DNA of 61,557 bases from positions 1-61,557 of IMG/VR virus record IMGVR_UViG_3300014165_000002. One strand, written 5' to 3'. Source of the stretch: a virus (taxonomy: Duplodnaviria > Caudoviricetes). Both the position numbers and the translations under genes were made by a program. Under the pieces are notes generated by a model. The model did no database searches. It was not told the origin of the DNA and saw only the letters and a list, made by a program, of their open reading frames with translations. Positions 1-61,557 of the stretch are shown here, in pieces. How positions within the stretch are numbered: the stretch's first letter is position 1; every line of letters begins with the position of its first letter.

Positions 1-191
1 CATGCTTCCGGGCTTCGCACGAGATGAAATGCGCCAGGCGCGCGTTGTGTCCCTTCTACGGCGTTAGCGACTGGACCGACGTGACGGACGCCTGCGATTG
101 GCTCCGCGTCGAGGCAGAGATTGGGGTTTGGGCGCGCACATGGCGCGAGCATATCGACGCCAGTTGGCGCAGGAGTGCATAGGAGACGGTA

Positions 192-491
192 ATGGGAAAT
201 TCATACACGATGCGACACGGTTATGCTTCGATCTTGGATCCGTCGTGCATCTTCGCGGAGAAATCGCACGCCGTCAGTCACGATCTTGAGCGCGCTATTT
301 CGTTGGCGAGCATTGTTTCGGGCGATACTCTACGAGCAGTCGCCAATGGTGCGGAAAATGAAACTCAATTGCTCGCCGCTCTTCGCTGGATCGTCGGCGC
401 TGCGGAAGATGCGGCGAGCGAGAAGTTCTATGCTGAATATCAGGCGAAACAACTAGCCGAGAAGGAGACCAAGACCGATGGCGATTCGTGA
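192..491 (+). CDS. Hypothetical phage protein
   Basis: 99-aa ORF preceded by AGGAG; overlaps the next ORF. Confidence 0.6.
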   Translation: MGNSYTMRHGYASILDPSCIFAEKSHAVSHDLERAISLASIVSGDTLRAVANGAENETQLLAALRWIVGAAEDAASEKFYAEYQAKQLAEKETKTDGDS

Positions 492-849
492 AGAACTGCG
501 CTTCATCACAGACGATGGCACGGAGCACAAAACCATGGCCGAAGCCCAAGCGCACGAAGAGGTGACGATTTACGATCAGCTCGTCAAGACGCTCGGCGGC
601 GGCGATATGTTCGAAAATCCCATGTCCGCGACGGCGCAAGCCCTCGAACGGATCGGATTGGAAATCCGCAACGCTCGCCTGCGCGCCGGCGGCTCGAAGC
701 GCCCGCGCAAGCCGGTCGACCCGGTGAAGACGGAAGAACTGCGCGCCGAGTTGCAGGCCGCTTGTGCTGGGGCGCCGGAAGACGACGAGCCCGAGACGAG
801 CAACATGGGCGAGACGGAGCCGTTGGCCGGCGAGGCTGACCCCTTTTAA
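478..849 (+). CDS. Hypothetical phage protein
   Basis: 123-aa ORF, AAGGAG upstream, acidic C-terminus ending DPF. Confidence 0.7.
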   Translation: MAIREELRFITDDGTEHKTMAEAQAHEEVTIYDQLVKTLGGGDMFENPMSATAQALERIGLEIRNARLRAGGSKRPRKPVDPVKTEELRAELQAACAGAPEDDEPETSNMGETEPLAGEADPF

Positions 850-860
850 GCGAGGAACAC

Positions 861-1163
861 ATGACCGAAGAAGCACAACAAGGTGACGGCTGGGAATGGG
901 CGCGCGTCGAGATATTTGGCCACCGCGTTCATTGTGGGCGCACACGCGAGGAAGAACGATTCGGGGCCAAGATGATTCGCATCGACATTCCTCTCAAGGG
1001 CGATCCTGCGGCGAACGGATGGGAGACTGTCTACTATGGCGGCTCTTCGATTTTCAGCTTCGCGTTGATTACCGAGGCTGCCGCCATAAAGGAAAACAGG
1101 CCTTGGGACTCGCCTGCGCGTCTGGCCTACGAGCCGTTCGATGACGAAGAGGGAAGCATCTGA
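861..1163 (+). CDS. Conserved hypothetical phage protein
   Basis: GAGG RBS; motif WARVEIFGHR..GR.REEERFGAKMIRIDIP, which I recall from small phage proteins. Confidence 0.7.
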   Translation: MTEEAQQGDGWEWARVEIFGHRVHCGRTREEERFGAKMIRIDIPLKGDPAANGWETVYYGGSSIFSFALITEAAAIKENRPWDSPARLAYEPFDDEEGSI

Positions 1164-1945
1164 TGGTTATGGAAGAGAACCCGCGCGCCGTCATCGGCGC
1201 GAACAACCCGCCGACGGAGCCGCAGGAGATCGAGGACGCCCGCAGCGCCGTCAAGCATCTGAAAGCGTGGCTCCAAGAAAACCCGGTCATCACGACCGAG
1301 GACGAATATCGCGCCGCGAACGATCAGCGGGCCATTTTCGTCAAATCCCAGAAAGCGCTCGACGAAGCGCGCGAGCGGGAAACGAAGCCTATCCACGAGA
1401 TGTGGAAAGCCAAGATCGCCTATTTCAAGAAGCCGCAGGACGTGATGGCGAGCGTGCTCGAAATCCTCGTCAAGCAGCGCATGGAACCTTTCGCCAAGGC
1501 CGAGCGCGAGCGCAAATTGCGCGAGGCCGAAGAGAAGCGCAGAGCCGCCGAGGAAGCCGAGCGCATCGCCCGCGAGAAGGAAGCGGCCGAGCAAAGGGCG
1601 ATCGAGGATGCCGCCGTTGGCTCCTGCGAGGATGTCGCTGGCGCCACGCTGCAAGCCGATGCGGCGTTTGACGAATTTGCCTATGCCGCGCGTCAGGCCG
1701 CTCGCGCCGAGAAGGATGCGACCAAGGGCGTGCGAAGTCGGTTCGCCGATAAGGCGACGAATTTGAGGACCAGGGAAATTCTCACGCTGCAATCGGCGCA
1801 CAACGTCCTTGTCGACGTGCTGGCGACGGACGGCGTTCTTCCCGATGGGCTGCGCGAGGCATTTCTTTCAGCGGCGCGCGCGTTCAGGACGAAACACGGG
1901 CGTCTGCCGAACGGCGTCGAGAGAACAGCGGAACAGGTGCTTTGA
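1163..1945 (+). CDS. Coiled-coil protein of the recombination module
   Basis: 260 aa, N-terminal IGANNPP, E/R/A/K-rich helix; TGATG coupling; lies just upstream of ERF. Confidence 0.75.
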   Translation: MVMEENPRAVIGANNPPTEPQEIEDARSAVKHLKAWLQENPVITTEDEYRAANDQRAIFVKSQKALDEARERETKPIHEMWKAKIAYFKKPQDVMASVLEILVKQRMEPFAKAERERKLREAEEKRRAAEEAERIAREKEAAEQRAIEDAAVGSCEDVAGATLQADAAFDEFAYAARQAARAEKDATKGVRSRFADKATNLRTREILTLQSAHNVLVDVLATDGVLPDGLREAFLSAARAFRTKHGRLPNGVERTAEQVL

Positions 1946-2847
1946 TGGGCAACGGCGACGACACTTTCAGCGATCAGCAGCAATGGGCGGAACATCTTGC
2001 GAAGGCGGCGAGGATCGCGGCTGGCGAGGCGGCGGCTGCCGTGTTGGCTTCACCGCCGGCACCACCTTATCCGCCTGCGCCGCCGCCAGAGATCGCCAAG
2101 GCCATCGTCGAGGTCGAGGGGAAGATCAAGCGGCTCGCCAAGGACGACAGGAACAAATTCCAGAATTATAAGTTCACGAGCGTCGACGCCTTCTACGAGG
2201 CGGTCGGCCCATTGATGGCGGAAGCGAAAATCTTTTCGTTCCCGCATCAAGTGAACAAAGACGTGTCAGAGCAATCCAGCACGGATGACCGCGGCGTCTC
2301 GAAGAAGTCGATGTGGCTTTCGATGGATTTCGACATCTTCATTTATCACGAGACCGGCGCGGCCTGGGGGCCATTCCGCCGCTCGATGCGCGTCCCGGCG
2401 AGCGGTGCGCAAGCATTTGGATCGTCCGACTCCTATGTCCAGAAGCAGTACTTGCGGACCTTGTTCAAGATCCCGACCGGCGACGCAGATGACGCGGACC
2501 ATTATGAGCAACGCGGGTTGCCGGCGTCTGGTAAGTCTGAAGACGGAAAATCCGCGCGAGAGAAGGAGTTCGACCGCCAGTCCAAGGAGGACAGTGACCG
2601 CTTCATTGCTCAGATCAAAGCCATCGACACCCTCAAGGAGTTGATGGCTTGGGACGAAAGGCAAGAACGTTCTGGCGCCAGCAAGCGCTTGGCGAAGGAA
2701 GATTTCGAGGCAGTCGGCACCGTCTTCGTCGCGCATCGGGACGCCCTTTACGAGGCGTCGATGCAGAAGGGGCCGAAGGACGCAGCCAAAGAGCCGCCCA
2801 AGGAAGACGCCGCTCGGCCGGCGTCGGCGGACGAGGCTGGGTTCTGA
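1942..2847 (+). CDS. erf: ERF-family single-strand annealing protein
   Basis: NKFQNYKFTSVD and GAQAFGSSDSYVQKQYLRTLFKIPTGDADDAD match ERF family motifs. Confidence 0.85.
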   Translation: MMGNGDDTFSDQQQWAEHLAKAARIAAGEAAAAVLASPPAPPYPPAPPPEIAKAIVEVEGKIKRLAKDDRNKFQNYKFTSVDAFYEAVGPLMAEAKIFSFPHQVNKDVSEQSSTDDRGVSKKSMWLSMDFDIFIYHETGAAWGPFRRSMRVPASGAQAFGSSDSYVQKQYLRTLFKIPTGDADDADHYEQRGLPASGKSEDGKSAREKEFDRQSKEDSDRFIAQIKAIDTLKELMAWDERQERSGASKRLAKEDFEAVGTVFVAHRDALYEASMQKGPKDAAKEPPKEDAARPASADEAGF

Positions 2848-2986
2848 GGCGCGCGCGCCTCGTGGCGTTGGTGGCGGCTCTTGCCGCCTCCCTCGCTGGA
2901 AACCATTTCGTCTCGGGAATAGTGGCCTTTATCTGGCTCGCGGGCGCCGGGGCGATCATCTTCCTTTGGGCAACAGGACGTCGCAA

Positions 2987-3262
2987 ATGAAAATCCGAAC
3001 CACCAATATTATCATCCTTGGCGTGGCCGCGCTGGCCAGCCTCGCGATTTTCTCAATCCCAAGGAAAGCGCCAAAGCCAGACCCGGCTATGGAGCCTTTT
3101 ATCAAAATCACCTTCGGCCGCGCGGGAGATCATTTTGATTTAAAATACATTCCCGAAGAACCCAACGTCGGGGATGTGTTTGATTTTGTCGTCAGCCGCA
3201 AGGACGGCTGCGCCAAGGACGACACGGATTGCACGATTAACCTTGTGCTCGTGAAAAGGTGA
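2987..3262 (+). CDS. Small membrane-anchored hypothetical protein
   Basis: Hydrophobic N-terminal helix IIILGVAALASLAIFSI. Confidence 0.55.
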   Translation: MKIRTTNIIILGVAALASLAIFSIPRKAPKPDPAMEPFIKITFGRAGDHFDLKYIPEEPNVGDVFDFVVSRKDGCAKDDTDCTINLVLVKR

Positions 3263-3266
3263 CTAA

Positions 3267-3713
3267 ATGTCAGACGCCGAGCCCATGATGTGGCGTCGCT
3301 CCGGGACAACAATGGTCCCGGAGAACGACATTGCTCGAGCGGCGGTGCATAATCTTGCCGAGGGCGTGACTTACATCGCGTCATGGCCGTTCAAGGGGAA
3401 GCGCAACATAAAGCAGCTTCGCGCGTGGTGGAGCCTCTGCCACATCATGCACGAGCACGACCTGTTCCCGACCGCCCAGGCCGCACACATCGCGCTCAAG
3501 ATCGCCTGCGGCCACGTCGACATGCACGTCATGCCCGACACGGGAGAGTGCGTCATCGTCCCGCGGTCGATCGCCTTCGAGTCGCTGCCCCAGGCAGACT
3601 GGCGGCCGATCTTTCGAGCCGCGCTCCATGTCATCGTCGAGCGCTGGATGCCGGGCGTTACGATCAAGGAACTGCTCGACGAGGCAAAGGCGAGATCAGG
3701 AGTTGAGGAATGA
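3267..3713 (+). CDS. DUF1367/NinB-like recombination-associated protein
   Basis: RNIKQLRAWW...LKIACGH...PRSIAFESL pattern. Confidence 0.65.
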   Translation: MSDAEPMMWRRSGTTMVPENDIARAAVHNLAEGVTYIASWPFKGKRNIKQLRAWWSLCHIMHEHDLFPTAQAAHIALKIACGHVDMHVMPDTGECVIVPRSIAFESLPQADWRPIFRAALHVIVERWMPGVTIKELLDEAKARSGVEE

Positions 3714-3910
3714 CAGACGAAGCTGAGAAGCTGGAAAAAGCCATCGCCGAGGCAAAGCTTTTCCCGCCAGAATACGAACAGGACTCAGCTTGTCCACAAT
3801 GCGGTGGACCCACCGATGATGGATTTGGCCTCGCGGGCGGCGGCTATGGTGTCTACACATATTGCCCATCGTGCGGAATTATTACGAGCAAAACTCAGGT
3901 CGAGGAATGA
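3710..3910 (+). CDS. Small zinc-ribbon protein
   Basis: CPQC and CPSC pairs; ATGA coupling. Confidence 0.6.
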   Translation: MTDEAEKLEKAIAEAKLFPPEYEQDSACPQCGGPTDDGFGLAGGGYGVYTYCPSCGIITSKTQVEE

Positions 3911-4041
3911 CCCGCCGCACTCGCCGCGAATTCGACGCTAAAACAAAAGCGGAGATCAAGCACCGCTGCAAGCGCGCGACTCTGCGCTGCAACTGTTCAA
4001 AGAATTCAAAGGAACTTGGGCAACTAAGGCTATTCGGATGA
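3907..4041 (+). pseudogene. Truncated HNH-like N-terminal remnant (44 aa)
   Basis: MTRRTRREFDAKTK...RC resembles the start of small phage HNH proteins, but no HNH core follows. Confidence 0.35.
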
Positions 4042-4490
4042 CCAAGACCCCACACATAGCCCCAGTCATAGGAAGGTCCGTGACCGAATGGATCGGCGCG
4101 AATCCAGACGCCCGACCGCCCAATGCCGTCTTGCTGCGCATCCTGCGGCGATTCGCCTACCGATGCCATATATCTGGCCGCGAGATCACGGATGGAACGC
4201 CGTGGGAGGCCGAACACATCAAGCCGCTATGGGCGGGAGGCATGAACCGGGAGAGCAATCTGGCTCCCGCACTAGTCGATCCTCACAAGGTCAAAACAGC
4301 CGAAGAGGCTGGTCGGAGATCCAAAGCCGATCGGCAGGCAGGAAAAGCCTTCATCCGCCAGAAACCCACCGGCGCCAACAAACTTCAAGGCCGGGACTTC
4401 CCGAAATTCGAGAAGCCGCGCCGCGGCGTGGACAAATCCGCCCTCCCGCCGCTACCAAGGATCGACCCAATGACGAGGAAACCGATATGA
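4038..4490 (+). CDS. HNH endonuclease
   Basis: CHISG...WEAEHIKPLWAGGMNRESNLAP...H. Confidence 0.8.
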   Translation: MTKTPHIAPVIGRSVTEWIGANPDARPPNAVLLRILRRFAYRCHISGREITDGTPWEAEHIKPLWAGGMNRESNLAPALVDPHKVKTAEEAGRRSKADRQAGKAFIRQKPTGANKLQGRDFPKFEKPRRGVDKSALPPLPRIDPMTRKPI

Positions 4491-5221
4491 CCGACGCCAG
4501 CAAGACTACCGATGTCCGCGCGGAAACAGCCGAGTCCGCCCTCGCTGCCGAGCGGGAGCGCGCGGACAAGGCAGAGCGGGAGCGGGACGCCGCCATCTCA
4601 GCACTTTCGGCGATCGTTCATTGTCAGTCTTCGGTCACGCGTTCCGCTCTTCGTGAGGCTGCGGCGGATGCGCTTCGGTCGATTGGCGTCCGACCGAATG
4701 ACTACCCGGATCAATCGCCTTTCGTAGCACGCGCGAACGAGATGCGCGCCGATCGCGACGCGATCGATTTCCCTGCCGCCCTCGCCGCAGCGCAGGCCGA
4801 CATGCGGGCGAGATCTGCGGAAGTGGCGCAGAACGCCTTTCACATGGAAGAATTTTCGCCAGGATGCGAGGTAAAAGTATCTGAACATCACAGCGAAATC
4901 GCCGACGCCATCCTCGCGCTTCCGATCTCCGGCGACGATGCGCTGGCGAAAGCGCGCAAGGCCGCAAGGCGGGAAGCGTTCGAAGAAGCGGCGATTCGAG
5001 TTGAGGCAATGGGCATGTCTGAGTTTTACGGGCTTGACGGCTCAAAATGCCAAGACAATGTCGCACCGCCATCCGCGCTCTCGGCGAGAAGGAGCAAGCC
5101 TGATGGAACTATTCGCTGCCATAGGCTGAGCGAGCGATTCCGCGTGATCCGCGAGAAATTGCATGTCGCGACGAATGAGGATGCGGTCGCTGCAATTGGA
5201 TTGGATAGCATCGATGGGTGA
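4487..5221 (+). CDS. Hypothetical protein (ead/Ea22-like accessory region, probably mosaic)
   Basis: ATGA-coupled start at 4487; coiled-coil AERERDAA. Confidence 0.55.
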   Translation: MTDASKTTDVRAETAESALAAERERADKAERERDAAISALSAIVHCQSSVTRSALREAAADALRSIGVRPNDYPDQSPFVARANEMRADRDAIDFPAALAAAQADMRARSAEVAQNAFHMEEFSPGCEVKVSEHHSEIADAILALPISGDDALAKARKAARREAFEEAAIRVEAMGMSEFYGLDGSKCQDNVAPPSALSARRSKPDGTIRCHRLSERFRVIREKLHVATNEDAVAAIGLDSIDG

Positions 5222-5384
5222 CAAAACAAAAATATCCTGGACGGATAAAACTTTCAATCCGGTCATCGGCTGCCAGAAGGTCGGGCCCGGCTGCGATCAC
5301 TGCTACGCGGAAGCGTGGGACAAGCGCATCGGCAACGCGCGCGCCAACATCGACAGCGACAAAACGAAGGAAATCGCACGATGA
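5214..5384 (+). pseudogene. Truncated DUF5131 (Gp37/Gp68) protein
   Basis: MGDKTKISWTDKTFNPVIGCQKVGPGCDHCYAE is the family N-terminus with CxxxxxxCxxC; the ORF ends after 56 aa. Confidence 0.8.
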
Positions 5385-5836
5385 TCACAAATGCAGAGCT
5401 TGAAGCCGCAGTATCGGCTTTCCAAAAATACGACTCCTTGGACGATTTATCAATCATCCTTGGGCACGTGCTCAAGGCAGCCGAAGCCGCGCGAAAAAAT
5501 GAAACGCGAAGTGAGGACGCCATCATCGGCACGCTGTCACGCGAGGGCAGCATGACCCACGATCTTTCCACCCTCCGCGCTCTCCTGGCGCGGTGCGAAG
5601 CCGCTACGGGGGCGGATGCGGTCGCGCTGATAGAGCGCGTGCTGCCGGGGGCGAGCGGATGGATACTCGGTAAAGGCAAGCTTTCCGAGATTGAACCGCC
5701 CTACGGAGTCCGCATCTATCAGGATTTGGCCGGAGAAATCTTGCTAGGCGAGGCAGAGGCGAACACGTTGCCCCTCGCCCTTCTCTGCGCCCTTCTCCGC
5801 GCGTTGATCGCGGAAGAGGAGCGCGCCGATGGATGA
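5381..5836 (+). CDS. Hypothetical protein (apparent fusion with an internal deletion)
   Basis: ATGA-coupled start; internal second start at 5552 with GAGGG RBS; C-terminal TLPLALLCALLRAL. Confidence 0.55.
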   Translation: MITNAELEAAVSAFQKYDSLDDLSIILGHVLKAAEAARKNETRSEDAIIGTLSREGSMTHDLSTLRALLARCEAATGADAVALIERVLPGASGWILGKGKLSEIEPPYGVRIYQDLAGEILLGEAEANTLPLALLCALLRALIAEEERADG

Positions 5837-6092
5837 CCTTCGCGTTTCCGCCCGCTGGCGATGGCTTGTCGCGAACCGAATCTGGATCACCAGGGGTTGC
5901 TACGGATTTGGCCAACCTCACGGAGATACCAAGGGCGACAAAGCGTTGATGGATAGAATGATACGGCGCGGGCACGTCGAAGTAAGCGAGGGTGGTGGCA
6001 TGTATCGCCTCACTGGACTTGGGAGACGCGCGCTTGGGTTGGAATCAATCGAGGAGGAGAGCGCATGGCCGTCACCCGTCGCCAAGCCCTGA
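5829..6092 (+). CDS. Hypothetical protein, winged-helix-like C-terminus
   Basis: MIRRGHVEV...YRLTGLGRRAL. Confidence 0.5.
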   Translation: MDDLRVSARWRWLVANRIWITRGCYGFGQPHGDTKGDKALMDRMIRRGHVEVSEGGGMYRLTGLGRRALGLESIEEESAWPSPVAKP

Positions 6093-6688
6093 AGTGCATG
6101 GCCGTTAGTCTGGCCGCGGCCGCGGCGCCGCCCGCATTGTCGCTCGCGCCCGAAGAAATCGCCGCGTCTGCGCCCTTGCTGCCTGCCTGGACCGTCGGCA
6201 CGATCGGCGAATATGACTGGCAGTGCATCCGCGCGCCAGACGCTCAATCAGCCATCCTTGAGTATTTGGAAAACGAAACGGGCTGGCGTGCATGTATCGA
6301 GGCCAATGTCGAGATTGCTGGCGCAAGCGAATGCGAGTGCGATTTCTGTATCGCGCGACGCAGGCTTGATGTGAAACGAGTGGAGGCATTCGACGCGATC
6401 GTAAATCCAACGCGCCTCGATTGGTTAGAAGCGGGGCTGGGAAAGCTGTGCGAGCGTTGCGATTATGAGGTCGACAATTCGAGCGCCGAGGTCGTAGACG
6501 GCGACGTCGTCTGCCACGACTGCATGACGCTCGCCGATTGGCGCATCGCCGATCCTGAGCGCGCGGCCGAAATGGAGAGCGAACGCGCGTCATTTGAGCG
6601 CGCTCTTGACCCATTCGGGGACGCCGTGGACGGCGATCCAGCCGATGAGGCCGAAGGCCGCCACCACACCGGCGCCGATCCGCGATAG
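6065..6688 (+). CDS. Cys-rich hypothetical protein with a twin-arginine-like N-terminus
   Basis: GGAG RBS; TRRQALK plus hydrophobic stretch; CECDFC, CERC, CHDC. Confidence 0.65.
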   Translation: MAVTRRQALKCMAVSLAAAAAPPALSLAPEEIAASAPLLPAWTVGTIGEYDWQCIRAPDAQSAILEYLENETGWRACIEANVEIAGASECECDFCIARRRLDVKRVEAFDAIVNPTRLDWLEAGLGKLCERCDYEVDNSSAEVVDGDVVCHDCMTLADWRIADPERAAEMESERASFERALDPFGDAVDGDPADEAEGRHHTGADPR

Positions 6689-6862
6689 CGCCCAGACGGC
6701 CCCCGTCGCTTGATCTCGGCCGCTCCTCAGCGCATCGAGCTTTTCGTTGATCTCGTCGAGCCGCCTGAAGATGACTTTTTCGATTTCTTCTTCGCGTCGT
6801 TCATGCGCCGCCATCCGGCCGAACAGCTCGCCTATGTCCTTGAAACAGTCGTCGGTAGGCAT
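6590..6862 (-). CDS. Lysis-module membrane protein (coiled coil plus C-terminal TM helix)
   Basis: RRLDEINEKLDAL then a TM segment; last gene of the late operon. Confidence 0.6.
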   Translation of the reverse strand: MPTDDCFKDIGELFGRMAAHERREEEIEKVIFRRLDEINEKLDALRSGRDQATGAVWALSRIGAGVVAAFGLIGWIAVHGVPEWVKSALK

Positions 6863-6941
6863 GAGGCGGTCTCTAGGTCGGGCGGCGCCGCGAGCGCGCT
6901 GATAGGGGCGGCGCCGCGCGGCCGTGTTCGCCCGGCATAGG

Positions 6942-7196
6942 TTATCCCTTCACAAGGGGGCCGGCCTTATCGCTCGAATAGCTGTGCAGCCAGCCGTTGA
7001 CGACGCTGCTCCCGAGCAGGGCCTCACCCAGGCCCTTCAGCCATTCGGCTTGGGCCTGGGTGATGACGGACCAATCATGCGGGAAGGGGGCCGGAAGCCC
7101 AGCTTGGGCGACATAGATCACGAAAACCGCCACGGCCGCGGCAACGACGTTTGTGTTTGCGGAGACGATCGGCGAGATCGAATCGGGAAGCTTCAT
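6942..7196 (-). CDS. Putative holin
   Basis: 84 aa with about two hydrophobic segments, downstream of the endolysin. Confidence 0.5.
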   Translation of the reverse strand: MKLPDSISPIVSANTNVVAAAVAVFVIYVAQAGLPAPFPHDWSVITQAQAEWLKGLGEALLGSSVVNGWLHSYSSDKAGPLVKG

Positions 7197-7284
7197 TTCT
7201 TTCGTGCCCCTTGCTGTAGGAGAAACCTTAAAACCAGATGCGCCACGGCCGCCACCAGTAGCGCCTCTCTCATGCGCTGAAATC

Positions 7285-7413
7285 TCACCCGAAGGGGCAT
7301 AGATCGTCGAGATCGGCCATAAACCGATCCTTGAGCAGAAGCATCGCGAGAACCGCGCTGCAATAGGTGAATGGGAAGTAGTCGACCGCCAGGATGTGGG
7401 TCAGTTCAGCCAT
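7285..7413 (-). CDS. Small hydrophobic protein in the lysis cassette
   Basis: GGAGG RBS; MAELTHILAV...; overlaps the lysin stop. Confidence 0.4.
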   Translation of the reverse strand: MAELTHILAVDYFPFTYCSAVLAMLLLKDRFMADLDDLCPFG

Positions 7414-7882
7414 TTGCGCCTCCCGCCAGCTTGAGAGCGAGGGCGTGGCACGCGGTCTCGCGCGCCGCCCAGCCTCGCCCGAAATACGACCAGATCGCCA
7501 GGCGCTTCCAGAAGCCCAGGCGCAGTGCATGGAGATCGTTGATTCGGTCGATCGGACGCATGTTGCGCGTCTCGTTCTCCCATTCTTCGGCGCGGCCCGG
7601 TCCGTTGTTCACGGCGATGTCGAAAAGGAGGACGTCGACGCCGGCCGGAAGGGCATCGGCGTTGATGAGGTTCCAGTATTTCTTGCGATAAATCAAGGAA
7701 ACTGTCGCGGGGGAGATGTTGCGCAGTTCGGTCAGCGTCGCCATGCGGCCGAGTTCGTGGGACAGCGTCGCCCGGGTGATACCCTTCTCCGTGGCTCCGC
7801 CCGGATCTTTGGGATTGTTCGACCAGCCGCCTTCGTATTGCAGGGTGAAGGGAAGGGCGTATCTGTCGAAATTTTCCTGCAT
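7406..7882 (-). CDS. Endolysin, glycoside hydrolase family 108
   Basis: EGGWSNNPKDPGGATEKGIT, YRKKYW, LPAGVD..LFDIAVNNG, FGRGW. Confidence 0.92.
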   Translation of the reverse strand: MQENFDRYALPFTLQYEGGWSNNPKDPGGATEKGITRATLSHELGRMATLTELRNISPATVSLIYRKKYWNLINADALPAGVDVLLFDIAVNNGPGRAEEWENETRNMRPIDRINDLHALRLGFWKRLAIWSYFGRGWAARETACHALALKLAGGANG

Positions 7883-7897
7883 TTCCCCCACTCCTCC

Positions 7898-7934
7898 CAA
7901 AAAATGCCCCGCGCGGTTTTTGACGCACGGGGCA
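7898..7934 (-). terminator. Putative rho-independent terminator between the OMP gene and the lysin
   Basis: Minus strand reads TGCCCCGTGCG...CGCGCGGGGCA followed by a T run. Confidence 0.5.
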
Positions 7935-7984
7935 CGACGACTTCGATTTGAATCTACGGCACAGTCCGGCCTGCGGTCAATGAC

Positions 7985-9031
7985 TCAATTCGGCAATCCC
8001 GCCGCACTGAGCTGCGCCTTGATCGCACTCACCTGCGCCGTCGGGTTCAGGTTGCTCGTGACCAGACCGTTGATCGTGGCCAACGTCGATTGAGCCTTCG
8101 CGTTCAACGTCGCGACGTCTGCCGCGACGTTGCCCGTCGGTGCGAAGAGCGGCGCCCCATTCGATCCAGACAGAAGATTCGTGTGGAAGGTGACACCGAG
8201 GCTTACCTTCTCCTCCGCGAACCGCTTCTGCCCGAGATATTGCGTCTGCAGCCAGGAAATCGCGGCAGGCGTAGAGCCGTAGGCGAGCCCCGCGCCGGCG
8301 ACCGTGTGCGAACCGAAGTCCGCGTGGTCGTAGGCGAGACGCACGGAAATCCCCGGCATCGCCATCCAATCGATCCCTGCCGTCACATGCCACCCGGCCC
8401 AAGTCGATCCAGCCGCGCCGAAGCCGTTGGCGATCGCGAACGCCGAGCCCGAGAGGACCGAGCTCGAGGTCTTCAGCAGCGCCGGCCCCGCACCGATGTA
8501 AGGCAGAAGCGTCGGGGTGATCGCGAAGCCGAGCTTCCCGGTCAGATCGGCGCGCAGCGACCAGCCCGCGCCGATCTGCGCGACGGTCGGACCGACGCCC
8601 GGGATCTGCAGCGGGCCGGTCGGGAAGGTGACCGTCTTCTGATTGCCGCCGAGCGGCAGGTCAAGGCCAATCTCGACGCCGGGAACCCACAATCCGAACT
8701 GCTGATTGATGCCGACGAAGCCGGAAGCGACCGGGCCGCTGTTGTTGAGGGTGGCGTTGGCGCCGGACAGATAGCCGAACGGGGCGAAGACGGGAGCGCC
8801 CAGTGCGGAAAAGCCGGTCTGATAGGCCTGAAGCGCCATGTTGGGGTTTGAATCCCACGCGTAGCCGATCGATCCGCCGGCATAAACGCCCGACCAATTG
8901 CTACTCGCAGGGAGAAGCAGCGACGGCGCGCTTTTGGTCGATGGCAGGTCCGCCGCCAGGGACGGCGAAAACCCCAACACGGCGGCGGCGAGCCCCGTTG
9001 CGAGCGACAAGAAAATGGCGACGTTTCTCAT
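7985..9031 (-). CDS. Omp25/Omp31-like outer-membrane beta-barrel protein with a C-terminal extension
   Basis: Signal peptide then ADLP..K.AP, NWSGVYAGGSIGYAW, GKLGFA, GWHVTAGIDW, Y.HADFG. Confidence 0.85.
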   Translation of the reverse strand: MRNVAIFLSLATGLAAAVLGFSPSLAADLPSTKSAPSLLLPASSNWSGVYAGGSIGYAWDSNPNMALQAYQTGFSALGAPVFAPFGYLSGANATLNNSGPVASGFVGINQQFGLWVPGVEIGLDLPLGGNQKTVTFPTGPLQIPGVGPTVAQIGAGWSLRADLTGKLGFAITPTLLPYIGAGPALLKTSSSVLSGSAFAIANGFGAAGSTWAGWHVTAGIDWMAMPGISVRLAYDHADFGSHTVAGAGLAYGSTPAAISWLQTQYLGQKRFAEEKVSLGVTFHTNLLSGSNGAPLFAPTGNVAADVATLNAKAQSTLATINGLVTSNLNPTAQVSAIKAQLSAAGLPN

Positions 9032-9242
9032 ATGATCCTCTCGGTTCGATGATCGACCACGGATGACGATAGCATAGGCGACTGTGTCTTTGGCGCCACA
9101 GTCACCAGGAAATCGTCAGTCCGCTCTGCGAATGATGCCGATCCGTAGGCGCGGCGCGCGCGGCGGGCGCGATGCGGCGGATGACGGCGGTCCAGTCGAT
9201 CATGGGGATGTCCTTCGTGCAAGGCGCGTCGCTGACGCGCGC

Positions 9243-10085
9243 TTAGGGCGTGCCCCACTTAGCTTTGAGGTAGGCTTGAGTGGCCGAAATATTGCCACTG
9301 GACAGCACGCCGGAGCACAGCACAATCTCGCCGAAATATGCGTTGGTGTTGTATGCGGTCTGCGCGCCAGACGCGATATAGGCGATTGATCCTGTGCGAG
9401 AGCTTGATGCAGTGCCTCCAGAATCGAGTGAAGCGTTGAAATACGATGATCCGACATTCGCGGAGGACATTGTCCAAGTTATTGTTTCATATGCCGACAC
9501 TGCGTGGTTAGTTGTGCCAGCATATTGATAGCTTTGATTCGTAGTATAAAGATAGCTATCAGAATACCACAGACCATAATATTTGTTTCCAGACGATAGC
9601 GTAGAACCAAGGATACAGGCTATCCTGACTGTAGAAACTCGTTTGACTACGGCAAACAATGTGTATCCAGCCGAATCGAGGTTGATGGTGCTGGCTAAGT
9701 TGAAAAATTGCACTGTCGGCGACGAAACAAAATACATCGCGTTGAGCCCGCTCGGGGCGACAGCAGTTGCGATGTTCGGCTTGGCCCCGGAGACGCTCTG
9801 CGTGACATTATTGCCGTTCCCGCTCAGATCATTCCATTGACTGACAGCGCCGCCGGAGGAAGTGATTGACGCCGCGTTGCTGGCGTCAAGCCAAAGACTG
9901 AGCCCGGGAAGCGACGCGGGGGTGAATGGTGCAGACGCCGCTGCCCCCCAGAACCCAAGCGGGACCGTTCCGTCGGCCCGGCCTTCAAGCGCCGCATATG
10001 CCGCCAGTGCAGCCGACCCCTTCAAGAACTGGCGACGCGGAAGGATAATGCGCGGGCTCAATGGAAATACCCCTGCCAGACGCAT
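9243..10085 (-). CDS. LamG/concanavalin-like lectin domain protein with a Tat signal (fibre-associated)
   Basis: RRQFLK; LSLWLDAS...VSQWNDLSGNGN...GEIV...AYLKAKWG. Confidence 0.75.
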   Translation of the reverse strand: MRLAGVFPLSPRIILPRRQFLKGSAALAAYAALEGRADGTVPLGFWGAAASAPFTPASLPGLSLWLDASNAASITSSGGAVSQWNDLSGNGNNVTQSVSGAKPNIATAVAPSGLNAMYFVSSPTVQFFNLASTINLDSAGYTLFAVVKRVSTVRIACILGSTLSSGNKYYGLWYSDSYLYTTNQSYQYAGTTNHAVSAYETITWTMSSANVGSSYFNASLDSGGTASSSRTGSIAYIASGAQTAYNTNAYFGEIVLCSGVLSSGNISATQAYLKAKWGTP

Positions 10086-12220
10086 TGCAAGGTCGATCCG
10101 TCGAAGGAAAGGCACGAAACGATGTCCTTGGCTCCCAGCGTCGCGGTAAGCGTCGGAGCCGTGCCGGATGGCCACGTGACGTTGCTCCACGTCCCTACGG
10201 TTTGCGTGCTGCCGCTCGCCGGCTGGATGATTTCGATGTTGTAGGGGCCTCCGCCCGCGACCATCCCCGTGGGCGTGAGCGTGTAGGGGCCAGTCCCCGA
10301 GACCAGCGTCACTGTGGCCGTCGGGCTTGCCCCCAGCGACCAAGAGATCGGCGAAGTAGACGCCGACAACGCTGGCGCGCCGATAGAGGCGGATACGACC
10401 AGCCAATTCGTGCCGTTCCACTGGCCCACGACCGCGCTGCTTCCGCTTCCGGCGATCGGCTGTCCGATGACGGTTATGGCCGAATCGGTGAAGCGGTGAA
10501 TCTGGCCGAGATAGGCCGGCGCGCCGGAAAGCACGCCCGGCGCATTGGCGTAGGTTGTGCTGTAGGGGATGCTATCGTCGGTGAAGGTAACCCCTGTGCC
10601 GCCGGAGACAGTAAACGTATGATCGATGCCGACGCCAGCCTTGACCACATTATAATCTACGATCCCTCGACCATAATTTCCTGCATCGTTTATGTCAGCC
10701 GTCGTAATAAAATTCTGACCGTTTGTCGAAGTGGAGTGCTGAATGTTCAGATTGTGAATGCGGAGTTCGCCGTCCTGCGACGATTGTGCGTAGGTTACCG
10801 TGTAGATACATCCCTGCACTTGGGCTCTTACAATTACGCTGTCGTGGAAACTCGCCTGTTGCGAAAGACAATTGTTGGAATAGGCAGAATTTAGGTTCTC
10901 TACTTTGGTATGCTCTCCAAGATAGTAATTCGTGTTGAACCCGAAGACACTGACCGTGTCTATTTCCACGAGGGCGTTGTTGCTCTCATATGGTGTAATC
11001 AGCCCCGTTCCGCCCGAGGTCGACGGCGCAAGGCCACCATGACCGCCGACCCCGCCATTAATATAATAGGTAAATGCGACCATCGGGCTAATGTTGACGA
11101 TGCCTTCGAATTTCAATTGTTGCACACCGCCCGCACAGACGCCGCTGTTGGTCGGATTGATGCCGGTATAAATGGTCATATCCTTCATCTTAAATAGGAT
11201 ATTAGACTGGCCGTTTGGCCCGGACGCATTATAAGCGCCGATCACGCATTGTGCGTTGGTCGATCCATTCTGCGTTGACCACAATATAGACCCGAGATCA
11301 TTGACGACATAATTTTCGCTGTTGGTCGGCGTGTCGCCGATAAACTCGATTTCCCCCGAGATCGCTGCTCCATTGCCGACCGAAGGCAGCACGATCTGCG
11401 CATATGGCGCCGAGCCGCCAAACGCGCCATTGATGATATAGTTGTCGTAAGGGAAGTATACTTTCCCTACCCCGCCGCCAATGGCGTTGACTGCAGCTTG
11501 AACGGCCGCTGTGTCGTCAGTTCCATAAATATAATCAACATTTGATTGCGAGCTTAGTGCATTAGTGCCAAGTGTTATGGTAGATGCTGAAGTATAACCT
11601 GCAATGGTTGTTGAAAGGTTGGCAGTGCCGCCGGAGTTACCAGCAAAATTGATGCTGATGACCTTGTTGCCGTTCGTCCCCGTGCAGCCGGTCCCGGTCT
11701 GACAATCGGTCGAGAGGAAGGGCGAATTTGTCGAGTCGGTGAATGCCGTCGTGCTGATGGTCGTGCTTCCGGCGCCAAAATGCTTGGCGCCGCCCTTTGC
11801 GCCATAGGCTGCGGATTTGACGTTGAGGACAACCGGACCGCCGACGACTTGATCGAATTTCGCAGGTCCGCCGATGATGTTCCACGCCACGGTGGATGGG
11901 CAGACGCCAGCCCCGCCGCCGACGACGAGCGCTCCCGCACTGAGCGCGGCACTCATCGTCAGGCTCGTCGTGGACGTCGCGCAGACGACGCCGCCCGAGG
12001 TTGCTCCCGTCGCCGCTTGCGGAAAGGCGATGGACGCGCTCGAAGCCGATGAGCCGAGAAGGCCTCCAGCGCCGATCGTCAGAAAATTGCCGGTCAATCC
12101 ACCTGTAATTGGCGTCGAGCCGATAGCGAGAGAGCCGCTACCGCCGCCCTCGAACACTTGAGCATGCGCCCGGGAAAAAAGAGCGGCCAGCATCGCTATT
12201 GCAGCAAGGATATCCTTCAT
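10058..12220 (-). CDS. Tailspike/tail fibre with a predicted beta-helix and Sec signal peptide
   Basis: MKDILAAIAMLAALFSRAHA|Q; YGAKG...GTDDTAAVQAAVNA..GKVYFP pectate-lyase-3-like start; C-terminal WPSGTAPTLT...DIVS fibre motif; lower GC. Confidence 0.8.
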   Translation of the reverse strand: MKDILAAIAMLAALFSRAHAQVFEGGGSGSLAIGSTPITGGLTGNFLTIGAGGLLGSSASSASIAFPQAATGATSGGVVCATSTTSLTMSAALSAGALVVGGGAGVCPSTVAWNIIGGPAKFDQVVGGPVVLNVKSAAYGAKGGAKHFGAGSTTISTTAFTDSTNSPFLSTDCQTGTGCTGTNGNKVISINFAGNSGGTANLSTTIAGYTSASTITLGTNALSSQSNVDYIYGTDDTAAVQAAVNAIGGGVGKVYFPYDNYIINGAFGGSAPYAQIVLPSVGNGAAISGEIEFIGDTPTNSENYVVNDLGSILWSTQNGSTNAQCVIGAYNASGPNGQSNILFKMKDMTIYTGINPTNSGVCAGGVQQLKFEGIVNISPMVAFTYYINGGVGGHGGLAPSTSGGTGLITPYESNNALVEIDTVSVFGFNTNYYLGEHTKVENLNSAYSNNCLSQQASFHDSVIVRAQVQGCIYTVTYAQSSQDGELRIHNLNIQHSTSTNGQNFITTADINDAGNYGRGIVDYNVVKAGVGIDHTFTVSGGTGVTFTDDSIPYSTTYANAPGVLSGAPAYLGQIHRFTDSAITVIGQPIAGSGSSAVVGQWNGTNWLVVSASIGAPALSASTSPISWSLGASPTATVTLVSGTGPYTLTPTGMVAGGGPYNIEIIQPASGSTQTVGTWSNVTWPSGTAPTLTATLGAKDIVSCLSFDGSTLQCVWQGYFH

Positions 12221-12387
12221 TTCACATTTCCCGGGATGAGGCCATGTTTCGTGGTTGCAGGCAAATGCGCCGCATTTTTCGAGAAGCCGAAAACCGGAAC
12301 GCCATTGATGAACTTCGGCTTTTTGCCGACCTTGGCGCGCGGCGCCTTTCGGGCTTGGCGCAGGGGAAACGCTGGTTCCGGGATCAT
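12217..12387 (-). CDS. Small basic protein (56 aa)
   Basis: MIPEPAF...; ATGA overlaps with both flanking genes. Confidence 0.5.
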   Translation of the reverse strand: MIPEPAFPLRQARKAPRAKVGKKPKFINGVPVFGFSKNAAHLPATTKHGLIPGNVK

Positions 12388-15300
12388 CTCAGGCCCTCGC
12401 GCTTGCGTTGAACCGCCTCGATCGGGATTTCCCGATGTCGCGCCATCATCCAGCCGCGCGCCGATTCGCGTGACGTGCGGAAAACGTGATCGATCACATC
12501 CCTGCGCACATGGTCGGGCATGTCCAGCCATTGCTGAGAACCTATGATTCGGTCAAGGTTCTGCTTTGCCAAATGCCCGGCGACGGTCGCGAATTCGTCG
12601 TGCTGCTCGTCGGTCAGATGCACGCCGCGGATCTTGCGTTCGACCGCCGTCGGCCAACAGCCGAGCCGCAGCATTTCCTGGTTGACCGGATCGGAGCTTT
12701 GTTTCTGCTCCCAAATCGCCGTGGCATCGAAGCCAAGGCCGGCGCGAGACGGGGTCGGATTTCCCCAAATGTCGAGTTTTGGCCGCAGCCCTTCTGAGAC
12801 GAAGGGGATTTTCGCCTTGATCGCGTCAACCATGGTGCGCGCGTCGCGCGTGTAGGGGTCGACCGCCCGCGCCATCTGCGACATGCCGACGCTGAACGGG
12901 ACGAATGATGCCAGTTCGTTGCGCACGTAATAGCCGCCGTAGCGCTCCGGGTCGTGGATCGCGCGCAACAGGTCCGCCGGGCCCCGCACGAAACTTTCGT
13001 CGAGCACGTTCTGGGCGATGGCGTGAATCAGCCGACCGGCCGCGTCGCTGGCCTCCTCCTCGGGAAGCCGGTGCATGATGTCGAACAGGTCCGCGGCGAT
13101 GCCGAGTTGCATGCCGAGCGGCCCGAGCCGCTTATAGGAATACCATGTATCGCCGATGCGCACGGAATAGGCCTGCTTGCCCGCCGCCTGCCAGACCGAG
13201 CGCTCCTTGGCGTCGTCCGGCCCGGAGCCGGTCAAATAGCCTTCCGCCGCGATGGCGCCGGCCGTCAGCGCCGTAGCTGTGCCCCAAAGCATCCGAGCGC
13301 GCGCCTTGTCCATCGCGACCGGGCCGTTCTTGCCCAGAAGATCGGCGCGGATTTCCGGGGCCATCCAGCCCAGCGCCGTGCGCTTGAGAATGGCCTCGTC
13401 GAGCACATTGGTCGAGATATGGACGAACGGCATGACGAATTTGCCGAGCGGGAAACCTGCCACGTCGATCTGGTTGACGAGCGAGGACAGCTTGCGGGTG
13501 AATGTGCCGCCACTCCCCATGAGCGAGGCGACGCTGGCCTCGCGGTGCCCCGCCTCCATCATCTCCTGCGTCGGCTTGGTGACGAGTTCGGCGACGCGCT
13601 TGTCAAGGTCGGCGCCTTTGAGACCTTCGCCGGCCGCGTTGCGATAGGCCAGGGCGTTCTTCTCGACCGAATAGGCCAGGGCGCGCGTGAAGCTGTGGAA
13701 CGCCGCAATGAAGTTGCCCGGAGAGCGGGCAAAGTCTCCGATGGGAAGCTCGCCGGCGCGGATGCGAAAGTTCGGGATCATGCCGCGGCTCGAATATTCG
13801 AGCGCCACGGCGGGCGACCCCGTCTTGCCCGGCTCGACGATCGCGCCGGCCGCGCGAAAGGCGTCTTTCAGCCCGGTGATGACGCCAAAGGCCGCCGATT
13901 TCACATCATGGACGCCGGCGGCTTCGTTGAGCGGCGCGCCCTCGCCGCGGAAATATCCACCGCGCAAGGGCTTCTCGCCGGGCAGTTGCACCGTCGCGCC
14001 GCTGCGCAGTGACCGGAAAGCCGCCTCGGTCGCCGGCAAAAAACCCTGCGCCAGCCCGCGCGCGCCGGCTGGAACCTCGCCGAAGCGCACGCCGGGCTCC
14101 TCGCCGCCGCGCAGCGCATGCAAGCCGGCCGCCACCGCCGTCTCCGGCCCGAGCTTTTGCACGAGCGAGATCACGTTGCTGACGCCATAGGTGATGTGGG
14201 TAATCGGCCCCGAAACCAGTCCGTTCACCCAATACTCGAACGCCATCCGGCCGAAAGTGCGCTTTTCCGAGTCGTGCAGGAATTGCGCGACGCCTTGCGG
14301 CGACTGCTCGCGCCCTGCCATCTGCGCCTCGAGATGACTCTGATGAAATTCCTTGCCTGTGATTTCCTTCCATGTCTGGAAAAAGGTCTTGTCCTGCCCC
14401 GCGCTGGCGCCGACGTCCTTGAGGATGCGGTTGAAGATGCCGAGAGCGCGCCCCGCCTCGGCGCGCGCTCCGGCGAATTGCTTGATGATCGCCGCCCGGA
14501 GCGCCTTTTCGCTTTCGTATTTTGCCGCGTCGCCAGCCTGTCCGGCCTGCCAAACGCGGTCGTTCATCCTCTGGATGGCGAGGGAATAGGTGTAGATTTG
14601 TTCGGCGTTGTGAGCCTGCCCGATTTGGCGCGACAAATCCTCCGGCGCGACGCCCATGGCCGCCGCCATCTCGACCGTCTGGCCGTGGGTGATCTGGCCG
14701 CGGCGGTCGCCGACGAAATCGTCCGTGTCCTTCATCAGATCGCGCAACGCTTTCGCGGCCTCGGCATTGTCGCCGGCCACTTCGCGCACGAGATTGTCTA
14801 CAGATTGAAGTCGGCTTGGCTGTCCGATGGGGGATTCTGGAGGCCTTGGGGCGAGTTGCTCGATTGGGGATTTGTCTCCGGCGGGTTTTCCTGCTCCCAC
14901 GCCACTTGTTTCCGGCGGAGTTTTGCCCCCGCTCGGTAGCTTTTCGCCAATTGCAGCGCCACCTTTGCTTGGCTTCGCGGCAGGTTTAGCGCCTGCCTCT
15001 CCAGCCTCTCCGCCTCCTGTTCCGCCGCCAGCGCCTGCGCCAGTGGGTTCGGCGGCGGGGATGGTTGCTCCTGGTCTGGCCCCGGTTGCGGCTCTTGTGT
15101 CATCGGGCAACTCCTCGATCTGGCGGTCGATTTCTCCGAAGAGGCGGTCTGCGGCAGGCCCAGCTTCTTGCGGCTCGATCGTCGCGGCGTCGGCATGATG
15201 CACGTCGGCGAGCGACATGGAAGGCTCCGGCGCCTCGGCGACGACGTGGCGCTGTGGCTCTTCGGTCAGCATGCGGTCGAACACGGCGCGGATTTCGTCA

Positions 15301-18300
15301 TTGATCGGGGCCTTGATGCCGCGCAAGCCCTGATAGATGTCGAGCATCCACCGCTTTATCTTTTCGAACACGCCAGCGAGACCCTGCGTCGGCGCGCGGC
15401 CTTCCGTAAGGTAGCGCTCGAACGCGCGGGCGAATTTCTCGTGGTGGCGCTCTTGGATGTTCTCGGCGGTCGAGGGACGGCGGTTGCCGCGCGCGTCGCC
15501 GTTGAACCACTTTAGCACGGTCTGAAAGTCGGTTTTCAGTTGCTCTGGCGCTTCCTCGTGGCGCGCGTCGCGCTGCATTTGGTCGAGGAAGTCGTGCGAG
15601 CCTTCGTGGACGATGCTGGAGAAGTCCGCCTTTTCGAAGAGGGAAACCATGCGGCTGGGGAGGTTGATCGCGGCCTTGGCGTCTTGGAAGAGGGGGAAGC
15701 CCTCATAGGCGGCGGCGTGCGCGAGTTCGTCGGTGATGGCGACGGAATGAACTGGCGTCTCTTCGCGAATTGTTCCTTCGCGCTGGCCTGTGCTTTCCCA
15801 TCCGGTTGCGTTCCCATTCTCGCCCACGTGCTCAGCGGCTAGCGTGGAGTTTTCCACCTTCGCGCCGAATTTCTTGACGAGTTTGTTGACGGCCTTGGGG
15901 AGAATGTCGTCGTAGAAGCCGCGCATTCCCTCGCCGCCGACCTTGAGGTCGAGGCCGCGAAAAACCTTGACTTCTGGGGCTTGATCGTGGTCCGACGAGC
16001 CTTCCCCATCGAGTATTTTCTGCGCCATCTCCTTGCCGACGACGCCTTCGAGTTCCTCCGGTTTTACGTAATGTTGGTCGAGAACAGCACGGTCATCATG
16101 ATCGTAGGCAGACAAACCAATCAGACCATCTGAGTCCTTCCAATGATAAAGTTCTCTGATTTTCTTGCTCAGGTCATACCGATCCGCGCTCGTTTCTCCC
16201 GTGTCCCACGACAGCCGGTCGTAGCCGTGATCGACGGCGTAGCGAAGCATACGTTTCATTGCCAATTCTGGCCATGAAGTTTTAAAAGGTGCGTCAGGGA
16301 CGTGGCCATAACCCTTGTCTCGGTTGCTCAGTTCGCCGAGCCGTGCCGCATCGTCGCCGTTCATTGTTCCGGCGCGCTGCTTGGCTTCAAGATCGGAAAA
16401 CTCTACTTTTTCAGCCTGGGATAGCGGCTCCGTGTATCCCTTCTTACGCCCCTCTTGGTGCCAATCGCTCTGGACCTCGGCAATATGCAGCACCTTCTCC
16501 CCGTTCGGCCCTACGCGGTCGTCGAAGCGGATGTGAGAGATGATGTTGGGCTCTTCCCAATGGGCGGATTTGTAGTCATTTGGATGCGCCGCACCTTTTC
16601 TGTATTCTACTTGAAGTTCATTGCGTTCGTTCTGATGAAGTTCATCAAACGAATCAACGTCAACTCCCTTATTTTTAAGGAAGTCATCAAATGATATTGG
16701 CTCTTTTTGCGGCAGCGTCAGCAGCATCTCACGGTAGTTCTCGCCGCCGGGGAGGGTGTATTGGGAGTATTTTACGCCTGGAATCGGCACATTATTGTTG
16801 CGTAGGAATTCAGCATGATTATCGGTTACGGGTTCTCCGCCCTTCTCTACTTCCTTCACTTCAATCGAGTTCGCCCGCACATAGTCCGTAATTTGCGCGC
16901 GCGTGACGGCACCCTTCTGCTCCTTGAGCCAGTCCTCCAGCCCGAGCCACTTCATTTCCTCCGGCTTCACGCCAGCGGTGTTTTTTATCGTCGCGAGCCA
17001 CTGTTGCGGGCTGGCCTTTTCCTGCTTGGCGGATTCGATGGCGCGGCCAACGGCGGAATAGAATGTCGAGGCTTTGGCACCCTGGAAAAGCTCCTCCCCG
17101 CGCATTTCCTCCAGCCGATAGCGAACATCGTCCACCGTCGCGGCATGGATGGCGGGTTCCGGCTTCGGTTCGGCGGCGCGCGCCATCGCCTTACGCAACA
17201 GCGCAGCCGACTCGCCGGTCACTTCCTGCCCGTTCACGATCAGCGGCGCGCGCTCTTCATCCGTCCCGCGCGGCGCCGTCTTCTCGGCTTCATCCACCTT
17301 CGCGCGGAGTTGCGCCGCCGCCTCGCCGGTGATGCGCTGGCCGTTGACGACGATACTGCCGTCGTCCGCCGGTTTGAGGACGGCCTTCGCCCGGCGCGCG
17401 CCTTCCGCCCGCTCGCGCTGAAACTCGGCGAAGGCGATGTTGCGGAAGTTCAACGCTTCCTTGTGGTAAAGCTCCTCGGCGGTCTCGCCCGTGCGCCAAG
17501 CCGCGCGCGTCGCCATGCGGGCGGCGACGACATGGCCCCATGCCTTGGCCTTATCCGGATCGATGCCGACATTGGCGAGGCGTGCGGCCACGTCGTCGGC
17601 GATGCGCTGGCGCATTTCGGGAGGGGTGACACTCGGCTGAGGGGCGGGTGGGCGGGTTTCCTCTGGGGGGTGGGTGGGTTCGGTTTGTGGGGCGGTTGTG
17701 GCCACAGTTTCCGCAGGAGCGGCTTCTTGTGGGGTAGTTGTGGCCACAGTTTCCGCAGGAGCGGCTTCTTGTGGGGCGGTTGTGGCCACAGGCTCGGGAG
17801 CCGGCCCGTTCGCATGCTCCTCAGCCCGGCGCAGCGCAGCGGCGATCTCGCGCCCGGCGTCCATGCGCTCCATCGTGGCGGCGGCGAGGCGCGCCCGCAT
17901 CGCGGCGGTTTTCTCGCTCTCTTGCGCCGTTCCGGCCGCCCAAGCCTCGCGCCGGGCGTTGATGTCCTCAAATTCGCGCGTCGCCTCCCGGATTTGCGCG
18001 CGCATGCGCCGCGCATCGGGGCCGCCGGTATAGCCGTTGTGGGCATCGACGTGGTCGTTGTAATCCTGGATGAGGTCGTTCATCCGGGTTTTGGCTTCGT
18101 CCCGCATCCGATCAGTCGGGTTCATCGCCTCGGAAATGCGCGCCCGCAGGCTTTCGCGCTCCTCGTCGAGCGCGTCGGCACGGTCGAAGGCTTCCGGCTC
18201 CATCTGCCGGGCTTTGGCGTGGAGATCGACCTCGGCCGGCGGCAATTCCTGCCGGCGCATGTTCTGCGCGTCGGCCTTCGTCTCGGGCGATTGCTCTTTT

Positions 18301-19202
18301 GTCCCATCGAACACGCCCTTGGTGATGCCTCGCCCCATGACTTTTACATCAGCGGCCTCGGCTAAGGTCGGCATGGCGCGCGGCGCGCCCTCGCCCTGGC
18401 GCAGAACGTCGGCGGCGGCGATGCGCGCATAACCCTCTTGCGCACGCGGCAGCGCGGCGATGCGGTCAGTCAGCGGCGTGATCGCGCGTGAACCAAATCC
18501 CTCAATCGTCTCGCCCAAATGCGTTGGGCGGTTGAAGATCATGCCGAAGCCGGTCGAGATGGCGATATTAGTCCAGTCCGGGGATTGACCTTGCTCAAGT
18601 TCCTGCGTCAACTCCAAGCCGCCAAGGATGCCGCCACTGACGAGAGAGCGCGTCGTCGGGTAAGCCATAAGGCGCTGGAACAAGCCTGCGTTCTCGCCAA
18701 CTTCGGCCGCCTTCCCCCAGAATTTTGCAGGGCCGCCCGTTAGCGCATACGGGGCTAATCCGCCAAAAAACGTTCCGGTTGGGTGCTCCGCCGCAGCCGC
18801 TCGCCCATATTCCTCCAGAGGATCGCGCCATGAAGCGGGGAGTTTCGAAAAGGCGAGGTCTTGAGCCTCTTCTGTTTTTCTTCCTGCATAAATGCCGCCG
18901 GCTATCGCGCCAGCGAAGCCCAGAGCCGGAGCTGTAACTTCTGCCAATGGGCCGCCAAACAGGCCAAGGGTAAATCCGGCCTTCCCACCGGCGGCGGCGC
19001 CCGCCACTGTTCCCGCCGCAGGGATGAGCGACTTAGCTGCGCTAAATGCGGTTGCCCCCAATAGGCTGGTCTCTTGGGGGAGCGGCTTGCTGGTGTCGAG
19101 AATGTCAGCGAACGGATTCTGCTCGTGCGTCGCAGGCGTCTCATCCGGCGCCGATTGATCGTCGGGCTGCAATATGGCCGTGAAGGGGTTAGCGCTGTCC
19201 AC
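12384..19202 (-). CDS. Giant internal virion/ejection protein with polyvalent-protein domains
   Basis: 2272 aa; N-terminal Gly/Ala hydrophobic segments; EVQSDWHQ-motif domain; zincin-like HEGSH...HEKFARAFE; C-terminal YS.RIGDTWYSY.RLGP. Confidence 0.8.
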   Translation of the reverse strand: MDSANPFTAILQPDDQSAPDETPATHEQNPFADILDTSKPLPQETSLLGATAFSAAKSLIPAAGTVAGAAAGGKAGFTLGLFGGPLAEVTAPALGFAGAIAGGIYAGRKTEEAQDLAFSKLPASWRDPLEEYGRAAAAEHPTGTFFGGLAPYALTGGPAKFWGKAAEVGENAGLFQRLMAYPTTRSLVSGGILGGLELTQELEQGQSPDWTNIAISTGFGMIFNRPTHLGETIEGFGSRAITPLTDRIAALPRAQEGYARIAAADVLRQGEGAPRAMPTLAEAADVKVMGRGITKGVFDGTKEQSPETKADAQNMRRQELPPAEVDLHAKARQMEPEAFDRADALDEERESLRARISEAMNPTDRMRDEAKTRMNDLIQDYNDHVDAHNGYTGGPDARRMRAQIREATREFEDINARREAWAAGTAQESEKTAAMRARLAAATMERMDAGREIAAALRRAEEHANGPAPEPVATTAPQEAAPAETVATTTPQEAAPAETVATTAPQTEPTHPPEETRPPAPQPSVTPPEMRQRIADDVAARLANVGIDPDKAKAWGHVVAARMATRAAWRTGETAEELYHKEALNFRNIAFAEFQRERAEGARRAKAVLKPADDGSIVVNGQRITGEAAAQLRAKVDEAEKTAPRGTDEERAPLIVNGQEVTGESAALLRKAMARAAEPKPEPAIHAATVDDVRYRLEEMRGEELFQGAKASTFYSAVGRAIESAKQEKASPQQWLATIKNTAGVKPEEMKWLGLEDWLKEQKGAVTRAQITDYVRANSIEVKEVEKGGEPVTDNHAEFLRNNNVPIPGVKYSQYTLPGGENYREMLLTLPQKEPISFDDFLKNKGVDVDSFDELHQNERNELQVEYRKGAAHPNDYKSAHWEEPNIISHIRFDDRVGPNGEKVLHIAEVQSDWHQEGRKKGYTEPLSQAEKVEFSDLEAKQRAGTMNGDDAARLGELSNRDKGYGHVPDAPFKTSWPELAMKRMLRYAVDHGYDRLSWDTGETSADRYDLSKKIRELYHWKDSDGLIGLSAYDHDDRAVLDQHYVKPEELEGVVGKEMAQKILDGEGSSDHDQAPEVKVFRGLDLKVGGEGMRGFYDDILPKAVNKLVKKFGAKVENSTLAAEHVGENGNATGWESTGQREGTIREETPVHSVAITDELAHAAAYEGFPLFQDAKAAINLPSRMVSLFEKADFSSIVHEGSHDFLDQMQRDARHEEAPEQLKTDFQTVLKWFNGDARGNRRPSTAENIQERHHEKFARAFERYLTEGRAPTQGLAGVFEKIKRWMLDIYQGLRGIKAPINDEIRAVFDRMLTEEPQRHVVAEAPEPSMSLADVHHADAATIEPQEAGPAADRLFGEIDRQIEELPDDTRAATGARPGATIPAAEPTGAGAGGGTGGGEAGEAGAKPAAKPSKGGAAIGEKLPSGGKTPPETSGVGAGKPAGDKSPIEQLAPRPPESPIGQPSRLQSVDNLVREVAGDNAEAAKALRDLMKDTDDFVGDRRGQITHGQTVEMAAAMGVAPEDLSRQIGQAHNAEQIYTYSLAIQRMNDRVWQAGQAGDAAKYESEKALRAAIIKQFAGARAEAGRALGIFNRILKDVGASAGQDKTFFQTWKEITGKEFHQSHLEAQMAGREQSPQGVAQFLHDSEKRTFGRMAFEYWVNGLVSGPITHITYGVSNVISLVQKLGPETAVAAGLHALRGGEEPGVRFGEVPAGARGLAQGFLPATEAAFRSLRSGATVQLPGEKPLRGGYFRGEGAPLNEAAGVHDVKSAAFGVITGLKDAFRAAGAIVEPGKTGSPAVALEYSSRGMIPNFRIRAGELPIGDFARSPGNFIAAFHSFTRALAYSVEKNALAYRNAAGEGLKGADLDKRVAELVTKPTQEMMEAGHREASVASLMGSGGTFTRKLSSLVNQIDVAGFPLGKFVMPFVHISTNVLDEAILKRTALGWMAPEIRADLLGKNGPVAMDKARARMLWGTATALTAGAIAAEGYLTGSGPDDAKERSVWQAAGKQAYSVRIGDTWYSYKRLGPLGMQLGIAADLFDIMHRLPEEEASDAAGRLIHAIAQNVLDESFVRGPADLLRAIHDPERYGGYYVRNELASFVPFSVGMSQMARAVDPYTRDARTMVDAIKAKIPFVSEGLRPKLDIWGNPTPSRAGLGFDATAIWEQKQSSDPVNQEMLRLGCWPTAVERKIRGVHLTDEQHDEFATVAGHLAKQNLDRIIGSQQWLDMPDHVRRDVIDHVFRTSRESARGWMMARHREIPIEAVQRKREGLR
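17685..17791. repeat. 42-bp tandem repeat, about 2.5 copies (VATTAPQEAAPAET)
   Basis: Unit ttgtggggcggttgtggccacagtttccgcaggagcggcttc at 17685, 17727 and 17769. Confidence 0.95.
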
Positions 19203-21945
19203 GGATAGCCTCTACCTCTTTGCCGTAAGGAAGCTCTTCGAGAGTCTCTGCGGTTTTGCCATGAGAAACCATTGAGCCGAAAGGAAGCTCCTCCAGTTTT
19301 TCCGAGGCATAGCCTTTGCCGCCGAGCGCTGAGCCGAGTGATTGATTGAAGCCCATCGTTTGATTTTTCACCGGCGCCATCTTGCCACGCTCAGCGTCGA
19401 GCTGCTGTAGGATCGGCATGGGATCGACGTTCGGCAGAGCTTCTCTCCAGAGATCAAGATGCTTCTGGTCTCTGTTTTTATCGAGAAGCTGAATCGCAGC
19501 GCCCCAACGGGCTGGGCTCGTTTTTCCACCGCTCGGTAATTCCGGCGGCTGCGCGATGAGCGTGTCCCATTTCTCCTGCGGGACGTCCTTCGGCGCCACC
19601 AAGAACCGCTGTTCGGCCTGCAACTGAGCCGGCGTCGCCTGCTCGCGCGCGGTTCCGAGCGCGCCGATCTTCGCGTCGAGTGCGCCCTGTCGCGCCTCTT
19701 TGAGATAGGGGGCCAAGAACTTGTCCGTGTTTTCGTCGCGCAGAAACTCCGTCGCCTTGCCGTTTTCTTGGGCGACGCGCAGCGCATCGTTGTAGGCCGG
19801 CAGGAATTTCTTGTCGAAGATGTCTTCGCCCTTGCGGTTGACGACTTTGGGCATGCCGGGAAAATCCATACCCTCGTCGAGGCGCAGTTGCCGACGCGCA
19901 TATTGGATTTGCGCATTGAGAACGGAGGCGTATAGCGGCCCGCGGTCGTCTTTCTGCATGGTCTGGAACAGCCCATGCAGCTCGCGATAGCCGGCGGCGG
20001 TGATTTCGTGGTTGGCGAGCATGCGCACGAGATCGCCCGGCGAGCCGAGCCTTTCCGGGTCGCCGTTTTCCTTCGTCATCCGATTGAGGGCGTCGGCGTA
20101 TTTCGGGCCGAAGCGGATCAGGTCGCGCGCCGGCGAATTGTCGGGATCCTGCATGGCGATGTTCCACAGCCACTCGCGCATGTGCGGGTCGGTCAGGCGC
20201 GGGTCGCTGTTGTTGCCGATGACGGAAAGCGCCTTGTCGGCCTGTCCGGTGTGGATCGCGGTAATCAGTTCGTTCGCAACGTCGGAATTGGCCTGCTTCT
20301 GGTCCTTTTCGGTCTGCGCATCGGCGATCTGGCTGGCCGCATAGAGCTTGTGGAATTCGGAAAGCGCCGCATCGCGCGCCTCGGGCGAGGAATATTCCCG
20401 ATTGAGCAGCGATTGATAGGCATCGGCCCGCACAAGTTCCTGATGGTGCGGAATGTCGGCAAAGAGCGCCGGCGGCGCTTCTGGCGGTGAGGATGGCCCT
20501 TGTTGCGGGGTGACCGCGGCGGCGTTGCGGCCGGAATAAAAAACGGCGTTGGAAAGTCCGATCGGCGGCGCGACGCTCGACGTGCGATTGAATTTGTTGA
20601 CCCACATGGATGTGAAAGCCGCGGCCGGCGCGTTCGGGTCGCCGCCATTGCCCTTGATCGACTTCACCGCAATATCGGGGCTGACGCCAGCGAGCGTCAA
20701 GGCTTTCGCCGCTGGCAGGCTCGGATTCGAGAGCAAGGCTTTCGCGCCAGCCGGCCCTTGCTGGTGCGCCAGATAAAGCTCCGCATCGGTCGGGTCGCGC
20801 CCCAGCGCGCTCGCCAAGATCGGACGGTCGTGCGCCGACGAGCGCGCCAGCGCGAAGGTCGAATCGGTCAAGTTGAATTTCGAGCCGCCGCCGCCGAAGG
20901 CGCTCCAATATTTGTCGCTGGCCTGGATGTAGCCTTCGTGCGCGGAGCCAGCCCCGGCGTTGGCCTTGCCGGAGCTTTCAATCATGATGGTGCGGGCAAT
21001 CCCGGCCGGGGCCATGCCGCCGGGAATGTTCATCGCCGCTTGCTGGAAGATCGGATTGCGCGGGTTCGTCGCGAAATTGTTGGCGCGCGACGTGTCGAAA
21101 GCCTGCTGTGCGACGCCGGCGCCTTCGGCGTGCGCGGCGCGCGACCGCAGCGAATTCGCAACCTCGTCGTAATGCAGGCCGAGGTCGCCCTTGTGATCGT
21201 CCGCCATTTTGGCGGCGCGATCCGGCTCCTTGACGCCGATCGACTCGATGCGGGTTTTCCAGGCCGAAGCCTTGATGGCGGTGAGCGCGGCGTTGCGCTC
21301 TTCGTCGCCGCCGCCGGCAAGATGCACGTTCTTGTCGCTCGCGGCCTGCAAATCGGCGAGGCGATGTTTGAACAGGTCGTCGTTGTCCGGCTCGCGCGCG
21401 ATGTCGGTCAGGTTCGTCGCGACGGCCGCCTTGTTGACGCCGACGGCCCAAGTCTTCCCTTCCTGCTCGTAGTGCGTGCCGAGCCGGGCCAAGGCGTCGG
21501 CGCGCATTCTCGCCGAAAACCGATCGAATTCGATTTGTGACTTCGGCGTTGGCAGATTGTCGCGCGTCTCCTTGATGGCCTGATCGACCTGATCCACGGT
21601 CGGCTTGTAGGCGTGCATGGCGTCGGCGCCGCGCTTGCCCAGAAAGCCAGTGTCGGGATTGCCGTCGGGGCCAACCGAATTTGGATCGCCGTATTTCAGC
21701 TTGTCGAGGCGATCTTGGAGCTTGTTCGCTCCGTCATCCATCGCGACTTGGCCGTAGAAATTTGCGAGGTTCAGCGCCTCGTTGCCGACATGCTCGGTCG
21801 TGGCGCCAAGCTGCTCGAGCGCGCGGCCCGTTCCGGCCCCGAACGTCTCCGGCGACGTCTGGATGCTCTGGCGCGCGCCGACGACTTCCGGCGTCACTTC
21901 GGCTGGAGCCGCTTGGTCGGAAAACTGATAGGGAGCGCGCGCCAT
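19189..21945 (-). CDS. Internal virion protein with a lytic transglycosylase-like domain
   Basis: IESSGKANA and ELYLAHQQGPAGA motifs; ejection-gene position. Confidence 0.8.
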   Translation of the reverse strand: MARAPYQFSDQAAPAEVTPEVVGARQSIQTSPETFGAGTGRALEQLGATTEHVGNEALNLANFYGQVAMDDGANKLQDRLDKLKYGDPNSVGPDGNPDTGFLGKRGADAMHAYKPTVDQVDQAIKETRDNLPTPKSQIEFDRFSARMRADALARLGTHYEQEGKTWAVGVNKAAVATNLTDIAREPDNDDLFKHRLADLQAASDKNVHLAGGGDEERNAALTAIKASAWKTRIESIGVKEPDRAAKMADDHKGDLGLHYDEVANSLRSRAAHAEGAGVAQQAFDTSRANNFATNPRNPIFQQAAMNIPGGMAPAGIARTIMIESSGKANAGAGSAHEGYIQASDKYWSAFGGGGSKFNLTDSTFALARSSAHDRPILASALGRDPTDAELYLAHQQGPAGAKALLSNPSLPAAKALTLAGVSPDIAVKSIKGNGGDPNAPAAAFTSMWVNKFNRTSSVAPPIGLSNAVFYSGRNAAAVTPQQGPSSPPEAPPALFADIPHHQELVRADAYQSLLNREYSSPEARDAALSEFHKLYAASQIADAQTEKDQKQANSDVANELITAIHTGQADKALSVIGNNSDPRLTDPHMREWLWNIAMQDPDNSPARDLIRFGPKYADALNRMTKENGDPERLGSPGDLVRMLANHEITAAGYRELHGLFQTMQKDDRGPLYASVLNAQIQYARRQLRLDEGMDFPGMPKVVNRKGEDIFDKKFLPAYNDALRVAQENGKATEFLRDENTDKFLAPYLKEARQGALDAKIGALGTAREQATPAQLQAEQRFLVAPKDVPQEKWDTLIAQPPELPSGGKTSPARWGAAIQLLDKNRDQKHLDLWREALPNVDPMPILQQLDAERGKMAPVKNQTMGFNQSLGSALGGKGYASEKLEELPFGSMVSHGKTAETLEELPYGKEVEAIRGQR

Positions 21946-22526
21946 CAGGATACCCCGAACATGCCCAGGGCCTTATTGCCGAGAGCTTGCGCCTGCCCAA
22001 GCAATCCCGTCCCTGCTCCCTGGTTTCCGAATGCCGTCGCGCCGGTGGCGAGTCCGCCCAATTCGTCGACGGCCTGCGCCGTCTCGCCGGCTGCGATCTG
22101 GTTCTTGCCGGTCATCTGGTCCATCTCCGCCTGCGCGACGTCGTTCGACGCCTGCACGCGATAGCCCCAGGCGCGCTCCTGCGCGTTGTTCATCGTGGTT
22201 TCGGTCGCGAGTTGCCCCATTTCGCGCGCCGACGATTGCACGTTGAGGGCGGAGCCGCTGTTGACGTCGATCCCGCTGGCCCCTTGAGCCGCCTTGATCG
22301 AGCCGACATTGGCCGCGGATTTCATGCTGGTGTTTTGGGCGGCTATCGCCCCCGATTGCAGGGTTCGGTCTGCGGCCTCATTCGCGAGGATGGCGTTGTT
22401 GGCGGCGACGATCGCTTGGTAATTGCTGGACATGGCGGAGGCGGTCGCCGACTGCATCGCGCCGGCGCCCTTCGCAAAGCCGCCGGCTACGTTCAGAATT
22501 CCGCCAATCGGGCCGAGAAAGCTCAT
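21945..22526 (-). CDS. Small ejection (internal virion) protein
   Basis: Ala/Gly/Gln-rich; AAQGASGIDVNSGSAL motif. Confidence 0.75.
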   Translation of the reverse strand: MSFLGPIGGILNVAGGFAKGAGAMQSATASAMSSNYQAIVAANNAILANEAADRTLQSGAIAAQNTSMKSAANVGSIKAAQGASGIDVNSGSALNVQSSAREMGQLATETTMNNAQERAWGYRVQASNDVAQAEMDQMTGKNQIAAGETAQAVDELGGLATGATAFGNQGAGTGLLGQAQALGNKALGMFGVS

Positions 22527-22984
22527 CGAGCGGGTTTCCTATGCCACATCAAAATTGCGCCCTCTGGAACCCACTCGGGCTGATCGCTTACGGCCTCAAA
22601 CTGCAAAAACTCCACCCAACGCATCGACGCTGCGTCGCTTGGGACCATCAGCGTCGTCACTTCATGCCGCGTTTCCATGATCTCCGCAAGTTGTCGCCTT
22701 GCGGTGAGCGCGGTTTGACGGGGATAGGCCGCCACGGCATCGGAAAGCGCCAGCCAGACGAAGCCGGTCGAGGAAATCGCCGGCCCCGTCACTCCGCCGA
22801 GGGCCGCGAGCTTGCCGTCGATCGTCCACGCGCGCTTGAAGGAAGATTCCCCGAAGCGGGCACGGAGCTCCGCGTGAGACCGAATTCCGATCGACGCCAA
22901 GGCGCCCGCCTGCGCGCGCCGCAGCTTGCGGATCATTTGGCCTACGTGCCATGGTTTGGCGTCGATGAGACGGAATTCAGCCAC
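22523..22984 (-). CDS. GNAT-like tail-associated protein (T7 gp13-like position)
   Basis: GTG start after GGAGG; VWL...SMRWVEFLQF; follows the nozzle gene. Confidence 0.6.
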   Translation of the reverse strand: MAEFRLIDAKPWHVGQMIRKLRRAQAGALASIGIRSHAELRARFGESSFKRAWTIDGKLAALGGVTGPAISSTGFVWLALSDAVAAYPRQTALTARRQLAEIMETRHEVTTLMVPSDAASMRWVEFLQFEAVSDQPEWVPEGAILMWHRKPAR

Positions 22985-25900
22985 CTTGCCTCCCCGGCTT
23001 CGCCGCCTGTTCAGGCTCGTCCGCCTCCCAAACATCCGAGATGAGGGCCAGCACATTGAGCGGGAGCGGCAAATTCTGCGCGATGGCGATTTGCCCGGGG
23101 CTTTCCCAATCGCCCTGGATGGGGAGTCTCACGTCACCCGTGTAAAGCGGCGGCGTCGCCGAACCATAGGGCGGCTGCGCATATTGATATGTCGGGGCCT
23201 GCATGGCGAACCACGGCGGGGCCAACTGCGGCGGGCTGAGCGTCGAACCGTCGATTTGGTTTGTGCCCATGGTGAAGCCGTAGGACAATTCGACGCGCGC
23301 CGTGATCGCGGGCTCTTTCTTGCGACGGCCCTGCACCGTCACGCCGCCCGCGTCCTGATCGTAGACACTCTGGATCTGCACGGGGAAGGCGAGGCCGACG
23401 ACAATATTGCTGGCTGCGGTCGCCAGCGTCAGCGAGCCGCTGGCCGAAACCATGGTCGACGGGATCGGCGCGCCATCGGCGGTCCCGGTCACCGTCGCAC
23501 CGGCAAGGTGCCAAAGGCCGCTGATGGTGGTTGTCGGCGCGGTCAGCGTCCACGCGCCGGCCGCGGCTTGCAGCGGCAGGACGCTGGAGACGAAGGGGAC
23601 AAGCACGGTCGCCGTGACGGTCTGCGAATTGACGTAGCCGGTGATGACGGCCTTTCCGCCGTTCATCCGCACGACGCTGCCGATGCTTCCAGCCGAGAAC
23701 ACGGCGGCGCTGGCGGAGAGCGTCGTTTGATCGTTGACCGTGCATGTGGCCGAAAAGCCTGAGCCCTGCCCTGACGGATCGTTGACCGAAACTTGCGGAT
23801 TGGCGTAGGCGGCTCCTCCGGCGGGGAAGGAAACCGCGGTAATGACGCCGCCGACGATGGTCAGACGCACGGTGGCGCCGCTTCCGGGCCCACCGTCGAC
23901 GTCGGAAACGACGCCATAGGTGGCCGCGCCGTAATTTTGGCCGCCGACGAGGTCCGCGACGCCGAGAAGGGCTCCTGTTGTCGCCGATGCGGAGATCGAA
24001 GCGGCAGGCGTCGGCTGAGCAAGCGACAATCCGGCGTCGACGCACCACGAATTTTCATTCGTCGTCCACAGGCGGTTGTCGAACCGCTCGATCATATAGG
24101 ACGTCTGGCCGTTTATCGTGCGCTGGGTCGCGGCATACAGCGCGTCGACGGGCGGTTCGGTCACCGAACAGACGCTCTGGTAGAGCCCTTGCGTATCGTG
24201 GCGCGCCCAGCCGTTTATCTCCTGTGCCGGCAGGAAGGTGTTGCTGAGCAGCACGCCGTCGTTGCGCACAGCCCAGATGATCTTGAACGGTTCTTCGCAA
24301 TAGGCGTGGGCAACTATGGTATATCCATTAAACAATTGCGGCGAGTAGATGGTTTGATCCGCCCCCGTATAAATATTCGTGAAGAAATTATAAGACAAAA
24401 GCCTGTAAATGGAGCCCTTAGCCTGCACATACAGGATGTAGTTCTCTATGCGAAGCGGTGGAATTAGCGGGCTGCAGCCATTATAGGCTTGCGGCGTCGC
24501 CTGCTGGCTCGACGGGGTGATAGGCGATCCAGCGCCGCCGGTTCCAGAAATCTGCCACGCCGCCACGCCAGTCAGCACGACGAGACCGCCGGGCATGGGA
24601 ACTGTGAATTGGATGCCGTTCACTTCCTGCGCCCAGGGCGTTCCGGTGATGGCGTCGCTGTCGATCGTCGGAATGCGATAGTCGAAATTCTTGTAAGCGC
24701 CGGGTTGAGACAGCCAATAGGTGTCGGGTTCGTTGATCGTGGAGGCGTAGCCGCGCCGCTCTTGGAAGTAGAACGGCACTGCCGGATATGTGCCGCTCTG
24801 CGCGCCGACTTGCAGCGTCGCCGACGGCAGGACCATCGTTTGCCCGGAGACGGCCGTCCCCAAGAAACTGATGATGTCGCCCGGCTGATAATTCTGCCCT
24901 GGGTCTTGCACGATATAGCCGACAAGCTGATTGCCGACGAGGATCAGGTCAATCTCCGCGCCTGTGCCGTTCACCGTGGCGATGGAGTATGAGATCGTGG
25001 CGATTTCAGAACCGCCGGAGACGATCGAAAGCCCCGTGATTTGCCCGCGCGAAAACGGGTTCTGATGCAGCGGCGGGACTTGCGCGTCGTCGGCGACGAT
25101 GTTCAAGTCGATGAATTGCGTCCCGTAAGCCGAGCCGGCGAAGCCGAACAGCGCACCAGGCGGCGGCGGCGCATTGTAGCCCGGCATCGCCTTGTAAATG
25201 TTGTATTCGTTGACGCCAGACACCTGAGACCATGTGACCGTGATCGAACCGGCCGTCGCGGTGATGTTGACCGCGTTGGCGACGTTGGCGATCGGCGATG
25301 CGACGCTTTCGGTTCCGTCAGCCGGATTGACCGCCGTGACGACATATTGATAATAAATCGACCCGCTGGACGATGCCGTCGCGCCGGCGGACGCGGGCGG
25401 CGAGACGCTCGGGGTCGTGTTGAGCACAGTAACCGACCAATTCGAATAGCTGTTCCGAGAGATGTCGAACGGCGAATATTCGGTCAGCGTCTTCTGGTTC
25501 ACGCAGCACAACGACAAATCGTCCGCCGATTGCGTGAATTTCAACCACGGCAGATCCTGCTCGCCCCAAGGGGTTTGCAGCGTGTAAAGCCTCGCGATGC
25601 TTCCATTGCCGGAGAACGCGCCATAAGCGGTCGAATCGATCGGCGAGCCGAAGACATCGTAGAGCGAATATTGGTTCGAGCCGAGCGGGGTGACGACTAC
25701 CGTCCTTCCGTTCAGCTGCGTCATGCCGCCGATGCCTTGCAGGAAGACCCAATCTCCAGCGTTGAAAAGCGAGCCGGAAGAAAACGCGACGTTGAACTCC
25801 GCGCCGAGGCCAGTGCCGCTCGACGATCCTTGCAAAACCGGGTTTGTGGGCGCGGTCGTGTAAACGCCGCCCTGCGTAACGCTGACAGCGGCAGGCCCGA

Positions 25901-26918
25901 AGACGGAGCCCGAGAACGTCGCGCCGGCGCCGCCGCCGCTCGTCAATTGCTGCGTGAATGCGCCGCCGACGGCGTTCGTGGTGAAAAGGCCGGGATTGAG
26001 GACGGAAACTGTCGCCACTCCCATTTGGATGACCAGCTTCGCGCCGCTCAAGCCGCCGCCCGTGACTGGTTCGACATAGGCGTAATAGGGGTAGCCGGTG
26101 AAGGTCGGATTGGCAGTGTAGGAGCCCGCGAGGGATATCGAATTCACGGCCGTAATGCCGCCGCCGACGCCGATGGTGACACTGGCCTGAAATTTCGTTC
26201 CGGTTCCCGTCGTCCCGGTCACCGTCGCCGAGCCGGGCGTCCCGCCAGTCCCCGGGGCAAAGTCGGCGGCGGCGGCGGCGATGACTTTGGTGGTCTGGAC
26301 AATCACCTGCGGAGGGACCGTGTCGATGCCGCCGGAAAGAGTGATCGTGTCGCCCGGGACGTAGCCAAGATAACTGCCGCCCAGCGTCGTATTGCCGGGG
26401 TTGTTGACGGCCGTGCTCAACAAGAGCGTGTCGATCACGGTCAACTGCCCGGCGACCGAAAACACGCCCCCGGCCAGCGTGATGACCTCGCCCGGCGCAT
26501 AGCTCGCCGTGACGATGCCGTTGATCGGGGTCGCGCTCGAAACCGAATAGGACGCGATCGTAATTACGCAGGGAGAGGCTTGCGACGCGCCGATGACGGC
26601 CAGGGCCGGCTCGAGCACGAAGCCGCCGTTGACGATCGGACGCATGTAGAAATTGCCGAATTCGAGCGCAATTCCTTGATTTATCGAAAATTGGAAAGAG
26701 ATCAGCCGCGGCGGGTAGGCTCGTCCGGTCTGCTTCGAATAGCCGACGAATTCCGACCCCGCGCGAGAATAGGCGCCGCCGCGGTAGCTGACGAAGGCGT
26801 TTCGGCACGTCGCCAACCCCACATGCAGCTTGGCGATGTCCGTGCGCCCGAACAGCGCCGGTCCGACCTCGCCGGCCGAAAACGCCGGTTGGATCTTCGG
26901 CTTCGTGCCTTGGTCCAT
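22977..26918 (-). CDS. Tail tubular protein B / nozzle with Gly-rich inserted domains
   Basis: FSAGEVGP.L.GRTD, RLISFQFS, FTQSAD, YP...FYFQER, GWARHDT. Confidence 0.85.
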   Translation of the reverse strand: MDQGTKPKIQPAFSAGEVGPALFGRTDIAKLHVGLATCRNAFVSYRGGAYSRAGSEFVGYSKQTGRAYPPRLISFQFSINQGIALEFGNFYMRPIVNGGFVLEPALAVIGASQASPCVITIASYSVSSATPINGIVTASYAPGEVITLAGGVFSVAGQLTVIDTLLLSTAVNNPGNTTLGGSYLGYVPGDTITLSGGIDTVPPQVIVQTTKVIAAAAADFAPGTGGTPGSATVTGTTGTGTKFQASVTIGVGGGITAVNSISLAGSYTANPTFTGYPYYAYVEPVTGGGLSGAKLVIQMGVATVSVLNPGLFTTNAVGGAFTQQLTSGGGAGATFSGSVFGPAAVSVTQGGVYTTAPTNPVLQGSSSGTGLGAEFNVAFSSGSLFNAGDWVFLQGIGGMTQLNGRTVVVTPLGSNQYSLYDVFGSPIDSTAYGAFSGNGSIARLYTLQTPWGEQDLPWLKFTQSADDLSLCCVNQKTLTEYSPFDISRNSYSNWSVTVLNTTPSVSPPASAGATASSSGSIYYQYVVTAVNPADGTESVASPIANVANAVNITATAGSITVTWSQVSGVNEYNIYKAMPGYNAPPPPGALFGFAGSAYGTQFIDLNIVADDAQVPPLHQNPFSRGQITGLSIVSGGSEIATISYSIATVNGTGAEIDLILVGNQLVGYIVQDPGQNYQPGDIISFLGTAVSGQTMVLPSATLQVGAQSGTYPAVPFYFQERRGYASTINEPDTYWLSQPGAYKNFDYRIPTIDSDAITGTPWAQEVNGIQFTVPMPGGLVVLTGVAAWQISGTGGAGSPITPSSQQATPQAYNGCSPLIPPLRIENYILYVQAKGSIYRLLSYNFFTNIYTGADQTIYSPQLFNGYTIVAHAYCEEPFKIIWAVRNDGVLLSNTFLPAQEINGWARHDTQGLYQSVCSVTEPPVDALYAATQRTINGQTSYMIERFDNRLWTTNENSWCVDAGLSLAQPTPAASISASATTGALLGVADLVGGQNYGAATYGVVSDVDGGPGSGATVRLTIVGGVITAVSFPAGGAAYANPQVSVNDPSGQGSGFSATCTVNDQTTLSASAAVFSAGSIGSVVRMNGGKAVITGYVNSQTVTATVLVPFVSSVLPLQAAAGAWTLTAPTTTISGLWHLAGATVTGTADGAPIPSTMVSASGSLTLATAASNIVVGLAFPVQIQSVYDQDAGGVTVQGRRKKEPAITARVELSYGFTMGTNQIDGSTLSPPQLAPPWFAMQAPTYQYAQPPYGSATPPLYTGDVRLPIQGDWESPGQIAIAQNLPLPLNVLALISDVWEADEPEQAAKPGRQGG

Positions 26919-27820
26919 CAGTAGACCCCGCCGTCGGAGAAGCCGACGCCGTCCCAGCCCACGTCATAGCGTTCGCCGCGCGGGCCGAACCACGGGTCTT
27001 GCCATTGCTCGCCGCGGCGCGTGGTGATCCAGTCGACGGAAATATCGTTCGATTGCCAGCCTTCGTTGCCGTTGGCGACGCGCGCGATGTCGAGTTTCGC
27101 CTTGGCTATGGCGATCTGCTCCCGGCGCAGCGCCATGCCGGTTTTGACGTCCGGCGCCAGTTTCAATGCGACGCAACTCGCCAGATAGGCCACCATCGCA
27201 GCGCGAAAGAGATCGTCCCACCGTTGCGGTTCGAGCACGATTTCCGTGTAGCAAAGCTCGGCTTGATAGATGTCGGTCAAGATGACGGTTCGCCCCATGT
27301 TGCCGACGCCGGGGATTGCCCAAAGCTCTTGGCCGGCCGCAGGCGGATAGTTGACGTCCGACGATAGGATGAACTTGGCCGGGCGCAGCCGCCGCGTTTG
27401 TGGCAAGCCGACGGGGTTGGCGTTCGTAGTTGCGGCCGCAGGCGGCAGTTCGACCAGGCCATTGCCCCAGATCGACGGCGCCGCGTAATTGCCGGCGATC
27501 AAATTCGGGGAAAGGCCGTTGTGCGGGACGAAGCGCGCCTTGGCGCAATCGGTCGGCAGAGCATATTCGTAAAGCCACGGCTTAACGACGGCGACCCCGA
27601 CATTCGCGGTGTTGCCCGTGGCGTCGGCAAGCATTGTGAGCGGCGCTATCTTGCGGGCCATATCCCAATGAGCGCCGCGCAACATTTGGCGCAGGCACGT
27701 CCAATAATGGCGTATTAGAATGCGCGCCTCGAAGGAACCCTCTTCGATGTCGCCGATCGTGATCTTTGATCCTACGGCGTCGAGCGCCTCGTTGCAAATG
27801 TCCGTCGGAGTAAAGCTCAC
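26918..27820 (-). CDS. Tail tubular protein A / adaptor, paralogue 1
   Basis: DICNEAL...HWDMARK...WLYEYALPTDC. Confidence 0.8.
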   Translation of the reverse strand: MSFTPTDICNEALDAVGSKITIGDIEEGSFEARILIRHYWTCLRQMLRGAHWDMARKIAPLTMLADATGNTANVGVAVVKPWLYEYALPTDCAKARFVPHNGLSPNLIAGNYAAPSIWGNGLVELPPAAATTNANPVGLPQTRRLRPAKFILSSDVNYPPAAGQELWAIPGVGNMGRTVILTDIYQAELCYTEIVLEPQRWDDLFRAAMVAYLASCVALKLAPDVKTGMALRREQIAIAKAKLDIARVANGNEGWQSNDISVDWITTRRGEQWQDPWFGPRGERYDVGWDGVGFSDGGVY

Positions 27821-27951
27821 CTTTGCCTCGCGTATTTACCGAAATATCTTTCGGCGACTTCCATATACGCATTTGACGCATCATTTATGCTGTCGTAGCA
27901 GCCGATGTGATCGGTTCCAGCCGAGGCGGCTTCCGCTTTTATAGCACAGGC

Positions 27952-28575
27952 TTAACCAGCCTGACACACGTCTGCCTCGCCAGTCGCGCGCATTTCATTC
28001 TCGGCTGCGACCTTTGCCGCTTCCATATCGGATAGCATGGGAGCCAGTCGGCGCGCCAAAGCTTCAGCGAGCGCTTCGACGAAATCCGCATCGAAGGTCG
28101 TCGGATCGGTCAGCCGGCCACTGTAAGTCGCCACGACGGTTGGCCCCACATTGGTCAGGATCGTCTTGGCGGCGGGCGTCAGTTGGTCGTCATTGGTGAC
28201 GCTGAAACGGTTCTCGCGCGGGTCGTAATTGACCAAGAATAAGCCGACGGCCCGAATCGAGCGGATGCGCAGCGAGTCGGACGGGTATTGATATTCGAAT
28301 TTATACGGCAATGGCGGGTTCGTGGCCGGGTTCCATTGTGTCGGCGGGACATAGCCTCCAGCGGGCGCCTGCTTCAGCAGCACGAGAGCAGTGTCGCGGC
28401 GGGCGAAAGGCCAATCCTGCGTGCGGAGAAGATCGTCGCGGGTTTGCCCGAAAATATCAAGAGACGCCTTCGATTCGCGCGAGCCCTCCCATATCGAGTT
28501 GATGCGACGCGGGACCTTGATGCGGCCGAGCGCCAGATTGATGATGCCCTCCGGGCTGGTGATGCTGCTCGTCAT
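27952..28575 (-). CDS. Tail tubular protein A / adaptor, paralogue 2
   Basis: IINLAL...DWPFARR...YKFEYQYPSDSLRI...FDADFVEAL..ALA. Confidence 0.75.
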   Translation of the reverse strand: MTSSITSPEGIINLALGRIKVPRRINSIWEGSRESKASLDIFGQTRDDLLRTQDWPFARRDTALVLLKQAPAGGYVPPTQWNPATNPPLPYKFEYQYPSDSLRIRSIRAVGLFLVNYDPRENRFSVTNDDQLTPAAKTILTNVGPTVVATYSGRLTDPTTFDADFVEALAEALARRLAPMLSDMEAAKVAAENEMRATGEADVCQAG

Positions 28576-29144
28576 GCGTCGCCCCGCGCCACGGCCATCG
28601 CGAGCTCTTGAATCGCCTCTTCGTTGAGCCCTTGCGCGGTTTCGGGCTTGGACAGGGCGAAGGCGAGATCGCGCCCCAAGCGCCGCACGACGGCCTCGTG
28701 CAAGCCGGCATCCCAAATCGCTTCCGTCGGGGCGATCGTGTAGGAGCCGCGAGCATTCTTCACGTTCGTCCAAATCACCTTGGTCATGACCTCGGCAAGT
28801 TGGTTGTTTCCAACGTTCCAGAACTGAGGCAGAGGGTCGTTTGGATCGACGATCGCCGCAGGCATGAGTTGCAGAAATTGAACGCAGTTGGCCGGGTAGA
28901 GATATTCGTAGGCGAACGGCGTCGGCGCGCCGCCGCCGCTCAGCACAAGCGCAATCCCGATCTGTTTCGCGCATTCAAACGGGTATTGGCGCAGCACGGC
29001 GGCGACGCAAGGCTGGTAGATGCGCTGAAGGATAAGCCCGACGGTCGAATTGTCGAACGTCGGGGCGAAGCCGGTGACGGCTACTTTGTTCCAGCCGGTG
29101 GCGACCAGAGCCTCATTCGCGATGTCCTGGCTGGTGGTCGCCAT
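28572..29144 (-). CDS. Tail tubular protein A / adaptor, paralogue 3
   Basis: DIANEAL...YPFECA...FAYEYLYPANC...WDAGLHEAV. Confidence 0.7.
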   Translation of the reverse strand: MATTSQDIANEALVATGWNKVAVTGFAPTFDNSTVGLILQRIYQPCVAAVLRQYPFECAKQIGIALVLSGGGAPTPFAYEYLYPANCVQFLQLMPAAIVDPNDPLPQFWNVGNNQLAEVMTKVIWTNVKNARGSYTIAPTEAIWDAGLHEAVVRRLGRDLAFALSKPETAQGLNEEAIQELAMAVARGDA

Positions 29145-29151
29145 TTGTCCC

Positions 29152-29637
29152 TTATTTTTCGAAAGAGGGAACGATGACTTTCAACGCGGCGAGAACCTCG
29201 ATCGGGATTTGATTCTTGTCGAGGGCGAGGTCGGCCTCGGTCAGTTCGACGATGTCGACGGCGATTTTTCTCACTTCGGAAGTCGCGATTTCCTTGTCGA
29301 CGAGGGTGCGCGCGCCAATGGCGCAGTTGGCGCGTTCGGTCCCGTTCGGGCAAATGTCGCGGATCACAGCTTGCATTTCGGCAATCGGCCCATGCGTTGC
29401 GTCCGTCAGGCGGATGAGATCGTGCGCCAGCGATGCGCGTGTGGCGGGCGAAAGATCATAGGGGGCCGGCGTCGATTTGTCCTGGCCGCCCTCCTTGATG
29501 ACTTTCGTTGTCCCGGCGGAAATCGCCTTGATCGCGGAAATCGCGGCGATGGCGTCGGCCATGGCGATCTGACGTGACTCGGCGCAGACTGGAGTGGCGA
29601 TGAGGCAAACGATGGCGACGATGGCGATCTTTTTCAT
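29152..29637 (-). CDS. Secreted hypothetical protein (possible fibre chaperone)
   Basis: GGAG RBS; MKKIAIVAIVCLIATPVCA|ES signal peptide. Confidence 0.65.
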   Translation of the reverse strand: MKKIAIVAIVCLIATPVCAESRQIAMADAIAAISAIKAISAGTTKVIKEGGQDKSTPAPYDLSPATRASLAHDLIRLTDATHGPIAEMQAVIRDICPNGTERANCAIGARTLVDKEIATSEVRKIAVDIVELTEADLALDKNQIPIEVLAALKVIVPSFEK

Positions 29638-29651
29638 AGGTTCTCCTTGCG

Positions 29652-31607
29652 TTAGCAACTCGTGACGACGCCGCCCTTGGCGGCGAATCCAGAAGTCGGG
29701 CTTCCCGAGCATGTGGCGCCGGGGGCCGTTCCAACAATGATCGCTGACGATGCTGGAATCGAGATAGCATAACGCGAATAGTTGCCGTCAAGATAAAGCC
29801 CGTAAGGTGATGTAGAGTTGTCTTGGAACCCGGCGCTGGCATGGGTTCCAGCACTCCAAAAGCCGATATTGGCTGCGGTCCCGCCAGAGGCGAATGCCGC
29901 CACTGAATTCGTTCCAGCTTCGTAAACCCCATAGGGCGCGGTGGAAAAATCTTCGATCGCCCCGGCGCTATGCGTCCCGCCGATAAAATACGAGACAGGG
30001 CTTATCGAGTTATCGCGAATGGTCGCGGTGCTATGAGTTCCGGCGCCAGGAAGAACCAGACCGTTGATGTCGATCGCGACCTTCGCACTCGTGTTGAGAG
30101 CGATGTCCGCATCGGAATTCAACATGGCTCCATTTTCAAGTATGCCGTCGACGTTGTGGTAGACGCCATTGCCGACCGTATTCGCCGTGCCGATCGCGAT
30201 CGCTGCGGTATTGCGCGCTGCTGTGGAACCGAACAGAAACAGCGTCGCGCAAGTGGGGTTTCCATAGGGCGCGCAATCCCCATGCCCGGTGAGAGGTCCG
30301 GTCGTGAATCCGTTTATGCCGTTGCCAAGATCAATTTCTTGACCAAAAACAACGATTCCGTTCCACCCGACATAAGGCACGACGTCGGTGATTCTGCCCC
30401 ACGTGTTTCCGGCGTTGGCGAGCACCGTCATCGTGACGAAATCGCATGTTTTGGCGTCGGTCTCAGCGAGGACTTCGATCGTCCAAACGACAGACCCATC
30501 TGTTACCGTCGTTGTGCCTGGGGTGATGGACCCAGGCAGGGCCGGGAGCGTGGAGGCGCTTACCCCCGCAGTTGTGACTTTCCACACCCACCCTTGGCTG
30601 TCCATGTCGGTCCCAAAGGCGTAGCTATGGGATGCCTGCCATGGCGGCGCGGTTCCAGAGTTCACTACGGCGTCGCACGCGGTTCCAACTTCGGAAATCG
30701 TTGCGTCTTGAACCGGGTTGAACTTCAAATACCGTTGCGTGAGCTGGTGATCGCCGCCGACGTTCCCGACACTCGGCCAGTATGAAATGATCGCGCTCGA
30801 CGCATCGTTGTAGCCGCTCGTGATCGGCGACGTGTGCCTGTCAACAAAGGTCGTCGAGCCGCCAATGTTGGCGATCGGGGCCGACCATGTGCCACCAGTG
30901 GACCATTCCGGGATAGTCGCTCCGTAAATGCCTACGTTGGCGATGATGACCCCGTGTCCTGAAAGGATGGTTGTCCCATCAGGGGCCAAAAATGCAGCGC
31001 CACCAAGCTGGTTAAACGTCGCAAATCCATTGGCTGTTCCGGCGGCATAAGACAATGCCGTCGTGACGCCAGAGCCGGTGGGGCAATCTTTGAGTAGAGA
31101 CCCTATCCCATTGTTCCAACAAGCAAGATCGCCAATAGTCGTCGTTGCCGGGCCAACGATGCCGGAAAGCGTGAATGGGAACCCGTAAAGCGCTCCGTTC
31201 ACTTCGATCTGCAACGGCAGAGGCGGCGCGCCGCCGCCTGCGCCATAGGCGATGAGCCCGCCCCCCTGCGCGTTGGCGCTGATGCACAGAAAATGAAATC
31301 CGGCTGCGCTCGTGACGGGCCCGTCGTAGTCGCAGGCGTTCGTTCCGTAAGGCCCGGTTCCCTGTCCGGCATAGGGTGGCGCGCCCGTGCCGCGCGCGGT
31401 AAGCAACAGTTCGGAGAGCCCTTGACCGATAGAGCCGCCGCTCGCCGGGCCGCTGTCTTGAAGAACAGGCGTCCCGCCAGCCGGGTTCGAATACATTGGG
31501 GCATGGCCGGAAGACCACGCTCCGCCCTGCAGTGTCGCCGATTGGCCGAAGGCTGCGATCGGAATGATCGTGGCGAGGGCCACGCAGAATGCTCTCAACC
31601 ACGTCAT
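29652..31607 (-). CDS. Fibre-like virion protein with a Sec signal peptide
   Basis: MTWLRAFCVALATIIPIAAFG|Q; Gly/Thr/Ser-rich; WQASHSY...DGSVVW carbohydrate-binding-like repeat; many Cys. Confidence 0.7.
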   Translation of the reverse strand: MTWLRAFCVALATIIPIAAFGQSATLQGGAWSSGHAPMYSNPAGGTPVLQDSGPASGGSIGQGLSELLLTARGTGAPPYAGQGTGPYGTNACDYDGPVTSAAGFHFLCISANAQGGGLIAYGAGGGAPPLPLQIEVNGALYGFPFTLSGIVGPATTTIGDLACWNNGIGSLLKDCPTGSGVTTALSYAAGTANGFATFNQLGGAAFLAPDGTTILSGHGVIIANVGIYGATIPEWSTGGTWSAPIANIGGSTTFVDRHTSPITSGYNDASSAIISYWPSVGNVGGDHQLTQRYLKFNPVQDATISEVGTACDAVVNSGTAPPWQASHSYAFGTDMDSQGWVWKVTTAGVSASTLPALPGSITPGTTTVTDGSVVWTIEVLAETDAKTCDFVTMTVLANAGNTWGRITDVVPYVGWNGIVVFGQEIDLGNGINGFTTGPLTGHGDCAPYGNPTCATLFLFGSTAARNTAAIAIGTANTVGNGVYHNVDGILENGAMLNSDADIALNTSAKVAIDINGLVLPGAGTHSTATIRDNSISPVSYFIGGTHSAGAIEDFSTAPYGVYEAGTNSVAAFASGGTAANIGFWSAGTHASAGFQDNSTSPYGLYLDGNYSRYAISIPASSAIIVGTAPGATCSGSPTSGFAAKGGVVTSC

Positions 31608-31650
31608 GTGCGGCGTCCGTTCTTCGGTAGTTCAGGCGGAAAAACCGGGA

Positions 31651-31878
31651 TTAGTCGGTCTGGTCCGCCTCGTCAGTCTCTTCGACGACAGGTTTGGGTT
31701 TCTTGGGCGGCGGCGACTGGCGATCGAGCATGGCCTGCGCCAGGATGGAAATCGGCCGCAGCGTGTTCATGAGTTCCTCATGGCGCGCCGCAGCTGCGCG
31801 CTCGATCAAGTCGTCATACATCGAGTGCGTGGTTTCCTGAGCCGGGTCGGCTTCGTTCAGGCGGTGAACGTGGGTCAT
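31651..31878 (-). CDS. Hypothetical protein
   Basis: 75 aa in operon context. Confidence 0.55.
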   Translation of the reverse strand: MTHVHRLNEADPAQETTHSMYDDLIERAAAARHEELMNTLRPISILAQAMLDRQSPPPKKPKPVVEETDEADQTD

Positions 31879-31879
31879 C

Positions 31880-32185
31880 TCACTTCTCCTCGGTGGATTC
31901 GTTCTCGACTTGGAGTTTCTCGATTTGCAGTTCGACGCGGGCGTATTTGCCCTCGTATTCGCCTTCGCCTTTCGAGACGCTGGTGACGACGGCGAAGGCG
32001 CGCAAGTCGATTATGTCGCCGATGTCGCAATCCGCTTCGAGCCCGAGCTTCTCAAGCTCATTGTGCGTGAGGCAGATGCGCAAGCCGTAGGGATACTTCG
32101 GCCGGTCCGGCATGGGGAGCGGCGTGCAGGCGTCGAGTTTGTCCTCGTCGTCGAGTTCCATATCGACGAGTTTGCTCCAGGCCAT
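31880..32185 (-). CDS. Capsid staple/decoration-like protein
   Basis: LVDM...YPYGLRICL...L.KLGL...VELQIE. Confidence 0.6.
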   Translation of the reverse strand: MAWSKLVDMELDDEDKLDACTPLPMPDRPKYPYGLRICLTHNELEKLGLEADCDIGDIIDLRAFAVVTSVSKGEGEYEGKYARVELQIEKLQVENESTEEK

Positions 32186-32794
32186 TTACGCCCCCTGTGG
32201 TTGCATCGGCGCGCCGCCGGCTTCGGCTTCCATCGGCGCGCCGCCGGCTTCGGCTTCCATCGGCGCGCCGCCGTCCGGGGCGCCTGGCGCGCCGCCCGCG
32301 CCCATCATCTCCGCCTCGTGCTTCTCGTGCAGGGCGACGCGCTCGGCGTGGTGCCGGACGTGATGCTCGCCCATCTCGCGGTGATGACGATGGTGGAGTT
32401 CGTTGCGCTCCTTCTCGTGGCGGCGATGCAGTTTCGTCTTGCCGGCGTGATCGGTCTCGGGGACGGAAGCGTGTTCCTTCTCGTGGCGTTCGTGCATCTG
32501 GCGATGCTCGGCGCGATGCTGGCCGTGCAGATCGCGGCGCTGGGTCTCGTGCGAGCCGTGCTGCTCCGTGCGCTCGGCGGCGTGGCGCGCGGCCATGCCG
32601 GTTTCCTTCTCGCCGTCGCCCTTGTCCTTTTCCTCGCCCTTCGGCGTTCCAGAGGTCTTGGGCCGGTCGGGGCCGTCCTTGGCCGTCTCTTCATGGCTCT
32701 TCGGATGCTCTTCCTTCGGCGTGACCTTCTTGGGCTCCGCTTCGCCTGCACTGGTGCGGGGAGAATCGTAGAGAGAAGCCTTTTTGCTGGCCAT
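32186..32794 (-). CDS. His-rich disordered protein, probable internal head protein
   Basis: RHEKE-type repeats; GAPMEAEAG repeats. Confidence 0.7.
   Translation of the reverse strand: MASKKASLYDSPRTSAGEAEPKKVTPKEEHPKSHEETAKDGPDRPKTSGTPKGEEKDKGDGEKETGMAARHAAERTEQHGSHETQRRDLHGQHRAEHRQMHERHEKEHASVPETDHAGKTKLHRRHEKERNELHHRHHREMGEHHVRHHAERVALHEKHEAEMMGAGGAPGAPDGGAPMEAEAGGAPMEAEAGGAPMQPQGA
32204..32273. repeat. 27-bp tandem repeat, about 2.6 copies
   Basis: catcggcgcgccgccggcttcggcttc at 32204, 32231 and 32258. Confidence 0.9.
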
Positions 32795-32795
32795 G

Positions 32796-33077
32796 TCAGT
32801 CGCCTCGTTTGTGATCGTAAAGGCTCGATTTCTTCGAGCCGCCGTGGTGCATTCCTTTGAGCGTCATGGCGAGATTGGCGCGCTTGCGCGTCGTCGGATT
32901 GCTGGAATGCGCCGCTTCTTCGAGCTTGCCGGCCGGGATTTTTTCGCCCTTGGGCACGCCGAGCGTTTCATGCAGGGCGCCAGGATGCTTTATCGCCTTG
33001 GCGATCCATTTCTTCGGCTTCTTGTCGGCCATGGGTCCGGTCCTTGAAGCGCGATCGGCGACGGTCGGATGCGCCAT
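32796..33077 (-). CDS. Small basic phage protein
   Basis: KKWIAKAIKHPGALH..LGVP.GEKIP...RANLA.TL. Confidence 0.75.
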   Translation of the reverse strand: MAHPTVADRASRTGPMADKKPKKWIAKAIKHPGALHETLGVPKGEKIPAGKLEEAAHSSNPTTRKRANLAMTLKGMHHGGSKKSSLYDHKRGD

Positions 33078-33262
33078 CAGTCTTGCTTGCGTGGATTGGT
33101 ATAAAGCGATTCGCGCTTCGATTTCTTCTTCTCCGGCAATTTGCCGCCTTTGTCCGCTTCGGCGAATTCCTTGCCGACGCTCTGCGGGACGCCGCCGACG
33201 CCTCCTTTTTTGGAAGCGGCGGCGAACATCAAGCGTCTTTGGGCTTCGCTGACGGCAGGCAT
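33077..33262 (-). CDS. Small basic phage protein
   Basis: MPAVSEAQRRLM.AAA...GVPQSVGKEF; coupled stop/start at both ends. Confidence 0.7.
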   Translation of the reverse strand: MPAVSEAQRRLMFAAASKKGGVGGVPQSVGKEFAEADKGGKLPEKKKSKRESLYTNPRKQD

Positions 33263-34644
33263 TACAGTTCCGCGCTGAACCCGAAGTTGCCGGCTCCCGA
33301 GGCCGTCGAAAGCAACGCGCAGCCTGCGTATTGCGTTTTCGTCGTCGTGATGAAGCTGCCTACGCCCACGGTGAATGGGGCGGAGGGAGCGGCGCCAACC
33401 GCCAGGATCAATCCGGAGTTGCCGGTTCCGGCCAGCGCCACGCCGCCCGCCGGGGTGCCGCCGAGCTGCGCGACCGTGAAGGTCGACGTCGTGATCGAGG
33501 AATTCTGGATCACGGGCGAGGCGCGCATCGGGACAGGAAGCGGAAAGGCAATCTGGCAGTGCGTGGTGTCGACGTAGTAGCCGGCCGGCCCCTGGACGAC
33601 GCCAGCCGTATCGAACTCGTTGATCTGGTAGTAGTAGGCATATTGGTTGCGCGCCTCGTCCTCATTGAGCCTGTAGCTGAACGCCGGGATCGTCACGTTC
33701 TGCACGGCGCCGTTGATCGTCGCAGTGATCACATTGCTGGAGAGGACGTATCCGGCCGCTGTGTTGACGAAATTCGCCAACATGTCGACCTTGCGAAGCT
33801 CGATGTTGTCGAAATAGAGCGCGTCGGTCGTGCCCGCGGTGCCGACCGGCGTATAGCACAGCGCGACGGCAATTTCGGTTGCGGTCGTCGGAATGCTGGC
33901 GACCGCGGCGACACGATAGGCGGTCGAGACGGCGGCGAGCGGAATGACGGCGGCCGTGGCGTTCGCCTGTCCGGTCCATGATCCGGAGCCGCCGCCGCCC
34001 GCATTCAGCCCATAGGCATAGCTCGACGTCCCGGCGAGACCCTGATCCGTGCCAGTGCCGTAGGAGACGTAAGCCGTCAGGCCGGAGCCGGAGAAGTTCG
34101 CGCCCGTATAGACGTTGAAGTCGAGCAGGACCGTGTGGCCCTGCAGATAGTAGGAATTTGTCGAAGTGATCTCCTGCGCCATGCACATCTGCACGACGCC
34201 GGTTTGCGACGCCGTGCGCTGCATGCGGAAGACGTTCGCCGATCCCGTGGGCAGCGCTGCGGCGGTCGAAACCTTGGAGACCGTCATGGCAGTGCTGGTC
34301 CCCGACCAATAGGCCCAGCGATCGGGGCCGCCGTAGGTCAGCGTGGTCGTGACCGAAGAGCCTGTCGTAGCGCGCTGCCAGAGGTTTTGGTCGGCCTTGC
34401 CGCCGATCAGGAAATTCGCGCTGGCGCCGACGTTGCCGACGAAGCCGGCGAGATTGGGCGCACTCACATACTGCGATTGCACCTGCGGAAAGCCGCCGAC
34501 GATGTCCTGAAAGACGTCGTTGACGCCGACCGAGGAAATGGTTGGCGCGTTCGGCACAACAGGGCCGTTCGTCGTTTGTGCGAAGGCCACGCCGACGGCT
34601 GCGAGAGCGCTCAAGCCGACGAAGATGAGAGTCTTGATTTTCAT
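33262..34644 (-). CDS. Virion-region protein with a Sec signal peptide and jelly-roll/CBM-like domain
   Basis: MKIKTLIFVGLSALAAVGVAFA|Q; LWQR...DRW...QEI...YYY fibre-like motifs. Confidence 0.7.
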   Translation of the reverse strand: MKIKTLIFVGLSALAAVGVAFAQTTNGPVVPNAPTISSVGVNDVFQDIVGGFPQVQSQYVSAPNLAGFVGNVGASANFLIGGKADQNLWQRATTGSSVTTTLTYGGPDRWAYWSGTSTAMTVSKVSTAAALPTGSANVFRMQRTASQTGVVQMCMAQEITSTNSYYLQGHTVLLDFNVYTGANFSGSGLTAYVSYGTGTDQGLAGTSSYAYGLNAGGGGSGSWTGQANATAAVIPLAAVSTAYRVAAVASIPTTATEIAVALCYTPVGTAGTTDALYFDNIELRKVDMLANFVNTAAGYVLSSNVITATINGAVQNVTIPAFSYRLNEDEARNQYAYYYQINEFDTAGVVQGPAGYYVDTTHCQIAFPLPVPMRASPVIQNSSITTSTFTVAQLGGTPAGGVALAGTGNSGLILAVGAAPSAPFTVGVGSFITTTKTQYAGCALLSTASGAGNFGFSAEL

Positions 34645-34664
34645 GACGTTCTCCTTTGCGCGCG

Positions 34665-35153
34665 TCAGCGCAGCTTATACCAGACAGCCGAAGCAGCCGT
34701 ATATTGATATTGAGCGCAGGTCGAGGCCCCGAGGTTCGACAGCGACGCCGAGCCGACGATCGTCGAGGAGTCTGTGGTCGCAACCGTGATCGTGCCCGAA
34801 TAGTTCGTGCCGTAGGCATTGCAGACCGCCGCATCCATGCCGTCCGGGGGCGATGCGGGAAGATCGGCGGTGAGTGTGCCGACGTTGCCGGTGAGCAGAA
34901 GATTGGATGCCGATGAGGTCCAGGTGGAGACCGTCCCGCTGGTCGCCGAAGAAAGCAGATAGCCCTGGGTGTTGCGCACCGTGTTGACGGTCGCGACCGT
35001 TGAGCGCGGGCCGCCGTTGTCGAGCGAGATGTATTCCGTGCCGGCGAGGCTCGACAGGATCAGGACGCCGGTCTGGTAGACGGACGGCGCGGCGGCAAAC
35101 GCCATCCCGAACATGGACGCGATGGCGGCAATCAATGCGAGAGGTCGTTTCAC
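34665..35153 (-). CDS. Small virion-region protein with a Sec signal peptide
   Basis: MKRPLALIAAIASMFGMAFA|A; ends WYKLR. Confidence 0.7.
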   Translation of the reverse strand: MKRPLALIAAIASMFGMAFAAAPSVYQTGVLILSSLAGTEYISLDNGGPRSTVATVNTVRNTQGYLLSSATSGTVSTWTSSASNLLLTGNVGTLTADLPASPPDGMDAAVCNAYGTNYSGTITVATTDSSTIVGSASLSNLGASTCAQYQYTAASAVWYKLR

Positions 35154-35162
35154 CGGCGGCTC

Positions 35163-36074
35163 CTAGCTCAGTTGGTTCAAGGGGAGAACCGTCGCGGCGG
35201 CGCCGGTCGTCGAAATCCGATGGTTGATCGTGCCGGAGGTCCAACCTATACAATTCCAGCGATAGCTCACGCCCTGTTCAGGCTCGGCGAAGGTTAGACT
35301 AACCGGCCCCACCGTCGCTCCGGTGTATTGCGCCAAAGCGCCCGTGCCGCCGATGTTGCAAACGATCCACGTGTTGCCGCCGTCGAACGAGCGTTCGAGT
35401 TGCACCGTGGCGTTGAAGGTGACGCCGGCGCCGGTGAAAATCGCAGCGGTGTCCGCGCCGGCAGGGATGCCAGCGGCGGCGAGTTTGAACTGGAAGGACT
35501 GCGGCGCTCCGTCGCGCGACGCGACGGGCGTAACGCCGGCCGAAAGCTGCACCGATCCGCCATTCTGCGGGAAGATTTGCGCGCCGGCGGGCGCCGAGAG
35601 CGGAAAACCGGCCTGTGGGTTCGCCGCCGCCGTGCTGATGACGGTCAGCCCGGCCGAAGGTATTCCGGGCCCGAACACGGTCGCGCCGCTGAGCCATTGG
35701 ACCGACGGCAGGCCGATGATCTGGCCGTTCGGAAGCAGCGTCCCTGGAAGCGTCAGCGTCGGGAGGGCGACGTTGAAGTTCGTTCCGGCCAAGCCGCTGA
35801 TGGTCGATCCCGGCGGGACGAGCCCCGCCGGGCTGTAGATGTTGGCGCCGTTCGCGAGGCCCGTCGCAGAAGCGAGCGTCGCCGCGATGGAGCCCGCGCT
35901 CGTCGTCAGTGTCGTGACCTGGGAGGCGTAGGCGAGGGCGTTTGCCGGCCCCATGACGGAGACCGGAAGACCGGGGCCAACCCCGCTGAACGAGCCTACG
36001 GCGCCCGTATTCGCGCGATCTCCCGTCGGGAGATTGCCGAACGTCGCGACGCCTTGCTGTGCGGGGACGCCCAT
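35163..36074 (-). CDS. Putative head decoration protein
   Basis: ATVQLERSFDGG.TW...EPEQGVSYR.NC. Confidence 0.65.
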   Translation of the reverse strand: MGVPAQQGVATFGNLPTGDRANTGAVGSFSGVGPGLPVSVMGPANALAYASQVTTLTTSAGSIAATLASATGLANGANIYSPAGLVPPGSTISGLAGTNFNVALPTLTLPGTLLPNGQIIGLPSVQWLSGATVFGPGIPSAGLTVISTAAANPQAGFPLSAPAGAQIFPQNGGSVQLSAGVTPVASRDGAPQSFQFKLAAAGIPAGADTAAIFTGAGVTFNATVQLERSFDGGNTWIVCNIGGTGALAQYTGATVGPVSLTFAEPEQGVSYRWNCIGWTSGTINHRISTTGAAATVLPLNQLS

Positions 36075-36084
36075 GGGCTAACTC

Positions 36085-36822
36085 CTACTTGGTCACCATC
36101 GCACGGCCTGCCACGGTCGTGCCGAGGATCTGTTGCTGCTCGTAGCCGCCGGAGTCCTGGCGGTGGATGCGAAGGTGAGCCATCGCAGCCTGTTCGATCG
36201 CCACGCCGGCCTTCAGTTCGTCCTGGCTCGCGCCGAGATGCGCGCGGGCGGGATCGTTCTTCACGATCGCGCGACCGACGATGAGCATTTCCTGCTTTTC
36301 CCGCACGGGGCGCAGAGTTCCGGCGATCGAGTCCTCGAACGCCGCGTAGATTTCCTTCGCGGTGTCGTTCAGCGGCTCCATGCCCTGGTTGGGAGCGGCG
36401 TCCCAATCGATGTCCGTCGGCTGATAGGTGTGATCGCTGTTGCGCACCCAATTCGGCTCGATGACTTCCTCGCCGAGAAACTGCTTTGACTTGAGCCGAT
36501 AGCTGGCCAGGCGTCCCTCCTCGCGCGCCTTGCGGATGAGGACGAACATGCGCTCCGCGCCCTCCTCGCGCCGGCGCAACAGTTCCGGAGCGACGGGCTT
36601 CGGCCCGGTCCCCTGGCTGCTGAGCGAGGCGATGCTCATGGCGAGACCTTCCATCAGCGCGGAAAGCTCTGCGCTGATGACGGGCTGCGCGGCGAGAGCG
36701 GGCTGCGCGGCGAGCGCCTCCGCGACGGCCTGTTTCGCCGCAGCGGCGACGGCAGCGGCGAATTCCGGAGTCGCCGTGATGTCGACGTCCGGCCTCTCGC
36801 CTTCGTGGGCTTCTTCGTTCAT
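36085..36822 (-). CDS. Hypothetical virion-region protein
   Basis: AAGGA RBS before MNEEAHE; P.QGMEPLNDTA motif. Confidence 0.65.
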   Translation of the reverse strand: MNEEAHEGERPDVDITATPEFAAAVAAAAKQAVAEALAAQPALAAQPVISAELSALMEGLAMSIASLSSQGTGPKPVAPELLRRREEGAERMFVLIRKAREEGRLASYRLKSKQFLGEEVIEPNWVRNSDHTYQPTDIDWDAAPNQGMEPLNDTAKEIYAAFEDSIAGTLRPVREKQEMLIVGRAIVKNDPARAHLGASQDELKAGVAIEQAAMAHLRIHRQDSGGYEQQQILGTTVAGRAMVTK

Positions 36823-36857
36823 CGATGCGTTCCTTGCCTTGCGCCCGGGTCTCATGG

Positions 36858-37433
36858 TCAGACCGTGTAGTTTTTCGGGGTGAACTTGACCGCGTAGTCG
36901 TCGCGACCCTGGGTCACGCCCGCCCAAGAGATCGTTCCCGCGGTGAAGTTGACCGCCGCGCCGGCGCCGCCGGTCGGCGTGCCGATCTGCGCCAGAAGGC
37001 GGAAGAAGCGCGGATTGAGGCCGGCGGGGAACGCCGGCATCCACGGCGAGCGGAAGATCACCTGGCCCGCGGTGAGCTGCGCGGCGGTGAGCCAGCCGCT
37101 TTCGCCGAGCGTCTGCCACATCGCCGGGGTGTAGTTGCCCGCCGATCCGGGATCCGCCGCCGCCTGAAAGGCAAGATTGAGCTGCGCCGCGTTGCCGGTG
37201 GCCGCCGCCGTGCCGATCTGCACGAACAACTCCGGACGCATTTCCGGGATGCCCATGTCGGCGCCCGGGCCAAGATTGGACGTGCGGCCATAGATCGAGG
37301 TTGGCGCGGAGCCGACGCCGTTGCCCATGATGTCGATGATCGAGGGCAGCGGAAGCTGCGCGCCCGCTGCGCCGACGAGCGAGAACGGCGCTCCGGTATT
37401 GGCGCCAAAGTTGACGAGTGCGTCGAGAAGCAT
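36858..37433 (-). CDS. Capsid cement protein (Bbp16-like)
   Basis: MLLDAL..F; PRFFRL...FTAGTI; directly after the MCP. Confidence 0.7.
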   Translation of the reverse strand: MLLDALVNFGANTGAPFSLVGAAGAQLPLPSIIDIMGNGVGSAPTSIYGRTSNLGPGADMGIPEMRPELFVQIGTAAATGNAAQLNLAFQAAADPGSAGNYTPAMWQTLGESGWLTAAQLTAGQVIFRSPWMPAFPAGLNPRFFRLLAQIGTPTGGAGAAVNFTAGTISWAGVTQGRDDYAVKFTPKNYTV

Positions 37434-37460
37434 GTGTGGGTTCCTTCCTGCGCGCGCCGC

Positions 37461-38507
37461 TTAGACGACGCGCGTTTCTGTATTAAGTAGCTGATCGACT
37501 ACTTTTATGTCTATCCCGCGGAACCGAAGCCACGGCTTTCCGGCGGAGTCTTCGGGGCTGAGCAGCACATTCTTGTTGCGCAGCGACTGCGCGAGCATCC
37601 AGTGACGCAGCGTGCGGTTCATGTGGAAGACGGGACGAATGCCGGGTGCCGGATCGTCGTAGGCGTCCGTGTCGCTGATGCCGCTCGTCGAGTTCGAGAT
37701 ATGAGGCACGATCTGAAGCATCGCGTCCATGTTCAGGAACAGGTCGACCGCGTTCGCGCCGGCGAGGCCCGCCGCCGTCACGTCGATGTTCGCGAGCCGC
37801 ACGATGTAGCGCCAATCCATCGGGCACAAGCCCATGTCGTGGCTGAAATACATCGTGTAGGCTTCGAACGGATTGCCCAGCGCGTCGTAGGCGGCGCGCG
37901 CCGTGCCGTGGTCGATCGTCTGCAGGCCGGCCTTCGAACCGCGCGGGTAGAGGCCGAACAGCGTCCGCTCGCCGAAGCATTCGAGCCACATCGACGTGTT
38001 CGAAGAGCCGGTCCCGCCGCCGTCGAGGACGTTGACCGCGTTGGCGGCGTTGGCCGGGTTGACGGTGTTGAAGAACATCGCCAAGCCGCCGAACTGCGCC
38101 GGATTGGTGATCACGTTGCCGTAGAACCACGACTGCGCCATCGTCTGACCCATGCCCTCGACGAAGGCGGCGTCTTCGGATTTGCAGAAGCGTTCCGGAT
38201 TGCCGGTGTGATTCGCAAGCTTGCGATCGACCTGCGAATAGCCTTCGAGCGAGCCGAGGCCGACCTTGGCCTTGCCGGTCGTCGACTTGGCGTAGGGCAC
38301 GCCCTGATTGTATTGACGCCAGAATCCCGACGGGATCGACGAGCGGAAGGCGAACAGATGCGAGTCGACTTCGCTCGATTCCATGAACGGCACATCGCCC
38401 CAGAGGTCGTTGTGCTGGCTCAGCATTTCGGCAATCGCCAGTTGCTTGCCGGCGCCGTCGAGGCGAGAAGCGCGGTCCACAATTGTCGGCCACTGTCCTG
38501 TTGCCAT
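37461..38507 (-). CDS. Major capsid protein (HK97 fold, BPP-1/epsilon15-like)
   Basis: IAEML...WRQYNQGV...EGMGQ...FYG...GGGTGSSNTSMW...YPRGSKAGL...DWRY..R.ANID...FRGI.I..VDQLLNTE. Confidence 0.92.
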   Translation of the reverse strand: MATGQWPTIVDRASRLDGAGKQLAIAEMLSQHNDLWGDVPFMESSEVDSHLFAFRSSIPSGFWRQYNQGVPYAKSTTGKAKVGLGSLEGYSQVDRKLANHTGNPERFCKSEDAAFVEGMGQTMAQSWFYGNVITNPAQFGGLAMFFNTVNPANAANAVNVLDGGGTGSSNTSMWLECFGERTLFGLYPRGSKAGLQTIDHGTARAAYDALGNPFEAYTMYFSHDMGLCPMDWRYIVRLANIDVTAAGLAGANAVDLFLNMDAMLQIVPHISNSTSGISDTDAYDDPAPGIRPVFHMNRTLRHWMLAQSLRNKNVLLSPEDSAGKPWLRFRGIDIKVVDQLLNTETRVV

Positions 38508-38511
38508 AGTC

Positions 38512-39183
38512 TTATCCTTTCAAAGAGTTAAGGCCACAAGCATAGGCCATTTGACAGCGCGTGTTTGACGTGGCAAAAACACACATCGCGTCCAACGATG
38601 AGAGAATGCCATGCCAAATCTTCCCGAAAGACTTCAGGATTTTGTTCGCTCGATCCTGGATTACGATCCAGAGACGGGCGTATTTCACTGGCGGGAAAGA
38701 ACGCCAGATATGTTCAAGGACAGCCGTTGCAGCGCCAAGGGAGGGTGTGCTCGATGGAACGCCCAGTTTGCCGGCAAGGTCGCTGGCATTCTCGACACAA
38801 ACGGCTATCGCAAGATCAGAGTGGATAACCGCCATTTGGGAGGCGAGCACGTTATTGCGTGGCTCTGGGTCCATGGCGAATATCTCCCCGGCGGCATCGA
38901 CCACATCAACCGCGTTCGCGACGACAATCGCTTGGTCAACCTTCGGAAGGCCACGAAATCGCAGCAACAGGTCAATCGAACGCCCAAAGCGAATAAAGCC
39001 GGCGCTCTTGGGGTTTATTTCGAGCCATCGCGCAAAACGTGGAAAGTTAGCGTTCGAAATAACGGCAAGCTCGTGTGGGGCGGACGACACAAATCCTTTG
39101 AGGCGGCCGTCGCGGCACGCGACAAGCTCACATCCAAGATCAACCCGGATTTTCGGCCAAGTGATTTGTAGCGCCGTGCTCAT
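38512..39183 (-). CDS. ORF antisense to the HNH gene, coupled to scaffold and MCP (function unknown)
   Basis: ATG overlaps the scaffold TAA (TAATG); stop lies 4 nt before the MCP ATG. Confidence 0.4.
   Translation of the reverse strand: MSTALQITWPKIRVDLGCELVACRDGRLKGFVSSAPHELAVISNANFPRFARWLEINPKSAGFIRFGRSIDLLLRFRGLPKVDQAIVVANAVDVVDAAGEIFAMDPEPRNNVLASQMAVIHSDLAIAVCVENASDLAGKLGVPSSTPSLGAATAVLEHIWRSFPPVKYARLWIVIQDRANKILKSFGKIWHGILSSLDAMCVFATSNTRCQMAYACGLNSLKG
38611..39171 (+). CDS. Free-standing HNH-AP2 homing endonuclease
   Basis: YDPETGVFHW...AG...NGYRKI...IDHINRVRDDNRLVNLR.AT..Q; AP2-like GVYF...W...EAAVAAR. Confidence 0.9.
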   Translation: MPNLPERLQDFVRSILDYDPETGVFHWRERTPDMFKDSRCSAKGGCARWNAQFAGKVAGILDTNGYRKIRVDNRHLGGEHVIAWLWVHGEYLPGGIDHINRVRDDNRLVNLRKATKSQQQVNRTPKANKAGALGVYFEPSRKTWKVSVRNNGKLVWGGRHKSFEAAVAARDKLTSKINPDFRPSDL

Positions 39184-40034
39184 TAGCTATCCATGTTTCC
39201 ACGGGGATGATCGTAAAAGCTCTCCTCGCGACGTGCGCCGGCAGGGGCCTTTCCGATGTTCTTGGGCGGCAAGATGCCGCTCGGCATTTCGCGCGATTGC
39301 GGCTCGTCGACGAAGGCGGCGAGGTTGTGCATCATCCGCCAGAAAGCTGGGTGGCTTCCGGCGCCGGTGACGCGGAGAAAATGCTCGAAGTCGGGACGGT
39401 CCTTTTCAGGGACCGCTGCATCGCGCACACGAGCGACGGCGCGCTTGGCCGTCTCGAACCCGGCCCCGCCGACTTCCGGGTCAGCCATGATCTGCTTTTC
39501 CCAATCGGCGAGCGTGTTGTTGAAGAGCTCGGTCTGATCGCCGCGCACTTTGTTGACCGCTTCGACGACGGCCTTCGAGTGCAAGTCGAGCAGGCCTTGA
39601 GCGCCTTCGATCGGGTTGGAGCGAAACGCGTCGAGCGCGGCGGTGAGTTCGCCCTTGCGCTCGTCGTTGATCTCGAAGCCCTCGGGGGCGACGAATTTAT
39701 AGTCGATCGGATCAAGCGGGACGGGCTCGGGAGCCTTTGGCTGATCGCCTTCGACCTTGGCGGCGGCCTCTTCGGGCTTCTTCTCGCCTTCCGCAGGGGC
39801 CGCTGGCGCGGCTGCGGGATCTTCGACCTTTGGAGCAGCCTCCGCGGCAAGCTCTTTCGAGACGGTTTCGAGCAACGTCTCCTTGATGCCGCTTTCGGCG
39901 GAGGCCGCTTCCGCGGTCGCGGGCGCTTCGACGGCGGGCGTCTCGACGGGCGCAGCGGGAGCCGCGCCCGTCTCCACTGGAGCCTGCCCGGCTGAAGAAT
40001 CGGCAGGTTGCGTGGCGACGGTGGGATCAGCCAT
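39183..40034 (-). CDS. Capsid scaffolding protein
   Basis: Ala/Pro/Glu-rich N-terminus, YKF..PEG, W...ADPEVGG, G.GSHP; precedes the MCP. Confidence 0.8.
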   Translation of the reverse strand: MADPTVATQPADSSAGQAPVETGAAPAAPVETPAVEAPATAEAASAESGIKETLLETVSKELAAEAAPKVEDPAAAPAAPAEGEKKPEEAAAKVEGDQPKAPEPVPLDPIDYKFVAPEGFEINDERKGELTAALDAFRSNPIEGAQGLLDLHSKAVVEAVNKVRGDQTELFNNTLADWEKQIMADPEVGGAGFETAKRAVARVRDAAVPEKDRPDFEHFLRVTGAGSHPAFWRMMHNLAAFVDEPQSREMPSGILPPKNIGKAPAGARREESFYDHPRGNMDS

Positions 40035-40434
40035 TTTTCACTCCACGCTTACGTGGCTTTGCGAAAGCCGGGTCGTTCTCGTCGAGCATGGCGAGATAGC
40101 CCTCACGGCAGCGCTTCTGCAGGGATTTGGCGAGACGCTGACCGACTTCCTGCCGGCCGGCTTCGAACCATGTGGATTCGGATTGCGGAAAGCCGTTCGG
40201 GCCGACGGCAAAGCGCGTCTCCTCGAAATGGCAGTCCAGAGTGAGAAATTCCCAAATGGCTCTGCGCCCGATGGGATCGGCCATGACGCTGCGCCAAAAT
40301 GCTTCGCGCTCTTGTTCGACTTGCTCGATCTTGGAGACGCGCTGGCGATAGGCCTTGGGCGACGCATTCGGCTCGCCGCCGTCTTCAGGTCCGTCGAGTT
40401 GGTCGAGTGGGTCGCGCTCGTCTTCATCGGTCAT
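40027..40434 (-). CDS. Bbp19-like virion protein
   Basis: VMADPIGRRAIW...FEAGRQEVG. Confidence 0.7.
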   Translation of the reverse strand: MTDEDERDPLDQLDGPEDGGEPNASPKAYRQRVSKIEQVEQEREAFWRSVMADPIGRRAIWEFLTLDCHFEETRFAVGPNGFPQSESTWFEAGRQEVGQRLAKSLQKRCREGYLAMLDENDPAFAKPRKRGVKNG

Positions 40435-40928
40435 GCCGCGCTCGCGGGGACGATGAGACCGCCGCGCGCGCGCCAGCCCTGCTGGCTGACGTTTCGGGGA
40501 CCATGCGGGATCGGGCGAAGATTCGCACCCATGACGCCGGTTTTGGCGTGGCGCAATTCGTTCGCCTTTTCCGCGCACCACCGCAGGAATTCGGCGAGCT
40601 TGGCGAACATCGGGTGAAGCTGACCTTCGGGGATCGGCCGGCGGACGATGGCGCCGGGCACGTCGCTTTCGACCTCGACGCCGCGCAGCCACTCTCCGGC
40701 AAGGCGATGTGCTTCGGGGATTTGGCGGGCGATGTCGAGCCAGCGTTCATCCTCGCGCCAGAAGCACGCCTGATGGAAGGCTCCCTCGATGAGTTTCAGC
40801 TCATCGCGCAGATTGACGTAGGCCGGAGACGAGACGGGACGGTTCGCCAGTGTGTCGCAGTTTTCCGCGGCGAGGCGGAAATTGGTCACGAGGCAATCGA
40901 AGATTTCGGCTTCCGTCGTCTGGCTCAT
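40431..40928 (-). CDS. Hypothetical protein
   Basis: ATGA coupling to the downstream gene. Confidence 0.6.
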   Translation of the reverse strand: MSQTTEAEIFDCLVTNFRLAAENCDTLANRPVSSPAYVNLRDELKLIEGAFHQACFWREDERWLDIARQIPEAHRLAGEWLRGVEVESDVPGAIVRRPIPEGQLHPMFAKLAEFLRWCAEKANELRHAKTGVMGANLRPIPHGPRNVSQQGWRARGGLIVPASAA

Positions 40929-41023
40929 GTGGACAGGTGTCGCCACATGGCTTGCTAATGTAAAGACAGAGGAATAATATCCGATATTAGGACATATCAC
41001 GCGACAGCCGGGGAGATTGTTTA

Positions 41024-41311
41024 ATGGGCAAGATGGTCGATAAACTTGTCACCGCAATGGACAACGCGCTGGCCGATGGTGGCTTCACCTATTCTTTCGA
41101 CAAGACGGAAGGATTGTCGAAAGGCATGCTTCTGATGATCGACAATCGCAAGGTAATCCGCGCCCTCCTCGCGGCGATGCGAGAGCCGACAGCGGCGATG
41201 TGCTCGCAAGGATCTGCACACATACGCTGCGCCGATGACGTTGATCCAACGTCATCGGAACAGGCTGGAGATGCTTGGCGCGCCATGATCGACGCGGCGC
41301 TGACGGCGTGA
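41024..41311 (+). CDS. Hypothetical phage protein
   Basis: GGAG RBS; AMREPT.AM...WRAMIDAAL motif. Confidence 0.65.
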   Translation: MGKMVDKLVTAMDNALADGGFTYSFDKTEGLSKGMLLMIDNRKVIRALLAAMREPTAAMCSQGSAHIRCADDVDPTSSEQAGDAWRAMIDAALTA

Positions 41312-41529
41312 CCGCCGTGTTGCAGGAACCTATGCTCACGCGCAAGGAGGCGGCGCGCCACCTGACGGCGCTCGGCTACGCCATCTCGCCGAACACGCTC
41401 GCCCAGATGGCGTCAAACGGGAACGCCAGGAAAGGGCCGCCTTTCGTGAAATTCGGGTGGTCTCAGGTGAAATACAGGCGCGCCGAATTGGACGCTTGGG
41501 CAAGATCAAGAATGAAGGAAGTCAGATGA
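41308..41529 (+). CDS. Excisionase/AlpA-like HTH DNA-binding protein
   Basis: LTRKEAA.HL...SPNTL...GPPFVK.G...V.YRR.ELDAW. Confidence 0.75.
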   Translation: MTAVLQEPMLTRKEAARHLTALGYAISPNTLAQMASNGNARKGPPFVKFGWSQVKYRRAELDAWARSRMKEVR

Positions 41530-41711
41530 AACGGAAGCTCGTCCTAGCGCGCGCCAAATCTCACAAGAAGGCGCGGGAGCGCGCCTTAAGGCAGAAAGAC
41601 GCGGATGAATTCTGCGCTAAAATCAGCGAGGAAATAGAAGGTGCTTATGCGGTGGGCCGCATGTATCGCGACGTATTTTCGAAAGTTGGAAACGGCCGGA
41701 AGGGGAAGTAG
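41526..41711 (+). CDS. Small basic hypothetical protein
   Basis: ATGA coupling; AAGGA RBS. Confidence 0.45.
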   Translation: MKRKLVLARAKSHKKARERALRQKDADEFCAKISEEIEGAYAVGRMYRDVFSKVGNGRKGK

Positions 41712-42174
41712 GAGCAGCACGGTTCTCGATCGGCGCGCGCTGTATTTGGCGGCTGGTCGGAGAGCAAAGGGTCGCGGCGAACCTCGGCTCGATAGAGCGC
41801 GGCCGGGTCAAGCGCAGGACCATGGCGAGCGCAAACACACTCGGCGTCTCGGCGGCGCGATTTCACGGACGAACGCCCCACCGGCTTAGCGCCGAAGGGC
41901 AGGAAGGCTGGGCAATCGGCCACCGTGCGGCTGGGCTTCAATCACGCCTGCGTGGTGGGTGCCTGGGCGGTATCATGGCGCTCACCACAGGGCATGGCTG
42001 GGCTAGCGAGGCATAAAAAGACCAGACCCGCCTTCACAGGCTACTGGCAGCGCCACCTTGCGGTGTGATATGAGGGAATTCGATGGGCGGAGCCGGAATC
42101 CCCACCTTCATCGGCATAGACGAATCTATCCGTCGTGTAGGAGAGCCCTATCACGAGAGGGAGCGTTCGTCACC

Positions 42175-42408
42175 ATGGCGGAAACAGAATCCTGCGAAAT
42201 TTTATTTTCGAGGGCCGATCTTGATGATTTGGGGAAGGAGTTCCTTGCAAAGAACTGTGTGGTTTATGGGGGAGGCTTAAGCAGCCCCCTCTTGTTCATA
42301 AGTTTCGACGGTGAGCATTCCTTGCCTATCGCCGAGTCTGAAGCCATAGGCTTTGGCACAAATACCGCCATGCCTGGGGGCGACATCTGCAACACCAAGA
42401 AAGACTAA
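42175..42408 (+). CDS. Hypothetical protein
   Basis: GGAG upstream; lower GC. Confidence 0.35.
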   Translation: MAETESCEILFSRADLDDLGKEFLAKNCVVYGGGLSSPLLFISFDGEHSLPIAESEAIGFGTNTAMPGGDICNTKKD

Positions 42409-42771
42409 ATCACCACTTTTGTTTGCCTCAAATATCCTGTCTACATTAACGTTCAATTCCTGCGCTAATTGGCTTGCATCGAAACCGTAGCAGGGGATTT
42501 GATCATGTCGCTGAAGTCCAACCGTAAAATTTATCTTGAAAGCAGCCCCGCCAGACGGGCGGTAAATGAAAAAACGTCCTTCGACGATCCAATGACTGAC
42601 CTTCTCGTCCCTACTCGCCGCGGTCTCACCGCCCGCCGGCCGCGAACAGCATAATCGCCACGGCTACGGTGAAAGTCAGCCATGCCGTGAGACGCCAAGC
42701 GCGCGCTCTGTCCTCGATCGCTTCAACTCTGGAGAGATGCGCCGAGAGCACCGCGCCTGAAATCTGCCGGA

Positions 42772-44640
42772 TCATGTGCCGCCTCCTGGCGGCATGCCCA
42801 TCGCCGCGCCGAGGGCGTTCCCGCCGCTCAGATTGGCCTGAGACAGCGTCTTGGCGGCGTTAACCGCAGCCATCGCCTGTTCTGGCGCCTGCGCCTGCTG
42901 CTGGCCCTTCTCGCGGGCGTCGTCGTGCGCTTTGACCTGCTCCTCGGTGAAGAAGAGGTCGGACGGGCAATTGTTGATCTCGGCATATCGGCGCCATGCC
43001 TTGCCGAGGTCCATGATGCGCAGCGGATCAGGCAGGCCCGCCGCCTTAGCCGCGCTGGACAGCGAACCGCCGATGCCGAGGGTGTCTTTCAGCGCCACGC
43101 CTTCCGCCGCCAGTTGCGCGAGACGCATGATCGACGTGTAGGTGATCTTGAGTGGGATCGGGCCGCCGCCGACACCTCCCTGCATCAGGCTCTTCGGCAT
43201 GGGCTCGAGGAGCTTGCGACGCTCGGCGATCGCCATGATTCGCCGCAGTATGATCGACAACTGGCCTTCGACGTTGCGGATGACCGGGCCGAGTTCCTGA
43301 AGGCGCTCCAAATCGCGTTTCGTGAGTTCCAGCTCGTTGCGCGGCTGCACGCCGGCCATGCGTGTGATGGCCATGAAGACTTCGACGTAGAGGCCTTTCT
43401 CGATTCTCGCGTTGACCAAGGCGATGTCTTGAGTCAGCGCCGGCAACCACTGCGGCTGAACCTCGAACAGGGGCCAAAAGCCCTTTTTCGGGCCGTCGCT
43501 CGTGCAATAGGTCGTCTGGCCTGGCATGGTCGAGGCGGGCTCGTTCTTCAGCGATGGGTCCGCGCCCATGGGCGGCCGAACGCCCTTTTCGATGTATTCC
43601 GCCTTGCGCAGCGTCTCGCGCTGCACCTGCTTGTTGTCGCCCAGAGCGTCCATGCAGGGCCCGCGGCCGTAGGCGTCGTTGCTCGTCGTGGCCCAGCGGA
43701 ACGCGGCGAAGGCGCGCTCGTTGAAGCCGCGCTTGCTCAAAGGACGAAGGCCCTTCTCGGCCTTGATCCAGTAGACCTCACGCCATGTGAAGCGGGCCGG
43801 GACATACTGGATCGAGCCAGCCTTGCCGCCGCGGCCGCGGCCGCGGCGCGCGATCGGATAGTTTGGCTCGATGCAGTGGCACACGACGAATTCGACGCCA
43901 TGCGAGCCGCCCCCTTCGGTCCACATCGTCTGGATTTTCTGCGGGCAGTTCTCCAGCCCAAACATGTCGACGATCTGCTGCACGGTCTGGGTGAATTCGC
44001 GCTCGAACCGATCGACCGAGTTCCTGCCGCCGACGCCGAGATAATATTCCCCAGGCGCTGGCAAATAGAGGCGGATCACGTCCTCCTCGTCCTCGTAGAT
44101 GATGACCGGCGACGTCGCAAAGACCGTGAGGTCCCTGAACATCGAGGCCATTTCCTCGTAGAAATTGGACTCGTCGAGGATCTTGCCGACGCGGCGCTGC
44201 GTGTCTTCCAGCCACTCCTTGGCGTCGGCGTCCAGTTCGACGCCGCTCAAGGCGCTTTCGAACTTCCACCACGGGCGCGCGGGATTGGTGAGGCCGGTCC
44301 ACATGCCGGTGGCGCATGTGCGCACCGCGAGAAGGCCGGTCGAGTCGATGATGCTGTCGTTGATCTGGCCGCCGCGCCACATGCGGTTAGCTGTGACGAG
44401 CCACACGTATCTTCTTGGTTCGAAGAATTCAGCAAGTCTACTCCAATGGGTCCACCAACTCCATCGCCATTGACGATCGGAGTTCATCTGCTGTTCAAGG
44501 TGGCGGTAAACGTCGTCCCATTCCGGGTCCGGTTCGGTCGGCTTTCGCCTCGGCTCGACGGGCTGCTTCGAAAGCAGCGTCGGTCCCATGTGCTCGTATG
44601 AGGCCGGATCTTCGAGATCGACGAGGGAGAGGCGCGCCAT
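42772..44640 (-). CDS. Portal (head-tail connector) protein
   Basis: DSTG..A...ATGM..GLT.PARPW, SNFY, YGRGP.MDALGD, E.L..LGPV. Confidence 0.92.
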   Translation of the reverse strand: MARLSLVDLEDPASYEHMGPTLLSKQPVEPRRKPTEPDPEWDDVYRHLEQQMNSDRQWRWSWWTHWSRLAEFFEPRRYVWLVTANRMWRGGQINDSIIDSTGLLAVRTCATGMWTGLTNPARPWWKFESALSGVELDADAKEWLEDTQRRVGKILDESNFYEEMASMFRDLTVFATSPVIIYEDEEDVIRLYLPAPGEYYLGVGGRNSVDRFEREFTQTVQQIVDMFGLENCPQKIQTMWTEGGGSHGVEFVVCHCIEPNYPIARRGRGRGGKAGSIQYVPARFTWREVYWIKAEKGLRPLSKRGFNERAFAAFRWATTSNDAYGRGPCMDALGDNKQVQRETLRKAEYIEKGVRPPMGADPSLKNEPASTMPGQTTYCTSDGPKKGFWPLFEVQPQWLPALTQDIALVNARIEKGLYVEVFMAITRMAGVQPRNELELTKRDLERLQELGPVIRNVEGQLSIILRRIMAIAERRKLLEPMPKSLMQGGVGGGPIPLKITYTSIMRLAQLAAEGVALKDTLGIGGSLSSAAKAAGLPDPLRIMDLGKAWRRYAEINNCPSDLFFTEEQVKAHDDAREKGQQQAQAPEQAMAAVNAAKTLSQANLSGGNALGAAMGMPPGGGT

Positions 44641-44643
44641 CGG

Positions 44644-44904
44644 TTACTGCCCCAGGCCGGATTTCAGCGCGCCGGTTGTCGTGACCGGCGTTGCAGCGCC
44701 CTGCGATCCGCTGTCGACGGTGCCGCCGAATCCGCCCTTGCCGCTGGCTGCGGCTGCTGCGGCGCGCTGCGCGGCCTGCTCTTGCTGCACGGTGCTGCTC
44801 GCCATCGTCGAGGGCAGCGGAGGGGGTGGAGGGGGTGGAGGGGGGAGCATCATCTGCTGTTGCGCGCCGCCGCCGAAGAGGTTGGAAAAAAAGCTCATCA
44901 TCAC
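44644..44904 (-). CDS. Small Pro-rich virion protein upstream of the portal
   Basis: Poly-Pro tract, G.GGT..SG.QG, ends LGQ. Confidence 0.7.
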   Translation of the reverse strand: MMMSFFSNLFGGGAQQQMMLPPPPPPPPPLPSTMASSTVQQEQAAQRAAAAAASGKGGFGGTVDSGSQGAATPVTTTGALKSGLGQ

Positions 44905-47900
44905 CCTCGATATGGGTTGAAATCCCGCCCTCCGCCTTCCTCGGCGAAGGGGTTGAACTCCTGGTGCCTTGGCAAGACGAGAGGCGGCGCTGATTGGCGC
45001 GGCGTCACGGGCTCCGCGAAGGTCAGGCAGTTGAATACCAAAACGCCATTCGCGTAGAACGCATTATCACGATTTAGGGTCAGGTTGTAAACCATCGTCG
45101 GCGGCACGTTTTCGGTTCGAACACTGACGGGAACAACAAGCGGTCTTCCGATGGCGGTTAGCAGCGAACGCCTTCCCGCAATGAGCGCATGACCGAGTTT
45201 CTGTGAAATAACGTCTAAAAGCAACACTTTGCATACACGCTTTTGAGCAAAATCTTGCTCGCTTGAAGTATGCCTCGAATTCATTTCCGCATTTCTCGCA
45301 TGTATTTGTAAAAACTCGACGATCAACCCAAGCTTCCTTGCCATTCGAACTATGCCAAGCGATGCCTTCCGGAGAAGAATGCCAAGCCTTAGCCAACTCT
45401 CGCGCGCGTTCGCCATGGTTATCGTTGAGCCAGTGGCCAAGGGCTCTCCTCCCGTCTGAATGCAGGGCATAGTGCTCTGCCTCTTTGAGCAATTCCAAGT
45501 TGCTAATCTCGCTGCGCCGCCAATCATCGTCGCGATGATGGACCTCGTGACCATCCGGGATTGGGCCATGATGCTCGGCTCATACGCGCCTATGCAAAAG
45601 CCGCTGACCGAAAACTGGCTGGCGAGAGGAATAATAGCGACCGCTCTTTTGAAGCCAATAGACCGTGCCCTTGTAAACAATCCGCTTGTCATCAGCCATT
45701 TGCGTCGCTCAACCAATGGCGAAATAGCCATGGTCAAGAGTAGCGCGTCAAGTCTGACTTTGCCATAGCCAAACACAAAAATCTCGTGATCCGGCGTGCC
45801 AACGAGCTTCGATCCATCCGAAAATTCGACTGTCGTCAACTGCATGGTCTCATGCGCCCACACTTTTATGGAAAGCGCCTCCCCAAGCGGCGTAAGGATG
45901 CGTTCATTCCCGGCTCGCTCAATCGGGAGCCACCCGCCTGTCGTGGCGATTCTCGTTCCTGCAACGAGGCAAAAAGCGTCCCCCTCGTCGGGGCTGAAAC
46001 CGAGTTCCTTCTTAATATCCTCTTTGGGTTCGAGGAACATTTGATCGTTCCGCATCCCGTATTTCGTTTGCGAGAGGGTTTTGACCAGTTCCTCGCTATC
46101 GGTCAGGGCGCCGCCACGCCTGATCCATTCGCAGGCGTCCCAATACATCTCCATGCGCTTGTTGAAAAAGCGCTTTTTCTCGTGCGGCGAGCCGCCGAAA
46201 TAGATGCTGATCGGCGCGCGCCCGAGCTGGAGCATCCCGTCGCGCCAGCCAGCACCGTAGCCGCCGCCCGCGTCGATGAACGCCGCGTCCGCCTCGCCGC
46301 CGATCGAGGGAAATTCGTTCCAGTGGCGCACCGCGATCGCCGAGCCGTCGGTCGAGTTGACGTGGCGCATCTTCTTGGGGACGAGCGCCTGCAGGCCTTG
46401 TCGCGGGAAGATGACGCTCTGATCGTCGCCATAGTCGGCCACGTCGATGCCGAGCACCTTGGCGCCGGTCGGCCCGCGATAATAGCGGTTCATCGCGGCG
46501 CGAACCTCGTCCTCACTGATGAGGGCGTTGAAGTCCTGGTCGGGGAATTCGCCGAAAATCTTCACGCGAATCCAGGGGTTCTCCCGCCCGTATTCTTGGA
46601 TCTGCTCCAGCGCGTGCTTGATCGAAACGCGCGGCGTCCGGCTTGGGTCGTCGGGGTCGGCCGTGATTGAAATGACCTCCCACAGCCGATTTGCATCGTT
46701 TCGGCGCATCCACGCGCGGAACAACGGGCCGCCGCGCCGCGTTGGATTGCCGGCCTGGATGATATGCGCCTCGATCGGTTCTCCCGAGAAAATAGCCTCG
46801 CATGTCGGCATGACCGCGTCGGGATAGTCGCCGGTCTCGTCGAGCAGCCACATGACATAGGGCGCGTGCAGGCCCGCCAGGGCGTTGCCGATCGCCTCCT
46901 TGTCGGCCGAGCGCGCCCAGCATCGCGCCTCGATACGCCAGGTCTCGGCGTGGCCGCGCATGTAAATCTTGTCGCCGGTCTTTTCAAACAACCGCTGAAG
47001 CAGCGGGCTCTGGATATGCCAGCGGGAAAGCTCGGTCCACAGGCCGGTCTTGAGGTTGGCGCCGGTGATCGACGCGCAGCCGATCATCGAGTGAGGCCGC
47101 GTGAGAATGAAGTTCCAGCCGATCCACGCGAGGACGGTGGTGTTGTGCGTGACGATGAAATCGTTTGTCAGGTAGCAGTGCGAGGGATGCTCGACGGCGA
47201 TGCACATGCACTCGTCCTCGCCGGCAGGCTCGATCGACGTGATGAACCGCGTGAGATAGCGCGCCGAGGTCGGCGAGCGCAGCGGGTCTTTCCAGCGCTC
47301 GGCTTTGTGCGCGATTCGGAAGGGATTGAAGGGGAGGCAGACCGAGACGCGGTAGCAGTCGCGGCATTCGACCATTTGCCCGTCAGGGGCACGGTAGCGG
47401 CCCTCCTTGATCGCCGCCTTGATGAGGGCAACGCCGCCGAGCGAGCGGGCGAGCCACACCACGTCGTTCGCCAGGCGCTCGGACGTGGTGGAATACTCCA
47501 TGTGGCCATCGTCGCCGATGCAGCCGTCCGTGTCCATCAGGCCGCAAATCAGATCGCGGCGCTGGATGATCGAGGCGTATTTGTAGTTGCCGGGGATGAA
47601 CCGCTCGTGGCTTCCAAGATAGAAGCAGTCGAGTTTTTCGAAATCCGCCCTCGACTGTCTGATAAACACGCCTTTCCCATCACTGTGGCGGCTCGTTTCA
47701 TAACCGCGCTTTGCTATTTCATCCTGAACCTCCTGATAAGGTTTCGAGTATTTTGGCTCTCCCTTACATCCGTCGCCGATCCACACGCCGACAAGATATG
47801 GGTCAAGCGGCTGAATCATGTGCGGGAATTGCGCGCCGCCTTGGCGTGGAATCTCGAACTGGTTGCGGCCGTTGTGGGTGGCGTCCTTCACCCCGCGCGC

Positions 47901-48572
47901 GATGATTCGATCGGTCGTAAGGATGGAATATCCATCAGGCGGCGTCAGATAGCCGCCCTGCGCCCGCGCTCGGCACTCAATCGAGCATTGGATGTCGCGA
48001 GCGAGTTCTCTCGCGTCGATCGAAAGCGTGGGGTCTGGCACGTCAAAACGCGGAGTCTTACTCGCCAGACCATGCTCGCTATGAGTCAGGCGTCTCCATC
48101 CGCCCCGCTCGGGCGTCCAGTCTGGAGACTGCCTCATCTTGAAGTGGCGGCGCTCGGTGCGCCCGCGCACCTTCCACAAGTGATCTCCACTGCAAATTGA
48201 CGACGAACCATCGTCGAAAGTCACCCTGAAGAGAGGCATTACACCCTGCGGGTAGACGCCGACAACGCGTGTTGACGATCCATCCTCAGCAAACACGAAG
48301 TCGCCAGGCCTTAAATCGCCAAATCTTCTAAGACCGAAGGGCGTTTCTATAAGCTCTTGTTTTCTAATAGCTTTCCCAGGCCCAGTGCAAGCTTTCATGG
48401 CGAGACGCGGGCATGTCGGGTAACTCCGCAGCGCGCGCTCCTGCCACGCATCGGGCTGCGCGCCGAAAAGCTCGCGCACCATCAATACCGGGTCAACGGA
48501 GTATTTGTAGAAGGCGTCTGCGACGACTCGCTCTTGATCAGATAGGGAATTATATAGTTCACTCCCGCGCAT
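44901..48572 (-). CDS. terL: Terminase large subunit with two inteins
   Basis: After intein removal: Walker A GPGK|TT, LLDE Walker B, GNP, GIDVA.YGDD, SPDEGDAF|CLTFA; current start is supplied by the IS end. Confidence 0.92.
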   Translation of the reverse strand: MRGSELYNSLSDQERVVADAFYKYSVDPVLMVRELFGAQPDAWQERALRSYPTCPRLAMKACTGPGKAIRKQELIETPFGLRRFGDLRPGDFVFAEDGSSTRVVGVYPQGVMPLFRVTFDDGSSSICSGDHLWKVRGRTERRHFKMRQSPDWTPERGGWRRLTHSEHGLASKTPRFDVPDPTLSIDARELARDIQCSIECRARAQGGYLTPPDGYSILTTDRIIARGVKDATHNGRNQFEIPRQGGAQFPHMIQPLDPYLVGVWIGDGCKGEPKYSKPYQEVQDEIAKRGYETSRHSDGKGVFIRQSRADFEKLDCFYLGSHERFIPGNYKYASIIQRRDLICGLMDTDGCIGDDGHMEYSTTSERLANDVVWLARSLGGVALIKAAIKEGRYRAPDGQMVECRDCYRVSVCLPFNPFRIAHKAERWKDPLRSPTSARYLTRFITSIEPAGEDECMCIAVEHPSHCYLTNDFIVTHNTTVLAWIGWNFILTRPHSMIGCASITGANLKTGLWTELSRWHIQSPLLQRLFEKTGDKIYMRGHAETWRIEARCWARSADKEAIGNALAGLHAPYVMWLLDETGDYPDAVMPTCEAIFSGEPIEAHIIQAGNPTRRGGPLFRAWMRRNDANRLWEVISITADPDDPSRTPRVSIKHALEQIQEYGRENPWIRVKIFGEFPDQDFNALISEDEVRAAMNRYYRGPTGAKVLGIDVADYGDDQSVIFPRQGLQALVPKKMRHVNSTDGSAIAVRHWNEFPSIGGEADAAFIDAGGGYGAGWRDGMLQLGRAPISIYFGGSPHEKKRFFNKRMEMYWDACEWIRRGGALTDSEELVKTLSQTKYGMRNDQMFLEPKEDIKKELGFSPDEGDAFCLVAGTRIATTGGWLPIERAGNERILTPLGEALSIKVWAHETMQLTTVEFSDGSKLVGTPDHEIFVFGYGKVRLDALLLTMAISPLVERRKWLMTSGLFTRARSIGFKRAVAIIPLASQFSVSGFCIGAYEPSIMAQSRMVTRSIIATMIGGAARLATWNCSKRQSTMPCIQTGGEPLATGSTITMANARESWLRLGILLRKASLGIVRMARKLGLIVEFLQIHARNAEMNSRHTSSEQDFAQKRVCKVLLLDVISQKLGHALIAGRRSLLTAIGRPLVVPVSVRTENVPPTMVYNLTLNRDNAFYANGVLVFNCLTFAEPVTPRQSAPPLVLPRHQEFNPFAEEGGGRDFNPYRG
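45030..45971 (-). mobile_element. terL intein 2 (314 aa), no in-frame endonuclease
   Basis: CLVAGTRI (block A), GTPDHEIF (block B), VYNL...FYANGVLVFN|C (blocks F/G). Confidence 0.9.
45067..45699 (-). pseudogene. HNH endonuclease with zinc fingers, out of frame inside terL intein 2, interrupted by TGA at codon 40
   Basis: MADDKRIVYKG...LHRRV*AEHHGPIPDGHEVHHRD...SNLELL...CEKC..FCSKAC..CAHC..CCSRQC. Confidence 0.8.
47142..48371 (-). mobile_element. terL intein 1 (410 aa), Ala-initiated class-3 type with LAGLIDADG endonuclease
   Basis: Inserted at Walker A GK|T; starts AIRK; DHLW, CMCIAV, IVTHN; PYLVGVWIGDG and LICGLMDTDG. Confidence 0.9.
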
Positions 48573-48705
48573 CCTTTTTCCTTTCGCGTATGATCTTGGC
48601 TTTGCGGAGCTTTCTCGCTTTCGCGGGCTCGGATTTTGGCTTGGGGAGGAACGCCAAAACCTTATCCGCAACGGCGTCCAGCGCCTTTTTGTAATCGGGC
48701 TTCAT
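48559..48705 (-). CDS. IS passenger small basic protein (48 aa)
   Basis: MKPDYKKALDAVADKVLAFLPKPKS...; AGGAG RBS. Confidence 0.6.
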   Translation of the reverse strand: MKPDYKKALDAVADKVLAFLPKPKSEPAKARKLRKAKIIRERKKDARE

Positions 48706-48713
48706 CGTCGCTC

Positions 48714-49631
48714 CTAATGCGTGAGAGCTTTGTAAGTCAGGCGCTTGCCTGCAACGCCATCAATAAAGCTGTCGAGACGCTGTAGCGTGTGGCGCTTCAC
48801 GTCGCCTTCATTCAAGCGGAAGGAAAATTCATCGACATAGCGGCCCAGATGCTTCTTGCTGGTATGATGGTAGACGCCGATGATCCCGCGCTTCATGACC
48901 GCAAAGACGCTCTCGACGCCGTTGGTGGTCACGTCGTCACGGACATATTCGCCTTCGCTATGATTGACGGTTGCGTGTTCAAAGAACAGCCCATTGAGGC
49001 CGCGATAGACAGCGGCCTCGTCAGTGTGGAGCCTCGAGCCGGCCTCAACATTCTGGTGAATTTTCGTGTGGAGGGTTGCCATGTCCGTGTCTTCGACTGG
49101 CATAGCTTTCATACGCCCGCCGCGCTCGCGCATCGCGACAACGGCGGTTTTACCTACCGTGCCGCGCCCTGCCTTGAGCTTCTTGTGCTCGTGCTTGTTG
49201 GCCTCTTTCCCGCCGACATAGGTTTCGTCAATCTCGACAATGCCTTGAAGCTTTTCGAGATCGGAGCCGCAGGCTTCCCTGAGTCGGTGAAGGACAAACC
49301 ACGCTGACTTTTGCGTGATCCCGATTTCCTTCGCGAGCTGCATTGACGAAATGCCTTTTCGCGCCGTCACGAGCAAATACATGGCGTAAACCCACTTGTG
49401 CAGCGGGACGTGCGAGCGCTCGAAAATAGTGCCGGTGCGGACGGTGAAGTCCTCCTTACACTGGTTGCAGCGATAAAAGCCACTCTTTCGCGCGGTGATG
49501 CGCTCGCCAAGGCCGCAGACAGGGCAGCGCGGGCCATTCGGCCAAAGCCGCGCTTCCAGATAGGCGCGAGCGGACTCTTGGTCTGGGAACATTGCGAACA
49601 GTTCGAAAGTGGAGATGGTTGATTTAGACAT
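48714..49631 (-). CDS. IS1595-family DDE transposase
   Basis: CPVC/CNQC zinc ribbon, FTVRTGTIF, VEIDETY, HTDE, TNGVES, YVDEF.FR.N. Confidence 0.95.
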   Translation of the reverse strand: MSKSTISTFELFAMFPDQESARAYLEARLWPNGPRCPVCGLGERITARKSGFYRCNQCKEDFTVRTGTIFERSHVPLHKWVYAMYLLVTARKGISSMQLAKEIGITQKSAWFVLHRLREACGSDLEKLQGIVEIDETYVGGKEANKHEHKKLKAGRGTVGKTAVVAMRERGGRMKAMPVEDTDMATLHTKIHQNVEAGSRLHTDEAAVYRGLNGLFFEHATVNHSEGEYVRDDVTTNGVESVFAVMKRGIIGVYHHTSKKHLGRYVDEFSFRLNEGDVKRHTLQRLDSFIDGVAGKRLTYKALTH

Positions 49632-49878
49632 TGTCTACCCTTTCCCCGCTCGCGTTCATCCAACGAAATGACTCGATGACTTTTTCAATTTCAGCGAGAC
49701 GCTCGTCTGTAATATCATCGTAATAGGTATCGAAAAGCATAGCGACGACCCTGTGAAGCCGGTCCCCCGGCTTCACTATAAGTTCTTGATTTGCATATTC
49801 ATCAGAAACACGTTGCATAATCATGCCCCCAACAAAGAGGAGTAAGCGACGTATTTTTCCATTTCGTTGGTCATCCAA
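49624..49878 (-). CDS. IS passenger hypothetical protein
   Basis: ORF inside the TIRs, overlapping the transposase start. Confidence 0.45.
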   Translation of the reverse strand: MDDQRNGKIRRLLLFVGGMIMQRVSDEYANQELIVKPGDRLHRVVAMLFDTYYDDITDERLAEIEKVIESFRWMNASGERVDNV

Positions 49879-50039
49879 GCGCCGTGCTTATGTGCCTCAA
49901 TCTGTCCACGGGTCATGCGCTCGACCACTTCGCTGGCATTGGTTCCAAGCGTCCATTGCCCCTTGATCAGACGCTGGTTTGTCGAAAGAAGGTCAATCGC
50001 CTGTTCGCGAGAGACGGTGGAGTTCCATGTAAGCTGCAT
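49821..50039 (-). CDS. IS passenger hypothetical protein
   Basis: AAGGGAG RBS just after the IS promoter. Confidence 0.55.
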   Translation of the reverse strand: MQLTWNSTVSREQAIDLLSTNQRLIKGQWTLGTNASEVVERMTRGQIEAHKHGAWMTNEMEKYVAYSSLLGA

Positions 50040-50065
50040 GTTCGATCTCCCTTGTTGATAAAAAC

Positions 50066-50094
50066 AAGGTAGTTTATTCCCTCACGATTGTCAA
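50066..50094 (-). promoter_or_regulatory. Sigma70-like promoter inside the IS left end
   Basis: TTGACA-17 bp-TACCTT. Confidence 0.7.
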
Positions 50095-50246
50095 GGGACT
50101 AAAATATATAATTCCCATCAGATAGGGCTATCGACGTGCTCCATGCGCGGGATCTGTGACCGGCTCACCGTGGGAAAGGGGAACGGAAACCCCACGGCGC
50201 CGGCTGCGAGAGGTTACGATGCCACTCTCTCGCTTGGCGATGGCGG

Positions 50247-50474
50247 TCAACTCCCAAATTTTGCGAGATCCTTGCGGATCTCGCTCAGCACGATCCGCAT
50301 GCCGAGCTCGTAGCCGACGGCCTGCGACTTGGCGATGGTTTCGTGATCCTCTTTCAGCTTAAGGCGCCGCACATAGGCGCGCTGCAACTCTTCGAGGCGG
50401 CCGGTCTCGATATCGGAGAGGTCTCGTGGGATGGGGCCGGCGGGCTTGATCTCGTAAGGCTCGTCAACGTTCAC
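50247..50474 (-). CDS. Hypothetical protein
   Basis: GTG start overlapping the upstream TGA (GTGA), with AAGGA RBS. Confidence 0.55.
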   Translation of the reverse strand: MNVDEPYEIKPAGPIPRDLSDIETGRLEELQRAYVRRLKLKEDHETIAKSQAVGYELGMRIVLSEIRKDLAKFGS

Positions 50475-51154
50475 TTGGGGCGTCCTTCTTTTTCTCGCTT
50501 TTTCTCGCGCTTGTAATGGGCGGCGCGCGAGATTCCGAGGGCTTCCCAAGGCTTGCCCGTCGAGGCGGGACGTCCGCCTTTGGAGCGGGCGGCGGGAGTC
50601 GAACCCGGCGTCTTCGGCTTCGAAGGCCGCTGCTCTGCCTTTGAGCTACGCCCGCGCTTTGGTTTGGCGCCCCCGGAGGGAATCGAACCGACTTCTCCAA
50701 GGTCTCGGGCCTTGGCGCTCTGCCGTTGAGCTACGGGGGCGGGTGATGGACTATTGACTCGTTTTAGCCCGCTCCTGCGAACAATCTTGAGGATGTCGTC
50801 GCGGTGAGTGAACCATTCTCCATAGGCGCGGAAGGGCTCAAAAAACCGATGCAGCAGCTTTTCGAGGCGCTCATCGCCTTCGATCGCATAGGCCGCATCA
50901 AGCCGCTCGGGATGGCCCGTTTGAAGGCCTTTCACGCGAGAGAGCACGTCCCCGCCCGTAAATCCTATTTTGAGGAATCCGAGAGGCCCGGTCCCTTCGA
51001 TGAAGTAGACTGTTCCACGGCCCGGCGCTTGCGCATCAACTCCCGCTGATAAGCCTTCCGATCGAAGGAGCCCTTCGGCGCTCGCTTCGGCTTCGGCGAA
51101 GGCTTTTCCTTCGCTTTGGGTGGGCGCGGCTCCTGCGGCTTCTTCTCCGAGCAT
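50471..51154 (-). CDS. GIY-YIG-like (T5orf172/Mug113) protein whose frame runs through two tRNA-like genes
   Basis: VYFI...LKIGFT...RVKGLQTG.P...EKLLH..F...GEWF; C-terminal KPWEALGISRA.HY. Confidence 0.65.
   Translation of the reverse strand: MLGEEAAGAAPTQSEGKAFAEAEASAEGLLRSEGLSAGVDAQAPGRGTVYFIEGTGPLGFLKIGFTGGDVLSRVKGLQTGHPERLDAAYAIEGDERLEKLLHRFFEPFRAYGEWFTHRDDILKIVRRSGLKRVNSPSPAPVAQRQSAKARDLGEVGSIPSGGAKPKRGRSSKAEQRPSKPKTPGSTPAARSKGGRPASTGKPWEALGISRAAHYKREKKREKEGRPK
50581..50655 (-). tRNA. tRNA-Arg(UCG)
   Basis: GCGGGCG/CGCCCGC acceptor, GCTC/GAGC D-stem, loop CT-TCG-AA, GTTCGACTC T-loop, encoded CCA; single mismatches in the anticodon and T stems. Confidence 0.8.
50665..50740 (-). tRNA. 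Atypical or degenerate tRNA (anticodon loop CCCGAGA)
   Basis: GCCCCCG/CGGGGGC acceptor, D-stem, GTTCGATTC, CCA; 6-bp anticodon stem, no U33, two T-stem mismatches. Confidence 0.6.
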
Positions 51155-51192
51155 GGAGCCTTGTCCTCTGTGTCGACATAACGAATAGCCAT
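50965..51192 (-). CDS. Small basic protein downstream of terS
   Basis: FDRKAYQRELMRKRRA motif; overlaps the GIY-YIG ORF in another frame. Confidence 0.5.
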   Translation of the reverse strand: MAIRYVDTEDKAPCSEKKPQEPRPPKAKEKPSPKPKRAPKGSFDRKAYQRELMRKRRAVEQSTSSKGPGLSDSSK

Positions 51193-51201
51193 TGCGTTAG
51201 A

Positions 51202-51765
51202 CTAACGAGCCTTATTGTCTAGGTCAACTACCTCCACAGGTCGCGCCTCTATCGTTTTCATCTCCTCCCGCCGGCGCGCCGCGACCTCCTCGATGATCGA
51301 GGCGATCGACACTTCCACCGTGCCCTCGACCTGGGTTTTCTCCCCATAGCGCTTCTGATTCATCTTGCCCGCGCGCCACTGCTTCGACCAGATGAGGACG
51401 CGTGCCGCTTGTGGGTCGATCTTGCGGGTCTCCAGTTTTTTTTCGACGTCAATCATTGCAGAAACAACGGCCTCTGCCTGTCCATATTCTCGCGCGCGCG
51501 CGATACGTGCCGCAAAATCAGGGTCTTCCCCCTGCAATCTGAGAAGCGTCGCGTAGGACGGCATCCCTGCGATTTTGGCTATGTCTTTGAAAGAATGGTC
51601 TGTTTCGATGAGGGAAATGATTTTGTCGATGAGCTTGGGGGATTTTGTCCAAGGGGTTTTGGGGCCTCGCTTTTTTGGGGTGGGCTTTTTTTTGGGTGAG
51701 ACGGTTTTTTTGGACTTGTCCTGCTTACGTTTAGCCGGAGGGGATTTGGCTTTCGATGCTGGCAA
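51202..51765 (-). CDS. terS: Terminase small subunit (Sf6-like)
   Basis: MPSYATL.R...DPDFAARIARARE...QW.AGKM..KRYGEK. Confidence 0.8.
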   Translation of the reverse strand: MPASKAKSPPAKRKQDKSKKTVSPKKKPTPKKRGPKTPWTKSPKLIDKIISLIETDHSFKDIAKIAGMPSYATLLRLQGEDPDFAARIARAREYGQAEAVVSAMIDVEKKLETRKIDPQAARVLIWSKQWRAGKMNQKRYGEKTQVEGTVEVSIASIIEEVAARRREEMKTIEARPVEVVDLDNKAR

Positions 51766-51840
51766 GGTCTCGGCTCTTTTTTCAAGGGGTCTCGCGCCTT
51801 GAGGATATGCGAGATTTCGACGAGGCGCGAGGGGATTGGA

Positions 51841-52038
51841 TTAGGCGCCGAACGCCTCGATGCGAACTTTGAGGATGTCGTTATAGGCACTCATGAAGAT
51901 CGCTTGTGCGTGAAGCCGCGCTTGTTCCGCCGGTGCGAGTCCATCGAAGGTGGTGCTCACATGAAATTTTCTGAGCTTAGCGAGCTTGTCTTCAAGATCG
52001 TTTTGCTCCTCCACGACGCGCTGTTGATGCGGTTGCAT
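51841..52038 (-). CDS. crAss001_48-like small helical protein
   Basis: MQPHQQRVVEE..DL..KL.KL..F...L..Q...M..Y..IL..RI..F. Confidence 0.7.
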   Translation of the reverse strand: MQPHQQRVVEEQNDLEDKLAKLRKFHVSTTFDGLAPAEQARLHAQAIFMSAYNDILKVRIEAFGA

Positions 52039-52043
52039 TGGCG

Positions 52044-52265
52044 TCACTCCTGCCAAGTCGCCGCTTTGACGGCCCACATCTGGGCGCCTTGCGCTTCGGT
52101 GATGGCGATCGAGTGCAGGCGCTTCTGCTCGCTCGAGGCCACGGGATTGTTGCGCGCATCGTGGGCGATGTCGATGATCTGCGCGTAGAGGGATTTGATC
52201 TTGGAAACAGTGTCGTCGCCGCTGGGGTTGAAGGACAGGCCAACGGCCTTTTCACCAAAAGTCAT
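52044..52265 (-). CDS. Acb2/Tad1-like hairpin protein (putative nucleotide-signal sponge)
   Basis: FNPSGD..V.KIK...R..SIAITEAQ.AQMWAVKAATW. Confidence 0.6.
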   Translation of the reverse strand: MTFGEKAVGLSFNPSGDDTVSKIKSLYAQIIDIAHDARNNPVASSEQKRLHSIAITEAQGAQMWAVKAATWQE

Positions 52266-52309
52266 TTGTTTTCTCCTGTGTTTTGCCGAATTACCGTTCG
52301 GCGTCGGGT

Positions 52310-52525
52310 TCAGTCCCACGAGAAGCGGGGCAGGGTGATCGGCGCAGCTCCGCTCTTTACCCGCTTGCGAGACGAATTGGTTGCCGCCGCGAAGACGATC
52401 GCGGGCGTCCCTGCCTCATGGCCCATGGGGCGAGGCAGGTCTTTTCGATAGGCTGCACGAGCGCGCGCGGTGCGCTCGCGCTTCATGTCACGGAGGAGGA
52501 GGGTGGAGGCGCGCGCTTGCGGCAT
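52310..52525 (-). CDS. Hypothetical protein
   Basis: GGAG RBS; operon context. Confidence 0.4.
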   Translation of the reverse strand: MPQARASTLLLRDMKRERTARARAAYRKDLPRPMGHEAGTPAIVFAAATNSSRKRVKSGAAPITLPRFSWD

Positions 52526-52534
52526 GACGTCAGC

Positions 52535-52851
52535 TCAACTCCCGCAGTGGAGCTTGGCGCGGGACGCGAGCCCGAAGCGCACCCAGCCGAGCGCGCGGGC
52601 TATGCTTTGGCGCACATCCGCCGCCGTGCGAGGCGGGTAACCGGCAGCAACGTCTGATTCTGCCGATCCGAGAAGAGCCGCCTCCATCGAGGCCAACGCG
52701 ATGTCGATCTCAGCGTCTGCGGCGGCACATTGGTCCGCGTGCCCCTCGAGCACGCGGAAGGTTCTGTCGATCTGGTAGCCAGCAACGGCCTGCGCCGCGG
52801 CGCCGCCGGCCCACAGCGCGAGCGCGCTGGCGACGATGAGAGCTTTCCAAG
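52535..52851 (-). pseudogene. Secreted-protein gene whose start is replaced by an IS1595-like end
   Basis: Signal peptide KALIVASALALWAGGAAA|Q begins right at the TIR; no adjacent ATG. Confidence 0.45.
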
Positions 52852-53111
52852 GGGAATTATATATTTGACTCCCTCGCCGCTTTGGGCTAGTTTTATCCCA
52901 GAACGCAAGGCGTTGATCCAATGACCGAGCCGCCACTGAAACCCCCGAAAGAGTTGGATGCAATCGTGGATTTGGTCTTCGCCTATAAGGCGAAGCCAAA
53001 AAGTGCGCCCGCGAAGAAGCGCAAGAAGAAGACCGCGAAGGATAAGCCCCTCTCGATTGATTTGCATTAGCCGCTCTTACCGGGCAGAAAAAAGGCGTAA
53101 CTGTAATTACC
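52852..53111 (+). mobile_element. Non-autonomous IS1595-like remnant (MITE-like)
   Basis: TIR GGGAATTATATATTTGACTCCC at 52852-52873; passenger homologue; degenerate possible right end at about 53094-53111; no TSD found. Confidence 0.55.
52921..53070 (+). CDS. Homologue of the IS passenger basic peptide (49 aa)
   Basis: ELDAIVDLVFAYKAKPKSAPAKKRK versus ALDAVADKVLAFLPKPKSEPAKARK at 48559-48705. Confidence 0.6.
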   Translation: MTEPPLKPPKELDAIVDLVFAYKAKPKSAPAKKRKKKTAKDKPLSIDLH

Positions 53112-53114
53112 ATG

Positions 53115-53351
53115 TTAGGAGCCCTTGATTGTGCGCACTATTAGCCTGACAGACCAGCAAATTATAAAGATTGCAATTGCAACTGCTGGAATAATTTTAG
53201 CGATTGCCGCTATATGGTGTGCGTGGGAGATCTCTACTTTTAGCTCATTATCGGCATCTGACGCAAAATGGTGGGTGCATACTTCAGAACTGCTGCTTAT
53301 CGCGTCTTCGATTCTTTTGGCACTGGGGCTTTTCGGAGAATGGTCCGTCAT
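53115..53351 (-). CDS. AT-rich small membrane protein
   Basis: ATGA coupling; C-terminal TM segment. Confidence 0.45.
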   Translation of the reverse strand: MTDHSPKSPSAKRIEDAISSSSEVCTHHFASDADNELKVEISHAHHIAAIAKIIPAVAIAIFIICWSVRLIVRTIKGS

Positions 53352-53548
53352 GGCTTGGGCTCTTCCTTGATGCGCGTGATTAAAATATCGTTAATTTTTT
53401 TGATGAGGTTCAATGGCGGCAAGCCAAACACCAGTTTTTCGAGAAGACCATCCATCTCTTCGTCCCATTCCTTTTTGCGAAGTTCGATTTCCGCCGCTGT
53501 GATAGGCTGCGTTCTGTCCACAGGCGTCATTTCTGGAGTTTTTGACAT
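53348..53548 (-). CDS. Hypothetical protein
   Basis: GAGG RBS; starts MSKTPEMTPV. Confidence 0.55.
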   Translation of the reverse strand: MSKTPEMTPVDRTQPITAAEIELRKKEWDEEMDGLLEKLVFGLPPLNLIKKINDILITRIKEEPKP

Positions 53549-53616
53549 ATCGACCTCTCGGGAATGAGGGGTCTCCGGCCAGTAGACGACGAGACCGGCC
53601 GGAGACCATCGCAGGA

Positions 53617-53727
53617 TCATTCCTGCGAATTCTTGCGCTTCTTAGCGCGCACCACCACGACGAAGATGATTGCAAGAGCAATAGGCGCGCCGAGGATGGC
53701 GGCGCCCGCGGATTCCAGCGTGGTCAT
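53617..53727 (-). CDS. 36-aa single-TM peptide, copy A
   Basis: MTTLESAGAAILGAPIALAIIFVVVVRAKKRKNSQE; paralogue at 54954-55064. Confidence 0.6.
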   Translation of the reverse strand: MTTLESAGAAILGAPIALAIIFVVVVRAKKRKNSQE

Positions 53728-53817
53728 TGGCGGCGTTCCGCCTGGACGGTGACGAAATAAGCAAAGCCGATGGCGATGCCCAAGAGCAGGATTCCGAGCA
53801 AAATCTGATACATGGCG

Positions 53818-54033
53818 TTACCCCAATTTCTTCGCTAAGCCGAAATGCCGGCGCACCTGCGGGAACTCCTCGATCAGCCCCATGATGATCGCGGCCGAGC
53901 GCGTGATGGGCACGCTCGCGTCCTCCCAGCGCCGCACCGTGCGCCCCGTTGCCCCGACAATCTCGCCGAGGTCGTCAAGGGAAAGCCCGTAAGCGCGACG
54001 CAGCGATTTGACTTTGTTGGGGGTCATCAACAT
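53818..54033 (-). CDS. XRE-family HTH regulator, copy A
   Basis: MTP...LRRAYGLS...LG.IVG...RTVRRWEDA. Confidence 0.8.
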   Translation of the reverse strand: MLMTPNKVKSLRRAYGLSLDDLGEIVGATGRTVRRWEDASVPITRSAAIIMGLIEEFPQVRRHFGLAKKLG

Positions 54034-54073
54034 CGTCTCTCTCCATTGGCGGCGGGCAAGATCGCCCTTGATT

Positions 54074-54382
54074 TCAGAAGTGACGCGAGACGATCTCGAA
54101 ATGACCGGTCCCGCACCACGGCTCGCCGACGGACTTATCGTGCGCGCGGTCGCGCACCTGCCACATCGGCATATATCTGCCGTCGAACGAAGCGACACAG
54201 ACACTCAAGGAGGCTTCGCCGTTGAAATTCCATAGACGGCGAATCTCATAGACAGGGCGGCCAGGGATCCGGTGCCGCGTTCCGCTCGCAAGCCAGCGCC
54301 GACGAAATCCATTATTCCAGAAGCGGCGCGATTCTTGCGCATACCTAACAGGTTCGTCGGGGTGAATTTGACTTACAACCAT
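54074..54382 (-). CDS. Hypothetical protein
   Basis: AGGAG RBS downstream of a promoter. Confidence 0.5.
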   Translation of the reverse strand: MVVSQIHPDEPVRYAQESRRFWNNGFRRRWLASGTRHRIPGRPVYEIRRLWNFNGEASLSVCVASFDGRYMPMWQVRDRAHDKSVGEPWCGTGHFEIVSRHF

Positions 54383-54428
54383 CTGTCGTCTCCTGATTCG
54401 GCGGGCACGCGCGCCCTGTGACACCATG

Positions 54429-54457
54429 ACTGTATGACATCATATCAAAGGATGCAA
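54429..54457 (-). promoter_or_regulatory. Sigma70-like promoter
   Basis: TTGCAT-17 bp-TACAGT with an A-rich upstream element. Confidence 0.55.
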
Positions 54458-54486
54458 GCCCTAATTTTCATTTTCGATCCACTTTT

Positions 54487-54756
54487 TCATCGCGGCGCTC
54501 CATGATGTGGATATTTCGGCAGCGGGTCGATCCGCGCGGCCGTGTGCTTGCCCTTGATATTCCTGGCAAAAAAGCTGCCCTTGCTTGGCGCATCCATCAT
54601 TTCGCGGTGCTTCTCGGGCGGCACGTCGGCGTAGGACCAGTGGGCGTCATTGCCGCCGGACTTGAACCGCACATGCAGGGTGTTGGTCGAGGGATCGTGG
54701 CCGACATGGGTGATGTTCGACGATTCGATCGGGGTCATTTCGGGGATCTGTGACAT
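54487..54756 (-). CDS. KTSC-domain protein
   Basis: SSNI..VGHD....TL.VRFKSG...Y.DVP......M.APSKGSFF..NIK. Confidence 0.9.
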   Translation of the reverse strand: MSQIPEMTPIESSNITHVGHDPSTNTLHVRFKSGGNDAHWSYADVPPEKHREMMDAPSKGSFFARNIKGKHTAARIDPLPKYPHHGAPR

Positions 54757-54953
54757 GGCTCCTCCTGAAAATTTGGTGGGCCGAGTTTCACGGCCCTGCC
54801 CCTGACGCTGGGGCTCGCGGATTCGAGCGACGTGAAAGCCAAGATCTCTCAGGGCTCACGCTCACCGTGATGAGACGCTCCACACGTCGTCGCTCGAAAC
54901 TGGTCAGGCCCCGACCGCGCGGCGGCCACGCGAGCCGGAGCCATCTCGCAGGC

Positions 54954-55064
54954 TCATTCCTGCGAATTGGGGCGTCGCCATCTGCGATAGGCGGCGACGA
55001 AAATGCAGGCCAGCGCAAGAGGCGTGGCGATGATGGAAAGGCCAACGGTTTCCAGAGTGCTCAT
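54954..55064 (-). CDS. 36-aa single-TM peptide, copy B
   Basis: MSTLETVGLSIIATPLALACIFVAAYRRWRRPNSQE; ATGA-coupled to HTH copy B. Confidence 0.6.
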   Translation of the reverse strand: MSTLETVGLSIIATPLALACIFVAAYRRWRRPNSQE

Positions 55065-55270
55065 GGTTTCTCCGGTTTGATGCCCATGAATTTGCGCGCG
55101 GCGGGGAATGTCTCAATCAGAGTGACGATGATCTCGGCGGAGCGCGGGACATCCTGCGATCCGTCTTCCCATCGGCGCACAGAGCGCGGCGCCGCGCCAA
55201 CCACGCGACCAAACTCAATGGTCGAGAGGCCAAGGGCGCGGCGACGGGCTTTGCACTCTGTAGGCGTCAT
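55061..55270 (-). CDS. XRE-family HTH regulator, copy B
   Basis: MTP...RRRALGLS...FG.VVG...RSVRRWEDG. Confidence 0.8.
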   Translation of the reverse strand: MTPTECKARRRALGLSTIEFGRVVGAAPRSVRRWEDGSQDVPRSAEIIVTLIETFPAARKFMGIKPEKP

Positions 55271-55593
55271 TATTTATCGTCTCCGCGATAAATATCGCCG
55301 TTTTCAAGGTAGCAGTCTACAATATTGCCGCGCCACTTCCATTCCAAGAAAATATTGCCGTGAACTTCAAGTATTGCCTCGGCCCACAGCTTGTCGCCCT
55401 CGGCCCTCAGCTTGTCGCCCTCAGCCCTCAGCTTGTCGCCCTCAGCCCACACCTTGTCGCCCTCGGCCCTCAGCTTGTGGCCCTCAGCCCACAGCTTGTC
55501 GCCCTCGGCCCTCAGCTTGTGGCCCTCAGCCCACAGCTTGTCGCCCTCGGCCCTCAGCTTCAATCTGGCTTGCCACTGAACTTTGAGTTTCAT
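55270..55593 (-). CDS. Heptad-repeat protein (KL[RW]AEG[DH])n
   Basis: GAAGGA RBS; repeat-encoded coiled coil. Confidence 0.7.
   Translation of the reverse strand: MKLKVQWQARLKLRAEGDKLWAEGHKLRAEGDKLWAEGHKLRAEGDKVWAEGDKLRAEGDKLRAEGDKLWAEAILEVHGNIFLEWKWRGNIVDCYLENGDIYRGDDK
55378..55560. repeat. 21-bp tandem repeat, about 8.7 copies
   Basis: Unit ctc(g/a)gccc(a/t)cagcttgt(c/g)gcc. Confidence 0.95.
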
Positions 55594-55929
55594 CACAAAT
55601 CCTTCGATTAGCGCCGCGCGCCGCAAAACCACATCGCAGCGCCGGCGACGAGCCAGGACGCCACGACGGCTAGGCAGGGGGTCGCCACGATCAACGTGGC
55701 GATTTGCTTCTGGGTGAGGTCGAAGAGGTCCATCGGTCAGCCCTCCGCCAAGCCAGGAACGATCCAGACGCTCTCATGGCGGTGCGCGTGGCCGTGCAGG
55801 TAGGCCCACATGCTGCCGAGGCCAATGTTGCGCCCCTGCCATGCGGCAATTCCGCCGCCGGGATAAACGAGATAAATGACCATTTCAGTCTCCATTGCTG
55901 GCGGGCACAGTCGCCCTTTCGACACGCTC

Positions 55930-55958
55930 ACTTTGTGGCCGTTATGGCCGGGCGTCAA
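55930..55958 (-). promoter_or_regulatory. Sigma70-like promoter with GGCCA repeats in the spacer
   Basis: TTGACG-17 bp-CAAAGT after an A-tract. Confidence 0.45.
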
Positions 55959-56139
55959 GCTCTTTTTTTCTCCTCCGCAAGATTTCGTCGACCGCCCACT
56001 GGACGTGGCGCGCGCTTACTCTCATGAGCGTGGCGATGGTCCTAATGCCGTAACTGCCCGCAAAATATTCCCGCTCGACGCGCTCGATTTGCGCGCCTGT
56101 GAGGCCGCCGCCGGGCGCGGTGAAGTGCTCGATGCTCAT
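55942..56139 (-). CDS. Small HTH-like protein
   Basis: IRTIATLMRVSARHVQW; ATGA coupling. Confidence 0.5.
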   Translation of the reverse strand: MSIEHFTAPGGGLTGAQIERVEREYFAGSYGIRTIATLMRVSARHVQWAVDEILRRRKKELDARP

Positions 56140-56333
56140 TTGCCTACAAACTCCTTGATGCGATCCTTGAGGGTGCTCGACGGCAAGCCGACCGCGGCCG
56201 AGACCAGCAGTTCGCGCGCGACATGGGCCTCGTCGAGGGCGTCGCGCGCCTCTTTGACGTAATCCGTCTCGTCGCCGCCGGCTGATTCGCGGTTCTCGAT
56301 CTCCTGTTGCAGGAATTCCAGCAGGGCTTTCAT
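56136..56333 (-). CDS. Hypothetical protein
   Basis: GGAGG RBS; coupled. Confidence 0.55.
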   Translation of the reverse strand: MKALLEFLQQEIENRESAGGDETDYVKEARDALDEAHVARELLVSAAVGLPSSTLKDRIKEFVGK

Positions 56334-56336
56334 TGG

Positions 56337-56567
56337 TCAGTCCTCCAAAAACCGCACGCGCGCCACGCTCACGGGGATGCGTGTCGCATCTGCATGGCGC
56401 GCATCGCCGCCAAAATATGCAGCGTCGGTGACGTAGCGCGTCACGGCCTCTATCGGCGGTAATGGGCGCGAGCCCGTCAGCTTGCCTGTCCGCAGGCTCC
56501 GCGCGGCATAGGCGCCGGCCACGCGAGGTTCGTTAGGTCGCTGATTGTAAGTCGCGTGCTTGCTCAC
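56337..56567 (-). CDS. Hypothetical protein
   Basis: GTGA coupling. Confidence 0.5.
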   Translation of the reverse strand: MSKHATYNQRPNEPRVAGAYAARSLRTGKLTGSRPLPPIEAVTRYVTDAAYFGGDARHADATRIPVSVARVRFLED

Positions 56568-56806
56568 TTGTCAGCCCTCGCCGCAAGCTCCAGTTCAATG
56601 GCCATGGCGACCGAATCGAGGTCGGGGTTGTGCGTGACTAGGGCGCGGACGTGCGCCAGCCAGCGCTCGAGCGTGCTCGTCTGGACGTTGGGAAGGTCGG
56701 GGTAGAGTTCCATGATTCGCTCCTTGCGGGTTTCAGACGAGGGCATGATGACGGCAAATCCTTTCGATTTTCTTAACCGCACGGAGCGGGGCGGCTCCCG
56801 CTTCAA
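56564..56806 (-). CDS. Hypothetical protein
   Basis: Operon context. Confidence 0.45.
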   Translation of the reverse strand: MKREPPRSVRLRKSKGFAVIMPSSETRKERIMELYPDLPNVQTSTLERWLAHVRALVTHNPDLDSVAMAIELELAARADK

Positions 56807-56914
56807 GGCGCCGCCCCTGGCCGTTTCGGTGGCTTATACCGTGGCGATGGCCTGTCATCCAAGACTAGCGGGTCTCCCACGGCCTCGTCCCCTTCCCTTA
56901 CAGTTCAACCATCT

Positions 56915-59476
56915 TCACGTGGTCCTTTCTGTCATCCATGGGGGTTGGGCGCCATCATCCCCAGGCGGGGAGCCTTTTCTTTCCTTCTCCTTGGCTTTTG
57001 CGAAAGCGATGCGGCGAGATTTTTCCCATCCGAAAATCACCGCGTCGGGATAGCGCGGCGTCTTTTGCAGCGTGTTCGCCGGAGCCACGCCGAATTTGTC
57101 CCGAAAGGCGTAATAGGCCCATCCGTCTTTCTTCCCGCGGTCGCGCGCAATCCAAATCAGCCCGGAATACCAGCGCTGCTTGGTTTCCATGTCGGCTTGC
57201 TCTTTTGGCTTGCGCTTCGAACCGATCTCGGCAAGCTCGCCCTCCTCGCAGGCGATCTTGCTTTTCGGCGCCGTCTCGAAACCGCAGGCCGGGCATTTCA
57301 GGACGCGCGCCGGCTTCATGAACGCGCATTGTGGGCACGCCTTCGGCAAGGCTTCCTTGCGCCCGGCCGCCTTCTGTTGCTCTTCCGGCTCCCATGGGAA
57401 GCTGTCGTAGTAAATCTCGTCAGGCATGCCGAGGCGGGCGATAGTGTCGCTGTGATCGAACACCAAGCAGTTTTCTTTGCCGGGGGCCGTCCGCAGCCCG
57501 CGCCCGACGATCTGCAAATAGAGCATTTCGCTGCGGGTCGGCCGCGCCATCGAAATGCAGGACACAAACGGGGCGTCCACGCCCGTCGTCATCGTGCCGA
57601 CGTTGCAGATGACTTCCAGTTCGCCCGTGCGCAGCTTGTCCACCAGCTCCTCGCGCCCGCCTGGGCCTTCGACCTTGGTGTAGGCGTCGACGTAGCCGGT
57701 GCGCACGCCAGCGGCCAGGAACTGCGCTTGCAGCGCCTGGGCATGGGCGCAGTTGACCGCGAACACCAGCGTCTTGCGCCGCTCGGCCTTCTCCAGCCAC
57801 GTCGTCACCACATCGGCGATCAGCTTCGGCTTGTTCATCGCCGCGCCAAGCTGGCCCTCGTGATAGTCGCCGGCGACGATCTTGACGTCGGAAAGGTCGG
57901 GGACGGACGGTGCGAAGGCGCGGAACGGCGAGAGATAGCCTTTCTGGATGAGGCCGTAGGTCGTCTCGACGACGATCATGCGGTCAAAATAATCGACGAG
58001 TCCCTTGCGCCAGGGCGTCGCCGAAAGCCCGATGAAGACTGTTCCGGGGTCCGCCTCGTCCATCCAGTCCTGATGAGCCTTGTGGAAAATGTGGCAGTTG
58101 TGGACTAAGACCCCTTCAGCAAAATAAGAAGGGTGTCCGCTGACGTGCAGGTTGAACACATCATCAATGCGTCCGCATTCTTTAGGCGATATACTTTCCA
58201 CCCTAACGTCGCCAAAAACCGATCCTTTTTCGCGTCCAGTTCTCGCGCCCGCGGAGAGTTGTGCGATCCACCATTCAATTCCACGCCGAGCTTTTCCGAA
58301 GGCTTCGCCAAGTCGAGCTTGTAGCTCCCGGGAATGCCATAGCCGCGCGGCATACCCGTCGTTACTGCAAACTCTGCTTTCCACTCCTCCCCCAAGATCG
58401 CAAGCATCGCTTCTTGCGGCTTCGTCATAGGCCTTCCATTCCCGCCGCGAACGCTCGGCGCGTGACCAATGCGCTTGAAGGTGGCGCGCTGTTTCTGGCG
58501 TGACGCATCCGAGTGCATCGGATTTGACAACTTCTTGGCACAGGATATCGAGCAGCATTTCTGCTGCGCCCATGCCTTTTCGCTGACGATCGCTCCGCCG
58601 GCCGTCATGGCGGAAAACATCTCTCCACAAACAACGCACATTTTTTGCGAAGAACTCGCTCGCTGCCGCCATGAGCCAATTTTTATTTTTGCGCAACCCG
58701 GACACCGCGTCCGAACCTTCCATCGACTCTCCGCCTCTAACGCATGTGGGCGGAACAGAGCGCCACATAGTTCGCAAGCCTTCACGGCTGAAAAGAAACG
58801 AATCCCTCTCCAATTCCCCGCACGCTGTCCATCCGGCACCTGAGAATGCTGGATGATTTCTGGTGATTCGCAGCGTTCGTCCATTGCTCATTCCTATGGA
58901 AATCGGCGTAGCGACGCGGCGTGAGATCGCCTTGATTCGCCCGACACCTATTGCATTACAAACATAATCACCTTCTTTCAAATCCTCAATGTTTTTCTCT
59001 CCGAAAGGAGTCATAATTTTTGTTCCGCGCACAACACACTCATCGAACAGCACGACGTCAGCCTGCGGGCGGCGGCGGCGCCCAACGGTCTGGATTGAGC
59101 AAATCTGCACGGGCGCGGTGTGATCGGTCAGGAGGTTGTCGCCCTGCACGACGCCGATGTGATCCATGCCGGCGCGCTTGAAGGCGCGATAGGTCTGCGG
59201 GATCAGGCTCAGCAGCGGGACGACGAAGGCGCATGTGCGGCCGCGCGCTCGCGCCGCGGCGAATATGGCGCTGGCGACGAGGCACTTCCCCGCGCCGGTC
59301 GGAGCCGAAAGAACCGGGCGCACGCGGCGGCGAACAATCTCCTCGACGCTATCCCGCCTCATCTTCACGTCGATCCACTCGGAAATGGCGCGGCGGCATT
59401 CGTCGACGGCGTGCTCCTGATACTCGCGGAGGATTAAAGGCTCTGCGGTTTTTGGTTCGTCAAAAAGGGTGGTCAC
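56915..59476 (-). CDS. SF2 DEAD/DEAH (RadD/YejH-like) helicase with an intein
   Basis: LREYQ, APTGAGK, DE|CH, GLSATP, TTGVDAP, RPTRS..LYLQ.VGRGLR, C-terminal CPQC/CPAC. Confidence 0.92.
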   Translation of the reverse strand: MTTLFDEPKTAEPLILREYQEHAVDECRRAISEWIDVKMRRDSVEEIVRRRVRPVLSAPTGAGKCLVASAIFAAARARGRTCAFVVPLLSLIPQTYRAFKRAGMDHIGVVQGDNLLTDHTAPVQICSIQTVGRRRRPQADVVLFDECVVRGTKIMTPFGEKNIEDLKEGDYVCNAIGVGRIKAISRRVATPISIGMSNGRTLRITRNHPAFSGAGWTACGELERDSFLFSREGLRTMWRSVPPTCVRGGESMEGSDAVSGLRKNKNWLMAAASEFFAKNVRCLWRDVFRHDGRRSDRQRKGMGAAEMLLDILCQEVVKSDALGCVTPETARHLQAHWSRAERSRREWKAYDEAARSDACDLGGGVESRVCSNDGYAARLWHSRELQARLGEAFGKARRGIEWWIAQLSAGARTGREKGSVFGDVRVESISPKECGRIDDVFNLHVSGHPSYFAEGVLVHNCHIFHKAHQDWMDEADPGTVFIGLSATPWRKGLVDYFDRMIVVETTYGLIQKGYLSPFRAFAPSVPDLSDVKIVAGDYHEGQLGAAMNKPKLIADVVTTWLEKAERRKTLVFAVNCAHAQALQAQFLAAGVRTGYVDAYTKVEGPGGREELVDKLRTGELEVICNVGTMTTGVDAPFVSCISMARPTRSEMLYLQIVGRGLRTAPGKENCLVFDHSDTIARLGMPDEIYYDSFPWEPEEQQKAAGRKEALPKACPQCAFMKPARVLKCPACGFETAPKSKIACEEGELAEIGSKRKPKEQADMETKQRWYSGLIWIARDRGKKDGWAYYAFRDKFGVAPANTLQKTPRYPDAVIFGWEKSRRIAFAKAKEKERKGSPPGDDGAQPPWMTERTT
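58097..59038 (-). mobile_element. Helicase intein (314 aa) in Walker B, no in-frame endonuclease
   Basis: CVVRGTKIMT...IEDL..GD.V; ITRNHP; VFNLHV..HPSYFAEGVLVHN|C. Confidence 0.92.
58105..58884 (-). CDS. Zinc-finger plus DUF559/Vsr-like endonuclease in the +1 frame of the helicase intein
   Basis: CELC, CPGC, CVVC, CCSISC; TKPQ...YKLDLA....KLGVELNGGSH...D.KKD.FL..LGWKVYR. Confidence 0.85.
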   Translation of the reverse strand: MDERCESPEIIQHSQVPDGQRAGNWRGIRFFSAVKACELCGALFRPHALEAESRWKVRTRCPGCAKIKIGSWRQRASSSQKMCVVCGEMFSAMTAGGAIVSEKAWAQQKCCSISCAKKLSNPMHSDASRQKQRATFKRIGHAPSVRGGNGRPMTKPQEAMLAILGEEWKAEFAVTTGMPRGYGIPGSYKLDLAKPSEKLGVELNGGSHNSPRARELDAKKDRFLATLGWKVYRLKNADALMMCSTCTSADTLLILLKGS

Positions 59477-59706
59477 CGCGCGTTCCTCCTCGCCCAATCC
59501 ATCTGCCTTCGCTTCATGCCTGCGTGCAGGTCGCGGGCCATTTTCTCGTCGTCAGGGTGCTCGCCGCCACACAGCCACACGCAATCCGCCTCAGTGATCT
59601 CGCCGCGCTTGCGTTGCGCGAGGACAGACGGCGGGGCCGGCCGATCGGGATAGCGCCGCAGGAAGGCTTTGATGGCCGGGTCGGAGTAGTCGACGTAGCG
59701 GCTCAT
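59473..59706 (-). CDS. Hypothetical protein
   Basis: Coupled to the initiator stop and the helicase start. Confidence 0.55.
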   Translation of the reverse strand: MSRYVDYSDPAIKAFLRRYPDRPAPPSVLAQRKRGEITEADCVWLCGGEHPDDEKMARDLHAGMKRRQMDWARRNAR

Positions 59707-60200
59707 AGCCCGTCCTCGATGTCCCAATCGTCAGCTTGACCATTCAAAGCCAAAGCTGGGCCATTCCCTCTATCAACTACCCTAGATTCTTCTTTTGAAT
59801 GCCCATGCGAAGCATGTGGTTGTGGTTGTGGTTGTGGTTGTTGAACATTGTTTGAACAATGCTCGTGCAATGATCGAGCATTGTTCCGCCGAGACTCCCC
59901 GCTTTTCCGCCCGGCATAGGCCCGGCGCTCATAGGCGGTTTCGGCTTTTTGAAGCTCTTCGTCTATGCGTTTATGGTGCCATCCTTCGCGGAAAAATCGC
60001 CGCAGCCGCGGCCTTGCTCGCGCCCATGCGTCAGCGTCGAGCCCGACGATGCAGGCAAGCTCTTCATCGTCGTCTGGAAGGCCGCCCTTATCCCAATATT
60101 CGAGCATCAGCAGCAGATAGGCACCGTGCTCAAGCGTGGATAATCGCGACGTGTCGCCCCGATAGTCTCGGACGTAAAATGGAAACCATGGACGGCTCAT
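59703..60200 (-). CDS. DUF1376 (YdaU-like) putative replication initiator
   Basis: PWFPFYVRDY..DT..LS..EHGAYLLL..EYW..G.LP.D...W.HKRI.EEL. Confidence 0.85.
   Translation of the reverse strand: MSRPWFPFYVRDYRGDTSRLSTLEHGAYLLLMLEYWDKGGLPDDDEELACIVGLDADAWARARPRLRRFFREGWHHKRIDEELQKAETAYERRAYAGRKSGESRRNNARSLHEHCSNNVQQPQPQPQPHASHGHSKEESRVVDRGNGPALALNGQADDWDIEDGL
59843..59886. promoter_or_regulatory. Putative replication origin repeats within the initiator gene
   Basis: Perfect 12-bp inverted repeat GAACAATGCTCG-N9-CGAGCATTGTTC plus an extra GAACATTG copy; adjacent (TGGTTG)n run. Confidence 0.5.
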
Positions 60201-60390
60201 AGCGGCGCGCGGGGGTTGATTGGCGCGCACGAATGCTCTAAATATTCGCCTACCGGCATCGTTTGATCTCCATCAGCGGTTCTCTGTCGATCGGCCAAGG
60301 ATGCTTCGACCCCATCGCTTGGCAGAGTTTCCGCCGCCGGCATCAGCACCCGGCGGCGGTTACGTTTCTAGCGCCCCGCTCCAGATTCGG

Positions 60391-60711
60391 TCAAGGCGCC
60401 TTGTCCTTATTCCCAGGCCCAGCTTTTGCTTCGTCGGTCTCGCCCTTCCCGCTCAGCACATCCAGCGCCGTCTGCATGTCCCGCTTGACCGCGACTATTT
60501 CGCGCGCGACTTGGGCGAGGTCGTCAACGCAGGCGATCGCCCGCGCATCGTCCTCGGCGACGACGAGATCGTCCAGCAGCATGCTGTAGGAGCGAATCAG
60601 ATAGGTCAGCTTGCGCAGGCGCCGGCGGCTCTCGATGTTCGAGGCGGCGCAGTCGAAGGCGCGGGGGAGGCTGTCCGGAGGGCGGCGAGTGGGCGCTTGG
60701 CGGTTGCTCAA
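60391..60711 (-). CDS. Hypothetical protein
   Basis: Coupled to the upstream ORF. Confidence 0.5.
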   Translation of the reverse strand: MSNRQAPTRRPPDSLPRAFDCAASNIESRRRLRKLTYLIRSYSMLLDDLVVAEDDARAIACVDDLAQVAREIVAVKRDMQTALDVLSGKGETDEAKAGPGNKDKAP

Positions 60712-60938
60712 GTTCGCCCCGCCTCGATCGCCTTCGCATAGCGCGCCAGCGCCGCCTCGCGCGCGGCAAGCCGGCGAGTCATGCGCTCGATGGCCTCCGG
60801 CGGACGCTTGATCTCTTTCTTCATCGCGCGCTCGATCCAGTTGCGGGCGGAAACGACGAGCAGTTCGATTTCGTCGTGCTCGTCGCGGATGGTGACGGGA
60901 GCGTCAGTCAAATCACGCGACCTCGGGCGCCGCCTCAA
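60708..60938 (-). CDS. Hypothetical protein
   Basis: Downstream of the Cro-like gene. Confidence 0.45.
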   Translation of the reverse strand: MRRRPRSRDLTDAPVTIRDEHDEIELLVVSARNWIERAMKKEIKRPPEAIERMTRRLAAREAALARYAKAIEAGRT

Positions 60939-61185
60939 AACCTTCCAGCCCGGTCTCGTTCGTCACGCGCGCCAAGTCGGCGTAGAGCGCGGCGCGGATC
61001 CTCGGCGGGTAAATGTCTGGACGCACTTCGCTCCTTCGCAACTTGGCGATGCGAGCCACGTCCAATACACGCTCCGCCGGAACCCGCTTCCAGCGGCATA
61101 TGGAAGCGTGCGAAATTCCCAACTCACGCGCCAGGGCGCGCGGGCCTCCCGCAGCTTCAACGATTTGACGCACTGATTTGCTCAT
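60913..61185 (-). CDS. Cro/YdaS-like transcriptional regulator
   Basis: AAGG..ALARELGIS..SI.RW.RVPAERV...RPDIY. Confidence 0.85.
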   Translation of the reverse strand: MSKSVRQIVEAAGGPRALARELGISHASICRWKRVPAERVLDVARIAKLRRSEVRPDIYPPRIRAALYADLARVTNETGLEGFEAAPEVA

Positions 61186-61194
61186 GCGCCGGCC

Positions 61195-61283
61195 ATGGTA
61201 GCTACGCGTCACCGTAGGTCAAGAGAAAAAAATTGTTGCGCACGGAAAAACGCGCTTGCCTTTCATGGTGACTTGGTGCTACC
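61195..61283. promoter_or_regulatory. Divergent promoters, each with a GGTGAC-N5-GCTACC box
   Basis: Minus: TTGACC-16-TACCAT; plus: TTGCCT...TACCGA; boxes at 61197-61213 (-) and 61267-61283 (+). Confidence 0.6.
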
Positions 61284-61318
61284 GATTTGCCACAAGCGCC
61301 GAGCAGTTGGAGGCGGTA

Positions 61319-61483
61319 ATGAGCCATCGGCTCGATAAGCATGCGGTTCAGTTTAGAGCAATCGGCGCTCGCGGTGAGTATCACGTTGAGTCGCGCGGGC
61401 TGGCCCTATGGTTTCGTGAGAAATACGGGCTGGCCCGCGTCGAGGCAGAGATTGAGATCGCCCTCGGCACAAATGGAGATTGA
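61319..61483 (+). CDS. Hypothetical protein
   Basis: GGAGG RBS. Confidence 0.5.
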   Translation: MSHRLDKHAVQFRAIGARGEYHVESRGLALWFREKYGLARVEAEIEIALGTNGD

Positions 61484-61487
61484 GGAA

Positions 61488-61557
61488 ATGCCGATTTACA
61501 CAACCCTAAATCGCATACGCGCGCATGAGCCTTGTTCCGATGGATGGGCAAAGCTGC
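61488..61557 (+). CDS. Partial hypothetical protein (runs off the window)
   Basis: GAGG RBS; MPIYTTLNRIRAHEPCSDGW.KL. Confidence 0.65.
   Translation, partial: MPIYTTLNRIRAHEPCSDGWAKL

What the first reader, a model, noticed from the sequence alone, without database searches (positions are those of the whole stretch)
45030..45971. Second, independent out-of-frame endonuclease (HNH) inside terL intein 2, apparently decaying
Seen: the -1 frame (ATG 45699 to 45067) encodes LHRRV*AEHHGPIPDGHEVHHRD...SNLELL plus CxxC zinc fingers. A TGA at 45582-45580 sits where Trp is expected, and the usual NN reads RS. The intein frame is fully open and ends FN|C rather than HN. Inference: it has the same architecture as the helicase intein with a different nuclease family and frame, which suggests a recurring class. 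The nonsense change is a sense change in the intein frame, so the nuclease can be lost without harming terminase. Both inteins are 942 nt, which may be coincidence.
Basis: partly seen in the sequence, partly recalled or inferred. Interest (0 to 1): 0.85.

Follow-up and report, generated by a model that had tools for sequence, protein, structure and literature searches.

The report
Hidden HNH nuclease gene inside terminase intein
A self-splicing protein insert (intein) in this phage's DNA-packaging gene carries, in a second reading frame, its own homing-nuclease gene that a single stop codon has just broken; the same two-frame design turns out to be common in phages and was first described in print only in 2025.

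Summary
Intein 2 of terL (45030-45971, minus strand, 314 aa) is open in the terL frame. In the -1 frame, ATG 45699 to the stop at 45067 encodes a 210-aa HNH_3 nuclease with two C-terminal zinc ribbons. It is interrupted by one TGA (45582-45580), where 65 of 70 unique relatives have Trp.

This arrangement is not a one-off. Of the 80 best IMG/VR relatives, 63 carry an intact HNH nested in the same -1 frame of a TerL intein. Another 15 are free-standing just after an intein-less terL, and 2 lie between split-intein halves. At least 42 of 62 loci in bacterial genome assemblies are nested too.

Substitutions cluster at HNH third codon positions, so the HNH frame is the selected one and the intein frame is only kept open. 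Half of the nested genes have their own Shine-Dalgarno-like motif. The window's copy lacks one.

Contigs from two runs both carry the TGA, but one run may be the window's source. The copy here is most likely a recently inactivated homing endonuclease gene.

Inteins with an out-of-frame nuclease gene were published by Gosselin et al. (2025) and Phillips et al. (2026). I did not find this HNH_3 family, or its abundance, in print.

The parts
44901..48671 (-). terL (large terminase) ORF, 1256 aa as listed from TTG 48671. The true start was not determined. It holds two inteins.
   Evidence: ORF list. PHROG terminase large subunit families: phrog_19299 E 3.9e-23 and phrog_2 E 1.2e-14. The next gene, 42772-44640, matches phrog_332, E 2.2e-96.
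45030..45971 (-). Intein 2 (314 aa), CLVAGT...VLVFN. The +1 extein residue is Cys. It sits in the TerL motif SPDEGDAF|CLTFAEP.
   Evidence: Translation. Pfam Intein_splicing and Hint_2, both below the gathering score. Alignment A2 invariants C1, T6, H62, N314. AF2 model plus Foldseek hits to solved inteins.
45702..45971 (-). N-terminal Hint splicing part of intein 2 (residues 1-90, including TPDH).
   Evidence: Block mean pLDDT 84-98. Conserved columns in A2.
45132..45701 (-). Intein-frame linker (about residues 91-280). It is kept open but shows no confident fold and is poorly conserved. The HNH gene occupies this stretch in the -1 frame.
   Evidence: Block mean pLDDT 31-63 for residues 91-280 (31-55 for residues 101-270). 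Amino-acid identity is lower in the intein frame than in the HNH frame in every identity bin.
45030..45131 (-). C-terminal Hint splicing part (residues 281-314, VYNLTL..YANGVLVFN). Its first 65 nt (45067-45131) also encode the HNH C-terminal tail and stop codon.
   Evidence: pLDDT 93-98. A2 conservation. In the family the HNH stop lies from 5 nt past to 70 nt before the intein end, and before it in all but one locus.
45067..45699 (-). HNH_3 homing-endonuclease gene in the -1 frame: 210 codons plus the stop at 45069-45067, broken by an internal TGA.
   Evidence: The AF2 model of the read-through has mean pLDDT 91.8.
45580..45582 (-). In-frame TGA at the Trp40 codon of the HNH gene. In the intein frame the changed base gives Glu131.
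   Evidence: Contigs of runs X1 and X2 show no difference here.
45703..45716 (-). The place where relatives carry a Shine-Dalgarno-like motif. Here it reads TTGGTTGAGCGACG, with no GGAG, GAGG or AGGA, and it includes the HNH-frame stop TGA.
   Evidence: L003 reads TTGGAGGAACGCAG at the same place.

Best explanation
Intein 2 of terL is a composite selfish element made of two parts. The first is a class-1-type mini-intein (Hint domain) that splices itself out of the terminase. The second is a separately translated homing-endonuclease gene of the HNH_3 type, with two C-terminal zinc ribbons, nested in the -1 frame of the intein's non-essential linker.

In intact relatives the nuclease is made from its own ATG, often with its own Shine-Dalgarno-like motif, on the terL message. 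I infer that it cuts intein-less terL alleles near the conserved motif SPDxxDAxxLTF, so that repair copies intein plus nuclease gene into them.

Selection on terL keeps the intein frame free of stops. Selection for homing keeps the HNH frame intact. In this phage the HNH gene carries a TGA where relatives have Trp (TGG would differ by one base), and it lacks the upstream Shine-Dalgarno-like motif. It is therefore most likely a recently inactivated gene at the decay stage of the homing cycle. The terminase is unaffected, because the same base reads Glu (where relatives mostly have Gly) in a part of the intein frame that is modelled without confident structure.

Shown: the two frames, the families they belong to, the recurrence of the design, the frame-specific substitution pattern, and agreement of contigs from two runs at the TGA. 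Inferred: splicing, independent translation, the target site, homing, and loss of function.
For: - HNH identity: Pfam HNH_3 E 1e-10 and PHROG 15471 E 1.3e-23. There are 28 homologues of 160-236 aa at up to 60% identity. The AF2 model has pLDDT 91.8.
- Intein identity: C1, TPDH and N314 with +1 Cys are invariant in the family. The modelled Hint halves match solved inteins and BIL domains (Foldseek probability 1.00, 15 hits at E<=0.001). The linker has pLDDT 31-55.
- Recurrence: 63 of the 80 IMG/VR loci examined are nested in the same -1 relation, out of 583 confirmed relatives. At least 42 of 62 genome-assembly loci from many phyla are nested too. In cultured phages phiCDHM19, TJE1, Highwayman and LS06-2018-MD07 the match lies under the terL CDS.
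- Open frame: 0 stops in all 65 loci where the intein frame spans the HNH ORF, against a mean of 4.6 in the 16 loci where it does not. The mean chance of an open frame after synonymous shuffling is 0.13 per locus.
- Selection: differences per site are highest at HNH codon position 3 in every bin (for example 0.345 against 0.128 and 0.094 at 70-85% nucleotide identity). Amino-acid identity is 0.82 in the HNH frame and 0.60 in the intein frame.
- Own start: a Shine-Dalgarno-like 4-mer is present in 27 of 54 unique nested genes against an 11% background, binomial p about 2e-12. HNH-frame stops lie a few codons upstream of the start in many loci.
- Origin: 15 relatives are free-standing immediately after an intein-less terL. 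The terL tails printed for several of these (L004, L007, L010, L016, L018) show the motif intact within about 100-200 nt of the HNH gene. PAE1 and Shemara show the same layout.
- The break: W in 65 of 70 unique rows at the TGA column. The TGA is in contigs of two runs, one of which may be the source. No suppressor tRNA is present.
- Foreign composition: GC 0.50-0.54 inside the intein against 0.60-0.70 in most of the neighbouring terL and portal windows.
Against: - There is no expression, splicing or cleavage data for any member.
- Apart from the TGA, every family-invariant residue is kept and the window's branch (0.33) is not longer than that of L003 (0.46). Low-level read-through of UGA, or a TGG allele in the population, cannot be excluded. 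Contigs drop rare variants, and run X1 may be the window's own source.
- Half of the nested genes (27 of 54) show no Shine-Dalgarno-like motif.
- The fold match of the HNH model to I-HmuI is not significant: Foldseek E 0.39 and profile E 0.051.
- The target site is inferred from gene position alone.
- The HNH tree is poorly resolved (11 of 66 inner branches well supported). The number and direction of changes between free-standing and nested forms are therefore unknown.
Confidence: 0.78

Rival explanations
1. The HNH gene in this phage still works. The UGA is read through at low frequency, by near-cognate Trp-tRNA, or the TGA is one allele of a polymorphic population. Enough nuclease is then made for homing, possibly with the benefit of low toxicity.
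For: All other family-invariant residues are intact and the branch is not lengthened. Contigs cannot show minor alleles.
Against: None of the other 69 unique family rows has a stop at this or any other matched position. No suppressor tRNA is present. The long standard-code ORFs show that the phage does not read TGA as sense in general. The Shine-Dalgarno-like motif is also missing. The TGA is present in contigs of two samples.
Confidence: 0.12
2. The nested HNH is not selfish but a packaging helper. It would work with the terminase in the way the HNH proteins encoded next to terminase genes of cos phages do, which would explain why the family always sits in or beside terL.
For: All 80 IMG/VR loci have the gene inside or directly after a terL-like gene. 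HNH genes next to cos sites and terminase genes are a known theme (abstract of PMC3592412, seen in the listing).
Against: The domain is HNH_3, the type I recall as typical of homing enzymes such as I-HmuI, joined to zinc-ribbon DNA-binding modules. The gene is broken in this phage, which nevertheless reaches word depth 16.7 in run X1, so it is dispensable. Position inside an intein, or between split-intein halves, is the hallmark of homing genes.
Confidence: 0.06
3. The HNH frame is the wreck of a once in-frame intein endonuclease domain that was shifted by indels. Alternatively it is reached by programmed ribosomal frameshifting from the intein frame, not by its own start.
For: In-frame HNH inteins exist, according to section 8 of bioRxiv 10.1101/2025.01.02.630785.
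Against: None of the 142 related loci examined has the HNH in frame with the intein. The ORFs begin with a conserved Met and N-terminus, half with a Shine-Dalgarno-like motif, and stops lie just upstream in the HNH frame in many loci. Free-standing full-length relatives exist.
Confidence: 0.03
4. The TGA or the whole overlap is an assembly or sequencing artefact.
For: The window is a metagenomic contig.
Against: Contigs of two runs from different samples and studies cover 45314-46015 with no differences, although X1 may be the source. The overlap is reproduced in more than 100 unrelated contigs.
Confidence: 0.01

Closest known systems
[quoted passage not shown]
   Same: The nuclease ORF is nested on the same strand, in frame 3 (= -1) of an intein. 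The intein-frame linker has no recognisable structure. The host gene is often terL. The proposed origin is invasion of a mini-intein by a free-standing nuclease gene.
   Different: The nuclease family differs. Theirs is InterPro IPR004211, with the catalytic core at residues 1-67 matching T4 endonuclease VII. Ours is Pfam HNH_3 at residues 34-76 followed by two zinc ribbons. Pfam Endonuclease_7 was not among the Pfam hits at E<=0.1. Two tblastn searches of the phage collection with family members did not return the phages they name, but I could not check that those phages are in the collection. Their set is actinophages only and is described as rare. Their supplements were not visible to me.
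Cyanobacterial dnaX intein with an out-of-frame LAGLIDADG endonuclease (Phillips, DeSimone & Gogarten, bioRxiv 10.64898/2026.09.14.751524; abstract and section 17 read). Non-canonical inteins of Gorbalenya 1998 (not held, known only from citations).
   Same: An overlapping ORF inside an intein. There is purifying selection on the nuclease frame and relaxed amino-acid constraint on the intein frame. Secondary invasion of a mini-intein is proposed.
   Different: LAGLIDADG rather than HNH. The host gene is cellular (dnaX) rather than phage terL. The relative frame differs.
[quoted passage not shown] 2025, PMC11855218; abstract and section 4.3 read)
   Same: An HNH endonuclease ORF hidden in another frame of an insertion that stays open in the host gene's frame.
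   Different: ShiLan has no splicing domain and no detectable ribosome-binding site. Here the insertion is a recognisable intein, and half of the family has a Shine-Dalgarno-like motif.
Fractured genes: split inteins with a free-standing endonuclease gene between the halves (Dassa et al. 2009, PMC2677866; found passages read)
   Same: Relatives L062 and L078 show exactly this layout with the present HNH family. The model of endonuclease capture by inteins applies.
   Different: In the window the intein frame is continuous. The fractured genes of Dassa et al. carried GIY-YIG or Vsr-like nucleases, not HNH.
Free-standing homing endonucleases that target the insertion site of a neighbouring self-splicing element ('collaborative homing', recalled from Zeng, Bonocora & Shub 2009; not read here)
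   Same: Free-standing relatives sit just after an intein-less terL. In the terL tails I printed, they lie about 100-200 nt from the intein insertion motif.
   Different: That case involves a group I intron. Cleavage specificity has not been tested for this family.

Membership tests
Intein (Hint-domain protein-splicing element, class 1 type) | N-terminal nucleophile (Cys or Ser at position 1) | tested here: met
   Cys1 is invariant in 40 of 40 aligned family inteins.
Intein (Hint-domain protein-splicing element, class 1 type) | Block B TxxH motif | tested here: met
   The window reads TPDH. H62 is invariant in A2.
Intein (Hint-domain protein-splicing element, class 1 type) | C-terminal Asn followed by Cys, Ser or Thr at +1 | tested here: met
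   N314 is invariant, and +1 is Cys in the window.
Intein (Hint-domain protein-splicing element, class 1 type) | Penultimate His | tested here: not met
   The window has Phe, as do L003 and L005. Only 19 of 40 family members have His. From recall, this residue is not universal among active inteins.
Intein (Hint-domain protein-splicing element, class 1 type) | Hint fold | tested here: met
   AF2 gives block mean pLDDT 84-98 for residues 1-90 and 93-98 for residues 281-314. Foldseek hits solved inteins and BIL domains with probability 1.00 and TM-score (by target) up to 0.82. The Pfam matches are below the gathering score.
Intein (Hint-domain protein-splicing element, class 1 type) | Actual protein splicing | not testable with these tools
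   Inferred from the essential host gene and the intact motifs.
HNH_3 / His-Me finger homing endonuclease (I-HmuI-like) | HNH_3 profile match above the curated cut-off | tested here: met
   41.5 bits against 24.8, E 1e-10, residues 34-76.
HNH_3 / His-Me finger homing endonuclease (I-HmuI-like) | Catalytic and metal-binding His and Asn residues | tested here: met
   H54, H55, N67 and H76 are invariant in 70 of 70 rows and present in the window. H80 is present. The 'NN' pair reads RS.
HNH_3 / His-Me finger homing endonuclease (I-HmuI-like) | Uninterrupted reading frame | tested here: not met
   TGA at codon 40.
HNH_3 / His-Me finger homing endonuclease (I-HmuI-like) | Structural similarity to a solved HNH homing enzyme | tested here: inconclusive
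   I-HmuI (1u3e) ranks 2 in Foldseek, but at E 0.39. The profile search gives E 0.051. The VIA-align libraries were unavailable.
HNH_3 / His-Me finger homing endonuclease (I-HmuI-like) | Site-specific cleavage and homing | not testable with these tools
[quoted passage not shown] 2025) | Nuclease ORF lies inside the intein in another frame while the intein frame stays open | tested here: met
[quoted passage not shown] 2025) | Intein-frame product of the overlap has no recognisable structure | tested here: met
   Block mean pLDDT 31-55 for residues 101-270.
[quoted passage not shown] 2025) | Nuclease belongs to one of the described out-of-frame types (endonuclease VII-like, antisense LAGLIDADG, antisense VSR-like) | tested here: not met
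   Pfam gives HNH_3 only. The ORF is on the same strand.
Split-intein 'fractured gene' (Dassa et al. 2009) | Host gene and intein are broken into two ORFs with the nuclease gene between them | tested here: not met
   The window's intein frame is continuous. The feature is met in relatives L062 and L078.

The most novel reading that the evidence does not exclude
This HNH_3 / TerL-intein pair may be one ancient capture that has since spread across phages of many bacterial phyla. That would make it a very large dual-coding intein family, in which the free-standing copies after terL and the split-intein forms are escapes from, or intermediates of, the nested state. It would then be a natural series for watching how inteins gain and lose endonucleases. 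The window's TGA allele would be a snapshot of the loss step, with the terminase shielded by the frame offset.
Probability: 0.3. Interest if true: 0.7.

Novelty: new variant of a known kind. Interest (0 to 1): 0.55.

Why it matters
Inteins with the homing nuclease encoded in another frame were described as rare and were reported mainly from actinophages and cyanobacterial dnaX. This one window led to a different nuclease family (HNH_3 with zinc ribbons) in which the arrangement is the majority state. It is nested in 63 of the 80 IMG/VR loci examined and in at least 42 of 62 genome loci, and in four cultured phages the match lies under the annotated terL CDS.

This has three consequences.

- Many inteins called 'mini-inteins' or 'inteins with a degenerate endonuclease' may really be full mobile elements.
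- Gene callers may miss a common phage gene. In the two cultured-phage terL regions I opened (phiCDHM19, TJE1) no separate HNH gene is annotated.
- The family offers free-standing, nested, split and freshly broken forms for testing the 'splicing first, endonuclease captured later' model and the homing cycle.

It is also a clean natural example of long-term dual coding, in which one frame is selected for sequence and the other only for staying open.

Tried and rejected
- Close relatives by single-sequence patterns in IMG/VR: none for either frame. The alignment-based scan was needed.
- megablast of terL against cultured phages: no match.
- Code 4 or a suppressor tRNA as the explanation for the TGA: rejected. 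The only tRNAs are Arg(tcg) and Ser(cga), and the long ORFs are intact under table 11.
- Counting changes between free-standing and nested states on an HNH tree: 11-13 changes on the quick tree, but well-supported branches force only 1. Neither one origin nor many is shown.
- Fold match of the HNH model to solved structures: no hit at E<=0.001. The profile against PDB sequences is weak.
- Complex prediction, the search of protein representatives, the protein-atlas search and the metagenome-contig scan were not used, because the question was answered without them.
- Whether the endonuclease VII-like family of Gosselin et al. is the same as this one: I could only test it indirectly. Their supplementary tables were not open to me and could bear on the novelty claim.
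- Gorbalenya 1998 could not be read.
- 'Not in print' rests on searches of the held library only.
Full report
**The locus.** The window is a complete IMG/VR virus record of 61,557 bp with CheckV completeness 95. The minus-strand ORF 44901-48671 (1256 aa) matches several PHROG 'terminase large subunit' families. It is followed by a gene that matches phrog_332 at E 2.2e-96. The ORF holds two insertions.
- Intein 1 lies at about residues 101-510, in the Walker-A loop. It carries an in-frame LAGLIDADG endonuclease (Pfam Hom_end and LAGLIDADG_3).
- Intein 2 is residues 901-1214, which is 45030-45971.

**The observation.** In the terL frame, intein 2 reads CLVAGTRI...TPDH...VYNLTL..YANGVLVFN followed by Cys, without a stop.

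In the -1 frame, an ORF starts at ATG 45699 and ends at the stop codon 45069-45067. A stop lies four codons upstream of the ATG. The ORF encodes 210 residues with one internal TGA at 45582-45580.
- Read with X at the stop, it matches Pfam HNH_3 (E 1e-10, above the curated cut-off) and PHROG 15471 'HNH endonuclease' over residues 17-194 (E 1.3e-23).
- The big protein collection holds 28 homologues of 160-236 aa, the best at 60% identity.
- At the TGA column, 65 of 70 unique family rows have Trp, 4 have Tyr, and only the window has a stop.
- H54, H55, N67 and H76 are invariant in the family and present here.
- The usual 'NN' reads RS. R is unique at the first position, and S is seen in 3 of 70 rows at the second. 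However, the two nearest intact homologues also deviate there.

The intein region is GC-poor, 0.50-0.54 against 0.60-0.70 in most neighbouring windows.

I examined the best 80.
- In 63 of them the frame one base downstream of the HNH frame is open across the whole HNH gene. This is the same relation as in the window. That frame belongs to a long ORF of about 750-1240 aa, or one truncated by a contig end. The ORF carries the intein N-terminal motif C[FL]xxGT...H upstream and ...YYANG[IV]LVxN|[CST] downstream.
- Ten of ten sampled long ORFs have Hint or intein Pfam hits. Six of ten have terminase domains.
- The intein frame has no stop in any of the 65 loci where it spans the HNH ORF (the 63, plus L061 and the window). 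The same frame of the 16 loci not spanned has 1-11 stops, mean 4.6. Synonymous shuffling of the nested genes gives an open frame in only 13% of trials on average.
- Among 2016 pairs of nested genes, differences per site are always highest at HNH codon position 3. That position is position 2 of the intein codon. Amino-acid identity is higher in the HNH frame in every identity bin, for example 0.82 against 0.60 at 70-85% nucleotide identity.

So the HNH frame is under purifying selection, and the intein frame is only kept open. AlphaFold models agree.
- The read-through HNH folds with mean pLDDT 91.8. It shows an N-terminal sheet, an HNH core, long helices and two zinc-ribbon-like units.
- The intein-frame product has confident Hint halves (residues 1-90 and 281-314). 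These match solved inteins. Between them lies a stretch of about 180 residues with block mean pLDDT 31-55.

**Expression signal.** The nested ORFs start with a conserved Met and N-terminus. Of 54 unique genes, 27 have GGAG, GAGG or AGGA 4-17 nt upstream, against 11% of background windows. Many have an HNH-frame stop just upstream. This favours separate initiation on the terL message over frameshifting. The window has no such motif. It reads TTGGTTGAGCGACG where its closest relative L003 reads TTGGAGGAACGCAG.

**Where the family lives.** The remaining 17 IMG/VR loci fall into two groups.
- Fifteen are free-standing HNH genes directly after an intein-less terL. In the terL tails I printed (for example L004, L007, L010, L016, L018), the SPDxADALCLTF-type motif is intact and lies about 100-200 nt upstream of the HNH gene. 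Most of those printed are followed by a long downstream ORF, as the HNH genes of phages PAE1 and Shemara are by the annotated portal gene.
- Two (L062, L078) have an ORF ending in the intein N-part, then the HNH gene, then an ORF beginning with the intein C-part. This is the 'fractured gene' layout of Dassa et al. 2009.

In one genome per GTDB species, 62 loci were found. Of these, 42 are nested in a covering ORF of at least 300 aa. Two more are truncated. One (L133) is nested in the other relative frame, one (L114) is unclear, and 16 are not nested. Record titles span Actinomycetota, Chloroflexota, Bacteroidota, Bacillota, Cyanobacteria, Planctomycetota, Patescibacteria and Proteobacteria.

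In cultured phages phiCDHM19, TJE1, vB_AbaM_Highwayman and LS06-2018-MD07, the match lies under the annotated terL CDS. In the two regions I opened (phiCDHM19, TJE1), no separate HNH gene is annotated.

The insertion point is always in the same conserved TerL motif but is not identical. Examples are SPD|C.., DA|C.., DAF|C.., DH|C.. and HDDQ|C... I recall this motif as part of the nuclease domain.

The HNH tree mixes free-standing and nested forms (11-13 changes), but support is weak.

**The break in this phage.** L003, the closest relative, has the same two-intein TerL (50% identity over 1010 residues), an intact HNH (57% identity) and a Shine-Dalgarno-like motif. In the window, the TGA base makes intein codon 131 GAG (Glu), where relatives mostly have Gly. 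This is what a TGG to TGA change would give.

Logan contigs of two wetland-metagenome runs from different samples and studies cover the site with no difference. X1 has depth 16.7 and may be the source. X2 record 6 spans 45314-46015 at depth 3.5. Contigs cannot exclude a minor TGG allele.

No suppressor tRNA is encoded, and the phage's long ORFs show standard stop usage. Apart from the TGA, the missing Shine-Dalgarno-like motif and the RS pair, the gene looks intact. The inactivation is probably recent.

**Mechanism proposed.** A free-standing HNH homing gene beside terL probably targets the conserved motif DNA. A mini-intein inserted in that motif makes the allele immune, and the nuclease gene moved into the intein's dispensable loop. 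In the -1 frame, the HNH coding sequence creates few stops: about 4.6 in free-standing copies, against about 13 in the other frame. This may explain why that frame prevails.

The composite element then homes as a unit. Once a lineage's alleles are occupied, selection on the nuclease lapses and it decays. Selection on terminase, meanwhile, keeps the other frame open. Splicing, translation, target and homing are all inferred.

**Comparison with the literature.** The architecture is already in print.
- Gosselin, Arsenault & Gogarten describe actinophage inteins, many in terL. These carry an endonuclease VII-like gene in frame 3, antisense LAGLIDADG genes or antisense VSR-like genes. The authors predict that such elements are under-annotated.
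- Phillips et al. 2026 show frame-specific selection in the dnaX intein.
- Arsenault et al. 2025 describe an out-of-frame HNH without an intein.

I found no paper that pairs inteins with this HNH_3 family or with the cultured phages named above (searches, in the held library only; supplements closed; Gorbalenya 1998 not readable). I therefore rate the finding as a new variant of a known kind. The design is the same, but the nuclease family is different and very widespread.

**Other points.** The helicase gene 56915-59497 has a 314-aa intein in its DE|CH motif with a same-strand, +1-frame ORF (58105-58884) that matches DUF559/Vsr-like nucleases.

Noticed in passing
window 58097-59038 (-), alternative ORF 58105-58884 (-): The helicase gene (56915-59497) carries a 314-aa intein in its DE|CH box. 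A 259-aa ORF on the same strand, in the +1 frame, matches Pfam DUF559 (Vsr-like, E 2.5e-7, above the cut-off). This is a second out-of-frame nuclease in the same phage. The published VSR-like cases were antisense.
   Followed up: partly
window about 47142-48371 (-): terL intein 1 sits in the Walker-A loop (GPGK|...THN|T) and has an in-frame LAGLIDADG domain. Its first residue appears to be Ala (Leu in L003) rather than Cys or Ser, which may mean a class 3-type intein. The boundaries were not verified.
   Followed up: no
L062:287-2692 and L078:2573-4802: Two IMG/VR relatives have terL broken into an ORF ending with the intein N-part, the HNH gene, and an ORF starting with the intein C-part. This is a split-intein 'fractured gene' with this HNH family.
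   Followed up: partly
L133:3483-4034: One genome-assembly locus (titled as a Vampirovibrio MAG) has an HNH_3 gene (E 5.8e-16) nested in a TerL-like intein ORF in the other relative frame. This suggests a separate capture or a frame change.
   Followed up: partly
L003-L082 intein junctions: The intein insertion point differs by one to five codons among relatives within one conserved TerL motif (SPD|C, DA|C, DAF|C, DH|C, HDDQ|C). Even the window (DAF|C) and its closest relative L003 (DA|C) differ by one codon.
   Followed up: no
window 48714-49631 (-): An IS1595-family transposase gene (DDE_Tnp_IS1595 E 3.8e-47, plus its zinc ribbon) lies directly upstream of terL in the phage genome.
   Followed up: partly
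L085 (phiCDHM19 443-2842), L086 (TJE1 terL), H16, H20: The annotated terL CDS in several cultured phages covers an HNH_3 match. In the two regions opened (phiCDHM19, TJE1), no separate HNH gene is annotated.
   Followed up: partly
window 50581-50740 (-): Two adjacent tRNA genes, Arg(tcg) and Ser(cga).
   Followed up: no

Follow-up and report, generated by a model that had tools for sequence, protein, structure and literature searches.

In a viral DNA of 61,557 bases (the window, by which we mean the whole stretch of DNA analysed), the open reading frame ORF B appears to be a real nuclease-like gene in which same-strand tRNA genes have come to occupy the DNA that encodes the linker, so that one piece of DNA would be put to two uses, a reading to which we give a probability of about 0.62. 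The ORF B product would have the build of a T5orf172 (GIY-YIG-type) homing endonuclease, in which the catalytic domain is followed by a linker that is long and disordered and then by a short, basic, helix-turn-helix (HTH)-like tail. The linker DNA of this phage lineage would have been overtaken by tRNA genes of the same orientation, which occupy the single reading phase where most tRNAs carry no stop. This reading is carried by the anatomy of the locus, an open frame that is conserved, selection on both flanks of the tRNA sequence, and the domain-linker-tail architecture of relatives. The features of the locus are the following.

51202-51765, minus strand: small terminase subunit gene terS (Pfam Sf6_terminase, E 8e-20), directly upstream of ORF B
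50965-51192, minus strand: ORF A, 75 aa, a small basic protein, overlapping the first 190 bases of ORF B
51164-51168, minus strand: Shine-Dalgarno-like GAGGA, 9 bases upstream of the ORF B ATG
50471-51154, minus strand: ORF B, 227 aa, with an overprinted leader (aa 1-45), nuclease-type domain, tRNA-coded linker, tail and stop
50774-51016, minus strand: T5orf172/MUG113 domain of GIY-YIG superfamily type (Pfam), aa 47-127 of ORF B
50665-50740, minus strand: upstream tRNA-like gene, anticodon CGA, CCA encoded, aberrant and possibly decaying (ARAGORN, Rfam), aa 139-164 of ORF B
50581-50655, minus strand: tRNA-Arg, anticodon UCG, CCA encoded, cloverleaf intact (ARAGORN, Rfam), aa 167-192 of ORF B
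50474-50580, minus strand: C-terminal tail, aa 192-227, GRP followed by a PW...G.SR...Y.R motif, with two predicted helices
50247-50474, minus strand: next ORF, 75 aa, no family match, its GTG start overlapping the ORF B stop (GTGA)

The first-pass annotation of this DNA had described two tRNA-like genes lying on the same strand inside a protein-coding frame, and this was borne out, as ARAGORN calls exactly two tRNAs in the 61,557-base window, both on the minus strand and both within 50471-51154. The translation of ORF B is stop-free across both cloverleaves and ends in the protein-like tail (GGRP...HY) that had been noticed, and its stop codon TGA (50471-50473) overlaps the GTG (50472-50474) that opens the next ORF, which is the coupling described earlier. 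The locus had also been placed between terS and terL; this is only approximate, for although terS is the immediate upstream neighbour, ORF B is separated from terL (44901-48671) by about 1.8 kb that hold three small ORFs and an IS1595-family transposase gene. The gap between terS and terL is about 2.5 kb here, and terL comes directly after terS in both of the two distant phages examined that carry the same terS family. Among viral contigs, neither relatives of terS nor a close relative lacking the ORF B gene were found, and a scan of the minus strand from 50000 to 52145, made with a sigma-70-type consensus only, gave no promoter-like or terminator-like sites. Two other public runs have contigs that repeat the sequence exactly, namely X2 (metatranscriptome contigs, 50179-50583 and 50608-51159) and X3 (a DNA run, 50529-50962, which covers the positions 50584-50607 absent from X2); since contigs from three runs are identical in sequence, the frames are not an assembly error. 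One X2 contig (50608-51159) takes in all of the upstream tRNA and the domain, and X2, a single RNA study of flat depth from a kind of library in which DNA is possible, is uninformative on transcription, processing and ends.

The GIY-YIG-like character that had been assigned to ORF B agrees with Pfam, where aa 47-127 match MUG113 (PF13455) at 41.9 bits (cut-off 22.3) and T5orf172 (PF10544) at 25.5 bits (cut-off 20). Y50, K62, I63, G64, R73, E113, W114 and F115 are invariant in all eight aligned sequences, and they comprise the conserved motif residues, from the first-motif Tyr and K-I-G through the Arg to the Glu within G-E-W-F. We take Y50, K62-I63-G64, R73 and E113-W114-F115 to be the catalytic positions. 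A catalytic Glu is mentioned in passages of Barth et al. (2023; bioRxiv 10.1101/2023.03.23.533998). In the AlphaFold model, pLDDT is above 90 for the domain, below 50 for aa 133-196, and 85-89 for the two tail helices (202-206 and 210-223), and the tRNA-coded linker is thereby predicted to be disordered. In a structural comparison with 48161 chains, the top three matches were all GIY-YIG nucleases (HIGLE at Z 5.6, with an rmsd of 2.8 over 79 aligned; Slx1, Z 5.0 and 4.5), with I-TevI at Z 3.2, all of them below the Z of 8 advised for confidence, and a Foldseek search of the whole model against the PDB gave no match at E<=0.001.

The tail, a short helix-turn-helix-like element, makes up the last 36 residues. 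It is found together with the domain in 9 of 152 proteins (the best 150 of 8042 relatives at E<=1e-3 in an exhaustive search, plus the query and one unrelated match), which include ORF B and eight other T5orf172 proteins that end in this tail, and in seven of the nine the linker holds no T-loop-like peptide. The same tail also ends many other phage ORFs, and judging from these alignments it is a true C-terminal module and domain plus tail is a recurrent architecture. The protein Atlas clusters nearest to the tail are 42-59 aa long (scores 0.91, 0.89 and 0.85), so that stand-alone tails may exist, and the nearest named clusters, which serve as leads only, carry HTH_11, HTH_7 or HTH_23 (0.78-0.81); the tail would be a candidate for DNA binding.

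A search with ORF B alone returned no close relatives in viral contigs. A metagenomic protein of 213 aa (P0002, from the L001/L002 locus) is 54% identical to ORF B over 96% of the ORF B length. This locus shares the terS / ORF A / ORF B layout with the window, the terS homologue standing in an equivalent position relative to ORF B; ORF A is conserved there (68 aa in L002), and no Pfam or PHROG match was found for it. The gene after the ORF B homologue in L001 is a different one, with an ATGA overlap. L001 and L002 are identical at the locus and count as one independent homologue, and the selection tests rest on this single pair. The frame in L002 is open through a different tRNA, a tRNA-Gln UUG of 58.4 bits, with about 90 bases of non-tRNA sequence where the window has the upstream tRNA copy. 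Between the window and L002, the domain has pS 0.81 and pN 0.18, with substitutions by codon position of 14/14/50, and the linker pS 0.75 and pN 0.55. In the tail (aa 192-219) there are 12.5 synonymous and 7.5 non-synonymous differences (pS 0.615, pN 0.118), from which we estimate that the tail is under purifying selection as protein, with a dN/dS of about 0.1. In the first 45 residues of ORF B pN (0.36) is above pS (0.21), a leader that by this measure is under no selection as protein, and for that reason the way in which ORF B is initiated is something we infer. In the overlap of the two frames it is A that is selected (ORF A motif, codons 39-58, pS 0.53, pN 0.098), and the selected frame changes from A to B just ahead of the domain.

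Frame conservation in homologues, the check proposed in the first-pass annotation, turned out in favour of a coding linker in L001/L002, and an open frame in another gene family provides an independent second case. In the viral locus L009 (the same as contig L040), a tRNA-Arg UCU of 61.4 bits lies in the same phase inside an ORF of 125 aa, which is unrelated to ORF B apart from the tail; L005 and L015 have the N-terminal motif and tail of this 125-aa ORF but no tRNA. Scans of IMG/VR for a T loop, CCA and tail gave one stretch with a strict pattern and 12 with a loose one, of which one, the L009 contig, was true; only sequences with a canonical GGTTCGANTCC T loop and with CCA in the gene can match, so other cases may escape these patterns, and the window's own record was excluded. 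A candidate third case, P0128/L004, was rejected: its linker peptide A-G-S-I-P is T-loop-like, and neither cmscan (E<=1) nor ARAGORN finds a tRNA in L004.

Between the domain's end and the stop codon of ORF B, the ORF B frame contains no stops and each of the other two frames contains two. When the 300 bases after the domain were shuffled with composition matched, the given frame was stop-free in 9% of 20000 trials, so that the open frame alone is within chance and its significance comes from the comparative evidence; among the tRNAs of Caulobacter phage CcrBL10, 16 of 23 are stop-free in the phase used here and 9 of 23 in each other phase. It could be held that the read-through is a product of chance, in which case the real products would be a domain-only nuclease-type protein and two tRNAs, G+C-rich DNA would have opened the frame, and the tail would be unmade or made separately. 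The 9% of shuffles is in line with this, as are the small Atlas clusters of 42-59 aa nearest to the tail and the viral relatives of P0008, where 24 of 24 examined are without a tail matching the regular expression used, most being 80-100 aa from the match start. However, with no stop between domain and tail a ribosome on intact mRNA must continue, domain and tail share one polypeptide in the nine proteins above, and the frame is still open in L002 despite its changed tRNA content. In-frame ATG, GTG or TTG codons stand in ORF B only at aa 1, 70 and 74, all upstream of the tRNAs, and in the L002 homologue none occurs after aa 143, the existing ones all lying upstream of the tRNAs; with no such codon after the domain in either genome, the tail is reachable only by translating tRNA sequence. 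Given also the dN/dS of the tail, we regard chance read-through as very improbable.

A further possibility concerns how the protein begins. The ORF B frame is -1 relative to ORF A, and a -1 ribosomal frameshift from ORF A would yield a fusion of ORF A motif, nuclease, linker and tail, which would leave the reading of tRNA in a linker unaffected. The switch of the selected frame just before the domain is in keeping with such a fusion, and in distant relatives, among them P0005, P0019 and P0013, the domain is preceded by peptides identical to the ORF A motif read in the -1 frame; when DNA was sought for P0019 and P0005 in order to look for an ORF A overlap, only a more distant locus, L041, came up, without the motif. 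On the other hand, inspection of the junction by eye in the two genomes showed no slippery heptamer of the form X XXY YYZ, and a 6-base indel separates the window from L002 at this point. The two genomes align at a start codon, ATG in the window and GTG in L002, that has a Shine-Dalgarno-like GAGGA or AAGGA, respectively, 9 bases upstream, and a frameshift fusion therefore seems improbable to us.

For a functional elongator tRNA, an anticodon loop of seven bases with U33, an intact T stem and features fitting the anticodon are expected. Both cloverleaves score above the gathering score of 29 for the Rfam tRNA model (RF00005), the upstream copy (50665-50740) at 42.9 bits and the downstream copy (50581-50655) at 58.7 bits, the latter with an E of 6e-12 over the full model length; ARAGORN calls them 'Ser' (anticodon cga) and Arg (tcg), respectively. 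The upstream copy departs from the canonical loop, T stem and anticodon features, having two non-standard T-stem pairs, a 9-base anticodon loop in the Rfam model alignment, C at position 33, and no long variable arm despite its Ser anticodon, and is an aberrant tRNA, defective in several respects and possibly decaying, whereas the Arg copy has the expected loop and stem. In the alignment, the acceptor stem and discriminator of the Arg tRNA resemble those of tRNA-Gly(UCC) genes, which makes its charging uncertain. The Arg(UCG) tRNA of the window and the Gln(UUG) tRNA of L002 are not orthologues one anticodon base apart, a relation ruled out by their differing acceptor and D stems in the alignment, and good cloverleaves could therefore reflect recent insertion and not long maintenance. 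The identity of the tRNAs differs between the homologues (Arg UCG plus the aberrant copy in one, Gln UUG in the other), and nothing was found that links them functionally to the nuclease protein that hosts them.

The state of the upstream copy raises the question of whether both cloverleaves are dead tRNA genes that were caught in the linker and now serve as linker codons only. The C in place of U33, the two broken T-stem pairs and the Ser anticodon without a long variable arm all point that way, as do the roughly 90 bases of non-tRNA sequence that take the upstream copy's place in L002. Under the rules of tRNA identity, the pairing of a Gly-like acceptor stem with an Arg anticodon in the downstream copy does so too. 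Remnant tRNA-Sec sequences that are still translated within selB have been described in passages of Mukai (2021; PMC8124441). Nevertheless, the Arg tRNA of the window, the Gln tRNA of L002 and the Arg tRNA of L009, three of the four embedded ones, resemble ordinary genes in scoring 58-61 bits, covering the full model and encoding CCA, and the linker is near-neutral as protein (pN 0.55), so that a cloverleaf should erode quickly without selection at the RNA level. We hold it unlikely that relics are all that the linker contains.

In the dual-use reading, the stretch would supply linker codons and at least one tRNA gene, the tRNA-Arg UCG, with the upstream copy as a decaying tRNA that is now mainly linker, and the synthesis of the tail would need ribosomes to read straight across tRNA sequence. 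Protein and tRNA would both come from one late transcript starting upstream of terS, and for each RNA molecule the two products would probably be mutually exclusive, since an RNA that folded and was processed as tRNA would yield a 5' fragment that has no stop and a tail that has no start, and a translating ribosome would hold the cloverleaf unfolded. Translation, tRNA maturation and their mutual exclusion, like nuclease and DNA-binding activity, are inferred, and so is dual use in the strict meaning of a mature tRNA and a protein that are both produced. Two outcomes had been offered earlier for this locus, and the comparisons give good support to the one in which a nuclease-linker-HTH protein has tRNA sequence for its linker (recurrent domain and tail, selection on the tail, no start of its own, open frame in the homologue); the other, in which tRNA processing cuts the late transcript, is plausible and compatible with the first. 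A bolder idea, tentative and in our view unlikely, is that the tRNA is cargo locked in a selfish nuclease gene and spreading with homing. If so, a tRNA between the catalytic domain and the DNA-binding tail would mean that the endonuclease gene could not be deleted or recombined away without tRNA loss, processing of the shared transcript would throttle the nuclease by leaving a stop-less message, and the CCA-Lys-GRP...tail junction in two unrelated host proteins would mark a mobile module of tRNA plus tail, swapped between phage genes.

A tRNA inside an ORF has already been published, as selC (tRNA-Sec) nested in selB of Alphaproteobacteria, a bioinformatic prediction (Mukai, 2021, Int J Mol Sci 22:4605, PMC8124441), and what is new here is the position of tRNAs between two selected protein modules. 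As described in passages of that paper, an entire same-strand tRNA is likewise translated into residues of the protein, the ORF stop overlaps the next start, remnant tRNAs persist as coding sequence, and tRNA processing and full-length protein are hypothesised to be alternatives, with a non-stop mRNA (Mukai, 2021). In selB, however, the tRNA, which is the ligand of the very protein that it extends, lies at the C-terminal end with no selected sequence after it, whereas the elongator-type tRNAs described here stand between two selected modules, so that translation through them would be required for function; two tandem tRNAs, a phage host and a tRNA content that varies between homologues set the present case apart as well. 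A tRNA-Lys within cox1 of Armadillidium vulgare mitochondria, in direct orientation, is cited in the same paper (Mukai, 2021), and such mitochondrial cases share a full tRNA in a coding region but are explained by extreme genome compaction, unlike a 61.5-kb phage in which a block of about 2.5 kb has been inserted right at this locus. Full-text literature searches, judged on titles and abstracts, brought up no phage case of an ORF with a tRNA inside it, and PMC9144972, from the portion considered, is irrelevant to nested tRNAs.

On the protein side, the T5orf172 homing endonucleases of ICP1-like and T5-like phages, and I-TevI, likewise have a nuclease domain joined by linkers to DNA-binding modules as 'beads on a string', with modules shuffled between genes and sites near essential genes such as terL, according to passages of Barth et al. 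(2023; 10.1101/2023.03.23.533998). Zn-finger DNA-binding domains are present in 200 of 229 such genes (Barth et al., 2023), where ORF B has a roughly 30-residue HTH-like tail, and passages of the main text mention no tRNA in a linker, the supplements being a place where further architectures may be listed. On the present evidence, tRNA genes can lodge in the disordered linkers of modular phage proteins and, to judge from the upstream copy, may decay there into plain coding sequence. Should both products be made, a single transcript would have to choose between mRNA and tRNA precursor, a simple switch between a potentially toxic nuclease and a tRNA. The arrangement has so far been predicted for few genes, and in ORF B the same DNA is probably both tRNA gene and protein code, a combination that annotation pipelines treat as a conflict, a tRNA inside a CDS usually causing one of the two to be dropped or truncated. 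As a selected C-terminal module can here be reached only by translation through tRNA sequence, ORF B would make a stronger case for nested genes than the published selB/selC.

The viral record (61557 bases, completeness estimate 95%) holds just two tRNAs as judged by ARAGORN, both on the minus strand and both inside ORF B, a frame with a T5orf172 domain that lies between the two terminase genes:

51202-51765, minus: small terminase gene (terS; Sf6_terminase, E 8e-20)
50965-51192, minus: ORF A, 75 codons (ORF call)
50471-51154, minus: ORF B, 227 codons (ORF call), the ORF of the finding
50665-50740, minus: upstream tRNA, anticodon CGA (ARAGORN; Rfam 42.9 bits, gathering score 29)
50581-50655, minus: tRNA-Arg, anticodon UCG (ARAGORN; Rfam 58.7 bits, gathering score 29)
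50247-50474, 49821-50039 and 49624-49878, minus: three small ORFs (ORF calls)
48714-49631, minus: IS1595-family transposase gene (family match)
44901-48671, minus: large terminase gene (terL), 1256 codons, including Hint, intein and LAGLIDADG matches
42772-44640, minus: portal gene (family match)

The first-pass annotation had described two tRNA-like genes on the same strand inside a stop-free, GIY-YIG-like ORF, and the pair is correct in every particular, with ARAGORN giving its positions and both Rfam scores exceeding the gathering score; the overlap of the ORF B stop with the next start as GTGA is likewise borne out in the window sequence. In both of the distant phages examined that share this terS family (2/2), terL directly follows terS, while the terS-terL gap of the window spans about 2.5 kb and contains ORF A, ORF B with its tRNAs, the three small ORFs and the transposase gene. 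The last of these, ISXO2-like, is complete, and a helicase gene elsewhere in the record (56915-59497, minus) has Hint and intein matches; terL and the helicase gene, both essential, seem to host inteins.

The two tRNAs differ in their state of preservation. The Arg (UCG) copy forms a complete cloverleaf, and in alignment its acceptor stem and U discriminator are like those of the tRNA-Gly (UCC) genes of Caulobacter phage CcrBL10 and of contig L002, which is described below; weak blastn hits of the window pair (75%, about 110 bases) also fall on two adjacent tRNA-Gly genes of phiCbK-like Caulobacter phages. Since U73 is an identity element for Gly and A20 for Arg, the charging of this tRNA is uncertain, and it may be a remoulded tRNA. 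Among the Arg codons of five large phage genes, CGA accounts for 10% and CGG for 13%, figures that say little by themselves. The upstream copy carries C33, its T stem is mismatched at two pairs, and its Ser anticodon is not accompanied by a long variable arm; judged by the rules on position 33 and on the Ser variable arm, it is taken to be a decaying tRNA.

Taken alone, the open frame of ORF B is not more than chance. The locus has a G+C content of about 57-60%, and shuffling the 300 bases that follow the domain, with composition preserved, leaves a given frame open in 9% of trials. Of 23 CcrBL10 tRNAs, 16 are stop-free in the phase of ORF B, which reads the T loop as GGT|TCG (9/23 in each other phase). 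The argument for a real gene is comparative. Among 5.8 billion proteins, a word-indexed search returned one relative beyond the query, the 213-aa protein P0002 (54% identity over 96% of the query), whose DNA is found on two metagenome contigs, L001 and L002; these are identical over the region and are counted as one independent sequence. Their gene order is that of the window: terS, an ORF A homologue of 68 codons, then ORF B, again shifted by -1 relative to ORF A. The L002 ORF B is open through a single same-strand tRNA-Gln (UUG; 58.4 bits, CCA encoded). The counterpart of the window's upstream tRNA is about 90 bases of non-tRNA sequence, and the Gln tRNA was rejected as an orthologue of the window Arg tRNA, as their acceptor and D stems differ. 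The gene after ORF B also differs between the genomes, and in both a stop/start overlap is present (GTGA in the window, ATGA in L001). L002 carries an additional tRNA-Gly (UCC) at 991-1067, upstream of terS and outside any long ORF on its strand.

Nei-Gojobori counts between the window and L002, with codons aligned via the proteins and a single independent homologue, gave the following:

Proportions of synonymous (pS) and non-synonymous (pN) differences in ORF B, window versus L002
Domain, aa 46-130: pS 0.81, pN 0.18; under purifying selection, with saturated synonymous sites
Linker, aa 131-191: pS 0.75, pN 0.55; protein-level constraint almost nil, partly non-homologous
Tail, aa 192-219: pS 0.615, pN 0.118; dN/dS about 0.1, 12.5 synonymous versus 7.5 non-synonymous differences

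The dN/dS of the tail indicates that it is selected as protein in the ORF B frame. In-frame ATG, GTG or TTG codons in the window ORF B occur only at codons 1, 70 and 74, all upstream of the tRNAs, and in the L002 ORF B none was found after codon 143, those present lying upstream of its tRNA. As the frame has neither a stop ahead of the tRNAs nor a start beyond them, a ribosome could reach the tail only by translating the tRNA sequence.

At its other end, ORF B overlaps ORF A by 190 bases. Codons 39-58 of ORF A, which encode a motif, have pS 0.53 and pN 0.098, as against pS 0.15 and pN 0.29 when that stretch is read in the ORF B frame; this points to frame A as the selected frame in the overlap. 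ORF B is offset by -1 from ORF A and could be a frameshift fusion from it, a minor rival given that no slippery heptamer was seen at the junction, where a 6-base indel also separates the window from L002. The ORF B start is retained at the same alignment position, as ATG in the window and as GTG in L002, and GAGGA or AAGGA stands nine bases ahead of it. Together these features favour independent initiation of ORF B, with a leader at 51020-51154 that is probably unconstrained and overprinted. ORF A has no Shine-Dalgarno-like sequence of its own; just before its start, and spanning the terS stop codon, lies an identical 12-base stretch with a short inverted repeat (GTTAG / CTAAC; window 51193-51206, L002 1803-1815). 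Peptides that equal the basic ORF A motif read in the -1 frame (type L-R-S-E-x-L-S-x-G-V) stand immediately ahead of the T5orf172 domain in the distant relatives P0005, P0019, P0013 and P0048, in some of them after a Zn ribbon, and P0003 has the ORF A motif in frame behind a different Zn ribbon. One DNA module may thus widely precede the T5orf172 domain, read in either frame.

An exhaustive HMMER search of 1.84 billion representatives found 8042 relatives at E<=1e-3, the best 150 of which were compared in a set of 152 proteins that includes P0003, an unrelated match. Nine of the 152 combine the T5orf172 domain with the same C-terminal module (P0001, P0002, P0004, P0008, P0046, P0060, P0075, P0118 and P0128; P0001 was missed by the regular expression for the tail and added by eye), which consists of G-R-P, a spacer and then P-W...G.S-R/K..W/Y-Y-R. 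Their linkers, of 35-75 residues, are mutually unalike, and a T-loop-like G-S-x-P peptide precedes the tail only in P0001, P0002 and P0128. The P0128 linker was rejected as tRNA-bearing, as no tRNA is present in L004, the DNA of a relative with a 90%-identical linker. This identity covers linker and tail (L004 1872-2324, P0128 residues 100-206) of a Zn-ribbon protein and a T5orf172 protein, a C-terminal half exchanged between proteins whose N-terminal domains differ. Domain-only relatives are commoner, and the tail, by the regular expression used, is absent from 24/24 viral loci related to P0008. The tail is also present, terminal or internal, in phage ORFs whose N-termini are different, Zn ribbons among them (L004-L015), and this recurrence marks it as a shuffled module; it lies mid-ORF in L006, L008, L013 and L014, other viral contigs with ORFs of about 290-360 codons, stop to stop. 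AlphaFold, from an 8-sequence alignment, gave pLDDT >90 for the domain, <50 for residues 133-196 and 85-89 for helices 202-206 and 210-223, so that the tRNA-coded residues 139-192 form a predicted disordered linker. Structure comparison of the domain placed GIY-YIG nucleases at the top, but with modest Z scores (5.6, 5.0, 4.5).

A second, independent case of a tRNA in an ORF comes from viral contig L009 (the same contig as L040). A 125-codon ORF there, which lacks the T5orf172 domain, contains a same-strand tRNA-Arg (UCU; 61.4 bits, CCA encoded) read in the phase found in ORF B. The N-terminal motif of this ORF (S-K-x-D-Q-L/V...) is shared with L005 and L015, whose linkers are tRNA-free, and L015 also has a nearly identical tail. 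The tRNA-tail junction is alike in L002 and L009: CCA completes a Lys codon, and S-K-R-G-R-P follows. A TTG at codon 87, within the L009 tail, makes a separate tail start possible there. Two pattern scans of 2.9 million viral contigs, which demanded a canonical T loop and encoded CCA and excluded the window's own record, gave no cases beyond this contig.

No promoter-like or terminator-like sites were found on the minus strand within the locus, which is consistent with co-transcription of ORF B with terS, though not proof of it. In the mechanism proposed, a single late transcript would carry terS, ORF A/B and the tRNAs. On copies where a ribosome has started on ORF B, the cloverleaves would be unfolded and the full nuclease-linker-tail protein made, the stop codon handing the ribosome over to the next gene. 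An untranslated copy would fold and be cut at the tRNA ends, as is done by RNase P and 3' processing enzymes, yielding the tRNA(s) together with two flanking pieces: a 5' fragment that lacks a stop, so that its translation product would be marked for decay, and a tail fragment that lacks a start.

T5orf172 endonuclease genes have been described as clustering beside essential genes such as terL, and as assembled from modules like 'beads on a string' (Barth et al., 2023, bioRxiv 10.1101/2023.03.23.533998), and the window resembles this picture, in that ORF B lies near terL and terL itself has intein-type elements. A whole tRNA nested in a bacterial ORF was predicted earlier for selC inside selB, where translation of the tRNA extends the protein at its C-terminus, and where both remnants and stop/start overlaps are reported; mitochondrial cases are cited in the same work (Mukai, 2021, PMC8124441). 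The logic of processing versus translation set out here is the same as that proposed there for selB/selC. A full-text literature search, read at abstract level, found no published phage case of a tRNA nested in an ORF. Compared with selB/selC, four features appear to be new: two protein modules, each selected separately, flank the tRNAs, such that read-through would be required for function; the tRNA content has changed between the genomes without closing the frame; the gene that holds the tRNAs is of putative homing-endonuclease type; and the same tRNA-tail junction recurs in an unrelated protein.
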